A stretch of 64,000 bases of DNA from Alphaproteobacteria bacterium (GTDB lineage Bacteria; Pseudomonadota; Alphaproteobacteria; Bin95). Positions 1-64,000 of the stretch are shown piece by piece (the stretch's first letter is position 1; the number at the start of each line of letters is the position of its first letter). The notes below the pieces were generated by a model that was given only the letters and a program-made list of their open reading frames with translations, ran no database searches and was not told the origin of the DNA. Location of the stretch: positions 704,001-768,000 of the forward strand of contig OZ219788.1 of NCBI GenBank assembly GCA_964291285.2, written 5' to 3'. A program made the translations under genes and the position numbers.

Positions 1-1097
1 GGAGGTGACCGCGCCGCCGGCGGTGCGACTGTTCGAGACCACGCCTTACGGGATCAGCGTCTGGACGTGCATGCTCTACGAACGGTTCGTCTGCTGCCGG
101 CCGCTGCATCGGGTCGCGGCCTGGCTGGCCGACATGGGGCTGACGATCTCGCCGGGCACCCTGCAGCATCAAGCGCTTCGTGCCGCTGTTCGAGCCGCTG
201 GCCGAGGCGATCCTTGCGCACCAGAACACCGCGGCCCTGCGCCATGCCGACGAAACATCCTGGCGCGTTCGGGCCTGGCGCGAGAAAGGCCGGTCGAGCC
301 GCGCCTGGCTGTGGACCTCGGTGAGCCCGGACGCGGTCTATTACCACATCGATCCCTCGCGCAGCGCCGAGGTCGCGATGAAGCTGTTCGGTTCGACACA
401 GGGCATCGTGGTTCTGGTCTGCGACCGGTTCAGCGCCTACAGAAAGCTGGCCCGCGAACTCGCCGGCAAGGTGATCCTGCAATGGTGCCGGGCGCACCAA
501 AGGCGCTCGTTCATCGACGGCGCGGCCGGGCGGGTGCGGCTCAGGCGCTGGTGCCAGAGATGGATCGAGCGGATCGCGGAGATCTACCGGCTCAACCAGG
601 CGCGGCTGGAGCATTACGACCCCGCTCACCCTCTCGAACGCCAGACGCCGGCGTTCGACGTCGCGCACGCCAGGCTGAAGAAGGCGGTCGACGAGCTGTT
701 CGCGGCCGCCGAAGCGGAACTGGCCGGGCTGACGGACAGGGCGCGCAGGGCCAGGCCGCTGCGCTCGCTCCTCAAGCACCGCGAGGGGCTGTGCGTCTTC
801 GTCGACAAGCCGTTCGTGCCCATGGACAACAACCGCGGCGAACTCTCCCTGCGCTTCGCGGTCATCGGGCGACGGCTCTCGTTCGGCTCCGACAGCGAGA
901 AAGGCGCCGGGTTCACGGCGACGATGTACTCGGTGGCCGGCACGCTGGCGATCAACGGCATCGACGTCCGGCGCTGGCTCGGTGAATGGCTGACCGCGTG
1001 CGCGGAGAACGGCGGCGAGCCGCCGGAAGACCTCTCGCCCTGGCTGCCGTGGTCGATGAGCGAGGCGCGCCGGCGCGAACTCGCGGCGGCGGGATGA
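1..1097 (+). pseudogene. tnpC: IS66 transposase TnpC, 5' end outside window, frameshifted near 163-180
   Basis: Frame of ORF 5 reads ...RPLHRVAAWLADMGLTISPGTL, then switches to the ORF 180-1097 frame with IS66 motifs HADET, CDRFSAY, QWCRAH, PMDNN, LPW. Confidence 0.85.
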
Positions 1098-1975
1098 CCG
1101 GCGCGGTCGAGTGTCGCTATTACGGGCGCGACTTCACCGAAGATGAAATGGCGCTGCTGCGTGCCCTGATCGCCGATCCCGCCCCGCTCTCCCGCCGCGC
1201 CCTGTCGATCGAGTTCTGCCGGCGCATCGGCTGGCTCAAGCCCGACGGCGGACTGAAGGACATGATGGCCCGTGTCGCCATGCTCGCCATGCACAAGGAC
1301 GGGCTCATCGAGCTGCCGCCGCCGAGGCGGCGGCAGCACCGGCCCAGGCCGGTCCAGTTCGGACCCGACACCGAACCGCCGCTGTTCCCGGCGCCCACGA
1401 CCCTCGACGAGGTCCGCCCGCTCGACTTCCGCACCGTCGTGCACAGCACCCGCGAAGGCAGGCTCTGGAACGAGTTCATCGCCCGCTACCACTATCTCGG
1501 ACACAAGACACTGGTCGGCGCCCAGATGCGCTATGCCGTCCACGACCGCAACGGCTGGCCCGTCGCCATGCTCGGCTTCTCCACCGCCGCATGGAAGCTC
1601 GCCCCGCGCGACCGCTTCATCGGATGGACGCCCGAACTGCGCGAAAAGAACCTTCCTCTCGTCGTCGACAACCCGCGCTTCCTGATCCTGCCCTGGATCG
1701 AGATCCCCAACCTCGGCTCGCACATCCTCGCCATCGTGCGCCGCCGCCTGCCCATCGACTGGACCGGGCGCTACAACATCACGCCGGTGCTCATCGAGAC
1801 CTTCGTCGAAACGCCCCGCTACACCGGTGCCGTATACCGCGCATCGGGCTGGACCCGCGTCGGGACCACCCAGGGCCGGGGACGCTACGACAGGCACAAC
1901 AAACGAGACCAGCCGAAAAAGGACATCTGGCTCCGCACACTGCGAAAAGACTGGCAACGCACCCTCAATCGGTAG
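1094..1975 (+). CDS. DUF4338 (DruA-like / Mom-like GNAT-fold) protein with N-terminal extension
   Basis: ATG at 1094 overlaps the tnpC stop (ATGA). Motifs WNEFIARYHYLG, RDRFIGW, NPRFLILPW, NLGSHIL, ETFVE, GAVYRASGWTRVGTTQGRG. Confidence 0.85.
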   Translation: MTGAVECRYYGRDFTEDEMALLRALIADPAPLSRRALSIEFCRRIGWLKPDGGLKDMMARVAMLAMHKDGLIELPPPRRRQHRPRPVQFGPDTEPPLFPAPTTLDEVRPLDFRTVVHSTREGRLWNEFIARYHYLGHKTLVGAQMRYAVHDRNGWPVAMLGFSTAAWKLAPRDRFIGWTPELREKNLPLVVDNPRFLILPWIEIPNLGSHILAIVRRRLPIDWTGRYNITPVLIETFVETPRYTGAVYRASGWTRVGTTQGRGRYDRHNKRDQPKKDIWLRTLRKDWQRTLNR

Positions 1976-2054
1976 AAGCACAACCGTCGCCCCGGTGTGA
2001 AAATGCCGACAAGCGGATAACCCAATCCTCATCCCCCGGAACCCGAACGGATAC

Positions 2055-2219
2055 CGTCGGGCGATAGACCGTTTGTCGGCATGCGCGAGCCGGCAACGCC
2101 TCTTTTCGGATCGATTCGGTCTCGGGCCGCTATCTGGAAACAGGCTTGGTTTGCCGGAGGCCAAGAAAAACCAGTAAAATCAGTGCTGTATAGAAGATTC
2201 AAAATATCCTGCAACATTG
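2055..2219. mobile_element. Probable IS4-type terminus remnant
   Basis: Non-coding segment ending CTGCAACATTG (revcomp CAATGTTGCAG, an IS4-like CAAT end) exactly where the next transposase is truncated. Confidence 0.35.
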
Positions 2220-3120
2220 AGGGCAAGCACGAGACGGGCGAGGTGAACGCGAAGACCGGCGCGGTGTGGAAGAAGGTGAAGTCGTGGTTCGGCTACGGGC
2301 TTCACCTGATCGCCGACACGGACCACGAGGTTCCTGTGGCCTTCGAGGTGACGCGGGCGTCGGCGTCCGAGCCCGGGGCGCTGTCCGGGATGGTGGAGGA
2401 GTTGTTCGCCAGGCGCCGGAGATGGCCGGGCGCTGCGCCACCTTCAGCGCCGACCGCGGTCTTGACAACGCCCGCCTGAAGGCGCGGCTGTGGGACAGGT
2501 GGCATATCCGCCCGCTGATCGACACGCGCCTGATGTGGCGGGTCGAGAAGAAGGAGCCGGGCCATGACCCGGCCGGGCCGATCACGCGACCGCTGTTCCC
2601 CGGGCGCGCCGACGTCATCGTTCATGACGAACGCGGCCGGGTGTCCTGCGTGTGCCCGCAGACCGGCGAGGTCCGCGCCATGGCCTTCCAGGGGTTCGAG
2701 GCCGGGCGCGGCGTCTGCGGCACGCTCGAATACCGCTGCCCCGCAGCCGCCTTCGGCTTCGAGTGCAAGGGACGCCGGGCCTGCCATCGGGCGGGTGGGG
2801 TGAAGTCCGGCGAATACGGCCGCATCCTGCGCGTCGATCCCGACAGCCATGACCGGCGCCTCTTCACGCCCACGCCCTGGGGCAGCCCGTCATGGCGGCG
2901 CGGATACAACCGGCGCACCGCCATGGAGCGGATCAACGCCCGCCTCGACCGCAGCTTCAACTTCGAGACCCATTACATCCGCGGACGCGCGAAGATGAAG
3001 ACCCGCATCGGGCTGGCCCTGGCGGTCATGATGGCCATGGCGCTTGCACAGGCCCGCGCCGGACGCGTCGCACGCATGCGCTCCCTGGTCGGCCCGGCGC
3101 CATACCTCGATACCGGCTGA
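2220..3120 (+). pseudogene. DDE transposase (IS4/IS5/IS1182-like), 5'-truncated and frameshifted near 2410
   Basis: WFGYGLHLIAD in ORF 2081, then ADRGLD and YNRRTAMERINARL in ORF 2266. Confidence 0.8.
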
Positions 3121-3123
3121 CCC

Positions 3124-3574
3124 CTCAGCCGACTGCCGACAACGCTGATCCAACCCGCCGGACCCCGGCATACGGACACCCGCGACCGAAGGCCGGCGAT
3201 GCTGCCGGGCTGGGCCGCTCAAGTTCGAAAAGCAACCGCGGCGACTGCCTCGAACGCCGGAACAAACCGTGCCTATCCGCTTGTTTCATACACCCACTAG
3301 ATGTGGGGTAACGGGATGCTGCCAATTTCCGGAGTACCATCCGGCGAAGGTCGGGCCTTCCGTCGTCGCTGCGATCCGAAACCCAGGCAGCGACTGGGGA
3401 AACTCCAAGTCGGGACTATCGAAAATGTCCATGAAGCACCGCCCTCCCGGCTCACCGGGAGCCTACTATATCTAGTGGGTGTATGAAACAAGCGGATAGG
3501 CACGGAACAAACAACATCACCACCCGGACCCAACGTCCCATCCGACCGGAAAAACCCCACAGCGCAAATTTCTC
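3124..3574 (+). repeat. Right non-coding end of the IS above (MITE-interrupted); inverted copy at 7970-8173
   Basis: Near-identical to the reverse complement of 7970-8173 once 3268-3504 and one TSD copy are removed; ends ...GCGCAAATTTCTC. Confidence 0.85.
3268..3504. mobile_element. MITE, probably IS1595 family (ISSod11-like ends)
   Basis: 35-bp perfect TIR CGTGCCTATCCGCTTGTTTCATACACCCACTAGAT; 8-bp direct repeat GAACAAAC on both sides; empty site visible in the 7970-8173 copy. Confidence 0.85.
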
Positions 3575-3815
3575 TAGCCGAAACGGCCTTATCGGGATAA
3601 GCTTGCGGATTGCCCCAACGGGGCCTGCCCGGGAGGAAGGGAGCGTGGCGACACGGATCGAGGGAGGCGGCGCCCGCTGCCAACCCGATTTTGCCGGAAT
3701 CGACCGGACAAGGTCGATGGCCGGCACACACGAGGAGGACGGCCGGTCCTCCCGCCGCCATCGGACACCCTGCCTCCAGGAATCCTCATCATCCAGCAGC
3801 ATCGGGAGGAGTCGG

Positions 3816-4823
3816 ATGAAATCGACACGTTCACCGCATCGTCGCCACGCGCTCACGGGCGCCGTTCTGGGAGCCGGGATGCTGCTTGCCGCCGGGCCGC
3901 TCTGCGCGGCCGACGAGGTCCATCTCCAGACCGACTGGATCCCCTCAGGCGAGCACGCCATGTATTTCGGCGGCTGGACCAAGGGCTTCTGGAAGGACCA
4001 GGGCATAGACATCACCATCACGCGCGGATACGGCTCGGGCGACACCGTCACCAAGATCGCGGGCGGCGCCGCCGACTTCGGCATCGCCGACCTCGGGGCG
4101 CTCATCACCGCCCGCGCGCGGACCGGCGTCCCGGTCAAGCAGATCATGCAGACCTACACGCACTCGCCCCATTCGCTCTTCGTGCTGAAAAGCTCCGGCA
4201 TCACGACCTTCCAGGGCCTCGAGGGCAAGAAGATCGGCATCACCCCCGGCAACAGCCACCGCGTCTATTTCCCCAAGGTGGCGGAGCGGGCGGGCACCGA
4301 TCCCTCCAAGATCGTCTGGTCGAACTCCGACGCCTCGGCCATGGCCGCGCTGCTGATCTCCAAGAACATCGACGCCGCGCCGTTCTTCGCCATGCACCAC
4401 TACTACCAGAACAAGGCCGCGAAGCAGGCCGGCGAGGAGATCGTGGTGCTGCCCTTCGTCGAGGCGGGCTTCGCGATCTACGCCACGGGGCTCATCGCCC
4501 GCGACGACTACATCGCGGAGAACCCGGACCTGGTGCGCCGCTTCCTGGTCGCCAACAAGAACGCGATGGAGTGGGCCCGCGACAACAGGGAGGAGGCGTG
4601 CGAACTGCATGTCCAGCGCGTGCCGGAAGTGGCGATGGACGATTGCATGGGCAGCCTGAACGCCACGCTCACCTTCGTTTTCAACGACCATTCCGCGGCC
4701 ACCGGTCTCGGCCGGCATGACCCGGAACGGCTGGCCTTCACCTATGAGGTGATAGCGGACGCGCAGGACCTCGATCCCGGCTGGGACCACAGCCAGGCCG
4801 TGGACCACAGCCACGTGCCGTAG
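3816..4823 (+). CDS. ABC transporter substrate-binding protein, NMT1/THI5 (NitT/TauT) family
   Basis: RBS GGGAGGA, signal peptide, LQTDW..H, GYGSGDT, ADFGIAD. Confidence 0.85.
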   Translation: MKSTRSPHRRHALTGAVLGAGMLLAAGPLCAADEVHLQTDWIPSGEHAMYFGGWTKGFWKDQGIDITITRGYGSGDTVTKIAGGAADFGIADLGALITARARTGVPVKQIMQTYTHSPHSLFVLKSSGITTFQGLEGKKIGITPGNSHRVYFPKVAERAGTDPSKIVWSNSDASAMAALLISKNIDAAPFFAMHHYYQNKAAKQAGEEIVVLPFVEAGFAIYATGLIARDDYIAENPDLVRRFLVANKNAMEWARDNREEACELHVQRVPEVAMDDCMGSLNATLTFVFNDHSAATGLGRHDPERLAFTYEVIADAQDLDPGWDHSQAVDHSHVP

Positions 4824-4862
4824 TCGCGGCTTGCGGCGTCATGCCGTCAGGGACGCTCCGCC

Positions 4863-5648
4863 GTGATCCGGGTTGAGGGGCTTTCGAAGGTCTTTCACTC
4901 CCGGGACGGCGGGAGCGTCGTTGCGCTCCACGACGTGTCGATGGAGGTGGCGCGCAACGAGTTCGTCTCGCTCGTGGGGCCTTCCGGTTGCGGGAAATCC
5001 ACGATGCTGCGCCTCGTGGCGGGCCTTGTCGGCGCCACGAAGGGGGTGCTCGAGATCGACGGCACGGCGGTCGCCGAGCCGCGCCGGGACGTCGGCATCG
5101 TCTTCCAGAGCCCCACCCTGCTGCCTTGGGCCGACATCACCGACAATGTCCTCTTCCCGCTCCGGCTCATGCGCGAGAGGGCGTCCGACGCGCGGGCGCG
5201 GGCGCATGCGCTCCTCGAACTGGTGGGCCTCAAGGGCTTCGAGAGCCGCTACCCGCGCGAGCTTTCGGGCGGCATGCAGCAGCGCGCCGCCATCTGCCGG
5301 GCGCTGATCCACGACCCCGGCATCCTGCTCATGGACGAGCCCTTCGGGGCGCTCGACGCGCTGACGCGCGAGGTGATGAGCATGGAGCTGCTCCGGATCT
5401 GGACCGAGAACCCCAAGACTATCGTGTTCGTGACGCATTCGATCACGGAGGCGGTCCTGCTCTCCGACCGGGTGATCGTGATGTCGCCGCGGCCGGGACG
5501 CATTGCGGAGGTCGTCGAAGTGCCGATCGAACGGCCCCGCTCGCTCGATATGGAGGGAAGCCGTGAATTCCAGGAATGCACCAGACGAATTCGACGCCGT
5601 ATCTTTGGGGCTGACGAAGCCGACCTCTCCGGCCCGTCGGCGGCTTAG
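4863..5648 (+). CDS. ABC transporter ATP-binding protein, NitT/TauT family
   Basis: Walker A GPSGCGKS, LSGGMQQR, LLMDEPFGALD, FVTH. Confidence 0.95.
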   Translation: MIRVEGLSKVFHSRDGGSVVALHDVSMEVARNEFVSLVGPSGCGKSTMLRLVAGLVGATKGVLEIDGTAVAEPRRDVGIVFQSPTLLPWADITDNVLFPLRLMRERASDARARAHALLELVGLKGFESRYPRELSGGMQQRAAICRALIHDPGILLMDEPFGALDALTREVMSMELLRIWTENPKTIVFVTHSITEAVLLSDRVIVMSPRPGRIAEVVEVPIERPRSLDMEGSREFQECTRRIRRRIFGADEADLSGPSAA

Positions 5649-6426
5649 GCGCATCTGGAATACAAGCAGCGAGATCGTCCTTCCCGCGGCGGTCCTCATC
5701 ATCCTCGTCGCGGTCTGGGAAGCCTCGGTGCACGCATTTTCGCTGCCGGTCTATCTGCTGCCGGCCCCGAGCCTCATCTGGACCGAGAGCATCGCGGTCG
5801 CGGACACGCTGGGCGGGCATACCCTCGCCACACTGCGCACCGTGATGTACGGCTTCATCGCTTCCATCGTGGTCAGCCTGCCGCTTGCAGTCCTGCTCAC
5901 CTCCTCGCGCTATGCGTCGGCCACCATCTACCCGCTGCTGGTCTTCACGCAGTCGATCCCGAAGGTGGCGCTCGCCCCCATCCTCGTGGTGATGCTCGGG
6001 GCAACGGAGCTGCCGCGCGTCATCGTTACCTTCCTGGTGGCGTTCTTCCCGCTCGTCATAGCAGTCGCGGTCGGGCTTCTGTCCGTGCCGGCCGATCTTG
6101 TCGAGCTCGGGCGCTCGTTCAAGGCGAACAAGATGCAGGAGCTGCTGCGGATCCGCCTTCCCTACGCCATCCCCTTCGTCTTCAGCGGGCTCAAGGTCGC
6201 CATCGCGCTCTCAGTCGTGGGCGCCGTGGTGGGCGAGTTCGTCAACGCCGACAAGGGACTCGGCTACCTCATCGTGTCGGCCACGGCATTCTTCCGAACG
6301 CCGGTCGCCTTTGGCGCCCTCATCCTGCTCTCGGTCCTTGGCGTGGCGCTGTTCCAGCTCGTGGTGATTGTCGAGCGGATATTCTTTCCCTGGTCGGCCG
6401 AAAGCGAGGAAACGGTCATCGTCTGA
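5563..6426 (+). CDS. ABC transporter permease, NitT/TauT family (start uncertain)
   Basis: LLPAPS, PKVALAP, RLPYAIP, GAVVGEF, GLGYLI; GTG at 5563 follows GGAGGG. Confidence 0.9.
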   Translation: MNSRNAPDEFDAVSLGLTKPTSPARRRLRRIWNTSSEIVLPAAVLIILVAVWEASVHAFSLPVYLLPAPSLIWTESIAVADTLGGHTLATLRTVMYGFIASIVVSLPLAVLLTSSRYASATIYPLLVFTQSIPKVALAPILVVMLGATELPRVIVTFLVAFFPLVIAVAVGLLSVPADLVELGRSFKANKMQELLRIRLPYAIPFVFSGLKVAIALSVVGAVVGEFVNADKGLGYLIVSATAFFRTPVAFGALILLSVLGVALFQLVVIVERIFFPWSAESEETVIV

Positions 6427-6461
6427 GCGGCGCGGCCCCCGCAGCGAGGAGAACGGAACCC

Positions 6462-7955
6462 ATGCACACGATCATTCGCGGCGGGCGGCTGCTCGACATC
6501 GAACGCCACGCGGCCGAGCCGGCCGACATCTTCGTCGAGGGCGATACGGTCCACACGGTCGGTCCGCCCGGCCTGCCCGCTCCCGAGGGTGCTGTGCTCC
6601 GCGACGCGACCGGCCGGCTGCTCATGCCGGGCCTCGTGAACTCCCACACGCACGGCCACAACAACCTCGCCAAGAGCTTCGGCGACCGCTGGAACCTCGA
6701 ATTGCTGCTGAATGCAGCACCCTGGATCACGGGCAGCCGGACGCTCGAGGACAAATACCTCTCGACCCTCATCGGCGCGGTGGAGATGGTGCGCAAAGGC
6801 TGCACCGCCGCCTACGACCTCAATTTCGAGTTTCCCGCGCCCACGCCGGACGGGCTTGGGGCCATCGGCCGCGCCTATGCCCATGCCGGAATGCGCGCCG
6901 TGGTCGCCCCGATGATGGCGGATCGCACCTTCTACCAGGCCGTGCCCGGCCTGCTTGACGCGCTCCCGGACGCGGCGAGGCGCGACGCGGAGGCGGTGGC
7001 GGTCGAGCCGTTCGAGACGAGCCTGGCGGCGTGGAACCGCGCGCTGCGTTCCTGGCCCTTCTCCCGCGACCGGATCCGGCTCGCGCTCGCGCCAACGATC
7101 CCCCACCATTGCAGCGAAGCCTTCCTGAAGGCGGCGAAGGAAGCGGCGGCGGAGCACGGCGTCGGCTTCCACACCCATCTCGGCGAGTCGAAGGTGCAGG
7201 CCCATGCAGGCGTGCGCCTCTATGGCATGACCCAGACGGCGTATCTCGACCGCATCGGCGTGCTCGGCCCGGACTTCACCGCGGCGCATGCCGTATGGCT
7301 GGACGGCGACGACATGCGCCGGATCGCCGATGCCGGCGGCGCCGTCGCCCACAATCCCGGCTCCAATGCGCGCCTCGGCAGCGGCCTCGCGGCGGCGCGG
7401 GCGCTGCTGGATGCGGGCGTGCGGGTCGGGATCGGCACCGACGCCTGCACCTGCTCGGACAATCTCAACATGTTCGAGGCGATGCGGGTCGCCTCGATGG
7501 TCTCGCGCGTGCAGGAGCTGGACCCCGGGCGGTGGCTGTCCACGGACGAGGTGCTGACGCTCGCGACGAAAGGCAGCGCCGGCGTGCTCGGCTTCGGCGA
7601 CGAGATCGGCACCATAGAGCCCGGATGCAAGGCGGACATCGTCTTCCTCGACCTCGGCCAGATCAACTATGTCCCGCTCAACGACCCGGTGAACCAGATC
7701 GTGCATGGAGAGGACGGCACGGGCGTCGAGGCGGTCATGATCGGCGGACGCATGGTGCTCGAGGGCCGGCGCATGGTCACGGTGGACGAGGCGAAGCTCG
7801 CCCGCGATGCGGAGGCGGCGGCCGAGCGCCTCGCCGCGGCCAATGCCGGCGCCCGCGCCGCGGCCGAGCGCCTTGAAGGCCCCGTCACGCGTTTCGCCCT
7901 CGCGCTCGCCCGCGAGGACTACCACATCGAGCGCCACGCCCGCTGCACGCACTGA
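6462..7955 (+). CDS. Amidohydrolase (MTA/SAH deaminase / AtzB-like subgroup)
   Basis: PGLVNSHTH, HTHLGES, AHAVW, AHNPGSN, GIGTD, ADIVFLD metal-binding motifs. Confidence 0.9.
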   Translation: MHTIIRGGRLLDIERHAAEPADIFVEGDTVHTVGPPGLPAPEGAVLRDATGRLLMPGLVNSHTHGHNNLAKSFGDRWNLELLLNAAPWITGSRTLEDKYLSTLIGAVEMVRKGCTAAYDLNFEFPAPTPDGLGAIGRAYAHAGMRAVVAPMMADRTFYQAVPGLLDALPDAARRDAEAVAVEPFETSLAAWNRALRSWPFSRDRIRLALAPTIPHHCSEAFLKAAKEAAAEHGVGFHTHLGESKVQAHAGVRLYGMTQTAYLDRIGVLGPDFTAAHAVWLDGDDMRRIADAGGAVAHNPGSNARLGSGLAAARALLDAGVRVGIGTDACTCSDNLNMFEAMRVASMVSRVQELDPGRWLSTDEVLTLATKGSAGVLGFGDEIGTIEPGCKADIVFLDLGQINYVPLNDPVNQIVHGEDGTGVEAVMIGGRMVLEGRRMVTVDEAKLARDAEAAAERLAAANAGARAAAERLEGPVTRFALALAREDYHIERHARCTH

Positions 7956-7969
7956 CCGCAACCCCTGTC

Positions 7970-8173
7970 GAGAAATTTGCGCTGTGGGGTTTTTCCGGTC
8001 GGATGGGACGTTGGGTCCGGGTGGTGATGTTGTTTGTTCCGGCGTTCGAGGCGGTCGCCGCGGTTGATTTTCGAACTTGAGCGGCCCAGCCCGGCAGCAT
8101 CGCCGGCCTTCGGTCGCGTTTGTCCGTATGCCGGGGTCCGGCGGGTTGGGTCAGCGTTGTCGGCAGTCGGCTG
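7970..8173 (-). repeat. Isolated inverted copy of the IS right end at 3124-3574, without the MITE
   Basis: About 200 bp near-identity by direct comparison. Confidence 0.85.
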
Positions 8174-8255
8174 CGGTAGAATGCGATGCTGGTTGCGTTC
8201 TCCGAGAAGAGCACACGCGGCCCTGGTTTTTCGGGCAGCGGCAGCTGGTTGCTCA

Positions 8256-9480
8256 TACTAAGCGCGGTTCGAATTGACTCATTGTTCCAAAATGTTGTGT
8301 TGAGGTGAGGTGCCGGACAAGGTGGATAGAGTGATGTCAGGCAGTCTTGGGGCTGGAGGATGATGATGGGTGCGGCGACGCCGATAACCTGGACGGAGCA
8401 TGGATCGGACGATCTCCATGATCTGGCGAAGCGCTGCGGTGAGGCGAAGCAAGCCTGTCGGGCGCGTGCGATCGCGATGATCATGGATGGGGCGTCGCGC
8501 ACGGAGGCGGCGCGGGCGCAGGGCATGGAGCTTCAAGTTCTGCGCGACTGGGTGTTGCGCTACAATGCGGAGGGGTTCGAGGGGCTTGCGGATCGTCCTC
8601 GCGGGGGCAGCGATGGTCGGTTGACGGAGGCTCAGATTGCCGAGATCGGGTTGTGGATCGAGGCGGGTCCCGATCTTGAGCGGGACGGTGTCACGCGCTG
8701 GCGGGTTCAGGACATCATACGGAAAATCGAGGAGGCCTTCGGGGTCATTTATACGGAGAGCGGCGCCCGTATGATGCTCCGAAGGGCCGGGTTTCGTTTT
8801 GTCTCGGGACGGCCGATCCACCCCAGGGCCGACGCGGAGCGGCAGGGGGCGTTCGTGGCGGACTTCGAGGCAAGGGTGACGTCGATGCTCAGTTCCGAGG
8901 CGCTGGCGGGCCCGATCGAAATCTGGTTCCAGGACGAGGCGCGCATCGGCCAGAAAGGGATGACGACGCGCGTCTGGGCGCGCGGGAGGCAACGTCCGCG
9001 CATCGTGCGCGACCATCGCTATGGCTATGTCTATCTGTTCGGCGCCACCTGCGCACAGCGCGGCGTCGGCATCGCCCATGTGGCGGACAGGGCGAACACG
9101 GCGGCGATGAACGAGCATCTGGCGGCGATCGGCGCGGCCGTGGCGCCGGGTGCGCACGGCGTGGTCATACTGGACGGGGCAGGCTGGCATCGCTCGGGCG
9201 ACCTTCTCGTCCCCCCCAATCTGACGCTCCTGCATCTGCCGCCATACAGTCCGGAACTCAATCCCATGGAGCAGATCATACTGGTCCTGAAATCGAACCG
9301 CTTCGCCAACCGTGTGTTCAAGGATGTCGCCGCCCTGAGAGAAGCCTGCCGGACGGCATCGCAATGGCTCATCGAGCAACCCGACATCATCACCAAAACA
9401 ACCCGGCGAAGCTGGGCCGTCGCACCATCGTGACGATCCCCACGACCCAATGCATCGGTCTATATGACTTGCGGTTGGTA
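8256..9480 (+). mobile_element. IS630-family element
   Basis: Imperfect IRs CTCATACTAAGCGC / revcomp CTCATACCAACCGC with TA at both borders. Confidence 0.8.
8360..9433 (+). CDS. IS630 transposase
   Basis: HTH N-terminus; WFQDEARIG, ILDGAGWH, LPPYSPELNPME. Confidence 0.95.
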   Translation: MMMGAATPITWTEHGSDDLHDLAKRCGEAKQACRARAIAMIMDGASRTEAARAQGMELQVLRDWVLRYNAEGFEGLADRPRGGSDGRLTEAQIAEIGLWIEAGPDLERDGVTRWRVQDIIRKIEEAFGVIYTESGARMMLRRAGFRFVSGRPIHPRADAERQGAFVADFEARVTSMLSSEALAGPIEIWFQDEARIGQKGMTTRVWARGRQRPRIVRDHRYGYVYLFGATCAQRGVGIAHVADRANTAAMNEHLAAIGAAVAPGAHGVVILDGAGWHRSGDLLVPPNLTLLHLPPYSPELNPMEQIILVLKSNRFANRVFKDVAALREACRTASQWLIEQPDIITKTTRRSWAVAPS

Positions 9481-9485
9481 TGAGT

Positions 9486-9694
9486 TGCCGTGAAAATTGT
9501 TGGGGATCGGGCGCACAAAAACCCCTCCCCGCCAAAGCACTGCTTCCGAGGCGTCCGATACTCGCCATCTGCGGCGCCCGTCTTGCGGATCGTGATCGGT
9601 AGGCAACCCCGTACAAGCCCGAAGTCCCGCCCGCGCGGCCGGCACCTGTTTTCATGATACGGGGTGGCCGACCCGCCCGGCAATGAAGGTTTTG
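9486..9694 (-). repeat. 207-bp non-coding cassette, copy 1
   Basis: Reverse complement closely matches the 206-bp units at 63288-63701, with a few substitutions and one extra base. Confidence 0.9.
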
Positions 9695-10878
9695 GGCAAG
9701 TCTCGACAGGCGAGGGCAGCTCCATTTAAGGCCGCCGCGATTCTCGCCCCGACGCGCTCTGCGGCGTCCTCGACCTCATGGTCGCCGACATGCGCGTATC
9801 GCAGTGTCATTGTCGGCTGCGCATGACCGAGCATCCGGGCGACGGTCGGCAGCGGCACGCCGCTGGCCACGGCCTGGCTCGCCACCGTATGGCGCAGGTC
9901 ATGCAGGCGCACATCCTCGATCCCCGCCTCCCGCCTTGCCAGGAGCCAGAGGCCGAGATTGCGGGACCGCGGCCTTTCCGGGTCTCCGGGCGAGGGAAAC
10001 ACGAAGGCGCTTCCGTTTCTCGGCTGGCGTGCGATGACGGCCTGCGCCGCCCCGCTCAGCCATACCGTGCGCGGCCCCGTCTTGGCCCCGGCCAGTCTAA
10101 GCACGTCTCCATCGACCTCCGACCATCCGAGCTTCAGGATTTCGCTTTTTCGGCAGCCGGTCAGCAGCAGCAGGCGGATGATGTCGGCCTGCGGGCGGCG
10201 CGAGGGCCGTTCCCGCACCAGCCGGTCCAGGGTACGGTGAAGCTGGGCGATCTCTTCTACGGACAGGAACCGGGTCATCTTCCGGCCCGGGTTCGGCCTG
10301 ACGCCGGCGGCAGGATCGGTGCCGACATGGCCGGCGGCCCTGGCGGCGGTCACGATCTGGCGCAGCACGGCGAGCGTCTTGTTGGCCGCGCCCGGCGTCT
10401 TGCGGCTCATGTTGTCGAACCAGCGCTCGACATGGGGCCTGGCGATGCAGTCGAGGCGAAGCGCCCCGAAGGCGGGCAGAAGCCGGCGCCGGACCACATG
10501 CTCCACGCGCTCGCCCCATTTAGGGCTGCAATGGCCCCGGCGCGCCGGCAGCCAGTCCTGCATGACGAAATCCCGGAAGAGGGGAACGGCAGTCCGGGAA
10601 GCCGGATCTGCGGCGCAGAGCGGATGCGAGCCGTCCAGCAGGGCCCGGCATGCGACCCGTGCTTCCTCCACCGTCATCAGCGCGGCCGCGCCGATGGTCG
10701 TCCGCACCATCCTGCCGTTCACGGTCCCGTGCCACACGAAACCGCGATGCCCGGAAGGCCGGACCCGCACGCCCAGACCGGCAACCCGAATGTCCCTGAC
10801 GATGTATTCGATGCTGCCGGGCCTCAATCTTGCGACGCCTGCATCCGTCAGGCGGACCTTCCTTGCCCTGCCCGTCAT
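9652..10878 (-). CDS. Tyrosine integrase (arm-binding, P4-like), copy B
   Basis: N-terminal arm domain (GLGVRVRPSG); catalytic TGCRKSE, AKTG, LHDLRH, LGH, TLRY. Confidence 0.92.
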   Translation of the reverse strand: MTGRARKVRLTDAGVARLRPGSIEYIVRDIRVAGLGVRVRPSGHRGFVWHGTVNGRMVRTTIGAAALMTVEEARVACRALLDGSHPLCAADPASRTAVPLFRDFVMQDWLPARRGHCSPKWGERVEHVVRRRLLPAFGALRLDCIARPHVERWFDNMSRKTPGAANKTLAVLRQIVTAARAAGHVGTDPAAGVRPNPGRKMTRFLSVEEIAQLHRTLDRLVRERPSRRPQADIIRLLLLTGCRKSEILKLGWSEVDGDVLRLAGAKTGPRTVWLSGAAQAVIARQPRNGSAFVFPSPGDPERPRSRNLGLWLLARREAGIEDVRLHDLRHTVASQAVASGVPLPTVARMLGHAQPTMTLRYAHVGDHEVEDAAERVGARIAAALNGAALACRDLPKTFIAGRVGHPVS

Positions 10879-12002
10879 GACCGCGCTCCCGAGAGCAGCG
10901 GCGCCAGCGCCTCGACCGTCTCCCTGACCGTCGCGTCGGAGAGATGCGCGTATTTCAGCGTGGTCGCCGCCTTCTCATGGCCCAGCAGCCGGCCCACCGT
11001 GCGGATCGTCTCGCCGCCCGACAGCGCCATGCTGGCGTAGCTGTGGCGCATGTCATGCAGGCGCATGTCCTCAAGGCCCGCCTCGGCGCGCAACTGCATC
11101 CAGAAGGCGTCAAGCCAGCTCCATGGCGTGCGCCGGCCTGCGATGGGGAACACGAAGCGCGACGAACGCGGCAGCCCGTCGAGGACCTCCCGCGCCGCCT
11201 TGCAAAGCCAGACCGTGCGGGGACCGGTTTTGGAATCAGCCAGGTAGAGCCTGCCATCGCGGTAGAAGCGCCATTCCAGGGTGACGATCTCCGACTTGCG
11301 GCAGCCGGTCAGCAGAAGCAGGCGGAGCGCCGCGACCCGGAAGGGCTGCCGGGCCTCATGGCGGTTCAGCGCCATGCCGAGGCGGCGGTATTCCTCGGGC
11401 GACAGGAAGCGCTCCGACCGCTTCTGCCGGTAGGGCCGGATGCCCTTGCAGGGATTGCCGCCATCGGTGCGGTATCCCCAGGCCTCGGCCTGCTGCATGA
11501 TGACGGACAGGATCGGCGCCGACCGGTTCGCCGCCGCCGGCACCGCATGGAGCGAGCGGAACCAGCGCTGCACCTCCTCGCGGTCGATGTCGGCGACAGG
11601 GCGGTCCGCGAAGAAGGGCAGGATCTGGTTGTGGAGATAGCAGCGGTTGACGGCGAGCGTGCGCGGCTTCCAGCGCCTGCCGTAGCGGGAGAAGACCTCT
11701 TCGGCGACGGTCTCGAACAGCGCGTCGCCGGACGCTTCGGCTTCGATGTCCCTGTCGTCGCGGAGAGCGGCGAGCATGGACCGGGCGCGGGCGCGCGCCT
11801 CGGCCTCGGTCATGACCGCCGCGTCGCCGACGATCTTCCAGACCCGGTGGCCGCGGTGCTGGCTGTGGATGAAATAGCGCTTCCTGCCCGAGGGCATGAC
11901 GCGCACGCCGTAGCCCTTCAGTCCGGCGTCCCGGACATTGCGGACGGACTTGCGGGGCCGGAGGGTATCGACCCGGCGCTGGGTGAGGCGGATGGCTGCC
12001 AC
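10875..12002 (-). CDS. Tyrosine integrase (arm-binding, P4-like), copy A
   Basis: GTG 12002 after GGGGAG; GYGVRVMPSG; TGCRKSE, SKTG, LHDMRH, LGH, TLKY; ATGA overlap with copy B. Confidence 0.92.
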   Translation of the reverse strand: MAAIRLTQRRVDTLRPRKSVRNVRDAGLKGYGVRVMPSGRKRYFIHSQHRGHRVWKIVGDAAVMTEAEARARARSMLAALRDDRDIEAEASGDALFETVAEEVFSRYGRRWKPRTLAVNRCYLHNQILPFFADRPVADIDREEVQRWFRSLHAVPAAANRSAPILSVIMQQAEAWGYRTDGGNPCKGIRPYRQKRSERFLSPEEYRRLGMALNRHEARQPFRVAALRLLLLTGCRKSEIVTLEWRFYRDGRLYLADSKTGPRTVWLCKAAREVLDGLPRSSRFVFPIAGRRTPWSWLDAFWMQLRAEAGLEDMRLHDMRHSYASMALSGGETIRTVGRLLGHEKAATTLKYAHLSDATVRETVEALAPLLSGARS

Positions 12003-12111
12003 GATTGCGGCTCCCCGATCTGTTGCACTCCCTTGCAGAACCGGGTTCGATGCCGCGCCCGGTTGCACCGAAAACGGGAAAAATCCACAATCATGTCAGA
12101 TGGTTAGCACC

Positions 12112-14001
12112 AAAGGTGCGGTCGCTTGTGTAGACTGATTTGAGCGCAACCGTGTTGTGCCTCTGGTTTTCACCGGGCGGGTGAAGGAATGGTGAGGGGT
12201 TATCGTTCTGCGGTGAGGGTTACAGTTGAGCGTGGCGGCGCGGCCTCGACGGCGCGTGGCGGTCTGGTTCTTGTGTTCGAATTGCTTGCGGCGAGACGGT
12301 TTCTTGCGGGTCTTCCGCGTCTGTCCGGGGGTCCGTCACAGGGCTGGAGCGACGGTCAGATGATCCTTGCGGTTCCGGTTCTGAACATGGCGGGGCTTGA
12401 TCGTGTGTCGGACATTGAGGTTCTGGAGGCGGACCGGGGGCTTTGCGCTCTGGTTCGCCGGTTCGAGCCGAAGCTGTTCGGGGTCTCTCGCGGCTCGCTC
12501 GCTCGTCGGTTCCGGGGCGGTCGCGAGCGTTGCTTTCCGTCGGCGCGCTCGATCCGTGACTGGCTGGACCGTTTCCACGTTGCGGGGGTTCATGACGCCG
12601 AGCGCAAGAAGGGGACGGCGTTGATCCCGGCGCCGGGCGAGAGGGACGGCCTGCTTCGCGAGGTGACCCGTCGCCTTGTTGCGGCAGGGGTGCGGGAGTC
12701 GGGCGCGGGCGCGGTGACGATCGACCTCGACGCGACAATCATCGCTTCGGGCAAGCGGGCCTGCCTGTCGACATACCGTGCGGCGTCGGGTTCGGTTCCG
12801 GGGGAGCGGGGCTACCAGCCGCTGATCGCGTTCTGCCCGGAGCCCGGCATGGTCCCGTGGCTTGAGATGCGCGATGGCAATGTGCCGGCGAGGCTCGACA
12901 ACCGGCGCGGGCTTGAAGAGGCGCTGTTGCAGCTTCCCGACGACATAGGTCGTGTAGTGCTGCGCAGCGACGCGGCCGCTTGTCAGGAGGAGGTGGTCCG
13001 CGCCTGCAACGACCCGGCGTTCCGCAGGGAGGAGACGCGTCGGTTCGGCACGGTGGGGTTGGTCTGCGGCGCGGTGCGCCCGGAGCCGCTGATGGCGGAG
13101 GTGGCGCGTCTCGGGGAAGACGCCTGGCGCCCGGTGCCGGTGAGCGGACGCAACAGGCGCGCGGCGCCGGACAGGGCGCCGCTGGAATGCGCCGAACTGC
13201 CTTATGTCCCGGCAAGCACCCTGGCGATGAAGCCGCATCACGTGGTCCGCCATGTCGTGACCCGGCGCGCCCTTCCGGGCGAGCTGGGCCTGGACGAAGG
13301 AGACCTGCCGGCGGCCCGGGGCAGGCCCGCCTACAGGATCGGGGCCTATGTCACCAACTTCCCCGCCCCCGACGCCATCCGGGCGGAGAAGGCGAACGGG
13401 CTGGAGACCATGGACAGCTTCGAGGTGGTCGCGGCGGCCCATGCCCGCTGCGGTCACGGCGAGGAGGTGCATGCGGTGCTCAAGTCCGACCTCGCAGCCG
13501 GGATGATGCCGTCGGGGCGGTTCGGCGCGAATGCCGCCTGGCTGTGGCTCGCGGGCCTGGCGATGAACGTGCTGGCGCTGCTGCGCCGCACCGCCTGCGG
13601 GCAGGAATGGCAATGGACGCGGATGAAGCGTCTGCGCGCCATGTGGATCCACCTCGTCGCCCGGGTCGTCCACCATGGCCGCCGGATCACCCTCGTGTTC
13701 GGCAACCCCGGTCCCCATCTGATGGCAGCGTGCCGGAGGATGAACCTCGCCATGCCGCCGCCCGCGCCCGGCTGATCCCCGCGCCCAGGAGCCCCACCGA
13801 AAAACCCGACCGGCACCCCACCGGAGGAAAACGCGCGCCCGGGCAGTCCCGATCAAGACCGGATCGGCGCAAAAACTGCGGCCAGACCGCCCCCAATCCA
13901 TACCAAACCCGACGACCCCCGCCTGAACAACGCCGCAACACTCAACAACGGTTCCAGGAAAGCCAAAACCCAGCCGCAAAAAATCAGCTCGCCGATCAGG
14001 G
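12112..14001 (+). mobile_element. IS1380-family element 1 (left TIR missing; left border approximate)
   Basis: Right end CAGCTCGCCGATCAGGG at 13985-14001; the matching left-type end occurs only at 17261-17277. Confidence 0.7.
12189..13775 (+). CDS. IS1380 transposase
   Basis: TIDLDAT, GYQPL, RDGN, LRSDAA, EEVHAVLK, PSGRFGANAAW. Confidence 0.9.
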   Translation: MVRGYRSAVRVTVERGGAASTARGGLVLVFELLAARRFLAGLPRLSGGPSQGWSDGQMILAVPVLNMAGLDRVSDIEVLEADRGLCALVRRFEPKLFGVSRGSLARRFRGGRERCFPSARSIRDWLDRFHVAGVHDAERKKGTALIPAPGERDGLLREVTRRLVAAGVRESGAGAVTIDLDATIIASGKRACLSTYRAASGSVPGERGYQPLIAFCPEPGMVPWLEMRDGNVPARLDNRRGLEEALLQLPDDIGRVVLRSDAAACQEEVVRACNDPAFRREETRRFGTVGLVCGAVRPEPLMAEVARLGEDAWRPVPVSGRNRRAAPDRAPLECAELPYVPASTLAMKPHHVVRHVVTRRALPGELGLDEGDLPAARGRPAYRIGAYVTNFPAPDAIRAEKANGLETMDSFEVVAAAHARCGHGEEVHAVLKSDLAAGMMPSGRFGANAAWLWLAGLAMNVLALLRRTACGQEWQWTRMKRLRAMWIHLVARVVHHGRRITLVFGNPGPHLMAACRRMNLAMPPPAPG

Positions 14002-14054
14002 CAACTGGCAAACTGAAAAGCGATTCCCCTGGAGCGCAAGCTTCTCGGACTTGC

Positions 14055-14081
14055 TTGACGGTGGGGGGGGGGGGGTAGACT
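14055..14081 (+). promoter_or_regulatory. Sigma70-type promoter with G13 tract in the spacer
   Basis: TTGACG (14055-60), GT+G13, TAGACT (14076-81); RBS GGGAGGA and ATG 14115 follow. Confidence 0.7.
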
Positions 14082-14114
14082 TTGCGTCCGTAACAGGATC
14101 GGGAGGATTTTATC

Positions 14115-16418
14115 ATGGCTATCGAGCGGACCGGCGGCGCTGGCGACGACACCCTGACGGGGGGCGTCGGCAATGACATCCTGAAGGGCGGCCTCGGCGA
14201 CGACATCCTGACGGGCGGCGACGGCGACGACACGCTGACCGGCGGAACCGCAAGCGCGGGAGCCGACGCGGACTTTCTCCTCATGAACCCCGGCAGCTCG
14301 GACGATGACACGCTGGACGGCGGCGCGGGGAACGATGTGCTGGACGGCGGCGCGGGCGATGACACGCTGGACGGCGGCACGGGCAACGACACGCTGTATG
14401 GCGGCGACGGGGACGACACGGTGGATGGCGGTGCGGGCAACGACCGTCTGGAAGGCGGCCGGGGCGCTGACAGGCTGACCGGCGGCCGGGGCGCTGACTC
14501 GCTCTATGGCGGCAGTGGCCATGACGTCTTTGCGTTCGCGGTCGGCGACGGGGCCGATTACATCGGCGATTTCGAGGCTGGCGACATCATCGAGATTGCC
14601 GGGGTGCCGGGCGGTTTCGGGGATCTTGTGATCGAGCAGAAGGGCTTCAATACCGTCATCAGCTACGGCGACGGCGACACGATCAAGCTGGAGGGCGTGA
14701 CGGCGGCCTCCCTTGGCGCGGACGACTTCCGGTTCCTTCCCGTCGAGGCAGCCCCGCCGGAGGGCGGCGGCGAGGACGCTCCTGCACAGGGTGCGCCGCC
14801 GGACGGCAACGATGACGGCGACAGCGACGATGATGACTTGAGCGGCGGGTCCGCCGGCGGGACGGTGCTCACGGGCGGCAATCGCGCGAACACGCTGACC
14901 GGAGGCGAAGGCGACGATCTCCTGAGGGGCCGCAAGGGCGACGACACGCTGGACGGCGGCGCGGGCGACGACAGGCTGGGGGGCGGGCGCGGCGCCGACA
15001 CGCTGACGGGCGGGGCTGGCGCCGACACGCTGACCGGCGGCCGCGGCGCCGATACCTTCGTGTTCGAGGCGGGAGACGGCGCCGACATCATTACCGACTT
15101 CGGGGCCGGCGACAGGATTCGCCTCGACGGCATATCCGGCGGGTTCACGGCGCTGGTCATCGAGCAGGACGGCGCCGATACCGTCATTCGCTACGGCGGC
15201 GGCGGCGACACGATCAGGCTATCGGGCGTGTCGGCAGACAGCCTGGATGCGAACGACTTCATCCTGCCTGCTGGCGGTGGCGGCGACGAAAAGGCCGCTT
15301 ACGGCGCCAGTACGAGCGACGACGACAACGACGGTGGCGACCCCCTTGACGACGACAACGACGGCGGCGAGGACACGATCCCGGGCAACTCGGGCGATGG
15401 GACGCTCGATGTCGAGAACACTGGGGACGGCGGCGGCGACTCGGACGCCGGGGGAGACGACGACGACGACAGCTGCAATGACCAGGGCGAGCTTCCTCGC
15501 ATCGTCGGTCAGGGCCAGACCGGATACGGCATACTCCACGGCACCGAGGACTCGGAGTTCATCTACGGCGGTGCCGGATGGACTTGGGACACGCTCTACG
15601 GCCACGGCGGCCATGACACGATGGCAGGCGGCTACGGCCGCGACGTGCTGGTCGGCGGCAAGGGCAACGACTGGCTTCGCGGCGACTGGGGGGGATGGGT
15701 CTACGGCGACACCTACATTTTCAATCCGGGCGACGGCTTCGACTACCTGTACGAGCTGAGAAAGGAGGACACGATCGAGTTTCACTTCGGCGATCAAGAC
15801 ATGGGTCCCTTCCGGTTCGCCGATCACCAGGCGCTCTACTCCATGGACGCGGTCATCGTCTACGGCGATGGTGGCACGTCGGACGGCACCATCCTCTCGC
15901 ACACCGGCTGGGCCTGCCAGCTGCAGGTGAACGGCGGCGCGGGCGGCGGAACCGTCCGGATTGGCGACATGTCGCTGGCCGAGTTCAAGGCCTCCGGGAT
16001 CGGCTTCACCGTCCGGGGCGGTAACGGCGACAATACGCTCCACGGCGCCTTCGGCCGGGACATCCTCCAGGGCCTCGGGGGCGACGACACGCTCCACGGC
16101 CACGATCGGGACGACCGGCTTTCGGGGGGGACGGGCGACGACACGTTGATCGGGGGCAAGGGTAACGACCTGCTACACGGCGGCGCCGGCGCCGATCGAT
16201 TCGTCTTCGACAGCGAGTCCGAGACCGACCGCATCCTGGACTTCGAGGACGGCACCGACATCCTGGTTATCCGTGGGAAGCTCCAATTCTCCGATCTGGA
16301 CATCAAGCAGAGCGGACACAACGCCGTGATCGGCGATCCCGACAACACATTCTCGATCGTGGTCGAGAACATTCAGGCGTCGCAGCTGACCGAGGCCGAT
16401 TTCGACTTCGTCGGCTGA
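14115..16418 (+). CDS. RTX / hemolysin-type Ca-binding repeat protein 1 (probable T1SS substrate)
   Basis: Many GGxGxDxL nonapeptides, duplicated 'D.I.DF..GD.I' modules, Asp-rich linkers, C-terminal ADFDF. Confidence 0.92.
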   Translation: MAIERTGGAGDDTLTGGVGNDILKGGLGDDILTGGDGDDTLTGGTASAGADADFLLMNPGSSDDDTLDGGAGNDVLDGGAGDDTLDGGTGNDTLYGGDGDDTVDGGAGNDRLEGGRGADRLTGGRGADSLYGGSGHDVFAFAVGDGADYIGDFEAGDIIEIAGVPGGFGDLVIEQKGFNTVISYGDGDTIKLEGVTAASLGADDFRFLPVEAAPPEGGGEDAPAQGAPPDGNDDGDSDDDDLSGGSAGGTVLTGGNRANTLTGGEGDDLLRGRKGDDTLDGGAGDDRLGGGRGADTLTGGAGADTLTGGRGADTFVFEAGDGADIITDFGAGDRIRLDGISGGFTALVIEQDGADTVIRYGGGGDTIRLSGVSADSLDANDFILPAGGGGDEKAAYGASTSDDDNDGGDPLDDDNDGGEDTIPGNSGDGTLDVENTGDGGGDSDAGGDDDDDSCNDQGELPRIVGQGQTGYGILHGTEDSEFIYGGAGWTWDTLYGHGGHDTMAGGYGRDVLVGGKGNDWLRGDWGGWVYGDTYIFNPGDGFDYLYELRKEDTIEFHFGDQDMGPFRFADHQALYSMDAVIVYGDGGTSDGTILSHTGWACQLQVNGGAGGGTVRIGDMSLAEFKASGIGFTVRGGNGDNTLHGAFGRDILQGLGGDDTLHGHDRDDRLSGGTGDDTLIGGKGNDLLHGGAGADRFVFDSESETDRILDFEDGTDILVIRGKLQFSDLDIKQSGHNAVIGDPDNTFSIVVENIQASQLTEADFDFVG

Positions 16419-16851
16419 CGCACCTGACGCGCGCCGCCAGGGCCATGCGAGAAGCGCCGCGCCGAATGCTGGCCAGAGGGGCAGGAGCGTCGCGGCCCCG
16501 ATGCGCGGGCGCCCGGCGGCAGTTGACTGTGGCATGGATGCAACAGGTCCGGGCAATCGGCGTTCGGGCGCCCTGTCCGTTCCCTCCCGGCACATGCGGC
16601 CCGGGCGCGCCGTCTCGCCTACGGCCTCATGCGCTTTCCCCGGCCCGTTTTCCGCCGCCGCGCCCGTTCGACAAGGCCTGTCCAACCCCGCCCGGCGGAC
16701 CGGTTCAACGGGCCCCACAATATCCCCGCCGAGGCAAGGGGGACCTGATACCACCGGTCGTTGATTGGAACCGATAGCAGAGCCTCCCTCCGTAGCCTGC
16801 CCCCTGAGCCGAGGCCTCGTACTGCAAGAGGTAATCTCCGCCGAGAGAGGC

Positions 16852-17193
16852 TTATCGGGTCTTATCTGTGGCCGCTGGCGTGGGCAGACGCCCAAGGATG
16901 CGGTTGATCTTGGCGTCGATCTTGGCATCAAGGCTGTCGATCTTGGTGTTGACCTTGGCATCAAGGCTGTCGATCTTTGCGTCGAACTTGGCATCGAGAA
17001 GGTTGATCCTTTCGTCCAGGTGATCGAGCTTGGCGTCAACCCTTGCAAAGGCGGCCTTGAATGCCTTTCGGTCATTGTTGACGGAACCCGCCCACATGCC
17101 CCCGCTGAACAGGATAACCATCAGCGTCAGGGCAGCAGCCCCGACCCGCAGGGGGTCCGCCAATATCCACTCAAACACCGTCTCAAACACCAT
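16852..17193 (-). CDS. Small membrane-anchored coiled-coil protein with 11-aa repeats
   Basis: ATG 17193 after GAAGGAAGGGG; TM helix then LDAKFDAKIDS/LDAKVNTKIDS/LDAKIDAKINR (33-bp DNA period). Confidence 0.7.
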   Translation of the reverse strand: MVFETVFEWILADPLRVGAAALTLMVILFSGGMWAGSVNNDRKAFKAAFARVDAKLDHLDERINLLDAKFDAKIDSLDAKVNTKIDSLDAKIDAKINRILGRLPTPAATDKTR

Positions 17194-17260
17194 CGTTCCC
17201 CTTCCTTCTCGCGCTAATTCTATCCCCGCCGCACCTGCCTGATCAAGCCGCGGCGGTAAC

Positions 17261-17324
17261 CCCTGATCGGCGAGCTGCGGCAGTGGTGGCATCTTGTCCG
17301 ATGCCTTTCCTACAATGATTTGAG
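17261..17324 (+). mobile_element. Orphan left end of an IS1380 related to element 1
   Basis: CCCTGATCGGCGAGCTG is the exact reverse complement of 13985-14001; downstream TGATTTGAGC also occurs at about 12136. Confidence 0.65.
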
Positions 17325-17582
17325 CCTAAATCCGGCATTTGACGGGCTTGATCGCTGTCTCGGGGTAGTGTGAACGGTCGGATTTGAGCGTGGATTTCAA
17401 CCTGTCGGCGCGGCCCTGGGTGGCGGTAGCCAGGGTTGACGCCCCGGTTGGCGGCCATGGAGGTATTTCCTGAGCGCCTCGGCGAGGATGCAGCGCCAGC
17501 GATCCCCGGCGCTCAACTGCTCCGCAGTTTGCGTCAGCGACCGGAAGAAGCCGGCGATCCGGCGCAGCGCCGCCATCACCGT
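17325..17582 (-). mobile_element. Inverted 3' fragment of IS1380 element 2
   Basis: Reverse complement matches about 19028-19284, including the TIR and MAALRRIAGFFRSLTQTAEQ. Confidence 0.88.
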
Positions 17583-17588
17583 TGTTAT

Positions 17589-19284
17589 CCTAAATCCGGC
17601 AGTTGAGGATGGCTTGGCCTTGCCGAATCCCTTGTAGTCTGCGGGTATGAGCGGCTTTTCAGGGGCCGAAGAGGCTCACCCTTTGGGTGATTATCCTGGC
17701 GCTGTGCGGGATGTCGCCCGAGCGTCGGTGAAGGTGGACACCTTCGGCGGCGCGGTTCATGTGGAATGGGACCCTGATGCGGCGGTGACGCCGCTGGGGC
17801 ATCTGGCGTTTTTCTCGGAATACCTGAAGGTAAGCGGTCGCTTTGACGCTTTGGTTGCGGACTGCCCGCTGCACTACACGAGCCCGAACGCGCCGTCGAA
17901 GCGGGATGTCCTGGGGACGGTTCTTCTGTCGGTTCTGGCGGGGCAGTCTCGCTATGCGCACATCACGTCGCTGCGCGGCGACGGGGTGAACCCTGCGCTG
18001 CTGGGTATGGACAAGGTTGCGAGCGAGGATTCGGTGCGGCGCGGTCTGGAGCGGATCGGTGCGGATGTCGGCACATCGTGGCTTCAGGGCCATCTGGACG
18101 AGGTGGTCCGTCCGCTGCTGAGGGAGCCGTGGGTTCTGGACTGCGACACGACGATCAAGGCGCTTTACGGTCGTCAGGAGGGGGCGGTTGTGAGCTACAA
18201 CCCGAAGAAGCCGGGCCGCCCCTCGCATGCCTGCCATGCGTTCCTGATGGCGGGCACGCGGCTTGTTCTGGATGTCGAGGTGGCGCCGGGCAACCATCAC
18301 CATTCGAGGCGCGCGGCGCCGTCCTTGTGGGCGTTGCTCGACCGTCTCGGTCGGGATCGCTGGCCGCGTCTGGTGCGGGGCGATAAGGACTGGGGCAGCG
18401 AGGCCAACATGGCGTCGTGCGAGGCTGCGGGTCTGGACTATTTGTTCAAGCTGCGCCTGACGAAGGGGGCGCGCCGGCTTGCCGAGCGGCTGATGGTGCG
18501 GGACGGCTGGGAGGATGCAGGCCAGGGCTGGTCGGGGATCGGGGCCGATCTGCGTCTGCAGGGCTGGAGCCGGACGCGCCGGGTTGTGGTGCTGCGTCGG
18601 CGGCTTCCTGCGACGCTGGCGCTGACGCGTGGCGACAAGGCCCAGGGCGAGCTGTTCTGGACCGAGGCGCAGCCCGGCACCGGGGTGTGGGAGTTCGCGG
18701 TGCTGGCGACCTCGCTGGACCTGGAGATACGCTCGCTGGCCCAGCTCTACCGCGACCGGGCGGACGCGGAGAACGGCTTCGACGAGTTGAAGAACCAGTG
18801 GGGTTGGGGCGGCTTCACCACGCGCGACCTGACGCGCTGCCGGCACATGGCCCGGCTGATCGCGCTCATCTACAACTGGTGGAGCCTGTTCGTGCGCCTC
18901 GCCGACCCCGACCATCACCGCGAGGCGATCACCAGCCGGCCGCTGCTCCTGCACGGGGTTGCCCGCCAGACCCACCACGCCGGCCAGACCCGGCTGACGG
19001 TGACCTCCCATCACGGGCGTCGCAAGACGGTGATGGCGGCGCTGCGCCGGATCGCCGGCTTCTTCCGGTCGCTGACGCAAACTGCGGAGCAGTTGAGCGC
19101 CGGGGATCGCTGGCGCCGCATCCTCGCCGAGGCGCTCAGGAAATACCTCCATGGCCGCGAACCGGGGCGTCAACCCTGGCTGCCGCCACCCAGGGCCGCG
19201 ACCACGTGCTGAAATCCACGCCCAAATCCGACCGTTCACACTACCCCGAGACAGCGATCAAGCTCGTCAACTGCCGGATTTAGG
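17589..19284 (+). mobile_element. IS1380-family element 2
   Basis: 18-bp perfect TIR CCTAAATCCGGCAGTTGA; no clear TSD. Confidence 0.9.
17647..19212 (+). CDS. IS1380 transposase
   Basis: VLDCDTT, VRGDKDWG, YRDRADAENGFDELKNQWGWGGF. Confidence 0.92.
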   Translation: MSGFSGAEEAHPLGDYPGAVRDVARASVKVDTFGGAVHVEWDPDAAVTPLGHLAFFSEYLKVSGRFDALVADCPLHYTSPNAPSKRDVLGTVLLSVLAGQSRYAHITSLRGDGVNPALLGMDKVASEDSVRRGLERIGADVGTSWLQGHLDEVVRPLLREPWVLDCDTTIKALYGRQEGAVVSYNPKKPGRPSHACHAFLMAGTRLVLDVEVAPGNHHHSRRAAPSLWALLDRLGRDRWPRLVRGDKDWGSEANMASCEAAGLDYLFKLRLTKGARRLAERLMVRDGWEDAGQGWSGIGADLRLQGWSRTRRVVVLRRRLPATLALTRGDKAQGELFWTEAQPGTGVWEFAVLATSLDLEIRSLAQLYRDRADAENGFDELKNQWGWGGFTTRDLTRCRHMARLIALIYNWWSLFVRLADPDHHREAITSRPLLLHGVARQTHHAGQTRLTVTSHHGRRKTVMAALRRIAGFFRSLTQTAEQLSAGDRWRRILAEALRKYLHGREPGRQPWLPPPRAATTC

Positions 19285-21329
19285 ATGACTGGTTCAAGGA
19301 TTCCGGCGGCGGCAGCATCGCGGACGGCAACGGCGGGCACGACTATCTCGAAGGCGGCAATGGGCTGAACATCCTGCGCGGCGGCTGGGGCAACGACATC
19401 CTGGTCGGGAACCAGAAGGACCAGATCTCCGACCGCCTCCATGGCGGGTCCGGGAACGACTTCCTGATCGCGGGCAAGCTCAAGGCGAGCAACCGGCAGG
19501 ACGACGGCACCGGCGCGCTGACCGACGCGACGCGTGGGCGGGGACCGATCTCCAACCAAGCCGGGGATCCGCAGGGAAGCCTCCTCCATGGCGGCCATGG
19601 GGGCGACCATTTCATCCTCAACCCCGACAGCTATGTCTATATCGAGGATTTCCGGCATTGGCACGACTACATCTACGTGACCGGGATCCGGGACGGGGCG
19701 GAGCTCACCATTGTCCACCACCCCGACGGCCACTACGGGAAGGCCCACTTTCGGATCATGCTCGGCAACAAGGTACTCGCCGAGCTCAAGTTCGAGGAGG
19801 AAGTCAATCCCGATGACGCCGAAGCCGTGAGGGTGGCGAAAGGGAAGATTGACGAGTTCCTGGAGACCGCGAGCGGGGACTGGATCAACGGCGACCATAA
19901 TGACAACACCATTCGGGGCACCGCGCATTCCGACCATATCTACGGCCACGGCGGCGAAGACACGCTCACGGGCGGCGCGGGAGACGACGCTCTCGTCGGC
20001 GGCCAAGGCAACGATGTCCTTCGCGGCGAGGACGGCAACGACAGGCTGCAAGGCGGCCGCGGCAACGACACGCTTTGGGGCGGCGCGGGCATGGACTCGC
20101 TGGACGGCGATGGCGGCAACGACCTGCTCTACGGCGGCGGCGGCGACGACGGGCTCTACGGCGGCGACGGCCACGACAGGCTCGATGGCGGCGCCGGCTG
20201 GGACGTGCTCTACGGCGGCGACGGCCGGGACATCTTCGTGATCAGCGAGGGCCGGAGCAGCGACGGGCGCGCTGGCACCATCGGGGACTTCAATGTCAAG
20301 GAGGACTACATCCGGTTGCCGTTCAACGTTTCGTGGGACGATGTCCGGTTTGTCCGGGGCCCGGAGGGGCCCGGGCCGACCACGCACCTTGTCACCGGCA
20401 CCGGCGACTCGCAGAAGGTGCTGGCCCGGTTCGACGAATTCGAGGATCTCACTGCCCAGCAGCTGCAGGAGCTCAAGAACAAGGTCGAGTTCATCTGGGA
20501 CTTCGACCCGAACAAGGAGTATCCGGACCCGCAGGCCGGGAAGACGCTCACGGGCACGAACAGGAAGGACCTGCTCGTCGGCGACAGCGGCAACGACATC
20601 ATCAAGGGTCTGGACGCGTTTGACGTGCTCTACGGGCGCGGCGGCGACGACAGGCTCTTCGGCGGCAATGGCAAGGACACGCTGTATGGCGGCAGCGGCA
20701 GCGACTCGCTGTTCGGGGATGGCAACAACGACATCCTCCACGGCGGCGCCGACGGCGACACGCTGAACGGCGGGGACGGCGCCGACCGGCTGTATGGCGA
20801 AGGCGGCGACGACACGCTGAACGGCGACAATGGCGACGACATGCTGTATGCCGGCGTCGGCAGCGACATGCTGGACGGCGGGAACGGCAACGACCGCCTG
20901 GAAGGCGGCGAGGGCGGTCTCGACGTGCTGGCCGGCGGCGCGGGCGAAGACCGGCTGTTCGGCAACGGCGGCAACGACCGTCTGGAGGGCGGCGAGGGCT
21001 CCGACCGTCTGCGCGGCGGCGAGGGCGCCGACGAGTTCCTGTTCCGCGCCGGCGACGGTGTGGACGTCATCGCCGACTTCGAGGACGGGACCGACACGAT
21101 CGTCTTTCTGGCCCAGACCTGGGCGAATGCCGGGACCGACACGAAGTTCCTTTCGTTCTCCGACCTGGTGCTGACCGACAGCGAGGAGGCGGGCGGCGTG
21201 GTCATCACCTCGGACAAGCTCGCAGGCAACGAGATCATCGTCAGGGGCGTGACGTCCGAGATGCTGACGGCCGACGACTTCGGCTTCCTGACGGTCGATC
21301 AGTACAACGAACACCTCGACATCGGCTGA
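19284..21329 (+). pseudogene. RTX Ca-binding repeat protein 2, 5'-truncated by IS1380
   Basis: Frame is open from the IS border (DDWFKDSGGG...GGHDYLEGGNG...) into ORF 19677-21329, with many nonapeptides and ADDFGF near the C-terminus. Confidence 0.85.
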
Positions 21330-21762
21330 GCCGCTTCCGGCCAGCGGTAAGACTGCGGCCGCTCCTCGGCGAGGGGCGGCCGCAACTGCGATTACCGCAA
21401 TCAGGGCAGGGGGCAGCCGGCGCCAACCGGTTTGCCGGCAGACCGCAAGCCCGGTGGACGGGCCGCCAGGGCGATGCGGGAGCGGGCGGTTTCGTGAGGG
21501 CCATGTCCCTGTCGCGGGAACAGTCTCTGTTGCGTCTGTTTGCACGGGGCGTGCCGCAGCCGGGTACCAGCCGGCATGCATGCCGCGCCGCGCGAAATTT
21601 TTTTCATCATGCCACAGGGGGCGCATGCGGGGCCTGCCGTGTCCTGGAGGGGACAGGCTGTTGATTCCGCACAGGAAATCCCCTTGCTGCACCGTTTGAC
21701 AATGCCATTTCGCAGGGACAAATCTGCTCCCGGAGACGCGGTTGTGCGGGGGAGCGGCAGGC

Positions 21763-21975
21763 ATGGAGACAGGCAGCGACGACGGCGCGCGCGGGGACCT
21801 TCGCCGCGCCGCCGCCAACGACAATCCTGCCCCGGACAGCGGGCCGGAAGCCCGGATCGAGGCCGCAGCGCTACGCCTCGCCCGCTTGCTGGGCCGGCAG
21901 ATCGCGCGCGAGCGCTTCGAGGCGGGCCGCGCCGCCAACGACAATGCGCCGGCGGACGAGGCCGGCGACGGATAG
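21763..21975 (+). CDS. Small protein of the type found beside alphaproteobacterial serine recombinases
   Basis: LARLLGRQIARERFE core flanked by two AANDN motifs; RBS GGGGAG. Confidence 0.6.
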   Translation: METGSDDGARGDLRRAAANDNPAPDSGPEARIEAAALRLARLLGRQIARERFEAGRAANDNAPADEAGDG

Positions 21976-22271
21976 GTGACCCGGACCCGTGACCCCGCGC
22001 GCGGCGTCCTGGGCCCGCTACAGCCCGAGCCGTTCGAACGTCCGAAGCGGCAGGTACAGGCGCAGCGGCCGCGACGGGAACGGCACGAAGCCGTACCGCT
22101 CGTAGAAGGCGCTGGCGCGGTCGTGCAGCGCATCGACCACGACGGCATAGACGCCGATGGTGTCGCCCGCGCGGACGACCCGATGGATCGCATCGAGCAG
22201 CAGGGTCTCGCCGAGCCCGCTTCCCTGACTGCGAAGATCGACGTAAGCGGTGCGGGGGAGGCACCCGGCTT

Positions 22272-23891
22272 TCAGCTTGACGGCGTCTGGAAGTTCCAGG
22301 GCAGGAGTTCGTCGATGCGGCTGTTGGGATGACCTGCCGCGATCTTTTCGAGCGTGATCTTGAGCCAGGCGTAGGGCTCGACACCGTTCATCTTCGCCGT
22401 CTCGATGAGCGAGCCGATGCGGCCCCAGGAGCGCGCGCCCTCGTCGTGGCCGGCGAACAACGCATTTTTCGCGGTGAGCTTGATCGGCCGGATCCGATTT
22501 TCGACGAAGTTGCTGTCCATCTCGACGCGCCCGTCGTGCAGGAAGACCAGCAGCCCGTCCCACTGGTTGGCGATGTAGGTCAACTTCTCGCCGAGGCGGG
22601 ACTTGGGCGAGACGCGCGAGCGCTGCTCGTCGAGCCACACCCCGAAGGCGTTCACCAGCGGCGCGGACCCGGTCCAGCGGACGAACTGGCGCGTCGCCGG
22701 CTCCTCACCCCGGATCCTGTCCTCGATCCTGTAGAGCTGCGCGATGCGCTCCAGTCCGGCCTTCGCGATCGGCGAGCGGCTGCTGTCGAACACCGTCTCA
22801 AGGCCGCGCCTGGCGTGTGCCCAACAGGCACAGAGCGTCAGCGCCCCGCCCGGGCGATCCGCCCGGCCGAGCCGGTTGTGGCCGGCATAGCCGTCGACCT
22901 GCACCGATCCCTGGAAGCCCTCGAGGAGCTTCTCGCCATGCTTGCCGCTGCGCCCGGGCGCATACTCATACGCCACCCCCGGCGGGTCCGCCCCGGACCA
23001 GGCCCGCTGGTCGCGCACCATGGTCCACAGATAGCCGGTTTTGGTCTTGCCCCGGCCCGGGTCGAGAACCCGAACCGTGGTTTCGTCCAGACCCAGGGTG
23101 CTCGACGTCTTCAGCGCCGTCTTCAGGCGCTCATACACGGGGCGCAAGTGGAACGCCGCCTTGCCGACCCAGCCGGCCAGCGTCGAGCGGTCCAGTTGCA
23201 GCCCCGAGCGGGCATGGATCCGGGCCTGGCGGTACAGCGGAAGGTGGTCGGCATATTTGGAGATCAGGACATGGGCGATGGCGCCTTCGGTCGGCAGCCC
23301 ACCCTCGATCAGCCGCGCCGGCGCCGGCGCCTGGGTAACGCCTTCCTCGCACTTGCGGCAGGCGTATTTCGGGCGCACCGTGACGATCACCCGCAACTGC
23401 GCCGGCACGATGTCGAGCCTCTCGGCGCGGTCCTCGCCGATCTTCACCATCTCCCCGCAGCCGCAGGGGCACAGCGTGCTCTCCGGCTCGATCACCTGCT
23501 CGATCCGTTCCAGGTGCTCCGGCAAATGGCCGGGATTGCGCTCCGGGCGGGGCTTCCTCGGTGCGCGCGGCGGCGACGGATTGTCGGCCGCGACCTGTGC
23601 TTCCCCCTCCGCAGACGCGCCCTCCAGCTCCTCGAACGCCAGCTGGCGCTCGTCCGCCGACAGCTTCTCCGACCTCTTGCCATACACAAGGCGGACCAGT
23701 TCAAGGTTCAGATGCTCCAGACGGCGGATGCGCGCCGACAGCGCCTCATTCTCACCCGCGAGGCAGACCTTCTCTTCCGTCAGCGTCCTGTTCTCGGTGC
23801 GAAGCGTCTCCAGAGCCGCAAGCGCCTGCCTCGCAGCCGCGGCCTGTTCCGGCGTCAGCGTGTCGAGGTCCATCTCCGCAAGCGCTGCCAT
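22272..23891 (-). CDS. tnpC: IS66 transposase TnpC
   Basis: YGKRSEK, CPCGC, DHLPLYRQ, LDET, CWAHARR, DSNFVENRIR, LLPW. Confidence 0.95.
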   Translation of the reverse strand: MAALAEMDLDTLTPEQAAAARQALAALETLRTENRTLTEEKVCLAGENEALSARIRRLEHLNLELVRLVYGKRSEKLSADERQLAFEELEGASAEGEAQVAADNPSPPRAPRKPRPERNPGHLPEHLERIEQVIEPESTLCPCGCGEMVKIGEDRAERLDIVPAQLRVIVTVRPKYACRKCEEGVTQAPAPARLIEGGLPTEGAIAHVLISKYADHLPLYRQARIHARSGLQLDRSTLAGWVGKAAFHLRPVYERLKTALKTSSTLGLDETTVRVLDPGRGKTKTGYLWTMVRDQRAWSGADPPGVAYEYAPGRSGKHGEKLLEGFQGSVQVDGYAGHNRLGRADRPGGALTLCACWAHARRGLETVFDSSRSPIAKAGLERIAQLYRIEDRIRGEEPATRQFVRWTGSAPLVNAFGVWLDEQRSRVSPKSRLGEKLTYIANQWDGLLVFLHDGRVEMDSNFVENRIRPIKLTAKNALFAGHDEGARSWGRIGSLIETAKMNGVEPYAWLKITLEKIAAGHPNSRIDELLPWNFQTPSS

Positions 23892-23942
23892 GGCCCGCTC
23901 GATAGCACAGTGTCGGGGAGCCGGGGGCCCCGATCCGCTGAG

Positions 23943-24296
23943 TCATTCCGCCTCAGCCGGGGCCCGGACGGACAGCGCCCGAACACGACGCCAGTCCAGC
24001 CCGCAGAACAGCGCCTCGAACTGTGCATGGTTCAGCGTCATGACACCGTCGCGGATCGCAGGCCACACGAAGCCCTGATCCTCCAGACGCTTGTAGACCA
24101 TCACCAACCCGGTCCCGTCATGGAAGACGAGCTTCAGCCTGTCGCTTCGTTTTGCCCTGAAGAGGAAGACCGTTCCCGTGAACGGGTCCTTGCGCAACAC
24201 GCTCTTCACATGCGCAACAAGGCCGTCGTGCTGCTTCCTGAAGTCCACGGGCTTCGTCGCAACGACGATCCGCACACGGTTCGATGGGAAGATCAT
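23943..24296 (-). CDS. tnpB: IS66 accessory protein TnpB
   Basis: PVDFRK.HDGL, DGTGLVMVYKRLE. Confidence 0.95.
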   Translation of the reverse strand: MIFPSNRVRIVVATKPVDFRKQHDGLVAHVKSVLRKDPFTGTVFLFRAKRSDRLKLVFHDGTGLVMVYKRLEDQGFVWPAIRDGVMTLNHAQFEALFCGLDWRRVRALSVRAPAEAE

Positions 24297-24679
24297 GACG
24301 CCGCGTTCAGCGCAGAAACGATCTCCGCCAACCGTCCCGCCGGCACGGCCGCGTCCAGACGGACCGTAACCCTGTCCATAACGACTTCCAGACGCGCGCC
24401 GCTCGCCTCACCGACACCGCTACCCTCCGCCCGGACAACCAGCGGCGCAAACGCCACTTCCGCCGCAGGCAAAACAAGCCGACCTTCCCGCGCCAGGCGA
24501 CGCCAGCCCGTCAACCGGTTCGCATGGACGCCATGTCTGCGCGCAACCTCGCGAACCGTCGCACCCGGCTCCAGCGTCTCCGCCACAATCCGCCCCTTCA
24601 AATCATCCGGCCAGCGACGACGACCGCCTCCAACCGGAAGCACTTCTACGCTCCTGAGTGTCTCAACTGAGCCCAACAT
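24293..24679 (-). CDS. tnpA: IS66 TnpA (HTH)
   Basis: RRRWPDDLKGRIVAETLEPGATVREVARRHG; RBS GGAGG before ATG 24679. Confidence 0.9.
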   Translation of the reverse strand: MLGSVETLRSVEVLPVGGGRRRWPDDLKGRIVAETLEPGATVREVARRHGVHANRLTGWRRLAREGRLVLPAAEVAFAPLVVRAEGSGVGEASGARLEVVMDRVTVRLDAAVPAGRLAEIVSALNAAS

Positions 24680-25050
24680 TGTGAAACTCACCTCCTGCTC
24701 AAATCACAGAAGGGGAAGCCCAAATCACGCCTGCAACTGGAAGGGGGCTCAGCCGCCCCGCTTACAGATCGACGGCCAGCCGCCCGATGACGGCCGCCGG
24801 CACGGGATAGTGCGGCAGCCGCCGGGCGAGGTCCGCCGGCAGGTTGTCCTTCTCGAAGCTTGCCGCGCTCAGCGTGTAGTAGCCGGCGATCCGTTCCGAC
24901 GGGTCGCCCGGTGCGACGAACACCCGCGCGACGCGCCGCCGGGCGTCCTGGGAAGCTTGCCGGCGGATGTAGCGGTCGAGCGACGGCTCCCCGCAGGAGA
25001 AGGTCGCGCGGTCGTGATGCGGGCCGGGCGGCTCGACCGTCAGCGGCGCT

Positions 25051-25335
25051 TCATCCACCGATGCGCTCGCGGTAACGGCGCGCGGCGCGGCGCAGCGCCG
25101 CGTTCGGCGCGGGCGGGTTGAGCAGCGCGTCGTGGAAGGCGTCCCAGTCCGTCGCCGGGAGGACGATCCGCTCGCGCGCCTCGATCACCCGCTCGGCCTC
25201 GGCTACGGCGCTGTGCAGCACGAAACGGCTGACCGTGGTTTCCTCGTAGGCCGCCGCGCGTTCGAGCTTGCGCTTGCTCCTGGCGTCGAGGCGCAGGTGG
25301 ACCCGCTCGTGCTTCGTCTCGGCTGTTTCGGCCAT
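25051..25335 (-). CDS. DUF1778 RHH antitoxin (TacA/AtaR-like)
   Basis: ERVHLRL...LERAA...VSRFVL...WDAFHDALLNPPAPNAAL; overlaps the toxin start. Confidence 0.9.
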   Translation of the reverse strand: MAETAETKHERVHLRLDARSKRKLERAAAYEETTVSRFVLHSAVAEAERVIEARERIVLPATDWDAFHDALLNPPAPNAALRRAARRYRERIGG

Positions 25336-25440
25336 TACGATGTCTCCCGCGTGAGTTGACGATAGACATATGCGCCATATTGGCGCACATTGCAGCTGTG
25401 TCGGCGGAGGACGCCGGTGAGAGACAGGAGAACCGGGACC

Positions 25441-27129
25441 ATGACCCTTCGCTGTGCGCTTTACGCCCGCTATTCGTCCGACCAGCAGCGGCCGGCCTCC
25501 ATCGAGGACCAGTTCCGGGTCTGCCGCGAGCACGCGGAGCGCGAGGGCTGGAAGATCGTCGGCACGTACAGGGACTCCGCCATCTCGGGAGACAGCGTGA
25601 TCCTCCGGCCCGGCGTCCAGGCGCTTCTGGAGGACGCGCGGCGGGGCGCGTTCGAGATCGTCGTCGCCGAGGCCCTCGACCGGATCAGCCGCGACCAGGC
25701 CGATGTTGCGACCCTCTACAAGCATCTGCGCTTCGCCAGCGTGACGATCTTCACGCTCGCGGCGGGCGAAGGCGAGATCAACGAGCTTCACGTCGGCCTC
25801 AAGGGGACCATGAACGCGCTCTTCCTGAAGGACCTCGCGGCGAAGACGCACCGGGGGCTCCGGGGCCGCGTCGAGGCCGGCAAGTCGGGCGGCGGCATCT
25901 GCTACGGCTACGACGTGGTGAAGCTGCACGACGAGGCCGGCGAGCGCATCCGGGGCGAGCGGGAGATCAACGAGGCCGAGGCGGAGATCGTCCGGCGCAT
26001 CTTCCGCGAGTTCGCCGCCGGCGCCAGCCCGCGCGCCATCGCGCGGCGCCTCAACGACGAGGGCATCCCCGGCGCCAAGGGCAGGCTCTGGAGCGACTCC
26101 GTCCTGCGCGGCCACGCCAGGCGCGGCACCGGGCTGCTCAACAACGAGCTCTATATCGGCCGGCTGGTGTGGAACCGCCAGCGCTTCCTGAAGAACCCGG
26201 ACACCGGCAAGCGGGTCGCGCGCGTCAACCCGCCCGAGGAATGGATAATCGCCGAGGTTCCGGAGCTCCGCATCGTCGACGATGCGCTGTGGCAGGACGC
26301 CAAGGCCCGGCAGGGAGAGCTTGCCGAGAAATACGCCACCGCCATCGCGGCGACGCGGAACGCCCACGCCAACCGCATGAACGCCGCCCACCGGCCGCGT
26401 TACCTGCTCTCCGGGCTGCTCGAATGCGGCGTCTGCGGCGGCCCCTATTCCATGCGCGGACAGGGCCGCTACGGCTGCTCTGACCACGTCATGACGGGCT
26501 CGTGCGCCAACAGCCGGACCATCCGGCGCGTCGAGATCGAGGAGCGGGTGCTGGCGGGGCTGAAGGACAAGCTGATGGAGCCCGAGGCCGCCGCCGAAGC
26601 GATGAAAGCGTATGCCGGGGAGACCAACCGGCTCAACCGCGAGCGCCGCGCGTCGGGCGCGAGCGACCGCGCGGAGCTGGCCGGGATCGAGAAGAAGATC
26701 GCGTCGATGCTCGACGCCATTGAGGAGGGTGGCTACGTGCGGGGTATGTCCGACCGGCTCCGCGAGCTGGAGGCCCGCCAGGACGAGATCAACGAACGGC
26801 TGTCAGCCGCTCCGGTCGACATCCCGGACGTTCACCCCAACATTGCCGGCGTCTACCGCCGCAAGGTGGAGCGGCTCGCGGAGGCGCTGGCCGATCCCCG
26901 CGACCGCGACCAGGCGGCGGAAGCCATAAGGGGGCTGATCGAGCGGATCGTGCTGACCCCCGGCGCGAAACGTGGCGAGTTGCACGCCGCGCTCCATGGC
27001 GACCTCGGCACCATCCTCGAATGGGCCGGGAGCGGCAGGGCGAAGGGAGCGACCGACATCCTGCGAGGCAGAATGTCGGTCTCGGTGGTAGCGGGGGAGG
27101 GATTTGAACCCCCGACCCAGGGATTATGA
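25441..27129 (+). CDS. Large serine recombinase
   Basis: YARYSS, SIEDQ, LDRISRD, recombinase domain, zinc ribbon LLSGLLECGVCG; C-terminus VAGEGFEPPT is antisense tRNA sequence. Confidence 0.95.
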   Translation: MTLRCALYARYSSDQQRPASIEDQFRVCREHAEREGWKIVGTYRDSAISGDSVILRPGVQALLEDARRGAFEIVVAEALDRISRDQADVATLYKHLRFASVTIFTLAAGEGEINELHVGLKGTMNALFLKDLAAKTHRGLRGRVEAGKSGGGICYGYDVVKLHDEAGERIRGEREINEAEAEIVRRIFREFAAGASPRAIARRLNDEGIPGAKGRLWSDSVLRGHARRGTGLLNNELYIGRLVWNRQRFLKNPDTGKRVARVNPPEEWIIAEVPELRIVDDALWQDAKARQGELAEKYATAIAATRNAHANRMNAAHRPRYLLSGLLECGVCGGPYSMRGQGRYGCSDHVMTGSCANSRTIRRVEIEERVLAGLKDKLMEPEAAAEAMKAYAGETNRLNRERRASGASDRAELAGIEKKIASMLDAIEEGGYVRGMSDRLRELEARQDEINERLSAAPVDIPDVHPNIAGVYRRKVERLAEALADPRDRDQAAEAIRGLIERIVLTPGAKRGELHAALHGDLGTILEWAGSGRAKGATDILRGRMSVSVVAGEGFEPPTQGL

Positions 27130-27160
27130 TTCCCCTGCTCTACCGCTGAGCTACCCCGCC
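27086..27160 (-). tRNA. tRNA-Met (CAT), elongator type; island integration site
   Basis: GGCGGGGTAGCTCAGCGGTAGAGCAGGGGAATCATAATCCCT...GGTTCAAATCC...CGCTACCA. Confidence 0.93.
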
Positions 27161-27220
27161 GAAGGACCGGCCTTTTAGGCGCTGGCGCTTGCGCCGTCAA
27201 CGGGATCGGCCGATCCTGCG

Positions 27221-27640
27221 GTGATGAAGAAGACGGCCCTTCTGCTGCTCGCCGGTTTCCTGCTGGCCGCCCACGGAGGCGCGACCGGCATCGTCAAGCA
27301 GCGCATGGACGCCATGGTCGATATCGGCCGCGCGACGAAGACCATCCGCGACGCGGTCCGGCGTTCCGAGCCGGACGCGGTCCGGAACGCTGCGGCGCGG
27401 ATCGCCGGGCACGCGGCGGAGATCCCGAAGCTGTTCCCGGACGGCAGCTTCCACCACCCTTCGGAAGCTCTGCCGGCGATTTCGGCCGACCGGGCGGCAT
27501 TCGATGCGCTTGCGGCGAAGCTTGCCCTCGCCGCCGAAGACCTGGCCGCGAATGCGGACGCGCCCCGCGAGGCGGCGCGGCGGCTCGCTGACGCCTGCAA
27601 ACAGTGCCACACGCGCTTCCGGCTGGAGAAGAAGCGCTGA
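27221..27640 (+). CDS. Cytochrome c' / c556 (class II)
   Basis: Signal peptide, helical body, C-terminal CKQCH. Confidence 0.88.
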   Translation: MMKKTALLLLAGFLLAAHGGATGIVKQRMDAMVDIGRATKTIRDAVRRSEPDAVRNAAARIAGHAAEIPKLFPDGSFHHPSEALPAISADRAAFDALAAKLALAAEDLAANADAPREAARRLADACKQCHTRFRLEKKR

Positions 27641-27655
27641 GCCGGCGGCGGGCGC

Positions 27656-28291
27656 TCAGCCGAACACCTCTTCGAAGCCGGCCCGGAGCGCCGAGTCGAC
27701 CTCGGGCATGGAGGCGGTGATGCCCTCGGCCGCGAGCGAGGTGACCTCGAACCCTCCGATGCCGCAGGGCACGATGCCGTCGAAATGCTCCAGTTCCGGC
27801 TCGACATTGAGCGCGATGCCGTGGAACGCGACCCACCGGCGCACCCGCACCCCGAGCGCCGCGATCTTGCGCTCGGTACTGCCGCGGCGGACCCAGACGC
27901 CGATGCGCCCCTCCCGCCGTTCGCCGACGAGGCCGAAGCGCGCCACCGTCCGGATCAGCCAGTCCTCGAGGCCGCATACATAGTCGCGCACGCCGAGCCC
28001 GCGCGCCTGGAGGTCGAGCATGGCGTAGGCGATGCGCTGGCCCGGCCCGTGATAGGTGTAGCGCCCGCCGCGCCCCGTCCCGAACACCGGGAAGCGGTCC
28101 GGCGCCAGCAGTTCCGCGGGGTCGGCGGAGGTGCCGGCCGTGTAGAGCGGCGGATGCTCCAGCAGCCAGACAAGGTCCGGCGCCCCGTCCTGCCGGATGG
28201 CGCGGACCCGTTCCTCCATCGCCGCGACCGCCGCCTCGTAGCCGACGGGCCGGTCGTCGATGCGCCATTCCACCGGCCTTGAAAGCGCCAT
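27656..28291 (-). CDS. lipB: Lipoyl(octanoyl) transferase
   Basis: [34 protein letters not shown]. Confidence 0.96.
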
Positions 28292-28348
28292 CGCGATTTG
28301 CTATCCCGCCCCCGCCTTGAGACGGGCAGTCTAGCGCGTCTCCGAGAT

Positions 28349-28435
28349 GCGGTCGTGGCGGAATTGGTAGACGCGCAGCGTTGAGGTCGCTGTGGGGGCA
28401 ACCCCGTGGAAGTTCGAGTCTTCTCGACCGCACCA
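28349..28435 (+). tRNA. tRNA-Leu (GAG)
   Basis: GCGGTCGTGGCGGAATTGGTAGACGCG CAGCG TTGAGGT CGCTG, long variable arm, CCA end. Confidence 0.95.
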
Positions 28436-28462
28436 TGAGCCCGGGATGCGCGGAGGGATACG

Positions 28463-29842
28463 ATGGCTGAGCCCCATACGGTCCCGCGCGCCGATGACCG
28501 GGCCGACGAGGCTCTGGCGCTGACGCCGGACCTGGTCCGGCAGGTTCTTGAGGCAGGCGACGCCGAGGCCGTCCGCGCCCGGCTCGCTCCCCTCCACGCC
28601 GCCGATGTCGCGGACCTTCTGGAACGCATAGCACCGGACGAGCGCTCCGCCGTGCTCGAAGCGCTGCGCGGCGCGCTCGACCCCGACATCCTCGCTGAGC
28701 TCGACGAGACGGTGCGCGGCGAAGTCGTGGAGCAGATGGCGCCGCAGGAGCTTGCGCAGGCCGTCGCCCGGCTCGACGACGACGATGCCGTGGAAGTCGT
28801 CGCCGACCTCGACGAGGAGACCCGCCGGGAAATTCTGGCGCGCCTGCCGCAGGCGGACCGGCTGGCGGTCGAACAGGCGCTGACCTTCGAAGAGGACACC
28901 GTCGGGCGGCTCATGCAGCGTGCGACGGTCGTCGTGCCCGCCTACTGGACCGTCGGCGAGACCATCGACTATCTGCGCGCGGACGCCTCCCTGCCGGACG
29001 CATTCTTCGACATCTTCGTGGTGGACCCGCGCCACCGCCCGGTCGGAAGCCTTCCGCTCTCGCGCATCCTGCGCAACCGCCGGCCGGTCGGGCTGGCGGA
29101 GATCATGGACGACGAACCTGTCGTGCTGCCGGTCGCCATGGACCAGGAGGAAGCGGCATTCCTCTTCCGCCAGCAGGACCTGACTTCGGCGCCGGTGGTC
29201 GATGAATCGGGGCGGCTCGCGGGCGTGCTCACCATCGACGACGTGGTCGATGTCATGGACGAGGAGCACGAGGACGACATCCTGAAACTGGGCGGCGTCT
29301 ATGAGGACGACCTCTACCATGCCGCGGCGGCCACGGCGGCGAAGCGCTTTCCCTGGCTGCTCATCAATCTCGGCACGGCGGTGCTCGCCTCCGTCGTCAT
29401 CGCGCAGTTCGAGGCCGCCATCGAGGCCCTGGTCGCGCTGGCCGTGCTGATGCCCATCGTCGCCTCGATGGGCGGCAATGCCGGCACGCAGACGCTTACC
29501 GTGGCCGTCCGCGCGCTCGCGACCAGGGAGCTTTCGGCCACCAACGCCATGCGCATCCTCGTCAAGGAAGTGCTGGTTGGCGGCTTCAGCGGGATGCTGT
29601 TCGCCGTCATCGCGGCGGCGCTGACCTTCGCCTGGTTTGGAAACTGGCAACTGGGCGCGGTGATCGCGGCGGCGATGGTCGTCAACCTGCTGGTCGCGGG
29701 CCTCTCCGGCGTCGCCATCCCGCTTGCCCTGGACCGGATGCGGATCGACCCCGCCATCGCGTCTTCGGTGGTGCTGACGACCGTCACGGACGTGGTCGGT
29801 TTCTTCGCCTTCCTGGGCCTCGCCGCCGCGGTGCTGCTGTGA
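28463..29842 (+). CDS. mgtE: Magnesium transporter
   Basis: MgtE N domain, CBS pair, MPIVASMGGNAGTQ, DPAIAS. Confidence 0.96.
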   Translation: MAEPHTVPRADDRADEALALTPDLVRQVLEAGDAEAVRARLAPLHAADVADLLERIAPDERSAVLEALRGALDPDILAELDETVRGEVVEQMAPQELAQAVARLDDDDAVEVVADLDEETRREILARLPQADRLAVEQALTFEEDTVGRLMQRATVVVPAYWTVGETIDYLRADASLPDAFFDIFVVDPRHRPVGSLPLSRILRNRRPVGLAEIMDDEPVVLPVAMDQEEAAFLFRQQDLTSAPVVDESGRLAGVLTIDDVVDVMDEEHEDDILKLGGVYEDDLYHAAAATAAKRFPWLLINLGTAVLASVVIAQFEAAIEALVALAVLMPIVASMGGNAGTQTLTVAVRALATRELSATNAMRILVKEVLVGGFSGMLFAVIAAALTFAWFGNWQLGAVIAAAMVVNLLVAGLSGVAIPLALDRMRIDPAIASSVVLTTVTDVVGFFAFLGLAAAVLL

Positions 29843-30333
29843 GCGCCGTCATCCGCCCGGTGCGGGACAGCGATGCGGACGGGCTGATCCGCCTGATCGA
29901 CGCCTGCTGGTCCGCCTATGAGGGCTGCATCCTCGATGTGGATGCCGAGGAGCCGCAACTGCGCGCCATGCGGAGTCATTTCGACGCTCTCGGCGGCGAA
30001 TACTGGGTCGCGGAAGAGGCCGGCGGCCGGATCGCGGCCGGCGGCGGCTGGGCGCCCGCAGCCGACCCCGCCGGCGCCGAGTTGCACAAGCTCTATGTGC
30101 TCGCGGATCTGCGCCGGCAGGGCGTCGCCCGGCGCCTGGTCGCCATGGCGGAAGCGGCCGCCCGGCGGCGCGGCAGCCGCTTCGTGGAGCTCTGGTCCGA
30201 CACGCGCTTTCTGGAGGCACATGCCTTCTACGAGGCGCTCGGCTACCGCCGCACGGGCCGGACGCGCGAGCTGAAAGACCTGTCGGACACGGTGGAGTTC
30301 CATTTCGTCAAGGAGCCGTTCACCGTATCGTGA
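29839..30333 (+). CDS. GNAT N-acetyltransferase
   Basis: LHKLYV..RRQGVA, AHAFYEALGY. Confidence 0.88.
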   Translation: MSAVIRPVRDSDADGLIRLIDACWSAYEGCILDVDAEEPQLRAMRSHFDALGGEYWVAEEAGGRIAAGGGWAPAADPAGAELHKLYVLADLRRQGVARRLVAMAEAAARRRGSRFVELWSDTRFLEAHAFYEALGYRRTGRTRELKDLSDTVEFHFVKEPFTVS

Positions 30334-30396
30334 TTGGCCGATGCCGGGTGCGGGGCCGATCTTTCCCGGCAGGAAACACATCCGGAGGACCGTCCG

Positions 30397-30852
30397 ATGC
30401 GAACCCTCTTCACAAGCCTTGCCGCAACTTCCCTGCTCGTGCTGTTCGCCGGCTTCGCGGCGGCGAAGGAGCCCGTGTTCCAGCGCAGCGGCGCCGCCAT
30501 CCACGGCTACGACCCGGTCGCCTATTTCGAGGCCGGAGAGCCGGTGAAGGGCAAGTCGCGCCACGAGGTGGAATGGAACGGCGCCAAGTGGCGCTTCGCC
30601 AGCGCGGCCAACCGCGACACCTTCGAGGCCGCCCCGGAGCGTTATGCGCCGCAATATGGCGGCTATTGCGCCTGGGCCGTCTCGCAGGGCTACACCGCGC
30701 CCATCGACCCGAAGGCGTGGAAGGTCGTGGACGGCAGGCTCTACCTGAACTACTCGAAGTCGGTGCAGAAGAACTGGGAGAAGGACATTCCGGGCCATAT
30801 CGCGTCCGCCGACGGGCACTGGCCGCGAATCCTGGCCGAACTGTCCAACTGA
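30397..30852 (+). CDS. Secreted YHS-domain protein
   Basis: Signal peptide; GYDPVAYF, YAPQYGGYCAW, LYLNY. Confidence 0.88.
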   Translation: MRTLFTSLAATSLLVLFAGFAAAKEPVFQRSGAAIHGYDPVAYFEAGEPVKGKSRHEVEWNGAKWRFASAANRDTFEAAPERYAPQYGGYCAWAVSQGYTAPIDPKAWKVVDGRLYLNYSKSVQKNWEKDIPGHIASADGHWPRILAELSN

Positions 30853-30900
30853 CGGCGTATCGGCTAGGGTCCCCCCGGTTTCGAGAGGAGGGCCGCGCTC

Positions 30901-31353
30901 GTGGTGAAGATCGCAACGCTCGCCGAGCTTGAAGGCTGGGTCGGCAGGGAACTCGGGGTCAGCGACTGGATCGCCGTAGACCAGGGCCGGATCGACGGCT
31001 TCGCGGAGGCGACCGAAGACCGCCAGTGGATCCATCTCGACACGGAGCGCGCCAAGACGGACATGCCAGGCGGCAAGACCATCGCCCACGGCTTCCTCAC
31101 GCTCTCGCTGACCGCCGGCCTGATGGTGTTCTCGGTGCCGGGCGCCAGCCGGGCGATCAACTACGGCCTCAACCGGGTGCGCTTCACCAACACGGTGCCG
31201 GCGGGCTCCAGGGTCCGCCTGCGCCAGAGCCTCGCCTCCACGGAGGCCGTGAAGGGCGGCGGCGTGCGCTGCGTGGTGGACAACACCATCGAGATCGAGG
31301 GAACCGACCGCCCGGCCATGGTGGGAGAGGGGCTGATCGTCTTCTACCCGTGA
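30901..31353 (+). CDS. MaoC-family dehydratase
   Basis: FAEATEDRQWIH, TIAHG, NYGLNRVRF. Confidence 0.9.
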   Translation: MVKIATLAELEGWVGRELGVSDWIAVDQGRIDGFAEATEDRQWIHLDTERAKTDMPGGKTIAHGFLTLSLTAGLMVFSVPGASRAINYGLNRVRFTNTVPAGSRVRLRQSLASTEAVKGGGVRCVVDNTIEIEGTDRPAMVGEGLIVFYP

Positions 31354-31367
31354 GCCGCAGCAAGGGC

Positions 31368-31454
31368 TGGTGGCCGCTGAGGGACTCGAACCCTCACGGG
31401 ATTGCTCCCCACGGATTTTAAGTCCGGTCTGTCTACCGATTCCAGCAAGCGGCC
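31368..31454 (-). tRNA. tRNA-Leu (TAA)
   Basis: GGCCGCTTGCTGGAATCGGTAGACAGA CCGGA CTTAAAA TCCGT...GGTTCGAGTCCCTCAGCGGCCACCA. Confidence 0.92.
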
Positions 31455-31466
31455 GCGGACGCCAGC

Positions 31467-33020
31467 CTACTCCCTGCGCGGGAGGCGCGCCAGATTGAGC
31501 GCCGGCAGCATCGCCAGCACGAAGACGATTCCGAGCGCGAGGAAGCAGTCCCGGAAGCCGAAGGCGAGCGCCTGGGCGTGGACGACCTGGCCCAGATAGT
31601 CGAGCGCCGCGCCGATCCGTTCGGCGTCGGGCAGGCCGGCGATGCCGAGGCGGTCGGCGACGGTCTCGAGGAATCCCCGGCTCGCCGTATTGGCCGCGGT
31701 CTGGGTGGAGGCAAGCGATTCCGCGTGCCAGTGTGTCCGGAGTTGCAGCCAGACCACGATCAGGTTGGTGCCGGAAGCGCCGCCGAGCTGGCGGATGAAG
31801 TTCATCGCGCCGGACCCTTGGGCCAGCTTCTCGTTGGGGAGCGCTCGAAGGGCGGACGCGGAGAGCGCCGGCATGATGAAAGACATGCCGACCCGGCTGA
31901 TCATGGTGAAGACGGCGAAGGCCCAGAAGCCGGTATTGGCGTCGGCCGAGGCCATCAGGAAGGTGCCGAACGCAAAGAAACCGAGGCCCGCCAGGATCGG
32001 GATATGGTCCGGCAGGCGGTCGGCCGCGCGTCCGGTCAAAGGCAGTGCAAAGACGAGGAGCAGACCGGCGGGCATGAGCAGCAGCCCGGCCTTGGTGGCG
32101 GTGAAGCTCTGGACCTGCTGGACGAAGACGGGGATGACGTAGCCGGAAGCGAAGTTCCCCGCCCCGAACACGAAGGCGACGATCACCGCCGCGGTAAAGG
32201 CGCGGTTGCGGAACAGCGAGACGTCCAGAAGCGGCGCCCGGCTCCTCACCTGGATGGTGACGAAGCCCGCCGCCGCAACGGTCCCGAGCACGGCGTAGAG
32301 CAGGATATGGTCGGAGAGCCAGCCTTCCCTCGGCCCCGACGCCGCGGCCGTCATCAGCAGGAAGAGCGCCGCCCCCAGGAAGGCGAAGCCGAACCAGTCG
32401 AAGGGCGGCAGCCTGCCGATGCGCCCCTTGGACGGCATGAACACCATGCCGGCGAGCAGCGCCAGACCGCAGAAGGGCAGCGGCAGCAGGAACATCGCCC
32501 GCCAGGACAGCGTGTCGATGGCGATGCCGCCGACGGCCGGCCCGAGCGCCGGCGCCAGCACGATGCCCGCGCCGTATACGCCCATCGCCATGCCCCGGCG
32601 CTCCGGCGGGAACACGGTGAAGATCGTCACCATGGTCATCGGCATGACGATGCCGGCCGCCACGCCCTGCAGGACGCGGCCGAGGATGAGCATGTCCATC
32701 GAGGTGGCCGTGGCGCTCATCAGGGCGCCTGCCATGAAGACCGCCAGGGTCAGCGCGAAGCCGAGCCTCTGGCCGAACGCCTCGGTGATCCAGGCGTTGA
32801 GCAGCTGGCTCGCGGTCATCGTGGCGAGGAAGGCGGTCGCCATCCACTGCGCTTGGTCCTGCCCGACGCCGAACGCGCCCATGACCTCCGGCACGGCGAC
32901 ATTGACGATGGTGGCCGACAGCACCATCGAAAAGCCGCCGATCAGGCCTGCGACGGTCACATACCAGCGGTAGTTCGGGCCGAAACGGCGAAAGAGGTCG
33001 TCGACCGTATCGGCCTGCAT
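31467..33020 (-). CDS. DHA2 (EmrB/QacA) MFS efflux permease
   Basis: ATIVNVAVP, GRVLQG, APALGPAVGG, 14-TM pattern. Confidence 0.9.
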   Translation of the reverse strand: MQADTVDDLFRRFGPNYRWYVTVAGLIGGFSMVLSATIVNVAVPEVMGAFGVGQDQAQWMATAFLATMTASQLLNAWITEAFGQRLGFALTLAVFMAGALMSATATSMDMLILGRVLQGVAAGIVMPMTMVTIFTVFPPERRGMAMGVYGAGIVLAPALGPAVGGIAIDTLSWRAMFLLPLPFCGLALLAGMVFMPSKGRIGRLPPFDWFGFAFLGAALFLLMTAAASGPREGWLSDHILLYAVLGTVAAAGFVTIQVRSRAPLLDVSLFRNRAFTAAVIVAFVFGAGNFASGYVIPVFVQQVQSFTATKAGLLLMPAGLLLVFALPLTGRAADRLPDHIPILAGLGFFAFGTFLMASADANTGFWAFAVFTMISRVGMSFIMPALSASALRALPNEKLAQGSGAMNFIRQLGGASGTNLIVVWLQLRTHWHAESLASTQTAANTASRGFLETVADRLGIAGLPDAERIGAALDYLGQVVHAQALAFGFRDCFLALGIVFVLAMLPALNLARLPRRE

Positions 33021-33100
33021 GGAAGACGGGTCCGTCGGGGAACGGCCGCCAGCTTAGCCGGGATTCCTCCCCGCGGTCACGGGCCCGCCGGCCGCCCCGG

Positions 33101-35209
33101 TCAGTGGGCGAGCACGGCGAGCAGCAGGAGCGCGACGATGTTGGTGATCTTGATCATCGGGTTGACGGCCGGCCCGGCGGTGTCCTTGTAGGGGTCGCCG
33201 ACCGTGTCGCCCGTGACGGCCGCCTTGTGCGCCTCCGAGCCCTTGCCGCCGTGATGGCCGTCCTCGATATATTTCTTGGCGTTGTCCCAGGCGCCGCCGC
33301 CGGCGGTCATCGAGATGGCGACGAAGATGCCGGTGACGATGACGCCAAGCAGCATGGCGCCGACGGAAGTGAGCGCCGCCGCCTTGCCCGCGACCAGCCA
33401 GATCAGCAGGAAGAGCGCGATGGGCGAGAGCACCGGCAGCATCGAGGGCACGATCATCTCCTTGATCGCCGCGCGCGTCAGCATGTCCACGCAGGGGCCG
33501 TATTCCGGCTTGCCCGTCCCCTCCATGATGCCGGGGATTTCGCGGAACTGGCGGCGCACCTCCTCGACGACGGCGCCGCCCGCGCGGCCGACCGCCATCA
33601 TCCCCATCGCCCCGAACAGGAAGGGCAGCAGCCCGCCGACGAACAGCCCGATGACGACATAGGGGTCGGAGAGCGAGAAGGTCACCTCTTCTGCGATGCC
33701 GGCGAAGAAGGGGTAGGTGTCCCCCGCAGCGCTGAAGAACTTGATGTCCTCGGTATAGGCGGCGAACAGCACCAGCGCGCCCAGCCCCGCCGAGCCGATG
33801 GCATAGCCCTTGGTGACCGCCTTGGTGGTGTTGCCGACCGCATCCAGCCGGTCGGTGGTCTCGCGCACGTCCTCTTCGAGCTCCGCCATTTCGGCGATGC
33901 CGCCGGCATTGTCCGTCACCGGGCCGTAGGCGTCGAGCGCGACCACCATGCCGGCGAGCGCCAGCATGGCCGTGACCGCAATCGCGATGCCGAACAGGCC
34001 GGCAAGCTGGTAGCAGGCGATGATCGCGACGCAGATGATGATGGCGGGGAGCGCGCAGGCTTCCATGGAGACCGCGAGGCCCTGGATGACATTGGTGCCG
34101 TGGCCGGTGGTCGATGCCTGGGCGACGGAGCGGACCGGGCGGTATTCGGTGCCGGTGTAGTATTCCGTCACCCAGATGATGAGCCCCGTGACGACGAGGC
34201 CGATGGCCCCGCAGACGAAGAGCTGCGTTCCCGTGAAACCGCTCTCGCCGACAGGCCCCAGGCCGACGGTCCATGCCGTCATCGCCAGGATGCCGGCCAG
34301 CGAGATGATCGCGGCCACGATGAAGCCCTTGTAGAGCGCGCCCATGATCGACTGCGAGGCGCCGAGGCGCACGAAGAAGGTGCCGACGATCGAGGCCAGG
34401 ATGCACACGCCGCCGATGGCGAGCGGGTAGGACATGACGGCGCCCGCGAGCGCGGCGTCGGCGGCGAAGAAGATCGAGGCGAGCACCATGGTCGCGACGA
34501 CGGTGACGGCGTAGGTCTCGAACAGGTCGGCGGCCATGCCGGCGCAGTCGCCCACATTGTCGCCCACATTGTCGGCGATCACGGCGGGGTTGCGGGGGTC
34601 GTCCTCGGGAATGCCGGCTTCGACCTTGCCAACGAGGTCCGCGCCGACATCCGCGCCCTTGGTGAAGATGCCGCCGCCGAGGCGCGCGAAGATGGAGATG
34701 AGCGAGGCGCCGAAGCCGAGCGCCACGAGCGGGTCGATCAGCCCGCGCCCCTCCGCGCCGGCGGAAATGAGGATCGCGTAGTAAACGCCGACGCCGAGCA
34801 GCGCCAGGCCCGCCACCAGCATGCCCGTCACCGCGCCCGAGCGGAAGGAGACCGCCAGCCCCTGGGCGAGGCCCTGCCGCGCCGCCTCGGCCGTGCGCAC
34901 ATTCGCCTTCACCGAGACGTTCATGCCGATATAGCCGGCGGCGCCCGAGAGCACCGCGCCGATCAGGAACCCGACGGCCTCATAGACGCCGAGCAGCAGC
35001 AGCAGCACGACGAAGATGACGACGCCGACGATGGCGATGGCCCGGTACTGGCGGTTGAGATAGGCGCGCGCGCCTTCCTGGATCGCCGCCGCGATCTCCT
35101 GCATGCGCTCGTTTCCGGGGCTCGCCGCGAGCACCGACCGCGACGCGGCAACGCCATAGACCAGCGCGGCGAGGCCGCAGACGACGACGAAAATCAGGAC
35201 AGGCGACAT
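33101..35209 (-). CDS. hppA: Membrane ion-translocating pyrophosphatase, K+-independent signature
   Basis: [35 protein letters not shown] (Lys variant), [10 protein letters not shown]. Confidence 0.95.
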
Positions 35210-35343
35210 GGGCCTTTTCCCCTCGGGTGGATGGAAGCGCCGCCGGCGCGTGTAAGGGAAGGGCGGGTGTCCCTCAAGCCCCGATTTGTCGCATGAGCGG
35301 GACTCGCGTCTGCGGGAACGCCCCCGGCGCTGGCTCCCCCTTC

Positions 35344-35372
35344 GTCGTGCCCGGACTCGTTCCGGGCATCCA
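35344..35372. repeat. REP-like palindrome
   Basis: GTCGTGCCCGGACTCGTTCCGGGCATCCA hairpin, typical of alphaproteobacterial REPs. Confidence 0.6.
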
Positions 35373-35387
35373 TACGGCCCTGCGGAG

Positions 35388-35634
35388 TGTCATGAGATGT
35401 CATGTTTTGTCATGCCCCCCTGCGGAAATGTCATGTTTTGTCATGGGGCCGGTCTCCGCTCCGGTCGTTCGCAAGGCATCGCAGCCTCCTTGGTCGAGCC
35501 ATGGTCCCGGACGCCCCCGTTGCCGGAGGAGCGTCCCCCGCCCGCGCATGATGCGCGCCCGCCCGCGCTCGCGCGCCCGTCCGCGCAAGGCGGCGGGACC
35601 GTCCTCTCCACCGTGAATGTCATGGAATGTCATG
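35388..35634. repeat. Seven TGTCATG motifs, mostly 10-bp period
   Basis: Starts at 35388, 35398, 35408, 35429, 35439, 35618, 35628. Confidence 0.8.
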
Positions 35635-35977
35635 TTCCGCATCTCCGGCGCGGCGGACAGGAGGTATCCTGCATGTCGTTCTCTCATCCCGTTTCGTTCC
35701 ACTCCGTTCTGTTCGTCCCGCCGCCGCGCCGAACGCGGCGACCATTGCAGATGGCGGCGTTGGCGCCGCCGCCGGCTCGTCCGGCAAGCGGGTCCCTGTT
35801 TCGCGCGTATCGCGCGCAGGCGCGGGCGCGTGTCGGCGCCGGCGCGGTTCGCGCGCCTGATTGCGCGCGCGAGGCAGAAGACGCACCCCTCCCGTGCGTT
35901 TCACAGGGGTTTTCAAAAATTGCACCGCCCGGCCGCGCGGCGCCGGAAAAGCGGCTCCGGAGATCGCTTCTCCGGGC

Positions 35978-36032
35978 CTTATATCGGTATATTTTCTCTC
36001 TTGTCAAGCCCTGAATGGAATAAAAAGTGAAT
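35978..36032 (-). promoter_or_regulatory. Sigma70-like promoter with adjacent LexA-box-like site
   Basis: Minus-strand TTGACA (36007-36002), 18 nt, TATAAG; GAAT-N7-GAAT at 36018-36032 (alpha LexA consensus GAAC-N7-GAAC). Confidence 0.45.
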
Positions 36033-36082
36033 ATGTGGCATGAACCACCTCCCGGCGGGAGCGCCGGAACGGGGCCGGGTGC

Positions 36083-37267
36083 TCAGGCTGCCCGGCGGCG
36101 GCGGGAGCCGGCGAGTATCAGGGTCGCGAGCAGCGATACGGCGATCATCGGCAGGATGCCGATATTGATCCAGTCCCAGCCGAGATCCTCCAGGATGCGG
36201 CCGGAGAACAGCGCCGAGACGGCGATCGAGCCGAAGACGGTGAAATCGTGGATTCCCTGCACCTTGGCCCGCTCGGCAGGCGTGTGCACTTCGGTGAGCA
36301 GCGCCGAGCCTCCGACGAACATGAAGTTCCAGCCGACGCCGTTCAGGAAGAGCGCGACGGCAAAATGCATGAGCGTGATGCCGGTCAGGTTGACGGCGGC
36401 GCACACGGCGATCATCGCAATGCCCGCCAGGATGACCGGACGCGCCCCGAAACGGGACACCAGATGGCCGGTGAAGAAGGCGGGCAGATACATGCCGACG
36501 ACATGCGCCTGCATGACGGTGAAGGTGTCGTCCGTGTCGAAGCCGCAGGCTTCCATCGCCAGCGGCGTCGGGCTCATCACCAGCGACATGGTGGAGTAGG
36601 CGGCCGCCGACGCCAGAATGGCGACGATACAGGCGGGCTGGCGCAGGATTTCGAGCAGGGGGCGGCCCGTGTCGCGGCGGTCTTCCGCGCTCATCCGCGG
36701 AATTTTCACGAATGCGAGAAGGCAGAAGGAAAGGACATAGAGCCCGACCAGCGAGAGATAGCTGCCGGCGTAGAAGACCGGCGCCAGCCAGTCGAGCGTG
36801 TGCTTTGCCAGTTCCGGCCCGATGACGGCCGCCAGCAGCCCGCCTGCCAGCACCAGCGAAATCGCCTTGGGCCGGAACTCCGGCGTTGCGATGTCAGCGG
36901 CGGCGAACCGGTAGAAGATCGCGAAACCGTTGAACCAGCCGATTATGGCCACGCCGAGGCAGAAGCCCCAATAACTCATGTCGTAGATCGCCTGGACGGC
37001 GATCAGCGCCCCTGCGCACCCGATCACCGTCCCGAGCATGAAACCCGCGCGGCGCCCGATCCGGCGCATCAGCAGCGAGGCCGGAATCGAAGCGCTCATG
37101 ACGCCGGCGTGATGGAAGAAGAGCGGCGCGGTCGCCCACCCGGCATCGTCCGCCAGCGTCTTGCCGACCAGCGGCACCGTCACGATCATCAGCGTCGTGG
37201 CGGAGATGTAGAGCGCCTGGCAGACGGCAAGCAGCAGCACGTTGCGCTTGACGGGATCGTTGAGCAT
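36083..37267 (-). CDS. MFS transporter
   Basis: 12 TM, MRRIGRRAGF, YRFAAAD, HVVGMYLPAFFTG. Confidence 0.9.
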   Translation of the reverse strand: MLNDPVKRNVLLLAVCQALYISATTLMIVTVPLVGKTLADDAGWATAPLFFHHAGVMSASIPASLLMRRIGRRAGFMLGTVIGCAGALIAVQAIYDMSYWGFCLGVAIIGWFNGFAIFYRFAAADIATPEFRPKAISLVLAGGLLAAVIGPELAKHTLDWLAPVFYAGSYLSLVGLYVLSFCLLAFVKIPRMSAEDRRDTGRPLLEILRQPACIVAILASAAAYSTMSLVMSPTPLAMEACGFDTDDTFTVMQAHVVGMYLPAFFTGHLVSRFGARPVILAGIAMIAVCAAVNLTGITLMHFAVALFLNGVGWNFMFVGGSALLTEVHTPAERAKVQGIHDFTVFGSIAVSALFSGRILEDLGWDWINIGILPMIAVSLLATLILAGSRRRRAA

Positions 37268-37346
37268 TGCGGGGCCGGCCGGAACGGGAAACGCCTGACT
37301 TTACCCGCGAACGGGCACGGTCCGCGCCACAAAAATGCGCATGGGG

Positions 37347-38216
37347 TCAGGAAGTCCCGTCGCGCACGAAGGGATAGATGCGGATCATGTCCTGGGCCGG
37401 GTCGGAATCCGCAAAGGCGGCGACGGTGTCATAGGCGCGGAATATCGTCGGGCAGGGTGCTGCGTCCGCGCCGGCGCTTTCGACGAACAGCCCGAGGTCT
37501 TTCTTGACGAGATGGGCCTCGGCTCCCGATCCGCTGAACTCGCCCGTCGCGACATGCTTCGGGAAGGCATGCAGGGTCGTGAAGTTCTGGCCGGTGCTCG
37601 CGTTGATGACCGCCAGCATGGTCGCGATATCGAGGCCCGCGCGCTCGCCATAGGCCACCGCTTCCGTGGAGGCGACGAGACCCGAGATGTTGAGGGCGTT
37701 GTTGACGAGCTTCATCGTCTGGCCGAGCCCCGGCTCCTGCCCGACATGGAAGACCGTCCTGGACCACGCCTCTACCATCGGGCGCGCCCGCTCAAGAACG
37801 TCTTCGGGGCCGGACGCCATGCTGGCAAGCGTGCCTTCCTCGGCGCGGAATTTCATGCCCGAGACAGGACTGTCGAGATAGGCAATGCCCGCCTCGGCAA
37901 GGATGCGGGCGTTCTCGCGCGCGGCGGCCGGGCCGATGGTGCAGGTGTCGACCACGATCTGTCCCTTGTGTCCGGCTGCGGCGATTTCCAGCACGACCTC
38001 GCGGTTGGCGGCGACCGTCGGCAGCGAAAGCGCGACGATGCCGGCCCGGCGCGCGACCTCGCCGTTGGACTGCGCCGTGGCCGCGCCCTGCGGCGCCCGG
38101 TCCGCGGTGCCGGCAATGTCATGGACGACCGTCTCCCGCCCGGTCGCGGCGGCATGGCGCGCCATCGGGCCGCCCATGTTTCCCAGGCCGATGAAGCCGA
38201 ATGTGTCGTCCGCCAT
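37347..38216 (-). CDS. Beta-hydroxyacid dehydrogenase (3-hydroxyisobutyrate DH family)
   Basis: GFIGLGNMGGPMA, DSPVSG, KLVNN. Confidence 0.9.
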   Translation of the reverse strand: MADDTFGFIGLGNMGGPMARHAAATGRETVVHDIAGTADRAPQGAATAQSNGEVARRAGIVALSLPTVAANREVVLEIAAAGHKGQIVVDTCTIGPAAARENARILAEAGIAYLDSPVSGMKFRAEEGTLASMASGPEDVLERARPMVEAWSRTVFHVGQEPGLGQTMKLVNNALNISGLVASTEAVAYGERAGLDIATMLAVINASTGQNFTTLHAFPKHVATGEFSGSGAEAHLVKKDLGLFVESAGADAAPCPTIFRAYDTVAAFADSDPAQDMIRIYPFVRDGTS

Positions 38217-38340
38217 GACGCTTTCCTCCCTTTTGCGCCAGCATACCGCCATCCGCCGCATCCCATAGCCGCGGATTCCCGGTTTAACATCGCAGCGCCG
38301 GGATTGTAGGCTTGCGCTTTCGCGCCTTGGGAGAGGTTCG

Positions 38341-38859
38341 ATCCAGACCGGGTTTGCAGAGGCGGAGCGGACGCGTTTCAGGAGCCTGCTGGCGCTGGCG
38401 GCCGGCAGTTCCTATGACGGCGAGCGCGAGGCGGCGCTGGCGGCGGCCAAGCGGCTGGCGGCGCGCCACGGCATGTCGCTTGCCGAAGCGGCCCGCGGGG
38501 GCGGCCAACCGGAACCGGTGTGCGAGGAAAGCCCGTTCGAGCGGATGCGGAGGGCGCGCGCGGCGGCGCGGGCCCATGCCTTCCGGGAGAGCGAGAGGCG
38601 GGCGGATGAGGACCGCGCCCGTTTCCGGGCCGCCTGGGAGGATGCGCTCCGAAGGGGGCTGGATCGAGAGGAAGAGCCGCCTGCCAGGCGCGCGGGACAG
38701 GGCTTCGTGTGGCGGAGCCGGCGGCGGCTGGAGCCCGTCCAGCATGCGACGGTGCTGCTCAACGAAACGCGCCTGCCGTTCTCCGAGATCGCCGAGATCA
38801 CCGGCCTCGACCGCTATGCGGTGGTCGGCCTCAAGCTCAAGCTGAGGGGCGTCGTCTGA
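38341..38859 (+). CDS. Hypothetical protein with DUF2786-like N-terminus (apparent ATC start)
   Basis: Frame reads IQTGFAEAERTRFRSLLALAAGSSYDGEREAALAAAKRLAARHGM into ORF 38473; RBS GGAGAGG just upstream. Confidence 0.6.
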   Translation: MQTGFAEAERTRFRSLLALAAGSSYDGEREAALAAAKRLAARHGMSLAEAARGGGQPEPVCEESPFERMRRARAAARAHAFRESERRADEDRARFRAAWEDALRRGLDREEEPPARRAGQGFVWRSRRRLEPVQHATVLLNETRLPFSEIAEITGLDRYAVVGLKLKLRGVV

Positions 38860-38917
38860 GCCCGGTAGCCGTCTCGCGCCCGGCTGTTGCTGCACGGCCT
38901 GTCAAAGGATTGCAGGG

Positions 38918-40465
38918 ATGAGCGACCCGCTGGAGGAACTTGCGCGCCGCCGCGCCGTGGCCGAAGGACATGGCGGCGAGGCGAAGGTCGCCCGCCAGCG
39001 CCGGGCCGGCAAGCAGACGGCGCGCGAACGGGTCGCGATGCTCATGGACTCCGGCAGCTTCACCGAGATCGGCGGGCTTGCGACGCATGCGCCGACGCGC
39101 GTGACGCCGGTCAAGGACAAGCACACGCCCGCCGACGGGGTCGTGACCGGCTTCGGGCGGATCGAGGGACGCATTGCCGGCGTGGTCGCCGAGGACTTCA
39201 CCGTGCTGGGCGGCTCGCTCGGGCTGGTGAACTTCGCCAAGAAACACCGGATGATCGAACTGGCCCTGCGCGACCGGGTGCCGCTGGTCTGGCTGTTCGA
39301 CGGCGCGGGGGCGCGCACGGACGAATATATAGGCGAGGGGCTCGCGCCGATGCACCATTTCATGGATGTGGCGCGCCTCTCCGGCACGGCGCCGACGATC
39401 GCGGCGGTGCTGGGCCCGACGGCCGGGGACAGCTCCCTCCTGGCTTCCATGATGGAGTTCATCGTCATGGTGAAGGGGGAGGGCATGCTGGCGGCCGGCG
39501 GCCCGCCGCTCGTCGCCATGGGCACCGGCGAGCGCGTCTCCAAGGAGGAACTCGGCGGCTGGGAGGTCCATTGCCGGGTCTCGGGCGTGGCCGACAACGC
39601 CGCCGAGGACGAGGCCGATGCGATCCGGCAACTCAAGCGCTACCTCTCCTTCATGCCGGCCAATGCCTGGGCCTGGCCACCTGGGGCGGAACCGGCGCCC
39701 GCTCCCGACGATGCGGCGGGGACGCTGCGGAACCTCATACCGGCGAACCGGCGCCGGCCCTACGACATGAAGAAGGCCATTGCGGCGGTTTTCGACCGGG
39801 ACAGCTTCTTCGAGCTGAAGCCGGACTATGCCCGCATGATGATTACCGGCTTCGCGCGCCTCGAGGGCCGGGCGGTGGCGGTTGCGGCGAACCAGCCGAA
39901 GGTGATGGCCGGCGCGATCACGGCCGCGGCCGGGTACAAGCTCCGCCGCTTCATCGACCTCGCCGCGGCCTACCACCTGCCGGTCGTCTTCCTGACCGAC
40001 ACGCCGGGCGTGATGACGGGGCCGAAGTCGGAGCGGGAAGGGGCGCTCAGGGTCGGCATGGCGGTCGCCAGCAGCTTCGCCTTCGCCAACACGCCGCTGG
40101 TGACGGTGGTGCTGCACAAGGCGTTCGGCTACGGGGCCGCGGCAATGGGCGGCTATGGCGCGGAGCAGTCGGCGGTGCTCGCCTGGCCGACGGCGGACTT
40201 CAACGCCATCCCGCTGGAGAGCGGCATAAAGGCGGCCTACAAGGCGGAGCTTGAGGCGGCCGACGACCCCGATGCGCTGTACGAACGGCTGGTGCGGGAA
40301 TACGGCCGCCTCTGCGGCGCCTGGCCGGCGGCGGAAGCCATGAAGATCGACGACGTGATCGACCCGGCGGAAACCCGCCCGCGCCTGGTCGAGGCGCTCG
40401 ACCGCGCCGGAATGCGCCGCACCGGGGCCCCGGCTCCGACCCTGCGCCACGGTGTGATGCCGTGA
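38918..40465 (+). CDS. Acyl-CoA carboxylase, carboxyltransferase subunit
   Basis: GKQTARER, DFTVLGGS, DGAGAR, VAANQP, DTPG, DDVIDPAETR. Confidence 0.92.
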   Translation: MSDPLEELARRRAVAEGHGGEAKVARQRRAGKQTARERVAMLMDSGSFTEIGGLATHAPTRVTPVKDKHTPADGVVTGFGRIEGRIAGVVAEDFTVLGGSLGLVNFAKKHRMIELALRDRVPLVWLFDGAGARTDEYIGEGLAPMHHFMDVARLSGTAPTIAAVLGPTAGDSSLLASMMEFIVMVKGEGMLAAGGPPLVAMGTGERVSKEELGGWEVHCRVSGVADNAAEDEADAIRQLKRYLSFMPANAWAWPPGAEPAPAPDDAAGTLRNLIPANRRRPYDMKKAIAAVFDRDSFFELKPDYARMMITGFARLEGRAVAVAANQPKVMAGAITAAAGYKLRRFIDLAAAYHLPVVFLTDTPGVMTGPKSEREGALRVGMAVASSFAFANTPLVTVVLHKAFGYGAAAMGGYGAEQSAVLAWPTADFNAIPLESGIKAAYKAELEAADDPDALYERLVREYGRLCGAWPAAEAMKIDDVIDPAETRPRLVEALDRAGMRRTGAPAPTLRHGVMP

Positions 40466-40526
40466 AAAGGGATACTGTTTCTGACAGACCCGGCGGAATT
40501 CTGCGGCTTCCGGGCATTGTTGCGCG

Positions 40527-40730
40527 CTATACGAACGATATCGCGACGATGGTGAAAACCAGCGCAGCCGCAATGATGTAGATCGCCTTCCGGACCGCCT
40601 TGAACTCCTGCAGGAAGTCCAGCCTCATCTCCTGCGACAGGGCAAGATCCTCATTCTGGCGGCGATTGAAGTACACCATCGCTTCCTCAATGCGATCGAG
40701 GCGTTGCTCGGTGGTGGGGTCTTCGGCCAT
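40527..40730 (-). CDS. Small coiled-coil protein with C-terminal TM helix
   Basis: RBS AGAGGGA; EQRLDRIE...; hydrophobic tail AIYIIAAALVFTIVAISFV. Confidence 0.6.
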   Translation of the reverse strand: MAEDPTTEQRLDRIEEAMVYFNRRQNEDLALSQEMRLDFLQEFKAVRKAIYIIAAALVFTIVAISFV

Positions 40731-40916
40731 TCGTCATCCCTCTGCATGTTGGGGCTGGACGAAGATTGTTCTGATACACCCGGCACGATCCGGGAGCCCC
40801 GGAAGCATTTGAACGACAGAGTCTGACACATGCCGAGGGCAGGAGTCGAGGAGGCCCGCCGGTATGGAAACGCTGGTGGTGAGGTCCGGCGCTATCGTCG
40901 ACGCAGTGCTCCCGCA

Positions 40917-42089
40917 TCAGGGCAGGCGGTATTTCTCGACGACTTCCTCATTGAGGGTAATACCGAGGCCCGGGCGGTCCTCCATCTCCAGACAGCCGTC
41001 CTCGAAGGACCTGATGGGCAGGTCGCACAACTCCGAGCGCAGCGGGTTGGGCTCGTCGCGGTTCCAGTCGCTCTGCATGTATTCGTAGATCAGGAAATTG
41101 GGCGCGTATGTCGCGAGATGCAGCGACACCGTCATGATGATGTTGGATGAGCTGCCGGTATGCGGGGCGTACAGCACCCGGAAGGCGGACGCCATGTCGG
41201 CGATCTTCCGCGCCTCGGTGATGCCGCCGGCCCTCGCCGCGTCGTGCTGCACGATGTCTATGGCGTCGCGCCTGAAGAAGCGGGCGAAGCTGAAGCGGTT
41301 GAAGTCCGCTTCCCCGGTCGCGATGCGGATGCCGAGCCTTTCCCGCAGGAAGGCGTAGCCGTCGATGTCGTCCGGCGCCAGCGGCTCCTCGAACCAGTAG
41401 AGGCCAAGGGCTTCGAGCGCCTGGCCTACCTGGAGCGCGGTCTTGCGGTCGTGCCCGTAGCCGCAATTCGCGTCCGCCATGAGCGTGATGCCGTCGCCGG
41501 CATGGTCCCTGATCTGCTCGACGGTGCGGATTTCGCGCCGCCAGTCCATCGGGTCCCTGCCGATCTTGATCTTCATGGCGTTGAAGCCGCTGTCCTTGTG
41601 CGCGTCGATCTCCTCGCGGAGGATGCCGATGTCGCGCAGCCTGAGCGACGAGGCGTAGGCCCAGAGCTTCGGATTGGTCCTGCCGCCGAGCAGCCGCCAT
41701 ACCGGGACCCCTGCCGACTTGCCCCAGATGTCCCAGAGCGCCGTGTCGATGCCCGCCATGGCCTCCAGGTAGAACCCCTTCTGGTGGCCCCGGTTCATCA
41801 TCACGGACCAGAGCAGGTCCCAGAGATATTCGACGTCGCGCGGGTCCTTGCCGACCAGCAGCGGGGCGACATAGCTGACGATATCCCTGAGCGCCGTCCC
41901 CGACAGCCGCGTCATGCACTCGCCGACGCCCTCAATGCCGTTGTCCGTGCGGATACGGACGATGACCGAGCGGTATTCCCGGAAAACGACCCCGGCAACC
42001 TCACCGGCCCGCGGCATACTGATCGGAGCCGCGATCGGCGTCTTCATCGGAACGGCAAGCGCGACGGCCTCGACTTCCGCGATCTTCAT
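40917..42089 (-). CDS. Mandelate racemase / muconate lactonizing enzyme family
   Basis: DTALWDIWGK, KIKIG, MADAN, WFEEP, ATGE, GGITE. Confidence 0.93.
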   Translation of the reverse strand: MKIAEVEAVALAVPMKTPIAAPISMPRAGEVAGVVFREYRSVIVRIRTDNGIEGVGECMTRLSGTALRDIVSYVAPLLVGKDPRDVEYLWDLLWSVMMNRGHQKGFYLEAMAGIDTALWDIWGKSAGVPVWRLLGGRTNPKLWAYASSLRLRDIGILREEIDAHKDSGFNAMKIKIGRDPMDWRREIRTVEQIRDHAGDGITLMADANCGYGHDRKTALQVGQALEALGLYWFEEPLAPDDIDGYAFLRERLGIRIATGEADFNRFSFARFFRRDAIDIVQHDAARAGGITEARKIADMASAFRVLYAPHTGSSSNIIMTVSLHLATYAPNFLIYEYMQSDWNRDEPNPLRSELCDLPIRSFEDGCLEMEDRPGLGITLNEEVVEKYRLP

Positions 42090-42139
42090 CGCCGTCTCCT
42101 TCCGGCGTCTTCGTCGCCCCCGGCGGGGAAGGTCTTCGT

Positions 42140-43006
42140 CTAGAGGCCGAAATCCTCCGGCTTCCCGTGCGCATGGGCGAACGCCCGGTAGAGCTCCCGG
42201 GCCCGCCGCGCGACCGGTCCGGGCTGGTAGTCGCGGTCCTCGATACGGCTTGCGGGGACCACCTTCGGCGCATTGCCGGTCGCGAAGACCTCATCGGCCT
42301 CCATCAGCTCGTCCAGTTCGACGGTCCGTTCGGCGACCTCGTGGCCGTCCTTGCGCAACAGCCCGATCATCCGCTGGCGGGTGATGCCGTTGAGGAAGGT
42401 GCCGTTGTCGGCGGGCGTGGCGACCTTGCCGTCGCGGACCATGAACAGGTTGGCGGTCGCGAATTCGGCCACCTTGTCGTCGGGGTCGAGCACCACGGCG
42501 GTCGAGAAGCCGCGCTGCCGCGCCTTGCGGATCATCCGCTGCACGTTCGGATAGAGGCACGACGCCTTGGCGTCCGTCGGCGCCATGGAGGGGCGCGGCC
42601 GGCGTTCTTCGGCAACGGCCGCGGTTACGGTCTCGTCGGGCGCGGGCAGCGGCAATTCGAACAGAGTGAGCATGAAGCGCGTCGAGTCCGCCTCCGGCTC
42701 CACGAAACCGTCATCGGCCCAGAACAGCGGGCGGATATAGAGCTCCGTCCCCTCCGGGAAGCGCCGCACGCCCTCGACGGCGAGCCTGGCGATCTCCCCG
42801 GCCTCGATCTTCGGGGCGAGGCCGAGCGCGCGCGCTGAGTCGATGGCGCGCCGGGCGTGGCGGTCAAGGTCCGGCATGACGCCCTCGAAGGCACGCGCGC
42901 CGTCGAAGGCGACCGAAGCCATCCAGGCCCCGTGCGTCATCGGCCCGAATACCGGCGGGTTGCCGGCGTGCCAGACCCCGTCGAGCCAGGTTTGCGGCTC
43001 CATCAC
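42140..43006 (-). CDS. Class IV aminotransferase (branched-chain type)
   Basis: FDGARAF, LYIRP, AKASCLY, EFATANLF, FLNGITRQ. Confidence 0.9.
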   Translation of the reverse strand: MMEPQTWLDGVWHAGNPPVFGPMTHGAWMASVAFDGARAFEGVMPDLDRHARRAIDSARALGLAPKIEAGEIARLAVEGVRRFPEGTELYIRPLFWADDGFVEPEADSTRFMLTLFELPLPAPDETVTAAVAEERRPRPSMAPTDAKASCLYPNVQRMIRKARQRGFSTAVVLDPDDKVAEFATANLFMVRDGKVATPADNGTFLNGITRQRMIGLLRKDGHEVAERTVELDELMEADEVFATGNAPKVVPASRIEDRDYQPGPVARRARELYRAFAHAHGKPEDFGL

Positions 43007-43782
43007 TCGTTCCGCCAGACGGGCGGGCGCTTTTCGGCGAACGCCTTCGGGCCCTCGATATAATCGGCGCTGCCGATCAGCACATGCTGCTCCTCATAGG
43101 TGCGCGCAATGGCCGTCTGCAGGGTTGCCTCGTTCATGCCGGCATAGACCGCCTCCTTGGAAGCGCGAATCGAGATCGGCGCGCATTCCAGGATCTGTTC
43201 GGCCCAGCGCCGGGCGCCCGCCACGGCCTCGCCTTCGGGCACGACCTCGTTGACGAAGCCGAGCTCCCTGCCTTCCTCCGCGCCGACGCGCCGCCCGGTC
43301 AGGATCATGCCGAGCGCCCGCTTCTGGCCGATGATCCGGGGCAGGCGGTGGACGCCGCCGGCGCCCGCCATGAGGCCGACGCGCGGCTCCGGCAGGGCGA
43401 AGACCGCGTTTTCGGCCGCAATAATCAGGTCGCAGGCGAGCGCGGTCTCGAAGCCGCCACCCATCGCGAAGCCGTTGACGGCGGCGATGACGGGCTTGTT
43501 GAGGTCGTAGCGGTCGGTGAGGCCGGCAAAGCCGGTCGGGCAGCGCTTGCGCACATTGCCCTCGGCCTGGAAGCGCAGGTCGTTGCCGGCGCAGAACGCC
43601 TTGTCGCCGGCGCCGGTGACGATGGCCACCCAGAGCTCGGGGTCGGCGTCGAACTCGTCCCAGACCTCCGCAAGCTCGAAATGCGCCGGCCAGTGCAGCG
43701 CGTTGTAGCGCTCGGGGCGGTTCAGGGTGACGATCAGCAGGCGCCCGTCGCGCTCGACGGTGCAGTATTCGCGCTCGGCCAT
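43003..43782 (-). CDS. Enoyl-CoA hydratase (CaiD-like)
   Basis: AFCAGNDL, AAVNGFAMGGGFE, FALPEPRVG. Confidence 0.93.
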   Translation of the reverse strand: MAEREYCTVERDGRLLIVTLNRPERYNALHWPAHFELAEVWDEFDADPELWVAIVTGAGDKAFCAGNDLRFQAEGNVRKRCPTGFAGLTDRYDLNKPVIAAVNGFAMGGGFETALACDLIIAAENAVFALPEPRVGLMAGAGGVHRLPRIIGQKRALGMILTGRRVGAEEGRELGFVNEVVPEGEAVAGARRWAEQILECAPISIRASKEAVYAGMNEATLQTAIARTYEEQHVLIGSADYIEGPKAFAEKRPPVWRNE

Positions 43783-43835
43783 GGGGGCCCTCCCTCGAAG
43801 TCGGAGAGATTATAGCCCCCGCCGCCGCCCTGTCG

Positions 43836-45098
43836 TCACCGCCGGGGCGGCGTGATGCGGATGGTCGCAATCTGCTGGCGGTTGCGGCGCAGCACCTCGA
43901 AGCGGAAGCCGTGGACGTCGAAGGCCTGGCCGGGCGTGGGAATGCGCCGCGACTCGCGCAGCAGCAGGCCGGCGAGAGTCGTGGCGTCCTGGTCCGGCAA
44001 GGTCCACTCGAACTCGCGGTTGAGGTCCCGGATGGTCACCCCGCCGCTGCAGATATAGGAGCCGTCGGGCTGGGCGCGTACGCCCGGCACCGCGACATCG
44101 TGCTCGTCCGCGATGTCGCCGACGATCTCCTCCAGGATGTCCTCCAGCGTCACCAGCCCCATCAGCGCGCCGTATTCGTCCACGACGAGGGCGAAATGCT
44201 CCCGCCGGCGCCGGAAGGCGTGCAGCTGGTCGAGCAGGGTGGTCTGCTCCGGGATGAACCAGGGCTTCGCCGCAAGCGCGGCCGCATCGAGGCCCGCCGC
44301 ACCCGTTTCGTGCAGGGCCCGCAGGACGGCCTTGGCGTGCAGCACGCCGACGATGTTGTCCGGGTCGTCGCGCCAGAGCGGCAGGCGCGTATAGGGGCTG
44401 GCCAGCACCTGGGCCACGACCTCCTCCGGCGGAAGCGAGAGGTCCACGATCGTCATGTTGCTCCGGTGCGTCATCACTTCGCCGACGGAAACATCGCCGA
44501 GGTCCAGCACGCTGCGCAGCATCCGCCGTTCGTCGCGGATTTCCTCGCCCTCGCCGCGGTGCAGCTCGATTGCGCCCCGGAGCTCCTCCTCATGCTCCTC
44601 GGACCCGGCCACCGGCGTCTCCGCAATGCCGAACAGGCGCAGGACACTGCGCACGACCCACTGGATCGCACGCGCCGGCGGCCCGGCCACCCGGACCAGA
44701 AGGGCGATCCACGGCGCGACTGCGGGCGCCACCTGGTCGGCGCGGTTGAAGGCGTAGGTCTTGGGCAGCACCTCGGCGAAGACCAGGATCAGCAGCGTCA
44801 TCGCTGCGGTCGCATAGGCGACCCCGGCTTCTCCGAACAGGCCGATCAGGAGGCTTGTCGCAAGCGACGCTGCGAGAATGTTGACCAGGTTGTTGCCGAG
44901 CAGGATTGCCGCAATCAGCCCTTCCCGGTCGGCGCGAAGCCGGCGCACGGCGGCGGCTCCGGCATCGCCCCGCCGTGCACGGTGGTGCATGCGCGCGCTG
45001 CTGACGGCCGTCAGCGCCGTCTCGGACCCGGAGAAGAACGCCGAGAGCACCAGCAGCGCCAGTATGGCGCCGACGATGATCCAGAATTCCAGCGTCAT
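43836..45098 (-). CDS. HlyC/CorC (CNNM) family transporter
   Basis: [25 protein letters not shown] pair, [17 protein letters not shown]. Confidence 0.93.
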
Positions 45099-46210
45099 GC
45101 CGCCAGCGCCTCGTCGAGCAGGGCGGCAAGTTTCTCTTCCTCCACATCGCGGTGGACGAAGGCGCGGCCGATGCCGCGGGCCAGCACCAGAACGATGCGG
45201 CCGGCTTCCGCCTTCTTGTCGCGGCGCATCCGCTCGACCAGTGCGTCCCGGCGCGCCTGCGAGGCATTGGCGCCCGGCGGGTCCACGGGCAGGTCCGCAC
45301 CGGCGAGATGCGCCCGCATACGGGCAAGGTCCTCCGCCGGGCAGAGCCCCAGCCGCACGGACATCCGGAAGGCGAGCGCCATGCCCAGCGAAACCGCCTC
45401 GCCATGCAGCAGCGCATCGCCGAAACCGGCCTCCGCCTCGAAGGCATGCCCGAAAGTATGGCCCAGATTGAGCAGGGCGCGGCGTCCGGCCTCGCGCTCG
45501 TCCGCGGCCACGACATCGGCCTTCGCCTCGCAGCTTGCGGCGATGGCGTGGGCGAGTGCGTCGTCTTCGCGCGCCAGCACCCGCGCGCCGTTCTCCTCCA
45601 GCCAGCGGAAGAAGTCCGGCCGGTCGATCAGGCCGTATTTCGCGACTTCCGCATAGCCGGCCCGGAGTTCACGGTCGGGCAGGGTGGCGAGCGAGGTCGT
45701 ATCCGCGAGCACGAGGCGCGGCTGGTGGAAGGCTCCGACCAGATTCTTGCCCTGCGGCGTGTCGATGGCCGTCTTGCCGCCGACGGCGCTGTCCACCTGG
45801 GCAAGCAGGGTCGTGGGAATCTGCACATAGTCTATGCCGCGCAACAGGATCGCGGCCGCGAAGCCTGCAAGGTCTCCCACCACGCCGCCGCCGAGCGCCA
45901 GGATGCAGCCGCCCCGGTCGAGCCCTGCATCCAGCAGCCGGTTCAACAGGTCTTCCAGGTGGCGGAAGGACTTTGTCGCCTCGCCGGGCGGCAGCACGAC
46001 GGGCGCAAACGCGATGCCCGCGGCGTCAAGGCCGGCCGCCAGCCGCGGAAGATGATGCGCGGCGACATTCCCGTCCGTGACGACCGCGACGCGGCGGCGC
46101 TTGAGCACCGGCAGCAGCCAGTCGCCCGCGCGCTCCATCAGCCCGGGTCCGGCCAGAATGTCGTAGCTGCGCTCGCCGAGGTCGACCTGGATCTTCCGTA
46201 GCGGATTCAT
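45095..46210 (-). CDS. aroB: 3-dehydroquinate synthase
   Basis: [39 protein letters not shown]. Confidence 0.96.
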
Positions 46211-46758
46211 CGGCTGCTCTCCGCGCGCCCGTCGGCCAGATAGCCTGCGCCGCGCAATGCGTCCTCCACGAGCGCAACGGTCTCCTCGGCCGGACCCGCC
46301 TGGCTCATCACGGTGAGCTCGGCGAGCCCGTAAACCGGGTAGCGTTGCTCGATGAGTTCGGCAAGGGTGCGCTGCGGGTCCGCAGTCTTGAGCATCGGGC
46401 GGTTGGAGCGCCGGGACACGCGCTCCCAGAGCACGTCGAAATCCGCCTTCAGCCAGACCGAAACCGCGTTCTCCGCGATGACAGCGCGCGTGGAGGGGTT
46501 CTGGAAGGCGCCGCCGCCGGTGGCCAGCACATGCGCCGGGCCGCTCAGCAGCCGGGCGATCACCTTGCGCTCGCCTTCGCGAAAGGCGGCCTCGCCCTGC
46601 GTTTCGAAAATATCCTCGATGGAGCAGCCGGCCCCCTCCTGGATTTCGTTGTCGGCATCGATGAAGGCGAGGCCCTGGCGTTGGGCCAGCAGCCGGCCGA
46701 CCTTGGTCTTGCCGGCGCCCATCATGCCGATCAGTGCGACGGTTCTGGTCAGACTCAT
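46207..46758 (-). CDS. aroK: Shikimate kinase
   Basis: [24 protein letters not shown]; start uncertain by a few codons. Confidence 0.95.
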
Positions 46759-46906
46759 GGACGGCATTCCCGGGATATGGGCGCTTGCGGCGGAAAGCAA
46801 AGCCTTGCTTTTGCCGCATTCGCGCCTTTGAACGGTTTTCGCTAGAATCGCATTATCGGGAATGAGCGCCGGACCGCCACCCCGGAGGCGAAAGCGAGGA
46901 AGGGTT

Positions 46907-47056
46907 ATGGACGCTCGGAGACTGTTCCTGAACCTGCTGTTCGGGTTTGTGGGCGCGGCGGTCGTGGCGGCGCTGCTCTATTTCGGACTCGTGGACTCGC
47001 TCCCGCCGGAAACGACGGTGGAGAAGGTGTTGCCGGATGACCGTTTCCCTCGCTAG
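46907..47056 (+). CDS. Small membrane protein
   Basis: RBS GAGGAAGG, TM helix, VEKVLPDDRFPR; typical position upstream of xerD in alphaproteobacteria. Confidence 0.7.
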   Translation: MDARRLFLNLLFGFVGAAVVAALLYFGLVDSLPPETTVEKVLPDDRFPR

Positions 47057-48743
47057 GGCGCTGGTCTGCGGGCTCGCCGCCGGTTTCATGGCCGCAACCG
47101 CCGCAGCCGAGGACAGGCGCGCGCCGATCCGGCTCATTCCGGCTGACCTTCCACGCGCAGCCGAAACGAAAGAGGAACCGGCAGCACAATTGCAGCAGCA
47201 GGAAACACAGGCCGCGCAGGGGCCGACGGTCCTGGTTGCGCTGGCCAAACCGAGCGATCCCGATTCGGCCGGGCTGCCGGGTTTCGAGGGCGGATTCGGT
47301 CTGCCGCTCTGGCGGGGCAGTTCGAGGGTGGCGGTTGCCCGGCTGCTCGAGGGCTTGCCGCAGGCCGTCGCTTCGCCTTCGCTCAGGGATGTGCTGTTCC
47401 GGGTTCTGGCGGCCGGCGCGGCACCGCCCGAGGGCGAGGGGCCGCGGCTGGCGCCCTTGCGGGTCCGGCTGTTCCAGACTCTCGGCCGTGACCGGGAAGC
47501 GGCGTTGCTTGCCGAGGCGGCGGGGCTCGAGACGCCACCCCCTTCGGCCGGCTCCGCGGCTGTCGATCCCGCCCTGGCGTCGGGCGATCTCGAGGCAGCC
47601 TGCGAAGCGGCGAATGCGGAGATGGTGCGCGCGCCTTCGGCCTATGTGCAGCGCGCAGCGGCATTCTGCGCCGCCAGGGCCGGGGAGGCGGACCGCGCGC
47701 ACCTAATCCTCGACATCCTTCGCGAGATCGATGCAGGCGGAGACCCGTTGTTCGATGGACTGATGCTGCGCGCGCTGGCCGCGGCCAGGGAGAACGCGCC
47801 GCCATTACCGGATGACGGCCCGGTTACCGCGCTCAATGTGGCAATGCTGTCATGGCTCGGCGAGGCGCCGCCGGAAGTCTGGAAGCTGCGCAGCGACCCG
47901 GCAGCGGCACGCCTGCGGGCGAGGCTGGCCCAGACGGAGGCGGAAGCCGAACAGGCCGCCAGGGACGGCCTCCTGGAGCCCAGGGCGCTGCTGGCCTCGT
48001 ATCTCCGCGGCGCCGAAACCGAAAACTCCCGCGCCCGGCTCGCGCAGGCGGCGATGGCGGCGACGGACCCGCAGCAGAGGATGCAGGCGTTGGCGCCGCT
48101 CTGGCAGGACGCGCTTGCAGCGGGGCTGCTGGTGCCCGTGGCGGGCGCGACCATCGAACTCGCGGCCGATATCGTTCCATCGCCGGAACTGGCGCCGCAT
48201 ACCTCGATCGCCGTATTTGCCGCGCTCGCGGTGGGCCGCTTCGACATTGCGGAGCGGTGGTATGTTGCCGCAGTGGAGCGAGGCGCCGAGAGCGAAACGG
48301 ACAACAATCGCGCGATGCTTGCCTGGGCGCCGATGAAGCTTGCCGATACCGGGGACAGAATGTCCTGGGCCGAGGACGGATTGCAGCGCTGGCTCGAAGC
48401 AGGCGGCGATGAACCTCCCTATTCGCGCGCCGCCATGCTGTTCGCGCTGATGGAAGCGGTAGGCGAGCCGGTCCGCCAGCAGGACTGGACGATCCTGCTG
48501 ACGGACCTCCAGCGCGTAGCCGGTGAATTCCCGGCTCCGGTCGTCTGGCGGGGGCTCGACGCGGCAGGCAAGGGCGGGCGGATCGGCGAGGCCGTTCTTT
48601 ACGCCGTCATCGCGTCAGGCGGCCGGGCCCGGGGCGACATGCCGACCGCCGTTGCCGTGGTCCGGGCACTCGCGGCCGTAGGACTGGCGGCGGAGGCGCG
48701 GGCCTATGCGTTCGAGTGCCTTGTCGAGGCCGCGGCGCTGTGA
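47037..48743 (+). CDS. Secreted Ala-rich hypothetical protein
   Basis: Signal peptide, GFGLPLWRGS, GEAVL near the C-terminus; coupled to xerD. Confidence 0.75.
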   Translation: MTVSLARALVCGLAAGFMAATAAAEDRRAPIRLIPADLPRAAETKEEPAAQLQQQETQAAQGPTVLVALAKPSDPDSAGLPGFEGGFGLPLWRGSSRVAVARLLEGLPQAVASPSLRDVLFRVLAAGAAPPEGEGPRLAPLRVRLFQTLGRDREAALLAEAAGLETPPPSAGSAAVDPALASGDLEAACEAANAEMVRAPSAYVQRAAAFCAARAGEADRAHLILDILREIDAGGDPLFDGLMLRALAAARENAPPLPDDGPVTALNVAMLSWLGEAPPEVWKLRSDPAAARLRARLAQTEAEAEQAARDGLLEPRALLASYLRGAETENSRARLAQAAMAATDPQQRMQALAPLWQDALAAGLLVPVAGATIELAADIVPSPELAPHTSIAVFAALAVGRFDIAERWYVAAVERGAESETDNNRAMLAWAPMKLADTGDRMSWAEDGLQRWLEAGGDEPPYSRAAMLFALMEAVGEPVRQQDWTILLTDLQRVAGEFPAPVVWRGLDAAGKGGRIGEAVLYAVIASGGRARGDMPTAVAVVRALAAVGLAAEARAYAFECLVEAAAL

Positions 48744-49642
48744 GCATCAGCGCTCTCAACGCCTTCCTCGAGGCGCTGGTGGTCGAACGGGGAGCGGCGG
48801 CCAACACCGTTGCCGCATATCGCCGCGACCTCGAAGACGCGGAAGCGTCGCTCGGCACCGGCCTGGAAGAGGCCGGGGAAGCGGACCTGCGCCGCTATCT
48901 TGCCAATCTGCTGAAAACGGGACTGTCGCCCCGGACGGTTTCGCGGCGGCGCTCGGCGCTGCGCCAGTTTTTCCTGTTCTGCGCGGCGGAGGGTTACCGG
49001 GAGGACAATCCGGCCGACCGGCTCGATGCGCCCAGGACCGGCCGGCCGTTGCCGCGCCATCTCGGAGTCGAGGAGGTGGGCAGGCTGATCGAAGCCATCG
49101 AGAGCCAGGACGGCCCTGCGCAACTCAGGCTCTATTGCATCGTGGAGCTGCTCTACGGCGCGGGCCTGCGCGTGTCGGAACTTGTCGGCCTCGCCCTGTC
49201 GGATGTGCCGCCCGGACGCGTCTGGCTGACCGTGCGGGGCAAGGGCGGGCGCGAACGGGTCGTGCCCCTGGGCCGCCCGGCGCGCGCCGCCATCGATGCC
49301 TGGACCAAGGTCCGCCCGCATTATGTCGGCGGGAGCCGGCAGTCGCGCTGGCTGTTCCCGTCCGCCAGCAAGGAGGGCCATCTGACGCGGCGGCGCATCG
49401 GCCAGCTGCTGGACGGGCTGGCGGTTCGCGCGGGACTGGACCGGCGCCGGGTATCCCCGCATGTCATGCGCCATGCCTTCGCGTCGCACCTGCTGCAGGG
49501 CGGGGCCGACCTGCGCAGCCTCCAGCAATTGCTCGGCCACGCCGACATCGCGACGACGCAGATCTATACCCATGTCGTGGACGACCAGTTGCGTCGTGCG
49601 GTCTTCAACCATCATCCGCTGGCAGCGAGGAATGACTCCTGA
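48740..49642 (+). CDS. xerD: Tyrosine recombinase XerD
   Basis: ERGAAANTVAAY, GLRVSEL, GKGGRER, SPHVMRHAFASHLL, LLGHADIATTQIYTH; synteny with accA. Confidence 0.93.
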   Translation: MSISALNAFLEALVVERGAAANTVAAYRRDLEDAEASLGTGLEEAGEADLRRYLANLLKTGLSPRTVSRRRSALRQFFLFCAAEGYREDNPADRLDAPRTGRPLPRHLGVEEVGRLIEAIESQDGPAQLRLYCIVELLYGAGLRVSELVGLALSDVPPGRVWLTVRGKGGRERVVPLGRPARAAIDAWTKVRPHYVGGSRQSRWLFPSASKEGHLTRRRIGQLLDGLAVRAGLDRRRVSPHVMRHAFASHLLQGGADLRSLQQLLGHADIATTQIYTHVVDDQLRRAVFNHHPLAARNDS

Positions 49643-50592
49643 TGCTGGTGCCCCTGGAGTTCGAACGCCCGGTCCTTGAGCTCGAAGCCAAGATCGACGA
49701 GTTGAACCAACTGACCGGAAACGACGACATCAATATCGCCGAGGAAATCGCGGAGCTGCGTTCCAAGGCCGAAAAACTCCTGGTCCAGACCTATTCGAAG
49801 CTGTCGCCCTGGCAGCGGGTGCAGGTGGCGCGCCATCCGGGGCGGCCGCGGCTGACGCATTTCGTGGAAGGGCTGATCGAGGGGTTCCTGCCGCTCTCGG
49901 GCGACCGGGCGTTTCGCGACGATGCGGCCGTCGTCGGCGGCATCGGACGGTTTCGCGGCCGGTCCGTCCTCGTGCTGGGACAGGAGAAGGGCGCCGACCT
50001 CGAATCCCGCCGCCGGCACAATTTCGGCATGGCGCATCCCGAAGGCTACCGCAAGGCGCAGCGCCTGATGCGGCTTGCCGACCGGTTCGATATCCCGGTG
50101 CTGACCTTCGTGGACACGCCCGGGGCCTATCCGGGCGTCGAGGCGGAGGAGCGCGGCCAGGCGGAAGCGATTGCGCGCTGCATCGAGATCGGCCTCGAAT
50201 TGCGGGTTCCCTTCATCGCATCCGTCATCGGCGAGGGCGGCTCCGGCGGGGCGGTGGCGCTGGCCTCCGCGGACCGCGTGCTGATGCTGGAGCATGCGAT
50301 CTATTCGGTGATTTCCCCCGAAGGCTGCGCCTCGATCCTGTGGCGGAGCAGCGAACACGGGCCCGAGGCGGCCGAAGCGCTCAAGCTGACGGCGACGGAC
50401 CTGCTCGGCCTCGGCGTCATCGACCGTGTGATCGGGGAGCCGTTGGGCGGCGCGCACCGCAATCCCGAAGCGGCGATATCTTCTCTCGGCGAGGCCATAG
50501 AAGAGGCGTTCCGGGACCTGGACGGCATAGACGGCAGCGCCCTCCGCCGCACCCGCCGCGAACGCTTCCTCGCGCTTGGTCGGGAGATGTAG
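49642..50592 (+). CDS. accA: Acetyl-CoA carboxylase carboxyltransferase alpha
   Basis: ARHPGRP, NFGMAHPEGYRKA, GEGGSGGA, ISPEGCASILW. Confidence 0.97.
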   Translation: MLVPLEFERPVLELEAKIDELNQLTGNDDINIAEEIAELRSKAEKLLVQTYSKLSPWQRVQVARHPGRPRLTHFVEGLIEGFLPLSGDRAFRDDAAVVGGIGRFRGRSVLVLGQEKGADLESRRRHNFGMAHPEGYRKAQRLMRLADRFDIPVLTFVDTPGAYPGVEAEERGQAEAIARCIEIGLELRVPFIASVIGEGGSGGAVALASADRVLMLEHAIYSVISPEGCASILWRSSEHGPEAAEALKLTATDLLGLGVIDRVIGEPLGGAHRNPEAAISSLGEAIEEAFRDLDGIDGSALRRTRRERFLALGREM

Positions 50593-50601
50593 GCCGGGGC
50601 G

Positions 50602-52767
50602 TCAGCCGGCAGCCTTGGCCTCGGCGCGGCGGCGGTGGAGCACCGGCTCCGTATAGCCGGAGGGCTGCTCGCGGCCCTGGAAGACGAGGTCGCACGCCGC
50701 CTTGAAGGCCGGGCCGTCGAAGGCCGGCGCCATCGGCCTGTAGGCCGGGTCGCCGGCGTTCTGCCGGTCCACCACCGCCGCCATCTTGCGCATGGTGGCC
50801 TCCACCTCCTCCTCCGTGCAGACGCCGTGGCGCAGCCAGTTGGCCATGTGCTGGCTGGAAATGCGGCAGGTGGCGCGGTCCTCCATCAGGCCGATGTCGT
50901 TGATGTCCGGCACCTTCGAGCAGCCGATGCCCTGATCGACCCAGCGCACGACATAGCCGAGGATGCCCTGGGCGTTGTTCTCCAGTTCGGCGCGAATGTC
51001 CTCCGCCGACCAGTTGGGGCGCGGCGCCACCGGAACCGACAGGATAGCGCCGAGATCGGCCCTCGCGCGGCCCGCCACCGCCTCCTGGCGCTCCTCCACC
51101 CTCACGCGGTGGTAGTGCGTCGCGTGCAGGGTGGCGGCGGTGGGCGAGGGCACCCAGGCGGTGTCGGCGCCGGCCATCGGGTGGCCGACCTTCTGCTCCA
51201 GCATGTCCGCCATCAGGTCCGGCATCGCCCACATGCCCTTGCCGATCTGGGCCCGGCCGCGCAGGCCGCAGGCGATGCCGGTATCGACGTTCCAGTCCTC
51301 GTAGGCGCCGAGCCACGGCGCGGCTTTCATGTCCGCCTTGCGGATCATCGGGCCGGCTTCCATCGAGGTGTGGATCTCGTCGCCGGTGCGGTCGAGGAAG
51401 CCGGTGTTGATGAAGGCGACCCTGTGCCGCGCCGCGCGGATGCACTCCTTGAGGTTGACGGTGGTGCGCCGCTCCTCGTCCATGATGCCGATCTTGATGC
51501 GGTGGCGTTCCAGCCCCAGCAGGTCCTCGACGCGGGCAAACAGCGTGTCCGCGAACGCGACCTCTTCCGGCCCGTGCATCTTCGGCTTGACGATGTAGAT
51601 GGAGCCGGCGCGGCTGTTGCCGTAAGCCCCGTTGCCCTTGAGGTCGTGCAGGCCGATCAGGCAGGTGAAGACGGCGTCGAGGATGCCTTCCGGCGCTTCA
51701 CGGCCTTCGCCGTCCAGCACCGCCGGGTTGGTCATCAGGTGGCCGACATTGCGGCAGAGCATGAGCGAGCGGCCGGGCAGCACGACCTCGCCGCCGTCGG
51801 GGCCGGTATAGCGGCGGTCGGGGTTGAGGCGGCGCTCGACCGACCCGCCTTCCTTGTCGAAGCTGGCTGAAAGGTCGCCCTTGATGAGGCCGAGCCAGTT
51901 CCGGTAGGCGAGCACCTTGTCCTCGGCGTCGACGGCGGCGATGGAATCCTCGCAGTCCACGATGGTGGTGACGGCCGATTCCAGCAGCATGTCGGAGACG
52001 CCGGCCCCGTCGTCGCGCCCGACCGGGTGGCTGCGGTCGATGACGATCTCGATATGCAGGCCGTTATGGCGGAGCAGCACGGCTTCGGGCGCGGCCGGCT
52101 CGCCCCGGTAGCCCGCGAACAGGCCCGGCTCCGCCAGCGGCGACCCGCCGCCCGGCAGGTCCGCGACGAGCACGCCGTCCCTCACGCGGTAGGCCAGTGC
52201 GTCGGCGTGCGAGCCGGCGGCGAGCGGCGCGGCTTCGTCGAGGAAGGCGCGCGTCCAGGCGATGACCTTGGCGCCGCGCGCCGGGTTGTAGCCGCCGGCC
52301 CGGGTCGCGCCGTCCTCCTCCGGGATGGCGTCGGTGCCGTAGAGCGCGTCGTAGAGGCTGCCCCAGCGCGCGTTCGCCGCATTGAGCGCGTAGCGGGCGT
52401 TGGTGACCGGCACGACGAGCTGCGGGCCTGCGGTGCGGGCGATCTCCTCGTCGATATGCGAGGTCTCGATGCTGAAGTCCGGCCCCTCCGGCGCGAGGTA
52501 GCCGATCTCGGCGAGGAAGGCCCGGTAGGCCTGCCCGTCCATCGGTTCGCCGCGCCGGGCCTTGTGCCAGGCGTCGATCTCGGCCTGGAGCGCCGCGCGC
52601 CGGGCGAGCAGGTCGCGGTTGACGGGCGCAAGCTCGTGCAGCAGCGCGTCGAAGCCCCGCCAGAAGGCGCCGCTCTCCATGCCGAGGCCGGGCAGGACCT
52701 CGTTCTCGACAAAGGCGTGCAGTTGGGCGGCGACCTGGCTTTGTCCGGCTCGCACTCGTTCGACCAT
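50602..52767 (-). CDS. glcB: Malate synthase G
   Basis: [53 protein letters not shown]. Confidence 0.97.
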
Positions 52768-52805
52768 GGGATTCAAGGCTCCGGGTGAAGGGTTGGCGGG
52801 GTCTA

Positions 52806-54335
52806 TCAAGACTGCCCGCCTGCGGCAATCGCATTGGCGCGGCGGGAAGCGAACAGGAAAGCGAGCGGCGCGGCGACGACCGGCGCCAGCGTCAGCAGGT
52901 GGAAGGTGTTGAGATAGCCGATCATGCTGGACTGGAGAAACAGCGCATGGTCCAGCCGCCCGAGATCGGCGCTGCCGCCCGCATCCGCGAACGGCGCAAG
53001 CCAGGGGGCTCCGAGGCCGAAGTCGAACACGCTGACGATGCTTGTCAGCGCCACCCGCGCCTCCGCGGCCGTGTGCGCGAAGAGCAGCAGGGTGAGCGAG
53101 ATGAAGATGCTGCTGCCCAGCATCCTGAGCAGGCTGAAGACGGCATTGCCCTGTGTGAGATAGGCCGGCGGCAGGGTGGAGAAGGTCAGGATCGCCAGCG
53201 GCGTGTAGGAGAGGCCGAAGCCGAACCCGTGCATCAGGTTGGACCAGAACACGTCCTCGCTTCGGAGGTTGATGTCGAGCGACCCCATCCACACGCCCGC
53301 GCCCGCCTGTATGGCCAGGCCGGTCGCCAGGCAGAGGCGCGGGGCATGGCGGGTGAATTGCGCCACGATGAGGAAACTCAGCAGGTTGCCCACCCCGCGC
53401 GTGGCGATCAGGTAGCCGACGACCGCCTCCGGATAGCCGCGCAACTCCTGCAACAGCGGCGGGAACAGGATCATGGGCGTGAACTGGAGCATCCCCATGA
53501 CCAGGGCGAAGAAGAGGCCGAGGACGAAATTGCGGTCGGTGAAGGCGGCCGGCGCGAACAGCGGCGCGCGCGCCAGCCAGCTATGGACCAGGAACAGGTA
53601 GAAGCCCGCCGCCGCCAGCGCGGCCATGACCGCGATCTCCAGCGAATCGAACCAGTCGTTGCGCTGGCCGCGGTCGAAGAAGAGTTGCGTGGCGCCGATG
53701 GCGACGGCGAGCATGACGAAGCCGGCGGCGTCGAAACGCCGCGCCGTGCCGCGCTCCCTGTGGCCGATCGCCAGCAGGATCGGGATGCAGGCGGCAAGCC
53801 CCAGCGGCAGGATCAGGAAGAAGGCCCAGCGCCAGTCCAGCAACTCGCCGACGATGCCGCCGAAGGTCGGTCCCAGTATGGGGCCGAACACGCCGCCCAC
53901 GCCCCACATCATCACGACGAAGGGCTGCTGCTCGCGGTTGAAGCTGCCGAGCAGGATCGCCTGGCCGAGCGGGAAGATCGGCGCCCCGAACGCGCCCTGG
54001 ACGACGCGGACGGCGATCAGCGTCTCCAGCGAATCGGCGAAGCCGCACAGCACGGACGCGCCGGTGAAGCCGAGCACGGAGGCGAGCAGCAGGTTGCGCT
54101 GGCCCATCTTTCCCGCGAGCCACCCGGTCAGCGGCGTGGCGACGGCGGTGGCGACGAGATTGAGGGTGAGCACCCAGGAGATCTGGTCCTGCGTCGCCGA
54201 GAGCGCGCCCTTCATCTGCGGCAGGATGACGGTGACGCTGGTGAGCGTGACTCCGAAGAGCAGGGTGACGGACTGCACCGTCACGACGATCAGCCATTGC
54301 CGACCGGTGATCCGCGAGGGGTCGGCGGCGTTCAC
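52806..54335 (-). CDS. DHA2 MFS efflux permease
   Basis: GTG overlapping the upstream stop; [29 protein letters not shown]. Confidence 0.9.
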
Positions 54336-55534
54336 AAACGGTGGCTTTCCCGCGCGAAGCCCGCGAATGCGAACGCCGCGGCGACAAGCAGGCCGGAGGC
54401 GAGGTAGAGCGCCATGCGGTCGCCGCCGGCATCCACCACAAGGCCGAGCAGGACGGGGCCCAGCACATAGCCCGCATCGCCCAGCATGCGGTAGCTGCTC
54501 ATGGCGGCGGCGTTCATGCCGGGAGGCGCGTTGTCCGCCGCATAGGCTGCCGGAGCCGCCCCGCCGACCGAAGTGGCGACGCTCCATAGCGCGCAGGCCG
54601 AGGCGAACCAGAAATAGGAAGGCGCGACAGCGAACAGCAGCATCGCGCCGCCGGAAATCGCGGTCGCGGGCACGATCACATTCTTGCGCCCGAACCTGTC
54701 CGCGACCATGCCCGCAGGCCAGGCGGCGAGCAGGCCGAGAACGCTTCCGAGCGCGATGCCGAACCCGATCTCGACAGTGCCGAGACCGAGGCTGGAAGCG
54801 CCCAGGAGCGGCACGATGGTGAACAGCCCGCCGGTCCGCGAAAAGGCGTTGATGAAGCCGACCCAGCTCACGAGCAGAAAGGCGCGGTTCGAGAAGACAA
54901 GCCGCAACTGCCGCAGGAAGTCCGGAGCCGGGCCTCGGCCGCCGGGCTGCCCGTTGCCTGCCATGTCGCGGGTCTCGCCGACCGCGAACCAGGCGATGGC
55001 GCCGGCCAGGAGGCTGGCGAGCCCGCAGGCGACGAAGGGCGCTTCCAGGCCCCAGTTCTCCGCGAGCCATCCCCCGGGGAACGGCCCGATGCCGACGGCG
55101 AAGATGAATGTGCCCTGATAGATGCCGATGGCGCGCCCGCGCCATTCGGGCCGGGTGATGTCGGCGAGCACGACATGGCCGGTCGTTATGACCGCGCCCG
55201 CGCCCGCGCCTGCAATGAAGCGCGCCGCCACGAATTCCGGGAAGTCGGCCGCCCAGGCGCACCAGAGGTTGCCGGTCGTCGAAAGCAGGCCGCCGAGCGC
55301 AAGCGCCGTGCGGCGCCCGAGCATGTCGGACAGCCGTCCGATGGGCATGGCGATGAGGAAGCGCGCAAGCCCGTATATGGCGACGGCCATGCCGACCGCC
55401 GACGCGGTGACGCCGAAAGCCTGCGCGTAGAGCGGCAGCACCGGCACGATCGCCCCGAAGCCGAGTTGGTTGACGCCGATCAGCACGCACATCCAGATCA
55501 GGACGCGCCGCTCGGCTGGTGAAGGTCGCGACAT
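54332..55534 (-). CDS. MFS transporter
   Basis: GRLSDMLGRR, ADRFGRK, 12 TM. Confidence 0.9.
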   Translation of the reverse strand: MSRPSPAERRVLIWMCVLIGVNQLGFGAIVPVLPLYAQAFGVTASAVGMAVAIYGLARFLIAMPIGRLSDMLGRRTALALGGLLSTTGNLWCAWAADFPEFVAARFIAGAGAGAVITTGHVVLADITRPEWRGRAIGIYQGTFIFAVGIGPFPGGWLAENWGLEAPFVACGLASLLAGAIAWFAVGETRDMAGNGQPGGRGPAPDFLRQLRLVFSNRAFLLVSWVGFINAFSRTGGLFTIVPLLGASSLGLGTVEIGFGIALGSVLGLLAAWPAGMVADRFGRKNVIVPATAISGGAMLLFAVAPSYFWFASACALWSVATSVGGAAPAAYAADNAPPGMNAAAMSSYRMLGDAGYVLGPVLLGLVVDAGGDRMALYLASGLLVAAAFAFAGFARESHRL

Positions 55535-55600
55535 GGATGGCGATTGTAGTCCGTGTTCCCGAAGTGCGTATCGGTTCGATCCGGGCCGGTGATACTCGCT

Positions 55601-55736
55601 CCCCTCATTCCGAGTAGCGGCGCCAGCCGCGTATCGAGGGACGGCGGCCAGCGGTTCGGAGCGGTCCCCTTCGACAAGCTGAGGGCAGGCTTTCGATACG
55701 CGCCCGCTGGCGCGGTCGCTACTCAGGATGAAGGGG
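55601..55736. repeat. Composite REP/REPIN-like element
   Basis: CTCATTCCGAGTAGC..GTATCGA and TCGATAC..GCTACTCAGGATGA inverted halves, with nested CCCTTCGACAAGCTGAGGG. Confidence 0.7.
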
Positions 55737-55945
55737 CCGCTTGCGCGCCAGCGGAAGCGGCGCGCTTCGCTTCCGGCACGGTGGCGGCGGAATTGCGTGT
55801 CCCGCGCGGCCTATGCTTCAAAAGATAGCCGATGCTAATTTATGGCAAATTTCGACCTATCACATTGTTCCAAAAGTATAATTTGCATTCGTTAATTTGC
55901 CATTTTTCTTCTTTGGATACCTGACACAATCCTCTCCGGCAGCTT

Positions 55946-56884
55946 CTACCGCGTCCATGTGATACGAGTCTGCTCGTCAAGCCAGCGCCCGACTGCTCTC
56001 ATTGGGTCGTCTTCTTTCGGATGCTCGAACGCCTCCGGTGGAGGACGGGTGCCGTGCGATGGGTGCGGTGGCGGCTTTCCAAGCGCACGAAACCCGTCAC
56101 AGACTACCCCGATGTCTCCATCCGCGTTGAGAAAGTGGTCACATCCCGTGCAGTCGTCGATCACGTTGGCGTAATGATTTCCCCGCCAGACCCTCGCCGG
56201 GATCGGGCATCCGTCCACATGCCATGCGAAGCCCCGATGCACCGAAAAAAGAAGTAATCCTTCGGATAACTTTCTCCTGCGCCTTTCCTCGGCGCGCACA
56301 TTGTACAGCCAGCGCTTCTGCCTGGTTCCATCGACAACGATCTTCTCAAGCTCTGCACGGCTCAACCCGCGGTCTGTCTTTGACAGGTCGATCTCGACGC
56401 ATGACACGCCGAGGCCTCTGATTTTTCTCAGTTTCTCCTTGTCTGGGCCGTGTGTCACGGTTACTTCGACGAGTAGATTGCGCCCAGCGATCTGGACAAT
56501 CACGTCCGGGATGATCGATCCGAGTCTCCGCTCTACGGCCACGGACTCGATGAGATAGCGCCGCTCCGGTGCGATCTCAATGTGCGGAAATCCGTAGCTG
56601 GGCAGGAGTTCGACCGCTGGCAGCACAATTTCCTTCCGCGCCACGAGGATGTCCTTTGCCGCGAGGTGTAATGCCGTTTCAACTGCATGCTTGCACTCGT
56701 TCCCGCCGGCGTGCGCGAAGTGGTGCTCTACGACCTTCCCCTGCCTTGCGATCAGCGGCCCGCCGCATGTCGGACAGGTGCATGCGCATTTGAGTCCGTT
56801 CTCGGCTTCCGAGATATGCGTTGTTTCTCCGTCCGCCCCGACCGCCCAAGTCAGTCTGGCGCCGTTCGGTTTGCCTCTGGGCAT
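55946..56884 (-). CDS. CoiA-like Zn-ribbon + PD-(D/E)XK nuclease
   Basis: CPTCGGPL..HFAH..C, ETALH, IIPDV...LLVEVTVTH. Confidence 0.75.
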   Translation of the reverse strand: MPRGKPNGARLTWAVGADGETTHISEAENGLKCACTCPTCGGPLIARQGKVVEHHFAHAGGNECKHAVETALHLAAKDILVARKEIVLPAVELLPSYGFPHIEIAPERRYLIESVAVERRLGSIIPDVIVQIAGRNLLVEVTVTHGPDKEKLRKIRGLGVSCVEIDLSKTDRGLSRAELEKIVVDGTRQKRWLYNVRAEERRRRKLSEGLLLFSVHRGFAWHVDGCPIPARVWRGNHYANVIDDCTGCDHFLNADGDIGVVCDGFRALGKPPPHPSHGTRPPPEAFEHPKEDDPMRAVGRWLDEQTRITWTR

Positions 56885-56964
56885 CGGCGTGGTCTTTCCT
56901 TTGCCCTCTTTGCACGCACACTTGGGGTTCGCTGTTGATCCAGAGCAGGGTCGAACGATGTTGC

Positions 56965-58365
56965 CTAGTCGGCCGCCTCCAGACCCGTTTCGTGCCCTGC
57001 TTTTTCTAGGGCTTCAGCTTCGGCGCCGTGAGTTGCGGTTCCAAGGCCCTCCGTTCCCCGCGAGACGGGCTGCGGCGGAGGAGGATGCCACGCCTTCAGC
57101 GTTGCTCCGACAAGCTTGTAGAACTTCGGGACGATGCGCTCCAAGTCCTCGATGAAGGCTTTTGGACCGGAGAATCGCTTCCCGGGAGGCTCTTCGGTCA
57201 GCAAGACCTCGAAGGAATGCGGAAGCAGGGACGGGTTGGGGGACTGCAGCCGTCCCGGTGCCTCCCGCAGCGCGGCGACGCTTTCCGAAGTCGGCGGGGC
57301 GCGCCCCGGCCAATACGCCTGGATGCGCAGAAGGGAATCTTCCTCCTTGACCTTGAGCATTCCGAGCAGCCAGCGGACCCGGGCCTGGGTCGATTTGCGG
57401 TCCGTACGCGCCTTCAGGGCCATTGAGACGGTGATCGTCCGCCGGGCGAGGTCCGCCCGGACCGTGATGTCCGAGGCGCAGTCCGGGACACGCAGGACCG
57501 ATGTGAGCGACTGGGTTTTGATCAACTCGGCGATGCCGGCCTCGAGACGCAATTTCTGATCCGCAGCATGCTTCCGTTCAATGTGGACGGAGACGGTCCG
57601 GTTGAGACCGGACGTCATGTGGAGGCAAAGGTCGCGCTCTTCGGCGAACCAGCTTGCGACCACATCCTCGACGCCGGGCGTGTTTCTTGCCAACGGCACC
57701 CCGGACGAGGCGTGCTGAACGATATTCCGCCACTCGGGTCCCATCTGCGTGAACCGCTCGACCCCGGTGCTCGGATGGTCGAGATAGCCGCTCAACTGCT
57801 TGACAAGGAAGTCCTGCTCCGGGCTTTCCTGAACGCCTTGGTAGGCCAAGACCTCGCAGCATGTGCCCAGGTAAGCCCATGACCAGTGGTATAGGCTTAC
57901 CTTGCCGGTCAGTTGCTTCAGCCGCGGGATGGACCCGGAAACCGGCGAATAAACAGGCCGCGCGACGAAGTCGTTCGATATGGTGATGACCGCATCGATT
58001 TTGTTGTCACGGGCGAGCTTCAGATACCGCTCGACTTGCTCTGGATCGAGAGCCGTCCGGCCGACCTTGGCTTCGATCAGGGCGCACCACCTGGAACGCC
58101 CGGTCTCGACGACCAGAAGGCCGTCGGGCCGGTCGGATTTTTCCGTGTCGGTCGCTAGGCCGACTTCCGTGTAGGCCGAGACCCGCGTTCGGATTCCTGT
58201 CCTGATACCGATGCCGGCGAGCAATTCACGGTGGAGTTCGGGGACCTGTTGCAGGACCGCAAGCAGAATGGACAGGGTTCTCTCTTCCCGCCTGACATCG
58301 GCGACGACCGGAAAGAGTCTTGCGGGAGTGCCGCTGGACAGAAAGTCCGGGAGGTGGCTGCTCAT
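56965..58365 (-). CDS. PD-(D/E)XK nuclease-domain protein
   Basis: RBS GAGG; ARLFP, RPDGLL..ALIEAK..EQVERY..DAVITISN. Confidence 0.75.
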   Translation of the reverse strand: MSSHLPDFLSSGTPARLFPVVADVRREERTLSILLAVLQQVPELHRELLAGIGIRTGIRTRVSAYTEVGLATDTEKSDRPDGLLVVETGRSRWCALIEAKVGRTALDPEQVERYLKLARDNKIDAVITISNDFVARPVYSPVSGSIPRLKQLTGKVSLYHWSWAYLGTCCEVLAYQGVQESPEQDFLVKQLSGYLDHPSTGVERFTQMGPEWRNIVQHASSGVPLARNTPGVEDVVASWFAEERDLCLHMTSGLNRTVSVHIERKHAADQKLRLEAGIAELIKTQSLTSVLRVPDCASDITVRADLARRTITVSMALKARTDRKSTQARVRWLLGMLKVKEEDSLLRIQAYWPGRAPPTSESVAALREAPGRLQSPNPSLLPHSFEVLLTEEPPGKRFSGPKAFIEDLERIVPKFYKLVGATLKAWHPPPPQPVSRGTEGLGTATHGAEAEALEKAGHETGLEAAD

Positions 58366-58567
58366 GGACCTCATTTCCAATGCGGGGATAGGCAGAATGC
58401 TGGCAGCATATTCTCGTATATCGAATACTGGCAAGCTGCTGTTGTCGTGGCCATGAGTCAGCCTGCGCAGACGTTCGAACAGGCTCGGACCGTCTGCGTT
58501 CGCCGGGAGAGCCGGGGCCTCGTGACGCCGGGGCACGGCCCTTCGACGCCGCCGCAAGCCGCACAAG

Positions 58568-58604
58568 GTCCCGGATCGGCGCTGGCGCGCCGTCCGGGAT
58601 GACG
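58568..58604. repeat. REP-like palindrome
   Basis: Reverse complement GTCATCCCGGACGGCGCGCCAGCGCCGATCCGGGAC hairpin. Confidence 0.65.
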
Positions 58605-58617
58605 AGGGAGGGGGCGC

Positions 58618-59058
58618 TCAGGCGGTTTGCGCCGGCTGGCGGAGGAGGGTGCGGGCGTGGTTGTTCCTGCCAGCGAGGCCGCAGCGCCTCAGGAAGCGCT
58701 GCAACGCCCCCGCGCTGAAATGGATGCCCTCGGCCGCCAGCGCGTCCCGCAACCCGTAGCTGGAAAGCCCCGGCTGCGTCGCCAGGATACGAAAGACGAT
58801 GTCCCGGCGCCGCTCGATTCGCGACTCGCTGCCGCCCTGCCTGCCGGGCCGTAGATGGCCGACCTCCCGGAACTGCTTCAGCCACCGCTGGACGCTTCTC
58901 TCCCCCACCCCGAAAGTCCGCGCCGCGGCCGCTATGGTCGCGCCGCCGCGCAGCACGGCCGCCACCGCCAGGCCGCGGACCTCCAGGCTCGCGGCCCGGC
59001 CCTGTTTCGGCGCCGGCAGCGCGTCTTCCGGCAGCGGGCCGTTCGGTTCGTTTACCAT
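58618..59058 (-). CDS. IS630-OrfA-like HTH protein with no DDE domain
   Basis: RBS GAAGGAGA; SLEVR..AVAAV..AAARTFGVGERSVQRW..G.LRP.RQGG..LRDALAAEG..LQRFLRR. Confidence 0.7.
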   Translation of the reverse strand: MVNEPNGPLPEDALPAPKQGRAASLEVRGLAVAAVLRGGATIAAAARTFGVGERSVQRWLKQFREVGHLRPGRQGGSESRIERRRDIVFRILATQPGLSSYGLRDALAAEGIHFSAGALQRFLRRCGLAGRNNHARTLLRQPAQTA

Positions 59059-59335
59059 CGGTCGTTCTCCTTCGGTCTCATTGCAACCCGCCAGCCCCCT
59101 CTCCGGGCCGTGGGCCGACAGGTTCAGTGTCGCAACGCCCGACAGGTTGGGCGCTGCAAGGCCCTCGTCCGGGGTCCGCGCAGGCGCACCCCACCGGTTT
59201 GCCGGCATGACCCTCGGCCGGCGGCCCGGCGGGTGGTGCGGACGCGCTGCACACCGGAGCGGCGACCCCGTCTGCCGCTCCCTGAGGCCCCGAACGGCCC
59301 CGGCATAAGCGCCCGCCTCATTTCGGACTGAGTGG

Positions 59336-59368
59336 GAACAAATATAGAATAAATACGGCGGATGTCAA
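59336..59368 (-). promoter_or_regulatory. Sigma70 promoter overlapped by an alphaproteobacterial LexA box
   Basis: Minus-strand TTGACA (59368-63), 16 nt, TATATT (59346-41); GAAC-AAATATA-GAAT at 59336-59350. Confidence 0.6.
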
Positions 59369-59447
59369 CCGTCGTGTGGAATTATTTCCAGGGTCTGCTT
59401 TATACCGGCGCCGCCGCCGCACGCGGGGGCAGGCGCGGCTTATGCCT

Positions 59448-60401
59448 TCAAAGCAGTCCGGCGGCTTCCGCCCGCAGCGTCACGATGGCCCTCATGGCGT
59501 CGATCAGCGGCGTCGGCACGCCCTCCGCCGCGCCGATTTCGCCGACGCAGGTGAGCAACGCCGCAATCTCGGGCGGCTTGGCGTTTTCGAAGTCCTGGAG
59601 CATGGAGGTCTTGAAGGCGCCGAGGCTGCGGCCCAGCTCGACCCGCGCCTCGAGCGAAATGACCGGTTCGATGCCGAGGGCGCGGCCGACGGCCGTCGTC
59701 TCCGCCATCAGCGCCATGGCGGCGTCCAGCGCGCCGTCGGGCGAGAGAATCCGGTCGAGCGTAGCTCCCGTGACCGCGCTGATCGGATTGCCCGAGAGAT
59801 TGCCGAGCAGCTTGCTCCAGACCTCCGCGCGGATGTCGTCGGAGCGCTGCACCTGGAAACCGCCTGCCTCGAACGCGGCGGCGAGCGCAGACAGGTCCAT
59901 CGCGCCGGGACTGCCGAGGATCACGCGGTCTCCGGGGCCGGCATCGATACGGCCGGGCTCCGGCACGGTCGCCCAGAGATGCAGCACGGCGCCGACCGCC
60001 TGGTGCGAAGGAAGCGCGGCCTCGATCCGGCCCTCCGGGTCCAGGCAGGCGATCCGCCGGCCGCCGAGGCCGTGAAAGAACCACCAGGACAGGCCGTTCA
60101 TGGCGGTGACGATGGCCGTTTCGGGGCCGATCATCGGCGTCAGCGACGGTGCCAGCCTTGCAAGCGCCGGTTCCTTCACGGCGATAATCACCGCATCCTG
60201 GACGCCGAGCGCAGCGGGATTGTCATCGACGGCGATCCGGGCCTCGTGCCGCTCGCCCTTGAAGTCGAGGATCACGCCGCGCGACCGGACCGCCTCCAGG
60301 GTTGCGCCGCGCGCGAGCCCGGATACCTCCGCGCCGCCGCGCGCAAGCAGGGCGGCGATCATGCCGCCCATGGCGCCAAGTCCGGCAACGGCGATTTTCA
60401 T
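59448..60401 (-). CDS. Ketopantoate reductase family protein
   Basis: GLGAMG, IAVK, AMNG.SWW, WSKLLGN, KTSMLQD. Confidence 0.88.
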   Translation of the reverse strand: MKIAVAGLGAMGGMIAALLARGGAEVSGLARGATLEAVRSRGVILDFKGERHEARIAVDDNPAALGVQDAVIIAVKEPALARLAPSLTPMIGPETAIVTAMNGLSWWFFHGLGGRRIACLDPEGRIEAALPSHQAVGAVLHLWATVPEPGRIDAGPGDRVILGSPGAMDLSALAAAFEAGGFQVQRSDDIRAEVWSKLLGNLSGNPISAVTGATLDRILSPDGALDAAMALMAETTAVGRALGIEPVISLEARVELGRSLGAFKTSMLQDFENAKPPEIAALLTCVGEIGAAEGVPTPLIDAMRAIVTLRAEAAGLL

Positions 60402-60408
60402 GGGTGCG

Positions 60409-61194
60409 TCAGACAATGGCGGCGCCGCCGCAGACATTGATGACCTGCCCCGTGACATAGGATGCCGCCCGGCTGGCGAGGAAGACCGCGACCGAACCGA
60501 TCTCGTCCGGATCGCCGATGCGCCTGAGCGGCAGCGCGTTGTTGACGCCCTCCAGCCGCACCGGGTCCGTCCACAGCGCCTTGGCGAAATCGGTCTTGAT
60601 GAGGCCCGGCGCAATGGCATTGGCGCGGATGTTCTTCGGTCCGTATTCTACGGCGATATTCCGCGCGATCTGGTGCTCGGCCACCTTCGAGATCGCGTAG
60701 GCCCCGAGCGTGGTGTTGCCCTTCAGGCCCGCAATCGAAGCGATGATGATGATCGATCCCCCGCCGGCGGTTTCCATATGGGGCAGGGCGAGCATGCACA
60801 GCCAGTGGGTGGAGCGGATATTCGTCTCCATGATCTTGTCGAACGCCGAGTCCGGGATCCCGGCAATCGGCCCGTAATAGGGGTTGGCGGCCGCGTTGGG
60901 CACCGCGATGGTCAGCTTGCCCCACCGGTCCACCGCGCAATCGACCAGCTTCTGCAGCTGGTCCTTGTGGCCGACATGGGCCGGACAGGAGACCGCTTCC
61001 GCCCCGTTTCGCGCCCATTTTTCGTTGATTTCGGCGGTTACTGCATCGCAAACATCCGCCTTGCGCGAGGAGACCACGACATGCGCGCCGGCCTCCGCCA
61101 GGCGGCAGGCGATTGCCTTGCCGATGCCCTTTGTGGAGCCCGTGACGACGGCGACCTCACCCGAGAGATCGAACAGCGAATCGGAGTGCGACAT
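60409..61194 (-). CDS. SDR oxidoreductase
   Basis: TGSTKGIG, NAAANP, YAISK, IAPGLIKT. Confidence 0.93.
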   Translation of the reverse strand: MSHSDSLFDLSGEVAVVTGSTKGIGKAIACRLAEAGAHVVVSSRKADVCDAVTAEINEKWARNGAEAVSCPAHVGHKDQLQKLVDCAVDRWGKLTIAVPNAAANPYYGPIAGIPDSAFDKIMETNIRSTHWLCMLALPHMETAGGGSIIIIASIAGLKGNTTLGAYAISKVAEHQIARNIAVEYGPKNIRANAIAPGLIKTDFAKALWTDPVRLEGVNNALPLRRIGDPDEIGSVAVFLASRAASYVTGQVINVCGGAAIV

Positions 61195-61353
61195 GGAGAT
61201 ACGCCCGTTTCCTCGTTAATTTTTGCCTGCGGGCCGGTTATGGCTTGTCGAAGTCCGCGACACAACCGGTCAAGTCAGGGCGAATTAATTGTCTGCCTTT
61301 GGGCCATGTTGAGGTGGGGTCCGGGGTGGCTATTTTTTTCTTGATATGGCAGT

Positions 61354-63150
61354 GTGCCGGTCATGGCGAGGTTTCTGTTTGCGGGTGTTTGGGTTGATCT
61401 TCGCGCGGTCACGGTGCGCCCGACCTGGGGGGCACGGGAGCACCGGCGCTGGGACGATTTGGTAGCGGCGCACCACTATCTGCGGTTCCACGGCATCATC
61501 GGCAAGGGTCTGCGCCATGTCGCGGTTCATGGCGAGGCCTGGCTTGCCCTGGTTGGCTGGCAGCCTGGAGCGTTCAAGGTGGGAGCGCGGGACCGCTGGA
61601 TCGGGTGGTCGGCGGAGCAGCAGTTCCGTCGCCTGCATCTGGTTGCCAACAACTCGCGCTTTGTCATCCTGACGCCTGAGCGGGTTCCCAACCTTGCCTC
61701 GCGGGTGCTGGGGCTGAGCGTGCGGCGGCTGTCGCAGGACCTGCGGGCGGCGCATGGCTATCCGGCTGTTGTGGCGGAGACGTTTGTGGACGTCTCGCGC
61801 TTCGCCGGCACCTGCTACCGCGCGGCCAACTGGCGCTCTTTGGGTCTGACGCGCGGCTTTGCCCGCGAGCCCGGAGGGGTGGCGCGCTGGCGTCACCACG
61901 GCCAGCCCAAGGAGGTCTTCGTGTTCGAACTGACACACGGCGCCCCCGAGGCGCTGAGCCATCCCGAGATACCGGCAGACTGGAACGCTGAGCAGCACAC
62001 CGAGCCGATGGCGGCGCCCCGGCTGCGCAGCCTGTTCGAGTGTTTGGGCGAGGTGCCCGAATACCGCCATGCCCGGGGCAAGCGCTATGCGCTCACCACC
62101 ATTCTGACGCTGGCCGTTGCCGCCCGGCTTGCCGGATACCGGGGTGTGAACGCCTTCGCCCAGTTCGCCGCCCTGCTCTCCCAGAAGCAACTCAAGGCGG
62201 TGGGCGCCTTCTGGAGCCCATCCAGGCAGTGCTACACGCCGCCGGCGGTCACCACCTTCCACAACATCCTCGCCGCCCTGCCGCCACAGACCCTGGACAA
62301 TGCCATCGGCCAGTGGGCCGGACAGCACAGCAGTGCGCACGCGCCTGTGGCCATGGACGGAAAGGATTTGCGCGGTGCCTCGAAGCAGAGCGAAGACCGG
62401 CGCAGGAGGATGGTCGCTGCGGTGGCGCATGACACCGGCGTGGTCCTCGGGCAGGTCGAAGTCAGCTCCAAAAGCAACGAAATCCCGGCCGTGCGCGAAC
62501 TCTCCAGCGGTCTCGACCTCACAGGCCGGATCGTCACCATCGATGCGATGCACGCCCAGCACGAGACCGCGCGTTGCCTGCTCGAACGCCGTGCCGACTA
62601 CGTGGTCAGCGCGGTGAAGGGCAACCAGCAGACCATCCTCGAAGACCTCAAGGCGATCGACTTCAGCGATGCGCCCTGGCACGAAACCGTCGACAAGGGC
62701 CATGGTCGCATTGAGCGCCGACGCTGCGCCGTCGTCGACCTCTGCGCTGCCGAGTGGGACGGCTACGCCCACCTTCACGGGCGCCGCCAGGCAATGCGCA
62801 TGGAACGCGAGCGCAAGATGCTCAAAACCGGCAAGCGCAGCATCGAGGTCACCTGGAGCCTGACGTCGCTTGGCGCAGAGCGAGCCGGCCCCAAGGAGCT
62901 TCTCGATCTGGTGCGCAACCACTGGCACATTGAGAACCGTGTGCACTATGTGCGTGACTTCACCTATGACGAAGACCGTTGCCGGGCATATGTGCGCCAC
63001 CTGCCCGGAAATCTGGCCTGCTTGAGCAACGCGGCCATCGCTATCGTGCGCTGCGACGGACGCTTCCGATATGTACCCGAGGCCAACCGGCACTACGCCG
63101 CCCGCGCCCAAGAGGCCCTCGACGCGATTATGATCGCGCCCAGAGGCTGA
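61354..63150 (+). CDS. DUF4338 - ISAs1 transposase fusion (start approximate)
   Basis: N-terminal HHYL, RDRWIGW, NNSRF, NLASRVL, ETFVD, GTCYRAANW; C-terminal AMDGK, KSNEIP, TIDAMHAQ, VKGNQ, HGRIE, RNHWHIEN..H..RD..ED. Confidence 0.92.
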   Translation: MPVMARFLFAGVWVDLRAVTVRPTWGAREHRRWDDLVAAHHYLRFHGIIGKGLRHVAVHGEAWLALVGWQPGAFKVGARDRWIGWSAEQQFRRLHLVANNSRFVILTPERVPNLASRVLGLSVRRLSQDLRAAHGYPAVVAETFVDVSRFAGTCYRAANWRSLGLTRGFAREPGGVARWRHHGQPKEVFVFELTHGAPEALSHPEIPADWNAEQHTEPMAAPRLRSLFECLGEVPEYRHARGKRYALTTILTLAVAARLAGYRGVNAFAQFAALLSQKQLKAVGAFWSPSRQCYTPPAVTTFHNILAALPPQTLDNAIGQWAGQHSSAHAPVAMDGKDLRGASKQSEDRRRRMVAAVAHDTGVVLGQVEVSSKSNEIPAVRELSSGLDLTGRIVTIDAMHAQHETARCLLERRADYVVSAVKGNQQTILEDLKAIDFSDAPWHETVDKGHGRIERRRCAVVDLCAAEWDGYAHLHGRRQAMRMERERKMLKTGKRSIEVTWSLTSLGAERAGPKELLDLVRNHWHIENRVHYVRDFTYDEDRCRAYVRHLPGNLACLSNAAIAIVRCDGRFRYVPEANRHYAARAQEALDAIMIAPRG

Positions 63151-63287
63151 TACCCCACCCCCCACCGCAATACAGGCTCGGGCCGAAGAACGGCGCAGCA
63201 AAACAACTGCGCCCGTCGAGGACGAAAACACTGGACCGCGGCATCAAGAAACCACCATGACGGCGGCCAGAAACGTCTGGGGTTCCC

Positions 63288-63701
63288 CAAAACCTTCATT
63301 GTCGGGCGGGTCGGCCACCCCGTATCATGAAAACAGGTGCCGGCCGCGCGGGCGGGACTTCGGGCTTTTACGGGGTTGCCTACCGGTCAGGGTCCGCAAG
63401 ACGGGCGCCGCAGATGGCGAGTATCGGACGCCTCGGGAGCAGTGCTTTGGCGGGGAGGTTTTTTTTGCGCCCGATCCCCAACAATTTTCACGGCAAAACC
63501 TTCATTGTCGGGCGGGTCGGCCACCCCGTATCATGAAAACAGGTGCCGGCCGCGCGGGCGGGACTTCGGGCTTTTACGGGGTTGCCTACCGGTCAGGGTC
63601 CGCAAGACGGGCGCCGCAGATGGCGAGTATCGGACGCCTCGGGAGCAGTGCTTTGGCGGGGAGGTTTTTTTTGCGCCCGATCCCCAACAATTTTCACGGC
63701 A
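63288..63701 (+). repeat. Tandem dimer of the 206-bp cassette (copies 2 and 3)
   Basis: CA cores at 63288, 63494 and 63700; the two units read identical. Confidence 0.92.
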
Positions 63702-63777
63702 AACACCGGCAGCCAGACCGACATCACTCAGACAAAGCCCGCGGTTCGACTAAAAATTTTCCCTGCCGGTCAAGTCC

Positions 63778-64000
63778 TTGCGCGCCTATTTCCGTTTCAT
63801 CGCCGCGAACGCGCCGTTCCTCGGGTTCGGAGTCCTGCTGGCCTGTTTTTCGAGCTTCGGGCAGACCTTCTATATCGGGCTGTTCGGCGCCTCGATCCGC
63901 GCCGAATTCGCGCTCGACCATGCCGGGTTCGGGTCGCTTTACATGGCGGGCACGCTCGTCAGCGGGTTCGCCTTCGCCTTCGCCGGGCGCGCGATCGACC
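63778..64000 (+). CDS. MFS transporter, 5' part (runs off window)
   Basis: TTG 63778: LRAYFRFIAANAPFLGFGVLLACFSSFGQTFYIGLFG. Confidence 0.75.
   Translation, partial: MRAYFRFIAANAPFLGFGVLLACFSSFGQTFYIGLFGASIRAEFALDHAGFGSLYMAGTLVSGFAFAFAGRAID

Follow-up and report, generated by a model that had tools for sequence, protein, structure and literature searches.

A DruA-family gene of predicted Mom-like GNAT fold is an integral part of an IS66-type insertion sequence

Described here is an insertion sequence of the IS66 type that carries, directly behind its transposase gene, a second gene whose protein product is predicted to adopt a GNAT fold closest to that of Mom, the DNA-modifying enzyme of phage Mu. 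In the usual view, an insertion sequence contains nothing beyond what its movement requires. The gene was encountered in an alphaproteobacterial contig (OZ219788.1), 64,000 nucleotides of which were analyzed and are referred to as the window. It is conserved, selected, and often fused to a transposase, and its product has the predicted fold and most of the active-site residues of Mom. We are highly confident that it represents an integral, selected, Mom-like GNAT accessory gene of the insertion sequence. On balance, if only by a little, we also favor the view that the protein modifies nucleic acid in concert with the transposase. A specific donor or target is proposed with less assurance.

Organization of the insertion sequence

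The ends of the 3208-bp element were fixed by a comparison of six genomic copies that are 100% identical. These copies stop exactly at the position equivalent to window position 2054, and thus the right terminus that had been placed there by an earlier, sequence-only reading of the window is real. The termini form a perfect 24-bp inverted repeat, GTATCCGTTCGGGTTCCGGGGGAT, the right copy of which occupies positions 2031-2054. All six copies are bordered by perfect 8-bp target duplications, and in each of them both the transposase gene and the DruA-like gene are enclosed by the inverted repeats and the duplications. The insertion sites are five rather than six in number because two of the copies share a duplicated flank. 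A seventh copy (C3:1376739) is 99.2% identical and lacks a clean target duplication.

The order of the element is the left inverted repeat, the gene for a 721-residue DDE transposase, an ATGA overlap, the gene for the 293-residue DruA-like protein, and the 79 bp between that gene and the element end with the right inverted repeat. Reading the open frames of the whole 3208-bp element revealed just two long sense ORFs, with tnpA and tnpB absent. The suggestion that the DruA-like gene is a passenger of IS66 holds with respect to its integral, coupled position; the upstream gene, however, is a lone transposase gene. A second isoform of the element, found in four copies, is 3610 bp in length with a 50-bp inverted repeat. 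It encodes an 838-residue transposase followed by ATGA and a DruA-like gene that is 83% identical to that of the window. Altogether, twenty-four copies coexist in one genome (8+4+12), where the four are those of the 3610-bp isoform and the twelve are those of an ISAs1 fusion considered below. A scan of the whole element for sigma-70-like promoters found none; in DNA of 68% GC such a scan is weak and uninformative.

The copy in the window is decayed. The window starts within the transposase gene, such that only the 3' 1.1 kb is included (1..1097, plus strand), with the TGA stop at 1095-1097. The frame at 180-1094 matches the Pfam domain DDE_Tnp_IS66 with an E-value of 4.3e-41, that at 2-175 matches weakly (E 0.0036), and the intact 721-residue transposase matches PF03050 at E 8.4e-53. 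Alignment to an intact 3208-bp copy revealed a 5-bp deletion between positions 163 and 164 that breaks the frame. The DruA-like gene next to the broken transposase differs by one substitution only, and the contrast between an intact and a frameshifted gene drawn in the earlier reading is correct. The remainder of the decayed copy lies upstream of the window, where it is interrupted by an inserted IS of 1164 bp and by a gap of 28 bp. On the other side, the 3' non-coding end of the element (1976..2054, plus strand) finishes with the right inverted repeat, the reverse complement of the left end. It is followed by the right target duplication, cgtcgggc (2055..2062, no strand assigned), which matches the left copy, cttcgggc, located outside the window, in seven of eight bases. 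The insertion target of this copy was the end of another, decayed IS, which gives weak DDE_Tnp_1 and DDE_Tnp_1_6 matches at 2081-3120.

The two genes meet in an ATGA overlap at 1094..1097 (plus strand), as read from the sequence; the ATG at 1094 begins the DruA-like gene, and the TGA closes the transposase frame at 180-1097, just as first noted. The overlap, which couples the two genes translationally, is kept in 38 of 38 unique related loci. A programmed -1 frameshift that would produce a fusion was rejected, given that the final 150 nt of the transposase gene contain no conserved slippery heptamer across the 38 unique loci. The open stretch in the DruA frame upstream of its start varies from 36 to 1153 codons among loci, and a long stretch of this kind looks like an effect of GC content. 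The region is covered by metatranscriptome contigs from relatives (80-99% alike), some of which span the junction between the two genes; this is a hint only, as such contigs are not equivalent to transcription.

The DruA-like protein

The gene extends from the ATG at 1094 to the TAG at 1973-1975 on the plus strand and encodes 293 residues. Its assignment to the DUF4338/DruA family was borne out by a match to the Pfam DruA profile, PF14236, with an E-value of 8.8e-37 and 127.3 bits versus a cut-off of 27. The match extends from residue 103 to residue 269 and covers only profile positions 43-227 of 297. The protein can be described in terms of a small three-helix N-terminal domain delineated by residues 1-75 (1094-1318, plus strand), a proline-rich linker formed by residues 76-104 (plus strand), and a Mom-like GNAT core with a basic C-terminal tail from residues 105-293 (1406-1972, plus strand). 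Residues ~105-290 belong to the GNAT (acyl-CoA N-acyltransferase) fold superfamily, and DUF4338 is called a GNAT domain in a published comparative analysis (PMC10853773). A complex prediction for the C-terminal 472 residues of the transposase and the DruA-like protein returned a score of 0.00, which speaks neither for nor against binding.

The DruA-like gene has dN/dS values of 0.11-0.28 in 23 pairwise comparisons with the reference, and the transposase gene, at comparable dS, has values of 0.32-0.80; these are simple NG86 estimates in GC-rich DNA. Codon comparisons of this kind place the DruA-like gene under purifying selection. Among the loci retrieved, each of the 40 unique DruA genes is open (38 of 293 residues and two of 290 residues), and the transposase frames upstream are open for fewer than 700 residues in 16 of 40 loci. 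The pairing of an intact DruA-like gene with a broken transposase gene was nevertheless discarded as a sign of separate selection, since the loci had been chosen by DruA similarity and broken DruA copies occur elsewhere. Intactness of the gene in the 80 loci is biased because these were selected by similarity to that very gene.

Comparison with Mom

To our knowledge, Mom is the only enzyme that hypermodifies DNA adenine with a tRNA-borne amino acid. It is a Gly-tRNA-dependent, N6-adenine DNA hypermodifying GNAT (PDB 8BV8; Pfam PF25680) that transfers glycine from Gly-tRNA to the N6 of adenine in double-stranded DNA. Among solved structures it is the closest to the 293-residue protein, but its lead over the ordinary protein and small-molecule acetyltransferases is no more than 1.3 Z units. 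The fold of the protein is, on the strength of modeling, that of a GNAT with Mom as its nearest relative. At the sequence level, the family profile found no match at E<=1 among PDB chains. In Pfam, the 293-residue protein itself has no Mom match at E<=1. Weak Pfam Mom matches are seen in 13 of 40 family members, the best with an E-value of 0.0033.

A profile-profile alignment (hhalign) to 25 Mom homologues extends over 150 columns with an E-value of 0.0011 and a probability of only 20%. When a single Mom sequence was compared with the family profile, only 25 columns were aligned (E 0.031), and the comparison is useful only with an alignment of the Mom family. PMC13219725 lists H58, Y59, R111, S124, D149, R151, and Y159 as active-site residues of Mom, in the numbering of that paper. 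The profile alignment pairs H133/Y134, S209, E239, R242, and Y248 of the DruA-like protein with Mom residues important for activity, namely H58/Y59, S124, D149, R151, and Y159, and thus with six of the seven. Position 239 is either glutamate or aspartate among family members. Of 40 aligned family members, 35-39 retain the residues at the paired positions, as does the ISAs1 fusion. Essential Arg 111 of Mom falls in an alignment gap without a counterpart, and an invariant Arg 195 lies six residues away. In the same alignment, the stretch of Mom past the Tyr 159 counterpart is unpartnered, and it is here that PMC13219725 describes an insertion unique to Mom.

Two further differences set the proteins apart. 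The DruA-like protein has an extra N-terminal domain plus linker of ~100 residues, and its partners, by coupling or by fusion, are the DDE transposases of insertion sequences, whereas Mom is expressed late from a phage operon. The acetyl-CoA motif of GNATs is Q/R-x-x-G-x-G/A. The segment after strand β-4 in the DruA-like family is PNL(A/G)S, which resembles PRNSES of Mom and is unlike that motif.

Spread of the pairing and transposase fusions

Relatives of the protein are encoded in 504 of 541 candidate stretches from a collection of genome contigs. A survey of IS66 and DUF4338 co-occurrence, as envisaged in the earlier reading, placed the end of an IS66 transposase gene directly upstream in 79 of the best 80 loci. 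In the reverse survey, this transposase subgroup contributed 36 gene 3' ends from 61 genomes, and 35 of them have a DruA-domain match just downstream. The element occurs in many MAGs of Alpha- and Gammaproteobacteria, with protein identities of 83-98%, and 8282 representative proteins match at E<=0.001. The two-gene unit is a conserved, widespread IS66 sub-lineage that occurs as a single fused protein in a sister lineage. Among the 120 longer homologues listed, 99 contain PF03050 with PF14236 and eight contain IS4/Tn5-type domains; domain scans confirmed both the IS66-DruA and the DruA-Tn5-type architectures.

A third fusion is encoded by a separate element in the window (61354..63150, plus strand). 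This 598-residue ISAs1-family transposase, present in 12 copies in the genome, contains DruA, DDE_Tnp_1_assoc, and DDE_Tnp_1 domains (Pfam) and matches the NCBIfam model transpos_ISAs1 at E 1.5e-62. Its N-terminus is a DruA-like GNAT core with 36% identity to the 293-residue protein (residues 118-276 of the latter), and it is without the N-terminal three-helix domain. The DruA-like domain is C-terminal or coupled in IS66 and N-terminal in the IS4/Tn5 and ISAs1 fusions. A plasmid collection contained only two matching records, both from Candidatus Thiodictyon, in one of which the gene lies beside an integrase and IS91 transposase pair, with the other annotated as an ISAs1 transposase.

Relation to Druantia

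Druantia type I is an operon with DruB-DruE, where DruE is a large helicase with an MZB/DUF1998 domain. The DruA-like gene is not a Druantia component. As first noted for the window, no other Druantia gene was found: PF09369 (MZB/DUF1998) was not found in the organism's own genome, which is 100% complete, in a search whose control detected the domain in 8 of 14 known genomes, and the neighbors of the gene are transposase genes and IS ends. With the DruA of Druantia type I, the protein has in common the Pfam core (PF14236/DUF4338) at profile positions 43-227. The PADLOC DruA model matches residues 142-193 only, with an E-value of 0.001 and 16.3 bits. A Druantia-like DruA from a related genome, by contrast, is 493 residues in length and covers the whole profile with 275 bits, yet it scores only 32 bits on the profile of the IS-linked core and sits on a separate, very long branch. 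Other DruA-domain proteins of related genomes are found in a Druantia-like locus or beside ATPases. A literature search identified only one paper naming DruA together with DruB and DruC and none describing a single-gene Druantia. The label "Druantia anti-phage system protein DruA" probably over-calls defense systems in IS-rich genomes.

Proposed role and alternatives

As a Mom-like transferase, the protein would transfer an acyl or aminoacyl moiety to nucleic acid, and most probably to DNA, with the donor being an aminoacyl-tRNA, by analogy to Mom, or an acyl-CoA. It would act where the transposase acts because the ATGA coupling or the fusion produces both together. DNA contact would be the task of the N-terminal three-helix domain and of the basic tail; in the ISAs1 fusion it would fall to the DNA-binding part of the transposase. 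The mark would be placed on the element ends, the transposition intermediate, or the new insertion, and would either modulate transposition or protect the marked DNA against host nucleases. The pairing in hundreds of genomes and the fusions suggest that some transposons chemically mark nucleic acid in their life cycle. The wider proposal, that DDE transposases from three or more IS families have on repeated occasions recruited a distinct clade of Mom-like GNAT enzymes, which writes a covalent acyl or aminoacyl mark on DNA in the transposition cycle, is a tentative one, and we consider it possible but doubtful. If it held, these transposons would perform a DNA hypermodification step of their own, and the unexplained DruA of Druantia might be a DNA-marking enzyme of the same stock. 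As a whole, the interpretation given in the sequence-only reading is partly supported.

The similarity to Mom can also be taken in a different sense. The established role of Mom is restriction evasion (PMC13219725), and the protein, which is free-standing in this lineage, could act in trans as anti-restriction or counter-defense cargo, as Mom does for Mu, by modifying DNA genome-wide with no role in transposition. Plasmids, phages, or fragments with the IS would then survive restriction in a new host, and horizontal spread would be gained; the many alpha- and gammaproteobacterial MAGs and their protein identities fit frequent horizontal transfer. Repeated covalent fusion to the transposases of three IS families is hard to explain if the modification is genome-wide, however, and Mom is toxic and tightly regulated according to the Mom papers, yet the 8+4+12 copies coexist in one genome. 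We judge this explanation to be unlikely. Toxicity of another kind would be expected of a GNAT toxin similar to TacT or AtaT, which would acylate charged tRNA and, through addiction or growth arrest, stabilize the IS. Gly-tRNA is bound by Mom, the structure of which is compared in PMC13219725 with that of the tRNA-acetylating toxin TacT. The two long sense ORFs of the 3208-bp element leave no antitoxin-like small ORF, though, the twenty-four copies are tolerated, and fusion to a transposase is unlike a toxin-antitoxin architecture, such that a toxin is highly improbable.

If the protein were instead a protein acetyltransferase, it would acylate the transposase or a host DNA-architectural or replication protein and thereby switch transposition on or off. 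Mom ranks above all protein acetyltransferases structurally, the residues held in common are those that distinguish the Mom active site, and PNL(A/G)S takes the place of the acetyl-CoA motif, all of which makes this proposal less likely again than anti-restriction in trans. Finally, the Pfam family is named after DruA, and the DruA-domain proteins in the Druantia-like locus or beside ATPases would agree with a defense cargo related to Druantia type I that senses or marks invading DNA, with the IS merely its carrier. The genome in which MZB/DUF1998 was not found, the PADLOC match of only 16 bits, the very long branch between the IS-linked clade and the Druantia-like protein, and the literature search with no single-gene Druantia all argue against such cargo, and its probability is very slim.

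If the protein does modify DNA, transposons would possess a self-encoded epigenetic or protective step not described before. Chemistry of the Mom type, known from a handful of phages, would then also belong to thousands of mobile elements, and a lead open to testing would be gained for the DruA of type I Druantia.

Relation to other insertion sequences

Transposition of IS10 and IS50 is controlled by Dam methylation, where a mark on the ends governs transposase binding and expression. That mark is made by a host enzyme, whereas the element described here would, by analogy, carry its own and chemically different writer. A point against the proposed role is that canonical IS66, like most insertion sequences, needs no gene of this kind to transpose. 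No paper tying DUF4338/DruA to IS66 or to any transposase was found in the literature search. A canonical tnpA-tnpB-tnpC IS66 element without a DruA-like gene is indeed present in the window, as the sequence-only reading had indicated, near 22272-24691 on the minus strand, with both tnpA (HTH) and tnpB (IS66 Orf2) in place upstream of tnpC. By comparison, the 3208-bp element is without tnpA and tnpB, its transposase has a long coiled-coil N-terminal extension (721-838 residues), and the Mom-like GNAT gene is coupled to the transposase 3' end. Its close relative is presumably the single-transposase ISBst12-type subgroup of IS66. With the IS66 family as such, it has in common the DDE_Tnp_IS66 domain, the 8-bp target duplication, and terminal inverted repeats that start with GTA.

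Structure of the element

The window begins within an IS66-type transposase gene. In frame 3, positions 180-1097 match the Pfam family DDE_Tnp_IS66 (E 4.3e-41), and the match continues upstream in a short stretch of frame 2 (2-175). As described in a sequence-only reading of this DNA, the transposase stop codon (TGA, 1095-1097) shares bases with the start codon (ATG, at 1094) of a DUF4338 gene. This DruA-like gene runs for 293 codons on the forward strand, ends at 1975, and matches the Pfam DruA/DUF4338 profile at 127 bits over positions 43-227 of 297, which confirms its identity.

The genome is 6.1 Mb in size (5 contigs, 68% G+C) and contains 32 matches to the DruA-like protein: 8 are full-length at about 100% identity, 4 show 83% identity, 12 show 36% identity, and 8 are fragments. 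For the eight close copies, ungapped extension halts at the same two points, delineating a unit of 3208 bp whose termini form a perfect 24-bp inverted repeat. Six of the copies are 100% identical across all 3208 bp, and each of the six is flanked by perfect 8-bp target direct repeats; the distinct sites number five because two copies sit in a duplicated segment. Only two long sense ORFs are found in the unit, namely a 721-residue transposase (element positions 86-2251), in which the IS66 DDE domain is the sole domain matched, and the DruA-like gene (2248-3129), with the right end of the element lying 79 bp beyond. Given that in the other copies the second gene is positioned inside the shared borders and target repeats in six of six cases, the suggestion that it might lie outside of the element fails, and its proposed status as an integral part of an IS66 element is borne out.

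Neither tnpA nor tnpB is present in the 3208-bp element. In contrast, the canonical IS66 element at window 22272-24691 carries all three of the expected genes, tnpA, tnpB, and tnpC. Abutting it is a 985-residue ORF on the reverse strand (19236-22193), which gave no Pfam match at E ≤ 0.001 and which, the DNA being 68% GC, is possibly not a genuine gene. The 83% isoform has the same layout in an element of its own, with 4 copies of 3610 bp and a 50-bp inverted repeat, in which an 838-residue transposase is joined through an ATGA overlap to the DruA-like gene.

Three lesions set the copy in the window apart from the intact ones: insertion of a multicopy IS of 1164 bp at 59 bp from the left end of the element (G000:C4:701782-702945, shortly before the window begins), a 28-bp alignment gap at element positions 748-777, and a 5-bp deletion between window positions 163 and 164 that disrupts the reading frame of the transposase. 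The DruA-like gene shows one change, G79R. It is indeed intact beside a frameshifted transposase, but only five bases differ inside the window and thus the contrast alone says little. The target duplication of this copy matches at 7 of 8 bases. The interrupting 1164-bp IS is itself present in at least 11 full-length copies of at least 98.5% identity. The insertion target was a decayed IS at 2055-3200 with weak DDE_Tnp_1 and DDE_Tnp_1_6 matches, and the copies at C5:372305 and C3:1376739 occupy the equivalent place in copies of that same decayed IS in opposite relative orientation. This shared location could mean that the end of that IS is a preferred target, or that one nested insertion occurred and then spread.

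Selection on the two genes was compared in 23 full-length relatives against the reference element. The dN/dS ratio ranged from 0.11 to 0.28 in the DruA-like gene and from 0.32 to 0.80 in the transposase; these are simple NG86 estimates in GC-rich DNA, and more weight can be placed on the comparison between the two genes than on the values themselves. The dS values were alike (0.26-0.52 versus 0.11-0.56, respectively). Accordingly, constraint on the DruA-like gene is no weaker than on the transposase, and the gene is not a module that was swapped in recently.

Fold and relation to Mom

An AlphaFold2 model of the DruA-like protein, built with an alignment of 40 family sequences, has a mean pLDDT of 91.8 and a pTM of 0.81, and displays a GNAT fold over residues ~105-290. 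A Foldseek search retrieved 194 PDB chains at E ≤ 0.001, GNATs throughout among the matches listed. In the viral library a phage Mom model ranked ninth with an E-value of 4.9e-7, better than that of any PDB GNAT. Many phage proteins of ~500-560 residues, annotated as homing endonucleases or endonuclease-like, also contain a domain that matches the model (BFVD, E 1e-6 to 1e-4), another pairing of the GNAT fold with a mobile-DNA enzyme.

The protein encoded in the window gave no match to Pfam Mom, but weak matches were observed for 13 of the 40 sequences in the family alignment, and in one nearby ESM Atlas cluster 12% of the members have both families. A profile-profile comparison with 25 Mom homologues aligned 150 columns (E 0.0011, probability 20%), pairing H133/Y134, S209, E239, R242, and Y248 with Mom H58/Y59, S124, D149, R151, and Y159. 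According to PMC13219725, the Mom variants R111A, S124A, and R151A are without activity, and that of H58A, Y59A, and Y159A is drastically reduced. D149A is cited there from a 2020 study, which (PMC7261163, where it is numbered D139A) reports loss of both iron binding and DNA modification. In the 40-sequence alignment H133 and S209 are each kept in 39, R242 in 37, Y134 and Y248 in 36, and E/D239 in 35. The essential R111 of Mom falls opposite a gap; an arginine six residues upstream, R195, is invariant (40/40). The interpretation first offered, that the gene may encode an IS-borne, Mom-like DNA-modifying enzyme, is supported in part, with respect to fold, kinship to Mom, and location inside the element.

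Distribution of the transposase-DruA pairing

When one genome per species was scanned, 504 stretches encoding a relative were identified. Among the best 80 loci (83-98% identical, mostly from MAGs of alpha- and gammaproteobacteria, each with numerous copies), the end of an IS66 transposase lies directly upstream in 79, and the ATGA overlap is kept in 38 of 38 unique sequences. As those loci had been picked by similarity to the DruA-like gene, a reverse survey was conducted in which 61 related genomes were searched with the transposase and the positions compared by eye with DruA-domain matches. For 35 of the 36 transposase 3' ends of the subgroup, a DruA-domain match follows just downstream on the same strand, the sole exception being a fragment (in G001). 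The gene is thus no one-off passenger; the pairing is general. Sixteen DruA-domain loci, hand-picked and non-random, were sampled from a Pfam-based search of relatives: 7 are IS66-adjacent, 2 are ISAs1-fused, 1 adjoins an IS4-like piece, 2 are decayed and alone, 1 is Druantia-like, 2 lie beside ATPases, and 1 is located between two DDE_Tnp_1 genes.

Among the longer homologues listed, 99 of 120 are single proteins that contain both an IS66 transposase domain and a DruA domain, typically 802-811 residues long, located on contigs of 2.5-3 kb, and in some cases named "IS66 family transposase" by their sources, and 8 of 120 contain IS4/Tn5-type domains. Pfam scans of 13 long representatives revealed IS66 plus DruA in 4, DruA plus IS4/Tn5-type domains in 5, DruA only in 3, and no match in 1. 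The window itself encodes, at 61354-63150 on the forward strand, a 598-residue ISAs1-family transposase whose first ~190 residues form the same DruA-like GNAT core, with the counterparts of the Mom active-site residues also kept; there are 12 copies in the genome, among which two right-border variants occur.

In this IS lineage the Mom-like GNAT gene is an integral component under selection, made from the message region of the transposase via the stop/start overlap and elsewhere as one polypeptide with it. The finding is larger than was first recognized: a widespread partnership of transposases and a Mom-like enzyme across several IS families. On a Candidatus Thiodictyon plasmid (L011, NZ_CP020372.1 282572-285774), a DUF4338 gene of 38.7% identity precedes genes for a site-specific integrase and an IS91-family transposase, and all three are inserted together in a split DUF2235 gene; this is a possible fourth associated IS family. 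In the tree comparison, an IS66-labelled fusion and a DDE_Tnp_1-labelled fusion (P0291 and P0292) have near-identical GNAT domains, which hints that IS families have exchanged the module or else that the gene calls are chimeric.

The architecture is already visible in databases, in precomputed Pfam strings and in sources calling the fusions "transposase", and a comparative paper names DUF4338 a GNAT domain (PMC10853773). A search of full-text literature revealed no paper tying DUF4338/DruA to IS66 or any transposase, or DruA to Mom, although ISfinder, TnPedia, or supplementary files may list such elements; neither "transpos" nor "Druantia" appears in the main text of the 2026 Mom paper (PMC13219725). 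For these reasons, we regard it as a member of the IS66 family whose class of accessory gene had not been described before, and not as categorically new.

Possible function

Because transposases from three unrelated DDE families are physically linked to the domain, its most likely site of action is that of the transposase itself. The nearest characterized relative, Mom, uses Gly-tRNA as the donor for adding glycine to adenine of double-stranded DNA (PMC13219725), and thus a nucleic-acid transferase is the most economical reading. The DruA-like protein would be an acyl or aminoacyl transferase acting on nucleic acid, probably DNA, that marks the element ends, the transposition intermediate, or the new insertion. 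Such a mark might control transposase binding, in the way that Dam controls IS10/IS50, or alternatively might shield the DNA from host nucleases.

On balance we lean, by a small measure, toward this predicted transferase working with the transposase. Genome-wide anti-restriction in the style of Mom, acting in trans, is the less probable alternative we would consider next, and acylation of a protein, either the transposase or a host factor, appears somewhat less probable again. A role in defence and a tRNA-directed toxin are both very improbable.

Relation to Druantia

The DruA-like gene is not a Druantia component. The MZB/DUF1998 domain, the marker of DruE, is absent from the genome, and the PADLOC DruA model scores the protein at 16 bits. 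A Druantia-like DruA from a related genome, in contrast, contains 493 residues, scores 275 bits over the full Pfam profile, and is followed by large ORFs without a Pfam match; against the core profile of the IS-linked proteins it reaches only 32 bits, and a very long branch separates it from them in the tree. The IS-linked proteins fall into a single large group, within which IS66-fused, IS4/Tn5-fused, and ISAs1-fused clusters are well supported. Two further loci (L107 and L108, in G003:C3 and G004:C608) encode proteins of 663-686 residues with a C-terminal DruA domain beside an HATPase_c_3 or AAA_16 protein, and are possibly defence-type systems apart from both Druantia and the IS-linked clade.

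Follow-up and report, generated by a model that had tools for sequence, protein, structure and literature searches.

The 206-bp repeat that stands in tandem near the end of the window, i.e., the whole stretch of 64,000 nucleotides of an alphaproteobacterial genome which was analyzed here, is probably a non-autonomous derivative or hitch-hiker, of about 205 bp, of an insertion sequence (IS) of the IS110 family relying on a bridge RNA, whose machinery it would use in trans. Since this unit carries both ends of the IS110-family transposon, it has most likely been copied and inserted by the enzyme and the guide RNA of that transposon. A non-autonomous cassette moved in trans by a site-specific and possibly RNA-guided recombinase had been proposed in a preliminary description of this DNA, and it is now supported by the shared IS110 ends, by a tandem of IS and unit (locus L174) and by the covariation of guide and flanks. 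The features of the window involved are the following:

61276–63765, plus strand: host ISAs1-type IS, 2490 bp, with the dimer 66 bp from its right end
61354–63147, plus strand: open reading frame (ORF) of the ISAs1-type IS, with the domains DDE_Tnp_1_assoc and DDE_Tnp_1
63288–63493, plus strand: unit 1 of the tandem dimer (206-bp period), 100% identical to unit 2
63494–63699, plus strand: unit 2 of the tandem dimer, 100% identical to unit 1
63291–63340 (unit 1) and 63497–63546 (unit 2), plus strand: left-end module, homologous to the left end of the IS110-family parent
63299–63328, with a second copy at 63505–63534, plus strand: promoter-like TTGTCG-N18-TATCAT (9/12 matches)
63341–63470, plus strand: conserved non-coding interior, putative small RNA
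63485–63496 (unit 1) and 63691–63702 (unit 2), plus strand: right terminus TTTTCACGGCAA
9485–9694, minus strand: third copy, solitary, unit with CAA junction, 95–96% identical to the dimer units

The three copies of the repeat, a tandem pair and a single copy on the minus strand (9488–9694), had been recognized from the window itself. The single copy differs from the dimer units at nine positions, and a blastn search extended to the whole genome of the window (G000; 6.13 Mb in five contigs) returned 39 matches in about 17 flank contexts. Every one of the 100%-identical units of G000 is borne by an IS; independent copies show 2–18 pairwise differences, and two copies located in separate host repeats are a mere two positions apart. 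Further dimers, of which one is a heterodimer of two subfamilies, were met at a second site of G000 and in two more assemblies. The number of A at the dimer junction is four in G000 and three in loci L041 and L043. One short-read contig from a public run corresponds to the empty form, with a skip of 411 and a 4-nt ambiguity; because the short-read contigs are short and break inside the repeat, the dimer is neither confirmed nor refuted by the reads.

One side of the solitary copy is the end of an 11-copy repeat, with an adjacent coding sequence in which an IS630-like motif was read by eye, and its other side is a region of diverged paralogous repeats. There, direct repeats (D5, D8) with a spacing of about 1150 nt and 70–78% identity extend over 9781–11326, a layout that suggests tandem paralogous genes, and the adjacent 300 nt have 43 diverged matches in G000; we suspect that these paralogues are putative tyrosine recombinase genes. 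Two long inverted-repeat pairs of the window, 3123–3267/8032–8176 (145 nt, 96%, bracketing about 4.8 kb) and 17325–17582/19027–19284 (258 nt, 96%, bracketing about 1.4 kb), probably delimit other mobile elements. Repeats of 27 nt (9 codons) rich in glycine and aspartate (families D1–D3) form dense arrays at 14100–16200 and 19300–21050, presumably as in RTX-type calcium-binding proteins.

The preliminary description had placed the dimer in the 3′ non-coding part of an ISAs1 element. This location was borne out by comparison with the other copies of the host: among the 12 ISAs1-type copies of G000, eight contain a dimer, one a monomer and three are empty, with the sequence GGGGTTCCCCAAAAC/ACCGG at the insertion point (here and below, a slash marks a border). 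The ORF of this IS has its own peculiarity, as residues 36–169, ahead of the DDE domains, match the Druantia DruA family (E = 2e-19; numbering from the long ORF 61354–63147, the start codon being putative). Diverged units are found in a comparable situation in genome G057 (e.g., L255–L282), where at least 41 copies are each separated by 16 nt from the end of another multi-copy repeat. In the 14 copies that were examined, the left flank and the first 16 nt on the right agree except for single-base differences, so that these copies are embedded in one larger repeat, as with the ISAs1-type IS. This makes G057 the second instance, after the ISAs1-type IS, in which another element has amplified the unit passively.

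Within the sampled family, the unit was found in the genus of the window alone, in 4 of 16 other genomes of this genus (G001, G008, G010 and G012) and in none of 20 genomes across two sister genera. An exact-pattern scan of species-representative genomes returned 12 loci in six records, and diverged units were found in G054, G056 and G057. Pattern scans of metagenome contigs and of viral contigs gave no match in either set, nor did a distant blastn search of a plasmid collection with the unit. The neighborhoods of solitary copies in the four relatives and in two other assemblies contain housekeeping genes or assorted IS and no linked recombinase. A TnpB-like fragment located 1.1 kb from one G001 copy was set aside, an unrelated gene lying in between.

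The borders of the unit are well defined. The 37 G000 matches extending to the right end all have ...TTTTCACGG/CAA there, after which the sequence varies, while left borders in G000 consist of variable sequence, CA, one to three A, C and then NNN-CATTG. Comparison with the empty IS copies gives GGGGTTCCC/CAAAAC-CTTCATTG for the left junction of unit 1. Filled and empty forms can be paired at three sites, located in the ISAs1-type IS (three empty copies), in a 5-copy repeat (three empty copies) and in a 29-copy repeat (25 empty copies); the insertions are of the CA/AA type, with overlaps of AAAC, AAA and AA (4, 3 and 2 nt). Borders at CAA with a CA core, as initially described, are thus retained as far as the CAA is concerned, while from the paired sequences the crossover would be most simply described as AA within CA/AA. 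The net gain is 205 bp per monomer and 411 bp per dimer relative to the empty IS copies, both being hand counts from printed sequences and 411 also the skip length in one short-read contig. One A is therefore unaccounted for, as the monomer adds 205 bp yet the dimer has a period of 206, and 411 bp cannot be obtained from two precise insertions into the empty site as it was observed.

At the ends of the unit and in the three filled/empty pairs, no terminal inverted repeats above shuffles and no target duplication were found. An inverted repeat centered on the CA of the unit–unit junction, which had been pointed out as a sign of junction symmetry, scores 16, well within the range of shuffles (mean 13.0, sd 2.4, maximum 26), and no comparable one exists in the copies of G001, G008 and G012. 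The flanks of many G000 copies are themselves other IS, and several pairs of left and right flanks are chimeric, implying that rearrangements followed some insertions and that some sites are obscured. On the right, flanks show no consensus past AA; on the left, the bases before the A-run at 13 G000 sites are CC (8/13), AC (4/13) or GC (1/13). In G010 the target is well delimited, its five copies all occupying, as does the single G008 copy, the same position of a genus-specific repeated motif, CATGACA/AAACATGACA; the G012 copy lies inside a variant of it (CATGACATAC). Allowing at most one mismatch, this motif occurs 108 times in G000, 99 in G012, 76 in G010, eight in G008 and not in G001 (reversed control, 0). 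With its CATGACA heptamers at 11-nt spacing (CATGACAAAACATGACATYYCATGACA), it is a REP-like or iteron-like repeat, found, e.g., at C1:518392–518439 of G000.

The anatomy of the unit links it to a longer element. With the IS110-family parent it shares some 50 bp at the left, where the promoter-like box lies, and 11–12 bp at the right. In an alignment of six unit and six full-length IS lineages, the left end has 22 invariant columns and a mean column identity of 74%. The box TTGYCG-N18-TATCAT which the preliminary description had noted at the start of each unit is indeed present once per unit (two TTGTCG-N18-TATCAT sites against 0.1 expected in shuffles); in relatives its -10 hexamer is kept as TATNNT, with variation confined to positions 4–5, and the left end of the full-length IS carries an equivalent box. 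At the other extremity, the terminal heptanucleotide ACGGCAA is invariant in nine of nine aligned sequences, and what unit and parent have in common there is the last 11–12 nt alone (TTTNNACGGCAA), the sequence upstream being different.

Between these ends lies the best-conserved part of the unit across lineages, with 92% identity between G000 and G010 over 115 nt. Single-nucleotide indels in relatives, which break a 69-codon frame, exclude that it is coding, and the 206 bp contain no recombinase gene. In Rfam 15 the best match of the unit reaches 17.3 bits for a gathering score of 42, and the parent IS has no match either. No RNA run with the sequence of the unit turned up. Compared with the 5′ non-coding region of the parent, the interior scores 18–21, the shuffle means being 18–19, in all seven comparisons, and the longest antisense match between unit and parent (9 nt) is equalled by 168 of 200 shuffles. 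The foldable transcript that had been proposed found no support above controls: the single-sequence fold has a z score of +1.7, an equal or better fold being obtained for 194 of 200 shuffles, and the consensus structures of a narrow and a wide alignment disagree (covariation terms of -0.22 and -0.34 kcal/mol). As for structural covariation, four of 38 pairs change on both sides in the narrow alignment, a number reached by six of 500 shuffles for a structure derived from the same alignment. The suggested T-tract terminator likewise lacks support, as the unit has no terminator-like site and T8 is confined to the IS-borne copies, the others having GGGGTTTTGTG.

A longer element with the ends of the unit and enclosing a recombinase, which the preliminary description had recommended looking for, does exist in the form of an IS110-family IS with the same left end and right terminus. 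Among the 14 matches to PF01548 in G000, the fourteenth (C2:1200272-) is a piece of this partner recombinase. About 330 nt upstream of its start, the sequence ...TCGCC/AAAACCTTCATGGTC...CCCCGTTTGATGAAACAGG aligns with the left end of the unit. Its reading frame is interrupted at about residue 295 by another IS, and it is the only piece in G000 with the N-terminal domain; C-terminal recombinase fragments are present on C4 and C5, the former ending ...AATCTGTTTCACGGCAA/AACTGCGG. A short-word blast search of G000 for longer elements with unit ends returned IS-interrupted units only. G000 hence holds the parent only as broken pieces, and it is intact and multi-copy in other genomes. In total, 110 relatives of the recombinase were found, of which 79 loci were kept (61–97% amino acid identity), with up to about 36 copies per record. 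The intact element at L187 is 1739 bp long and encodes a 415-residue protein with the domains PF01548 (DEDD_Tnp_IS110) and PF02371 (Transposase_20); the long non-coding region of the parent precedes the recombinase gene. In the different lineages, the left end has the form AAC-NN-TCATGGTC...CCACCCCGTrGCATGAAAC and the right end GTTTCACGGCAA, the right end of the unit being likewise TTTCACGGCAA.

Parent and unit also meet physically. At L174, the right end of the IS directly abuts a unit (GTTTCACGGCAA/ACGTCCATTG...), with a second unit 29 nt beyond, and the same genome (G053) contains the intact copy L187 and further units. Tandems of the parent itself are represented by four full-length copies whose left flank is the right end of another copy and by several copies having a left end as right flank. 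PF01548 has no match in G001 and G008, and no close relative of the recombinase was found in G001, G008, G010 and G012 (best 30%, in G010); the units of these four genomes may be relics.

Two other IS110-family elements, the abundant ones of G000 (13 copies) and of G010 (seven copies), were considered as partners and rejected, their ends and non-coding regions being unrelated to the unit. That of G000 is 1133 bp long (e.g., C1:260073–261205), has the ends ACCTTGTATCTC...CAGTCGCTCTCC and is inserted in GC-rich repeated sequences (...GCGGACR/GTCGGYT); in three copies its first 65–80 bp have been split off by other insertions. That of G010 includes three copies in a row, with spacings of 1859 and 1836 bp (G010:C2:1364269–1368695).

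The 5′ non-coding region of the parent contains ...CCCGA, a string N5-AAAC and then TGCTTCCGG, where N5-AAAC has the sense of the left target flank followed by AAAC. The left end together with this guide segment was located in 59 of the 79 loci, with nine distinct guide strings. The suffix match between a guide and its cognate flank is 7.22 nt on average (4 nt in one locus, 5 in one, 6 in 11, 7 in 18, 8 in 27 and 9 in one), compared to 4.55 nt for non-cognate pairs (n = 472), the shared AAAC setting a baseline of 4 nt; per lineage, medians are 6–9 nt for cognate and 4–6 nt for non-cognate pairs. The IS piece of G000 follows this pattern, its guide GACGCCAAAAC matching its own flank ...CGCCAAAAC over 9 nt. 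The left target guide of IS621 is described as having the same orientation, i.e., the sense of the top strand (PMC11208160).

The insertion sites of the units can be read against these guides. G000 units with a 4-A junction (s1, s5, s12, s13 and s14) match guides over 7–8 nt, and the CC and AC found before the A-run correspond to the guide types ...GCC-AAAAC and ...GAC-AAAAC. The G010 (5/5) and G008 copies, inserted at CATGAC-AAAC, are to be compared with the L179-type guide GATGAC-AAAAC and match it only with an A-run one base shorter; for unit lineages that are one A short at their left end, the simple suffix match is 4 unless the A-run may differ by one. On the donor side, the non-coding region of the parent contains GCGCGGCAAAAC, in the sense of the right end plus core, and nearby GCCGTG, complementary to CACGGC; both are candidate donor guides, read in the sequence of one element. 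The segment which covaries with the flanks is located in the parent IS rather than in the unit, where the preliminary description had sought the guide; the internal guide GGGGTTGCCTA proposed there is not supported, the G010 units having no 6-mer match to their well-defined target. According to a preprint, insertion can be driven by a half-match of the bridge RNA (10.64898/2026.08.31.748434), which may bear on the uninformative right flanks of the units.

What the sequences show are ends common to unit and parent, empty sites, tandems and a guide that covaries with the flank, whereas we infer mobilization in trans, a circular intermediate, transcription of the interior and any action of the resulting RNA. 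The unit would have retained about 50 bp of the parent left end, which takes in the promoter-like box and the very beginning of the parent's non-coding RNA, together with the right terminus (TTTCACGGCAA), around some 130 bp of non-coding interior foreign to the parent. The parent recombinase, loaded with the parent bridge RNA, would take the ends of the unit as donor, and the unit would be copied or excised as a small circle with the junction ...CACGGCAAA(A)C-CTTCATTG. This circle would then enter sites whose left side matches the parent target guide (...GCC-AA or ...GAC-AA), and a crossover in AA would leave CA/AA-type borders without target duplication or terminal inverted repeats. Since the right end of the unit, CGGCAA, is one base off CGCCAA, new copies would tend to land behind resident ones, producing head-to-tail dimers, IS–unit tandems and IS–IS tandems. 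The dimer of the window would have landed in the 3′ non-coding region of the ISAs1-type IS, which has multiplied it passively thereafter. With no intact parent in G000 today, the units are probably stranded there, bar the ride on the ISAs1-type IS.

What the interior itself does is a separate matter. An RNA that acts on the bridge recombinase as a decoy or as an alternative guide scaffold, diverting the enzyme or tuning the parent, seems to us unlikely; if true, it would parasitize or regulate an RNA-guided transposon at the level of RNA, and its retention across lineages with differing ends and targets would reflect selection on the RNA. Improbable too is that the unit encodes a bridge or seek RNA of its own, the interior being a diverged guide RNA that programs the parent recombinase for the donor and the targets of the unit. 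In its favor, the promoter-like box and the bases presumably transcribed first have their homologues ahead of the parent non-coding RNA, the interior has the size of a bridge RNA (about 160 nt) besides being so well conserved, and two of its words, TTTTACGG and GTTGCC, are similar to the right end and to the complement of GGCAAC. However, this interior has no significant similarity to the parent 5′ non-coding region in any of the seven comparisons, the segment matching the flanks sits in the parent and not in the unit, and the TTGCC/TAGCC position does not covary with the unit ends. Two bridge or seekRNA loops with target and donor guides were sought in the unit alignments and not found. The missing 6-mer match in G010 points in the same direction, as do the pairs changing on both sides, which are few (4/38), come from a structure built on the same alignment and give way to a different consensus in the wider one.

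The use of the parent enzyme and guide in trans was also weighed against readings in which another machinery, or none, moves the unit. The short target word, the lack of target duplication and of terminal inverted repeats, and the variable A-run at the left junction would suit a single-strand HUH element of the IS200/IS605 or IS91 type, inserting 3′ of a CAAA-like word and forming tandems by rolling-circle read-through. This is hardly credible and close to refuted, as Y1_Tnp and Y2_Tnp have no match in G000 (1 and 3 of 17 genus genomes, respectively, are positive), G000 has no match to the TnpB zinc ribbon, and both ends of the unit belong to an IS110-family IS. An IS607-like serine transposase or a large serine recombinase using AA as crossover dinucleotide has next to no probability either, although the IS607 family is described as devoid of inverted repeats and target duplications, with exchange over 2 bp of identity (PMC6188088), and G000 has nine Resolvase-domain matches. 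In the two small ones checked, the domain is N-terminal by ORF coordinates, like in ordinary resolvases. A large serine recombinase of 773 residues lies in segments of more than 14 kb, not in a small IS (four G000 copies, 95–98% identity: C2:459527–473928, C3:1900455–1914847, C2:1–11965 and C5:11551–27905). In the neighborhoods examined, none of the units has a serine recombinase gene linked to it; this reading is close to refuted as well. Finally, the repeat might have no mobility of its own and be an assembly artefact or a mere piece of the ISAs1-type IS: every 100%-identical copy is inside an ISAs1-type IS, the 14 G057 copies examined (of at least 41) are inside one larger repeat, and the dimer of the window rests on the assembly, the short-read contigs breaking in the repeat. 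Against this stand the three ISAs1-type copies without the unit, solitary copies in many contexts, two of them with empty sites, and the further dimers, among them the heterodimer, of a second G000 site and of two more assemblies. As far as mobility in general is concerned, this reading is already refuted.

Bridge recombinases are under development as programmable genome editors, and to our knowledge little is known of their natural behavior beyond autonomous IS. The family described here represents a natural donor-only element, present in several genomes, that appears to use the enzyme and the guide of its parent in trans, and it shows how a near-match of its own end to the guide yields tandem arrays. 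It has further been amplified second-hand inside unrelated IS, with eight dimers in G000 and at least 41 embedded copies in G057. These units thus offer natural test cases for donor requirements, for the tolerance of guides (one-base shifts of the A-run, matching of the left half) and possibly for interference at the RNA level, the conserved interior being a small-RNA candidate.

Several known systems are reminiscent of this unit. Like the classical miniature inverted-repeat elements (MITEs) of bacteria, it is short, non-autonomous, multi-copy and often located in intergenic regions or in other IS; unlike them, it has neither terminal inverted repeats nor target-site duplication, and its interior, not its ends, is most conserved. 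With the IS1111 group, the system shares site-specific insertion, a circular intermediate (a postulated one here) and RNA guidance, in the terms in which these are described for that group (PMC11187229). The hallmark of this group, subterminal inverted repeats of 11–13 bp with 7- and 3-bp extensions (PMC11187229), has no counterpart here, where subterminal repeats stay within shuffles and the non-coding region of the parent is upstream, not downstream, of the recombinase gene. The parent IS is closer to IS621, with which it shares the DEDD and Transposase_20 domains, a 5′ non-coding region, a left guide in the sense of the top strand and a dinucleotide-type crossover and, as far as the account of IS621 goes, the lack of inverted repeats and duplication (PMC11208160). 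For IS621-type bridge RNA, function in trans has been reported, a donor of 22 bp being enough (PMC11208160). Unlike IS621, the unit is a natural donor-only element; it lacks a recombinase gene and, to the extent tested, bridge-RNA loops as well.

Among documented cases, the one that comes closest is the ssr9 module of ISPpu9, an IS110-family element of Pseudomonas putida KT2440; this module was the sole comparable case found in a literature search for non-autonomous or miniature IS110 elements with bridge RNA (PMC12288879). The circles of ssr9 are reported to depend on the transposase of ISPpu9, and the module is read by its authors as a selfish element that exploits the transposase of the IS (PMC12288879). 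In the features described for ssr9, the two are alike: both are small modules that bear a non-coding RNA (a putative one in the unit) and no transposase, are flanked by copies of IS ends, occur directly behind the IS as well as alone, and recombine at a dinucleotide. Complementarity or leader similarity of the unit to its parent was sought and none exceeded shuffles, and its circles are postulated. What sets the unit apart from ssr9 is its different IS110 lineage and host, the 50 bp or so of left end with the promoter-like box of the parent RNA, the homo- and heterodimers, the occurrence in many genomes and the secondary amplification inside other IS.
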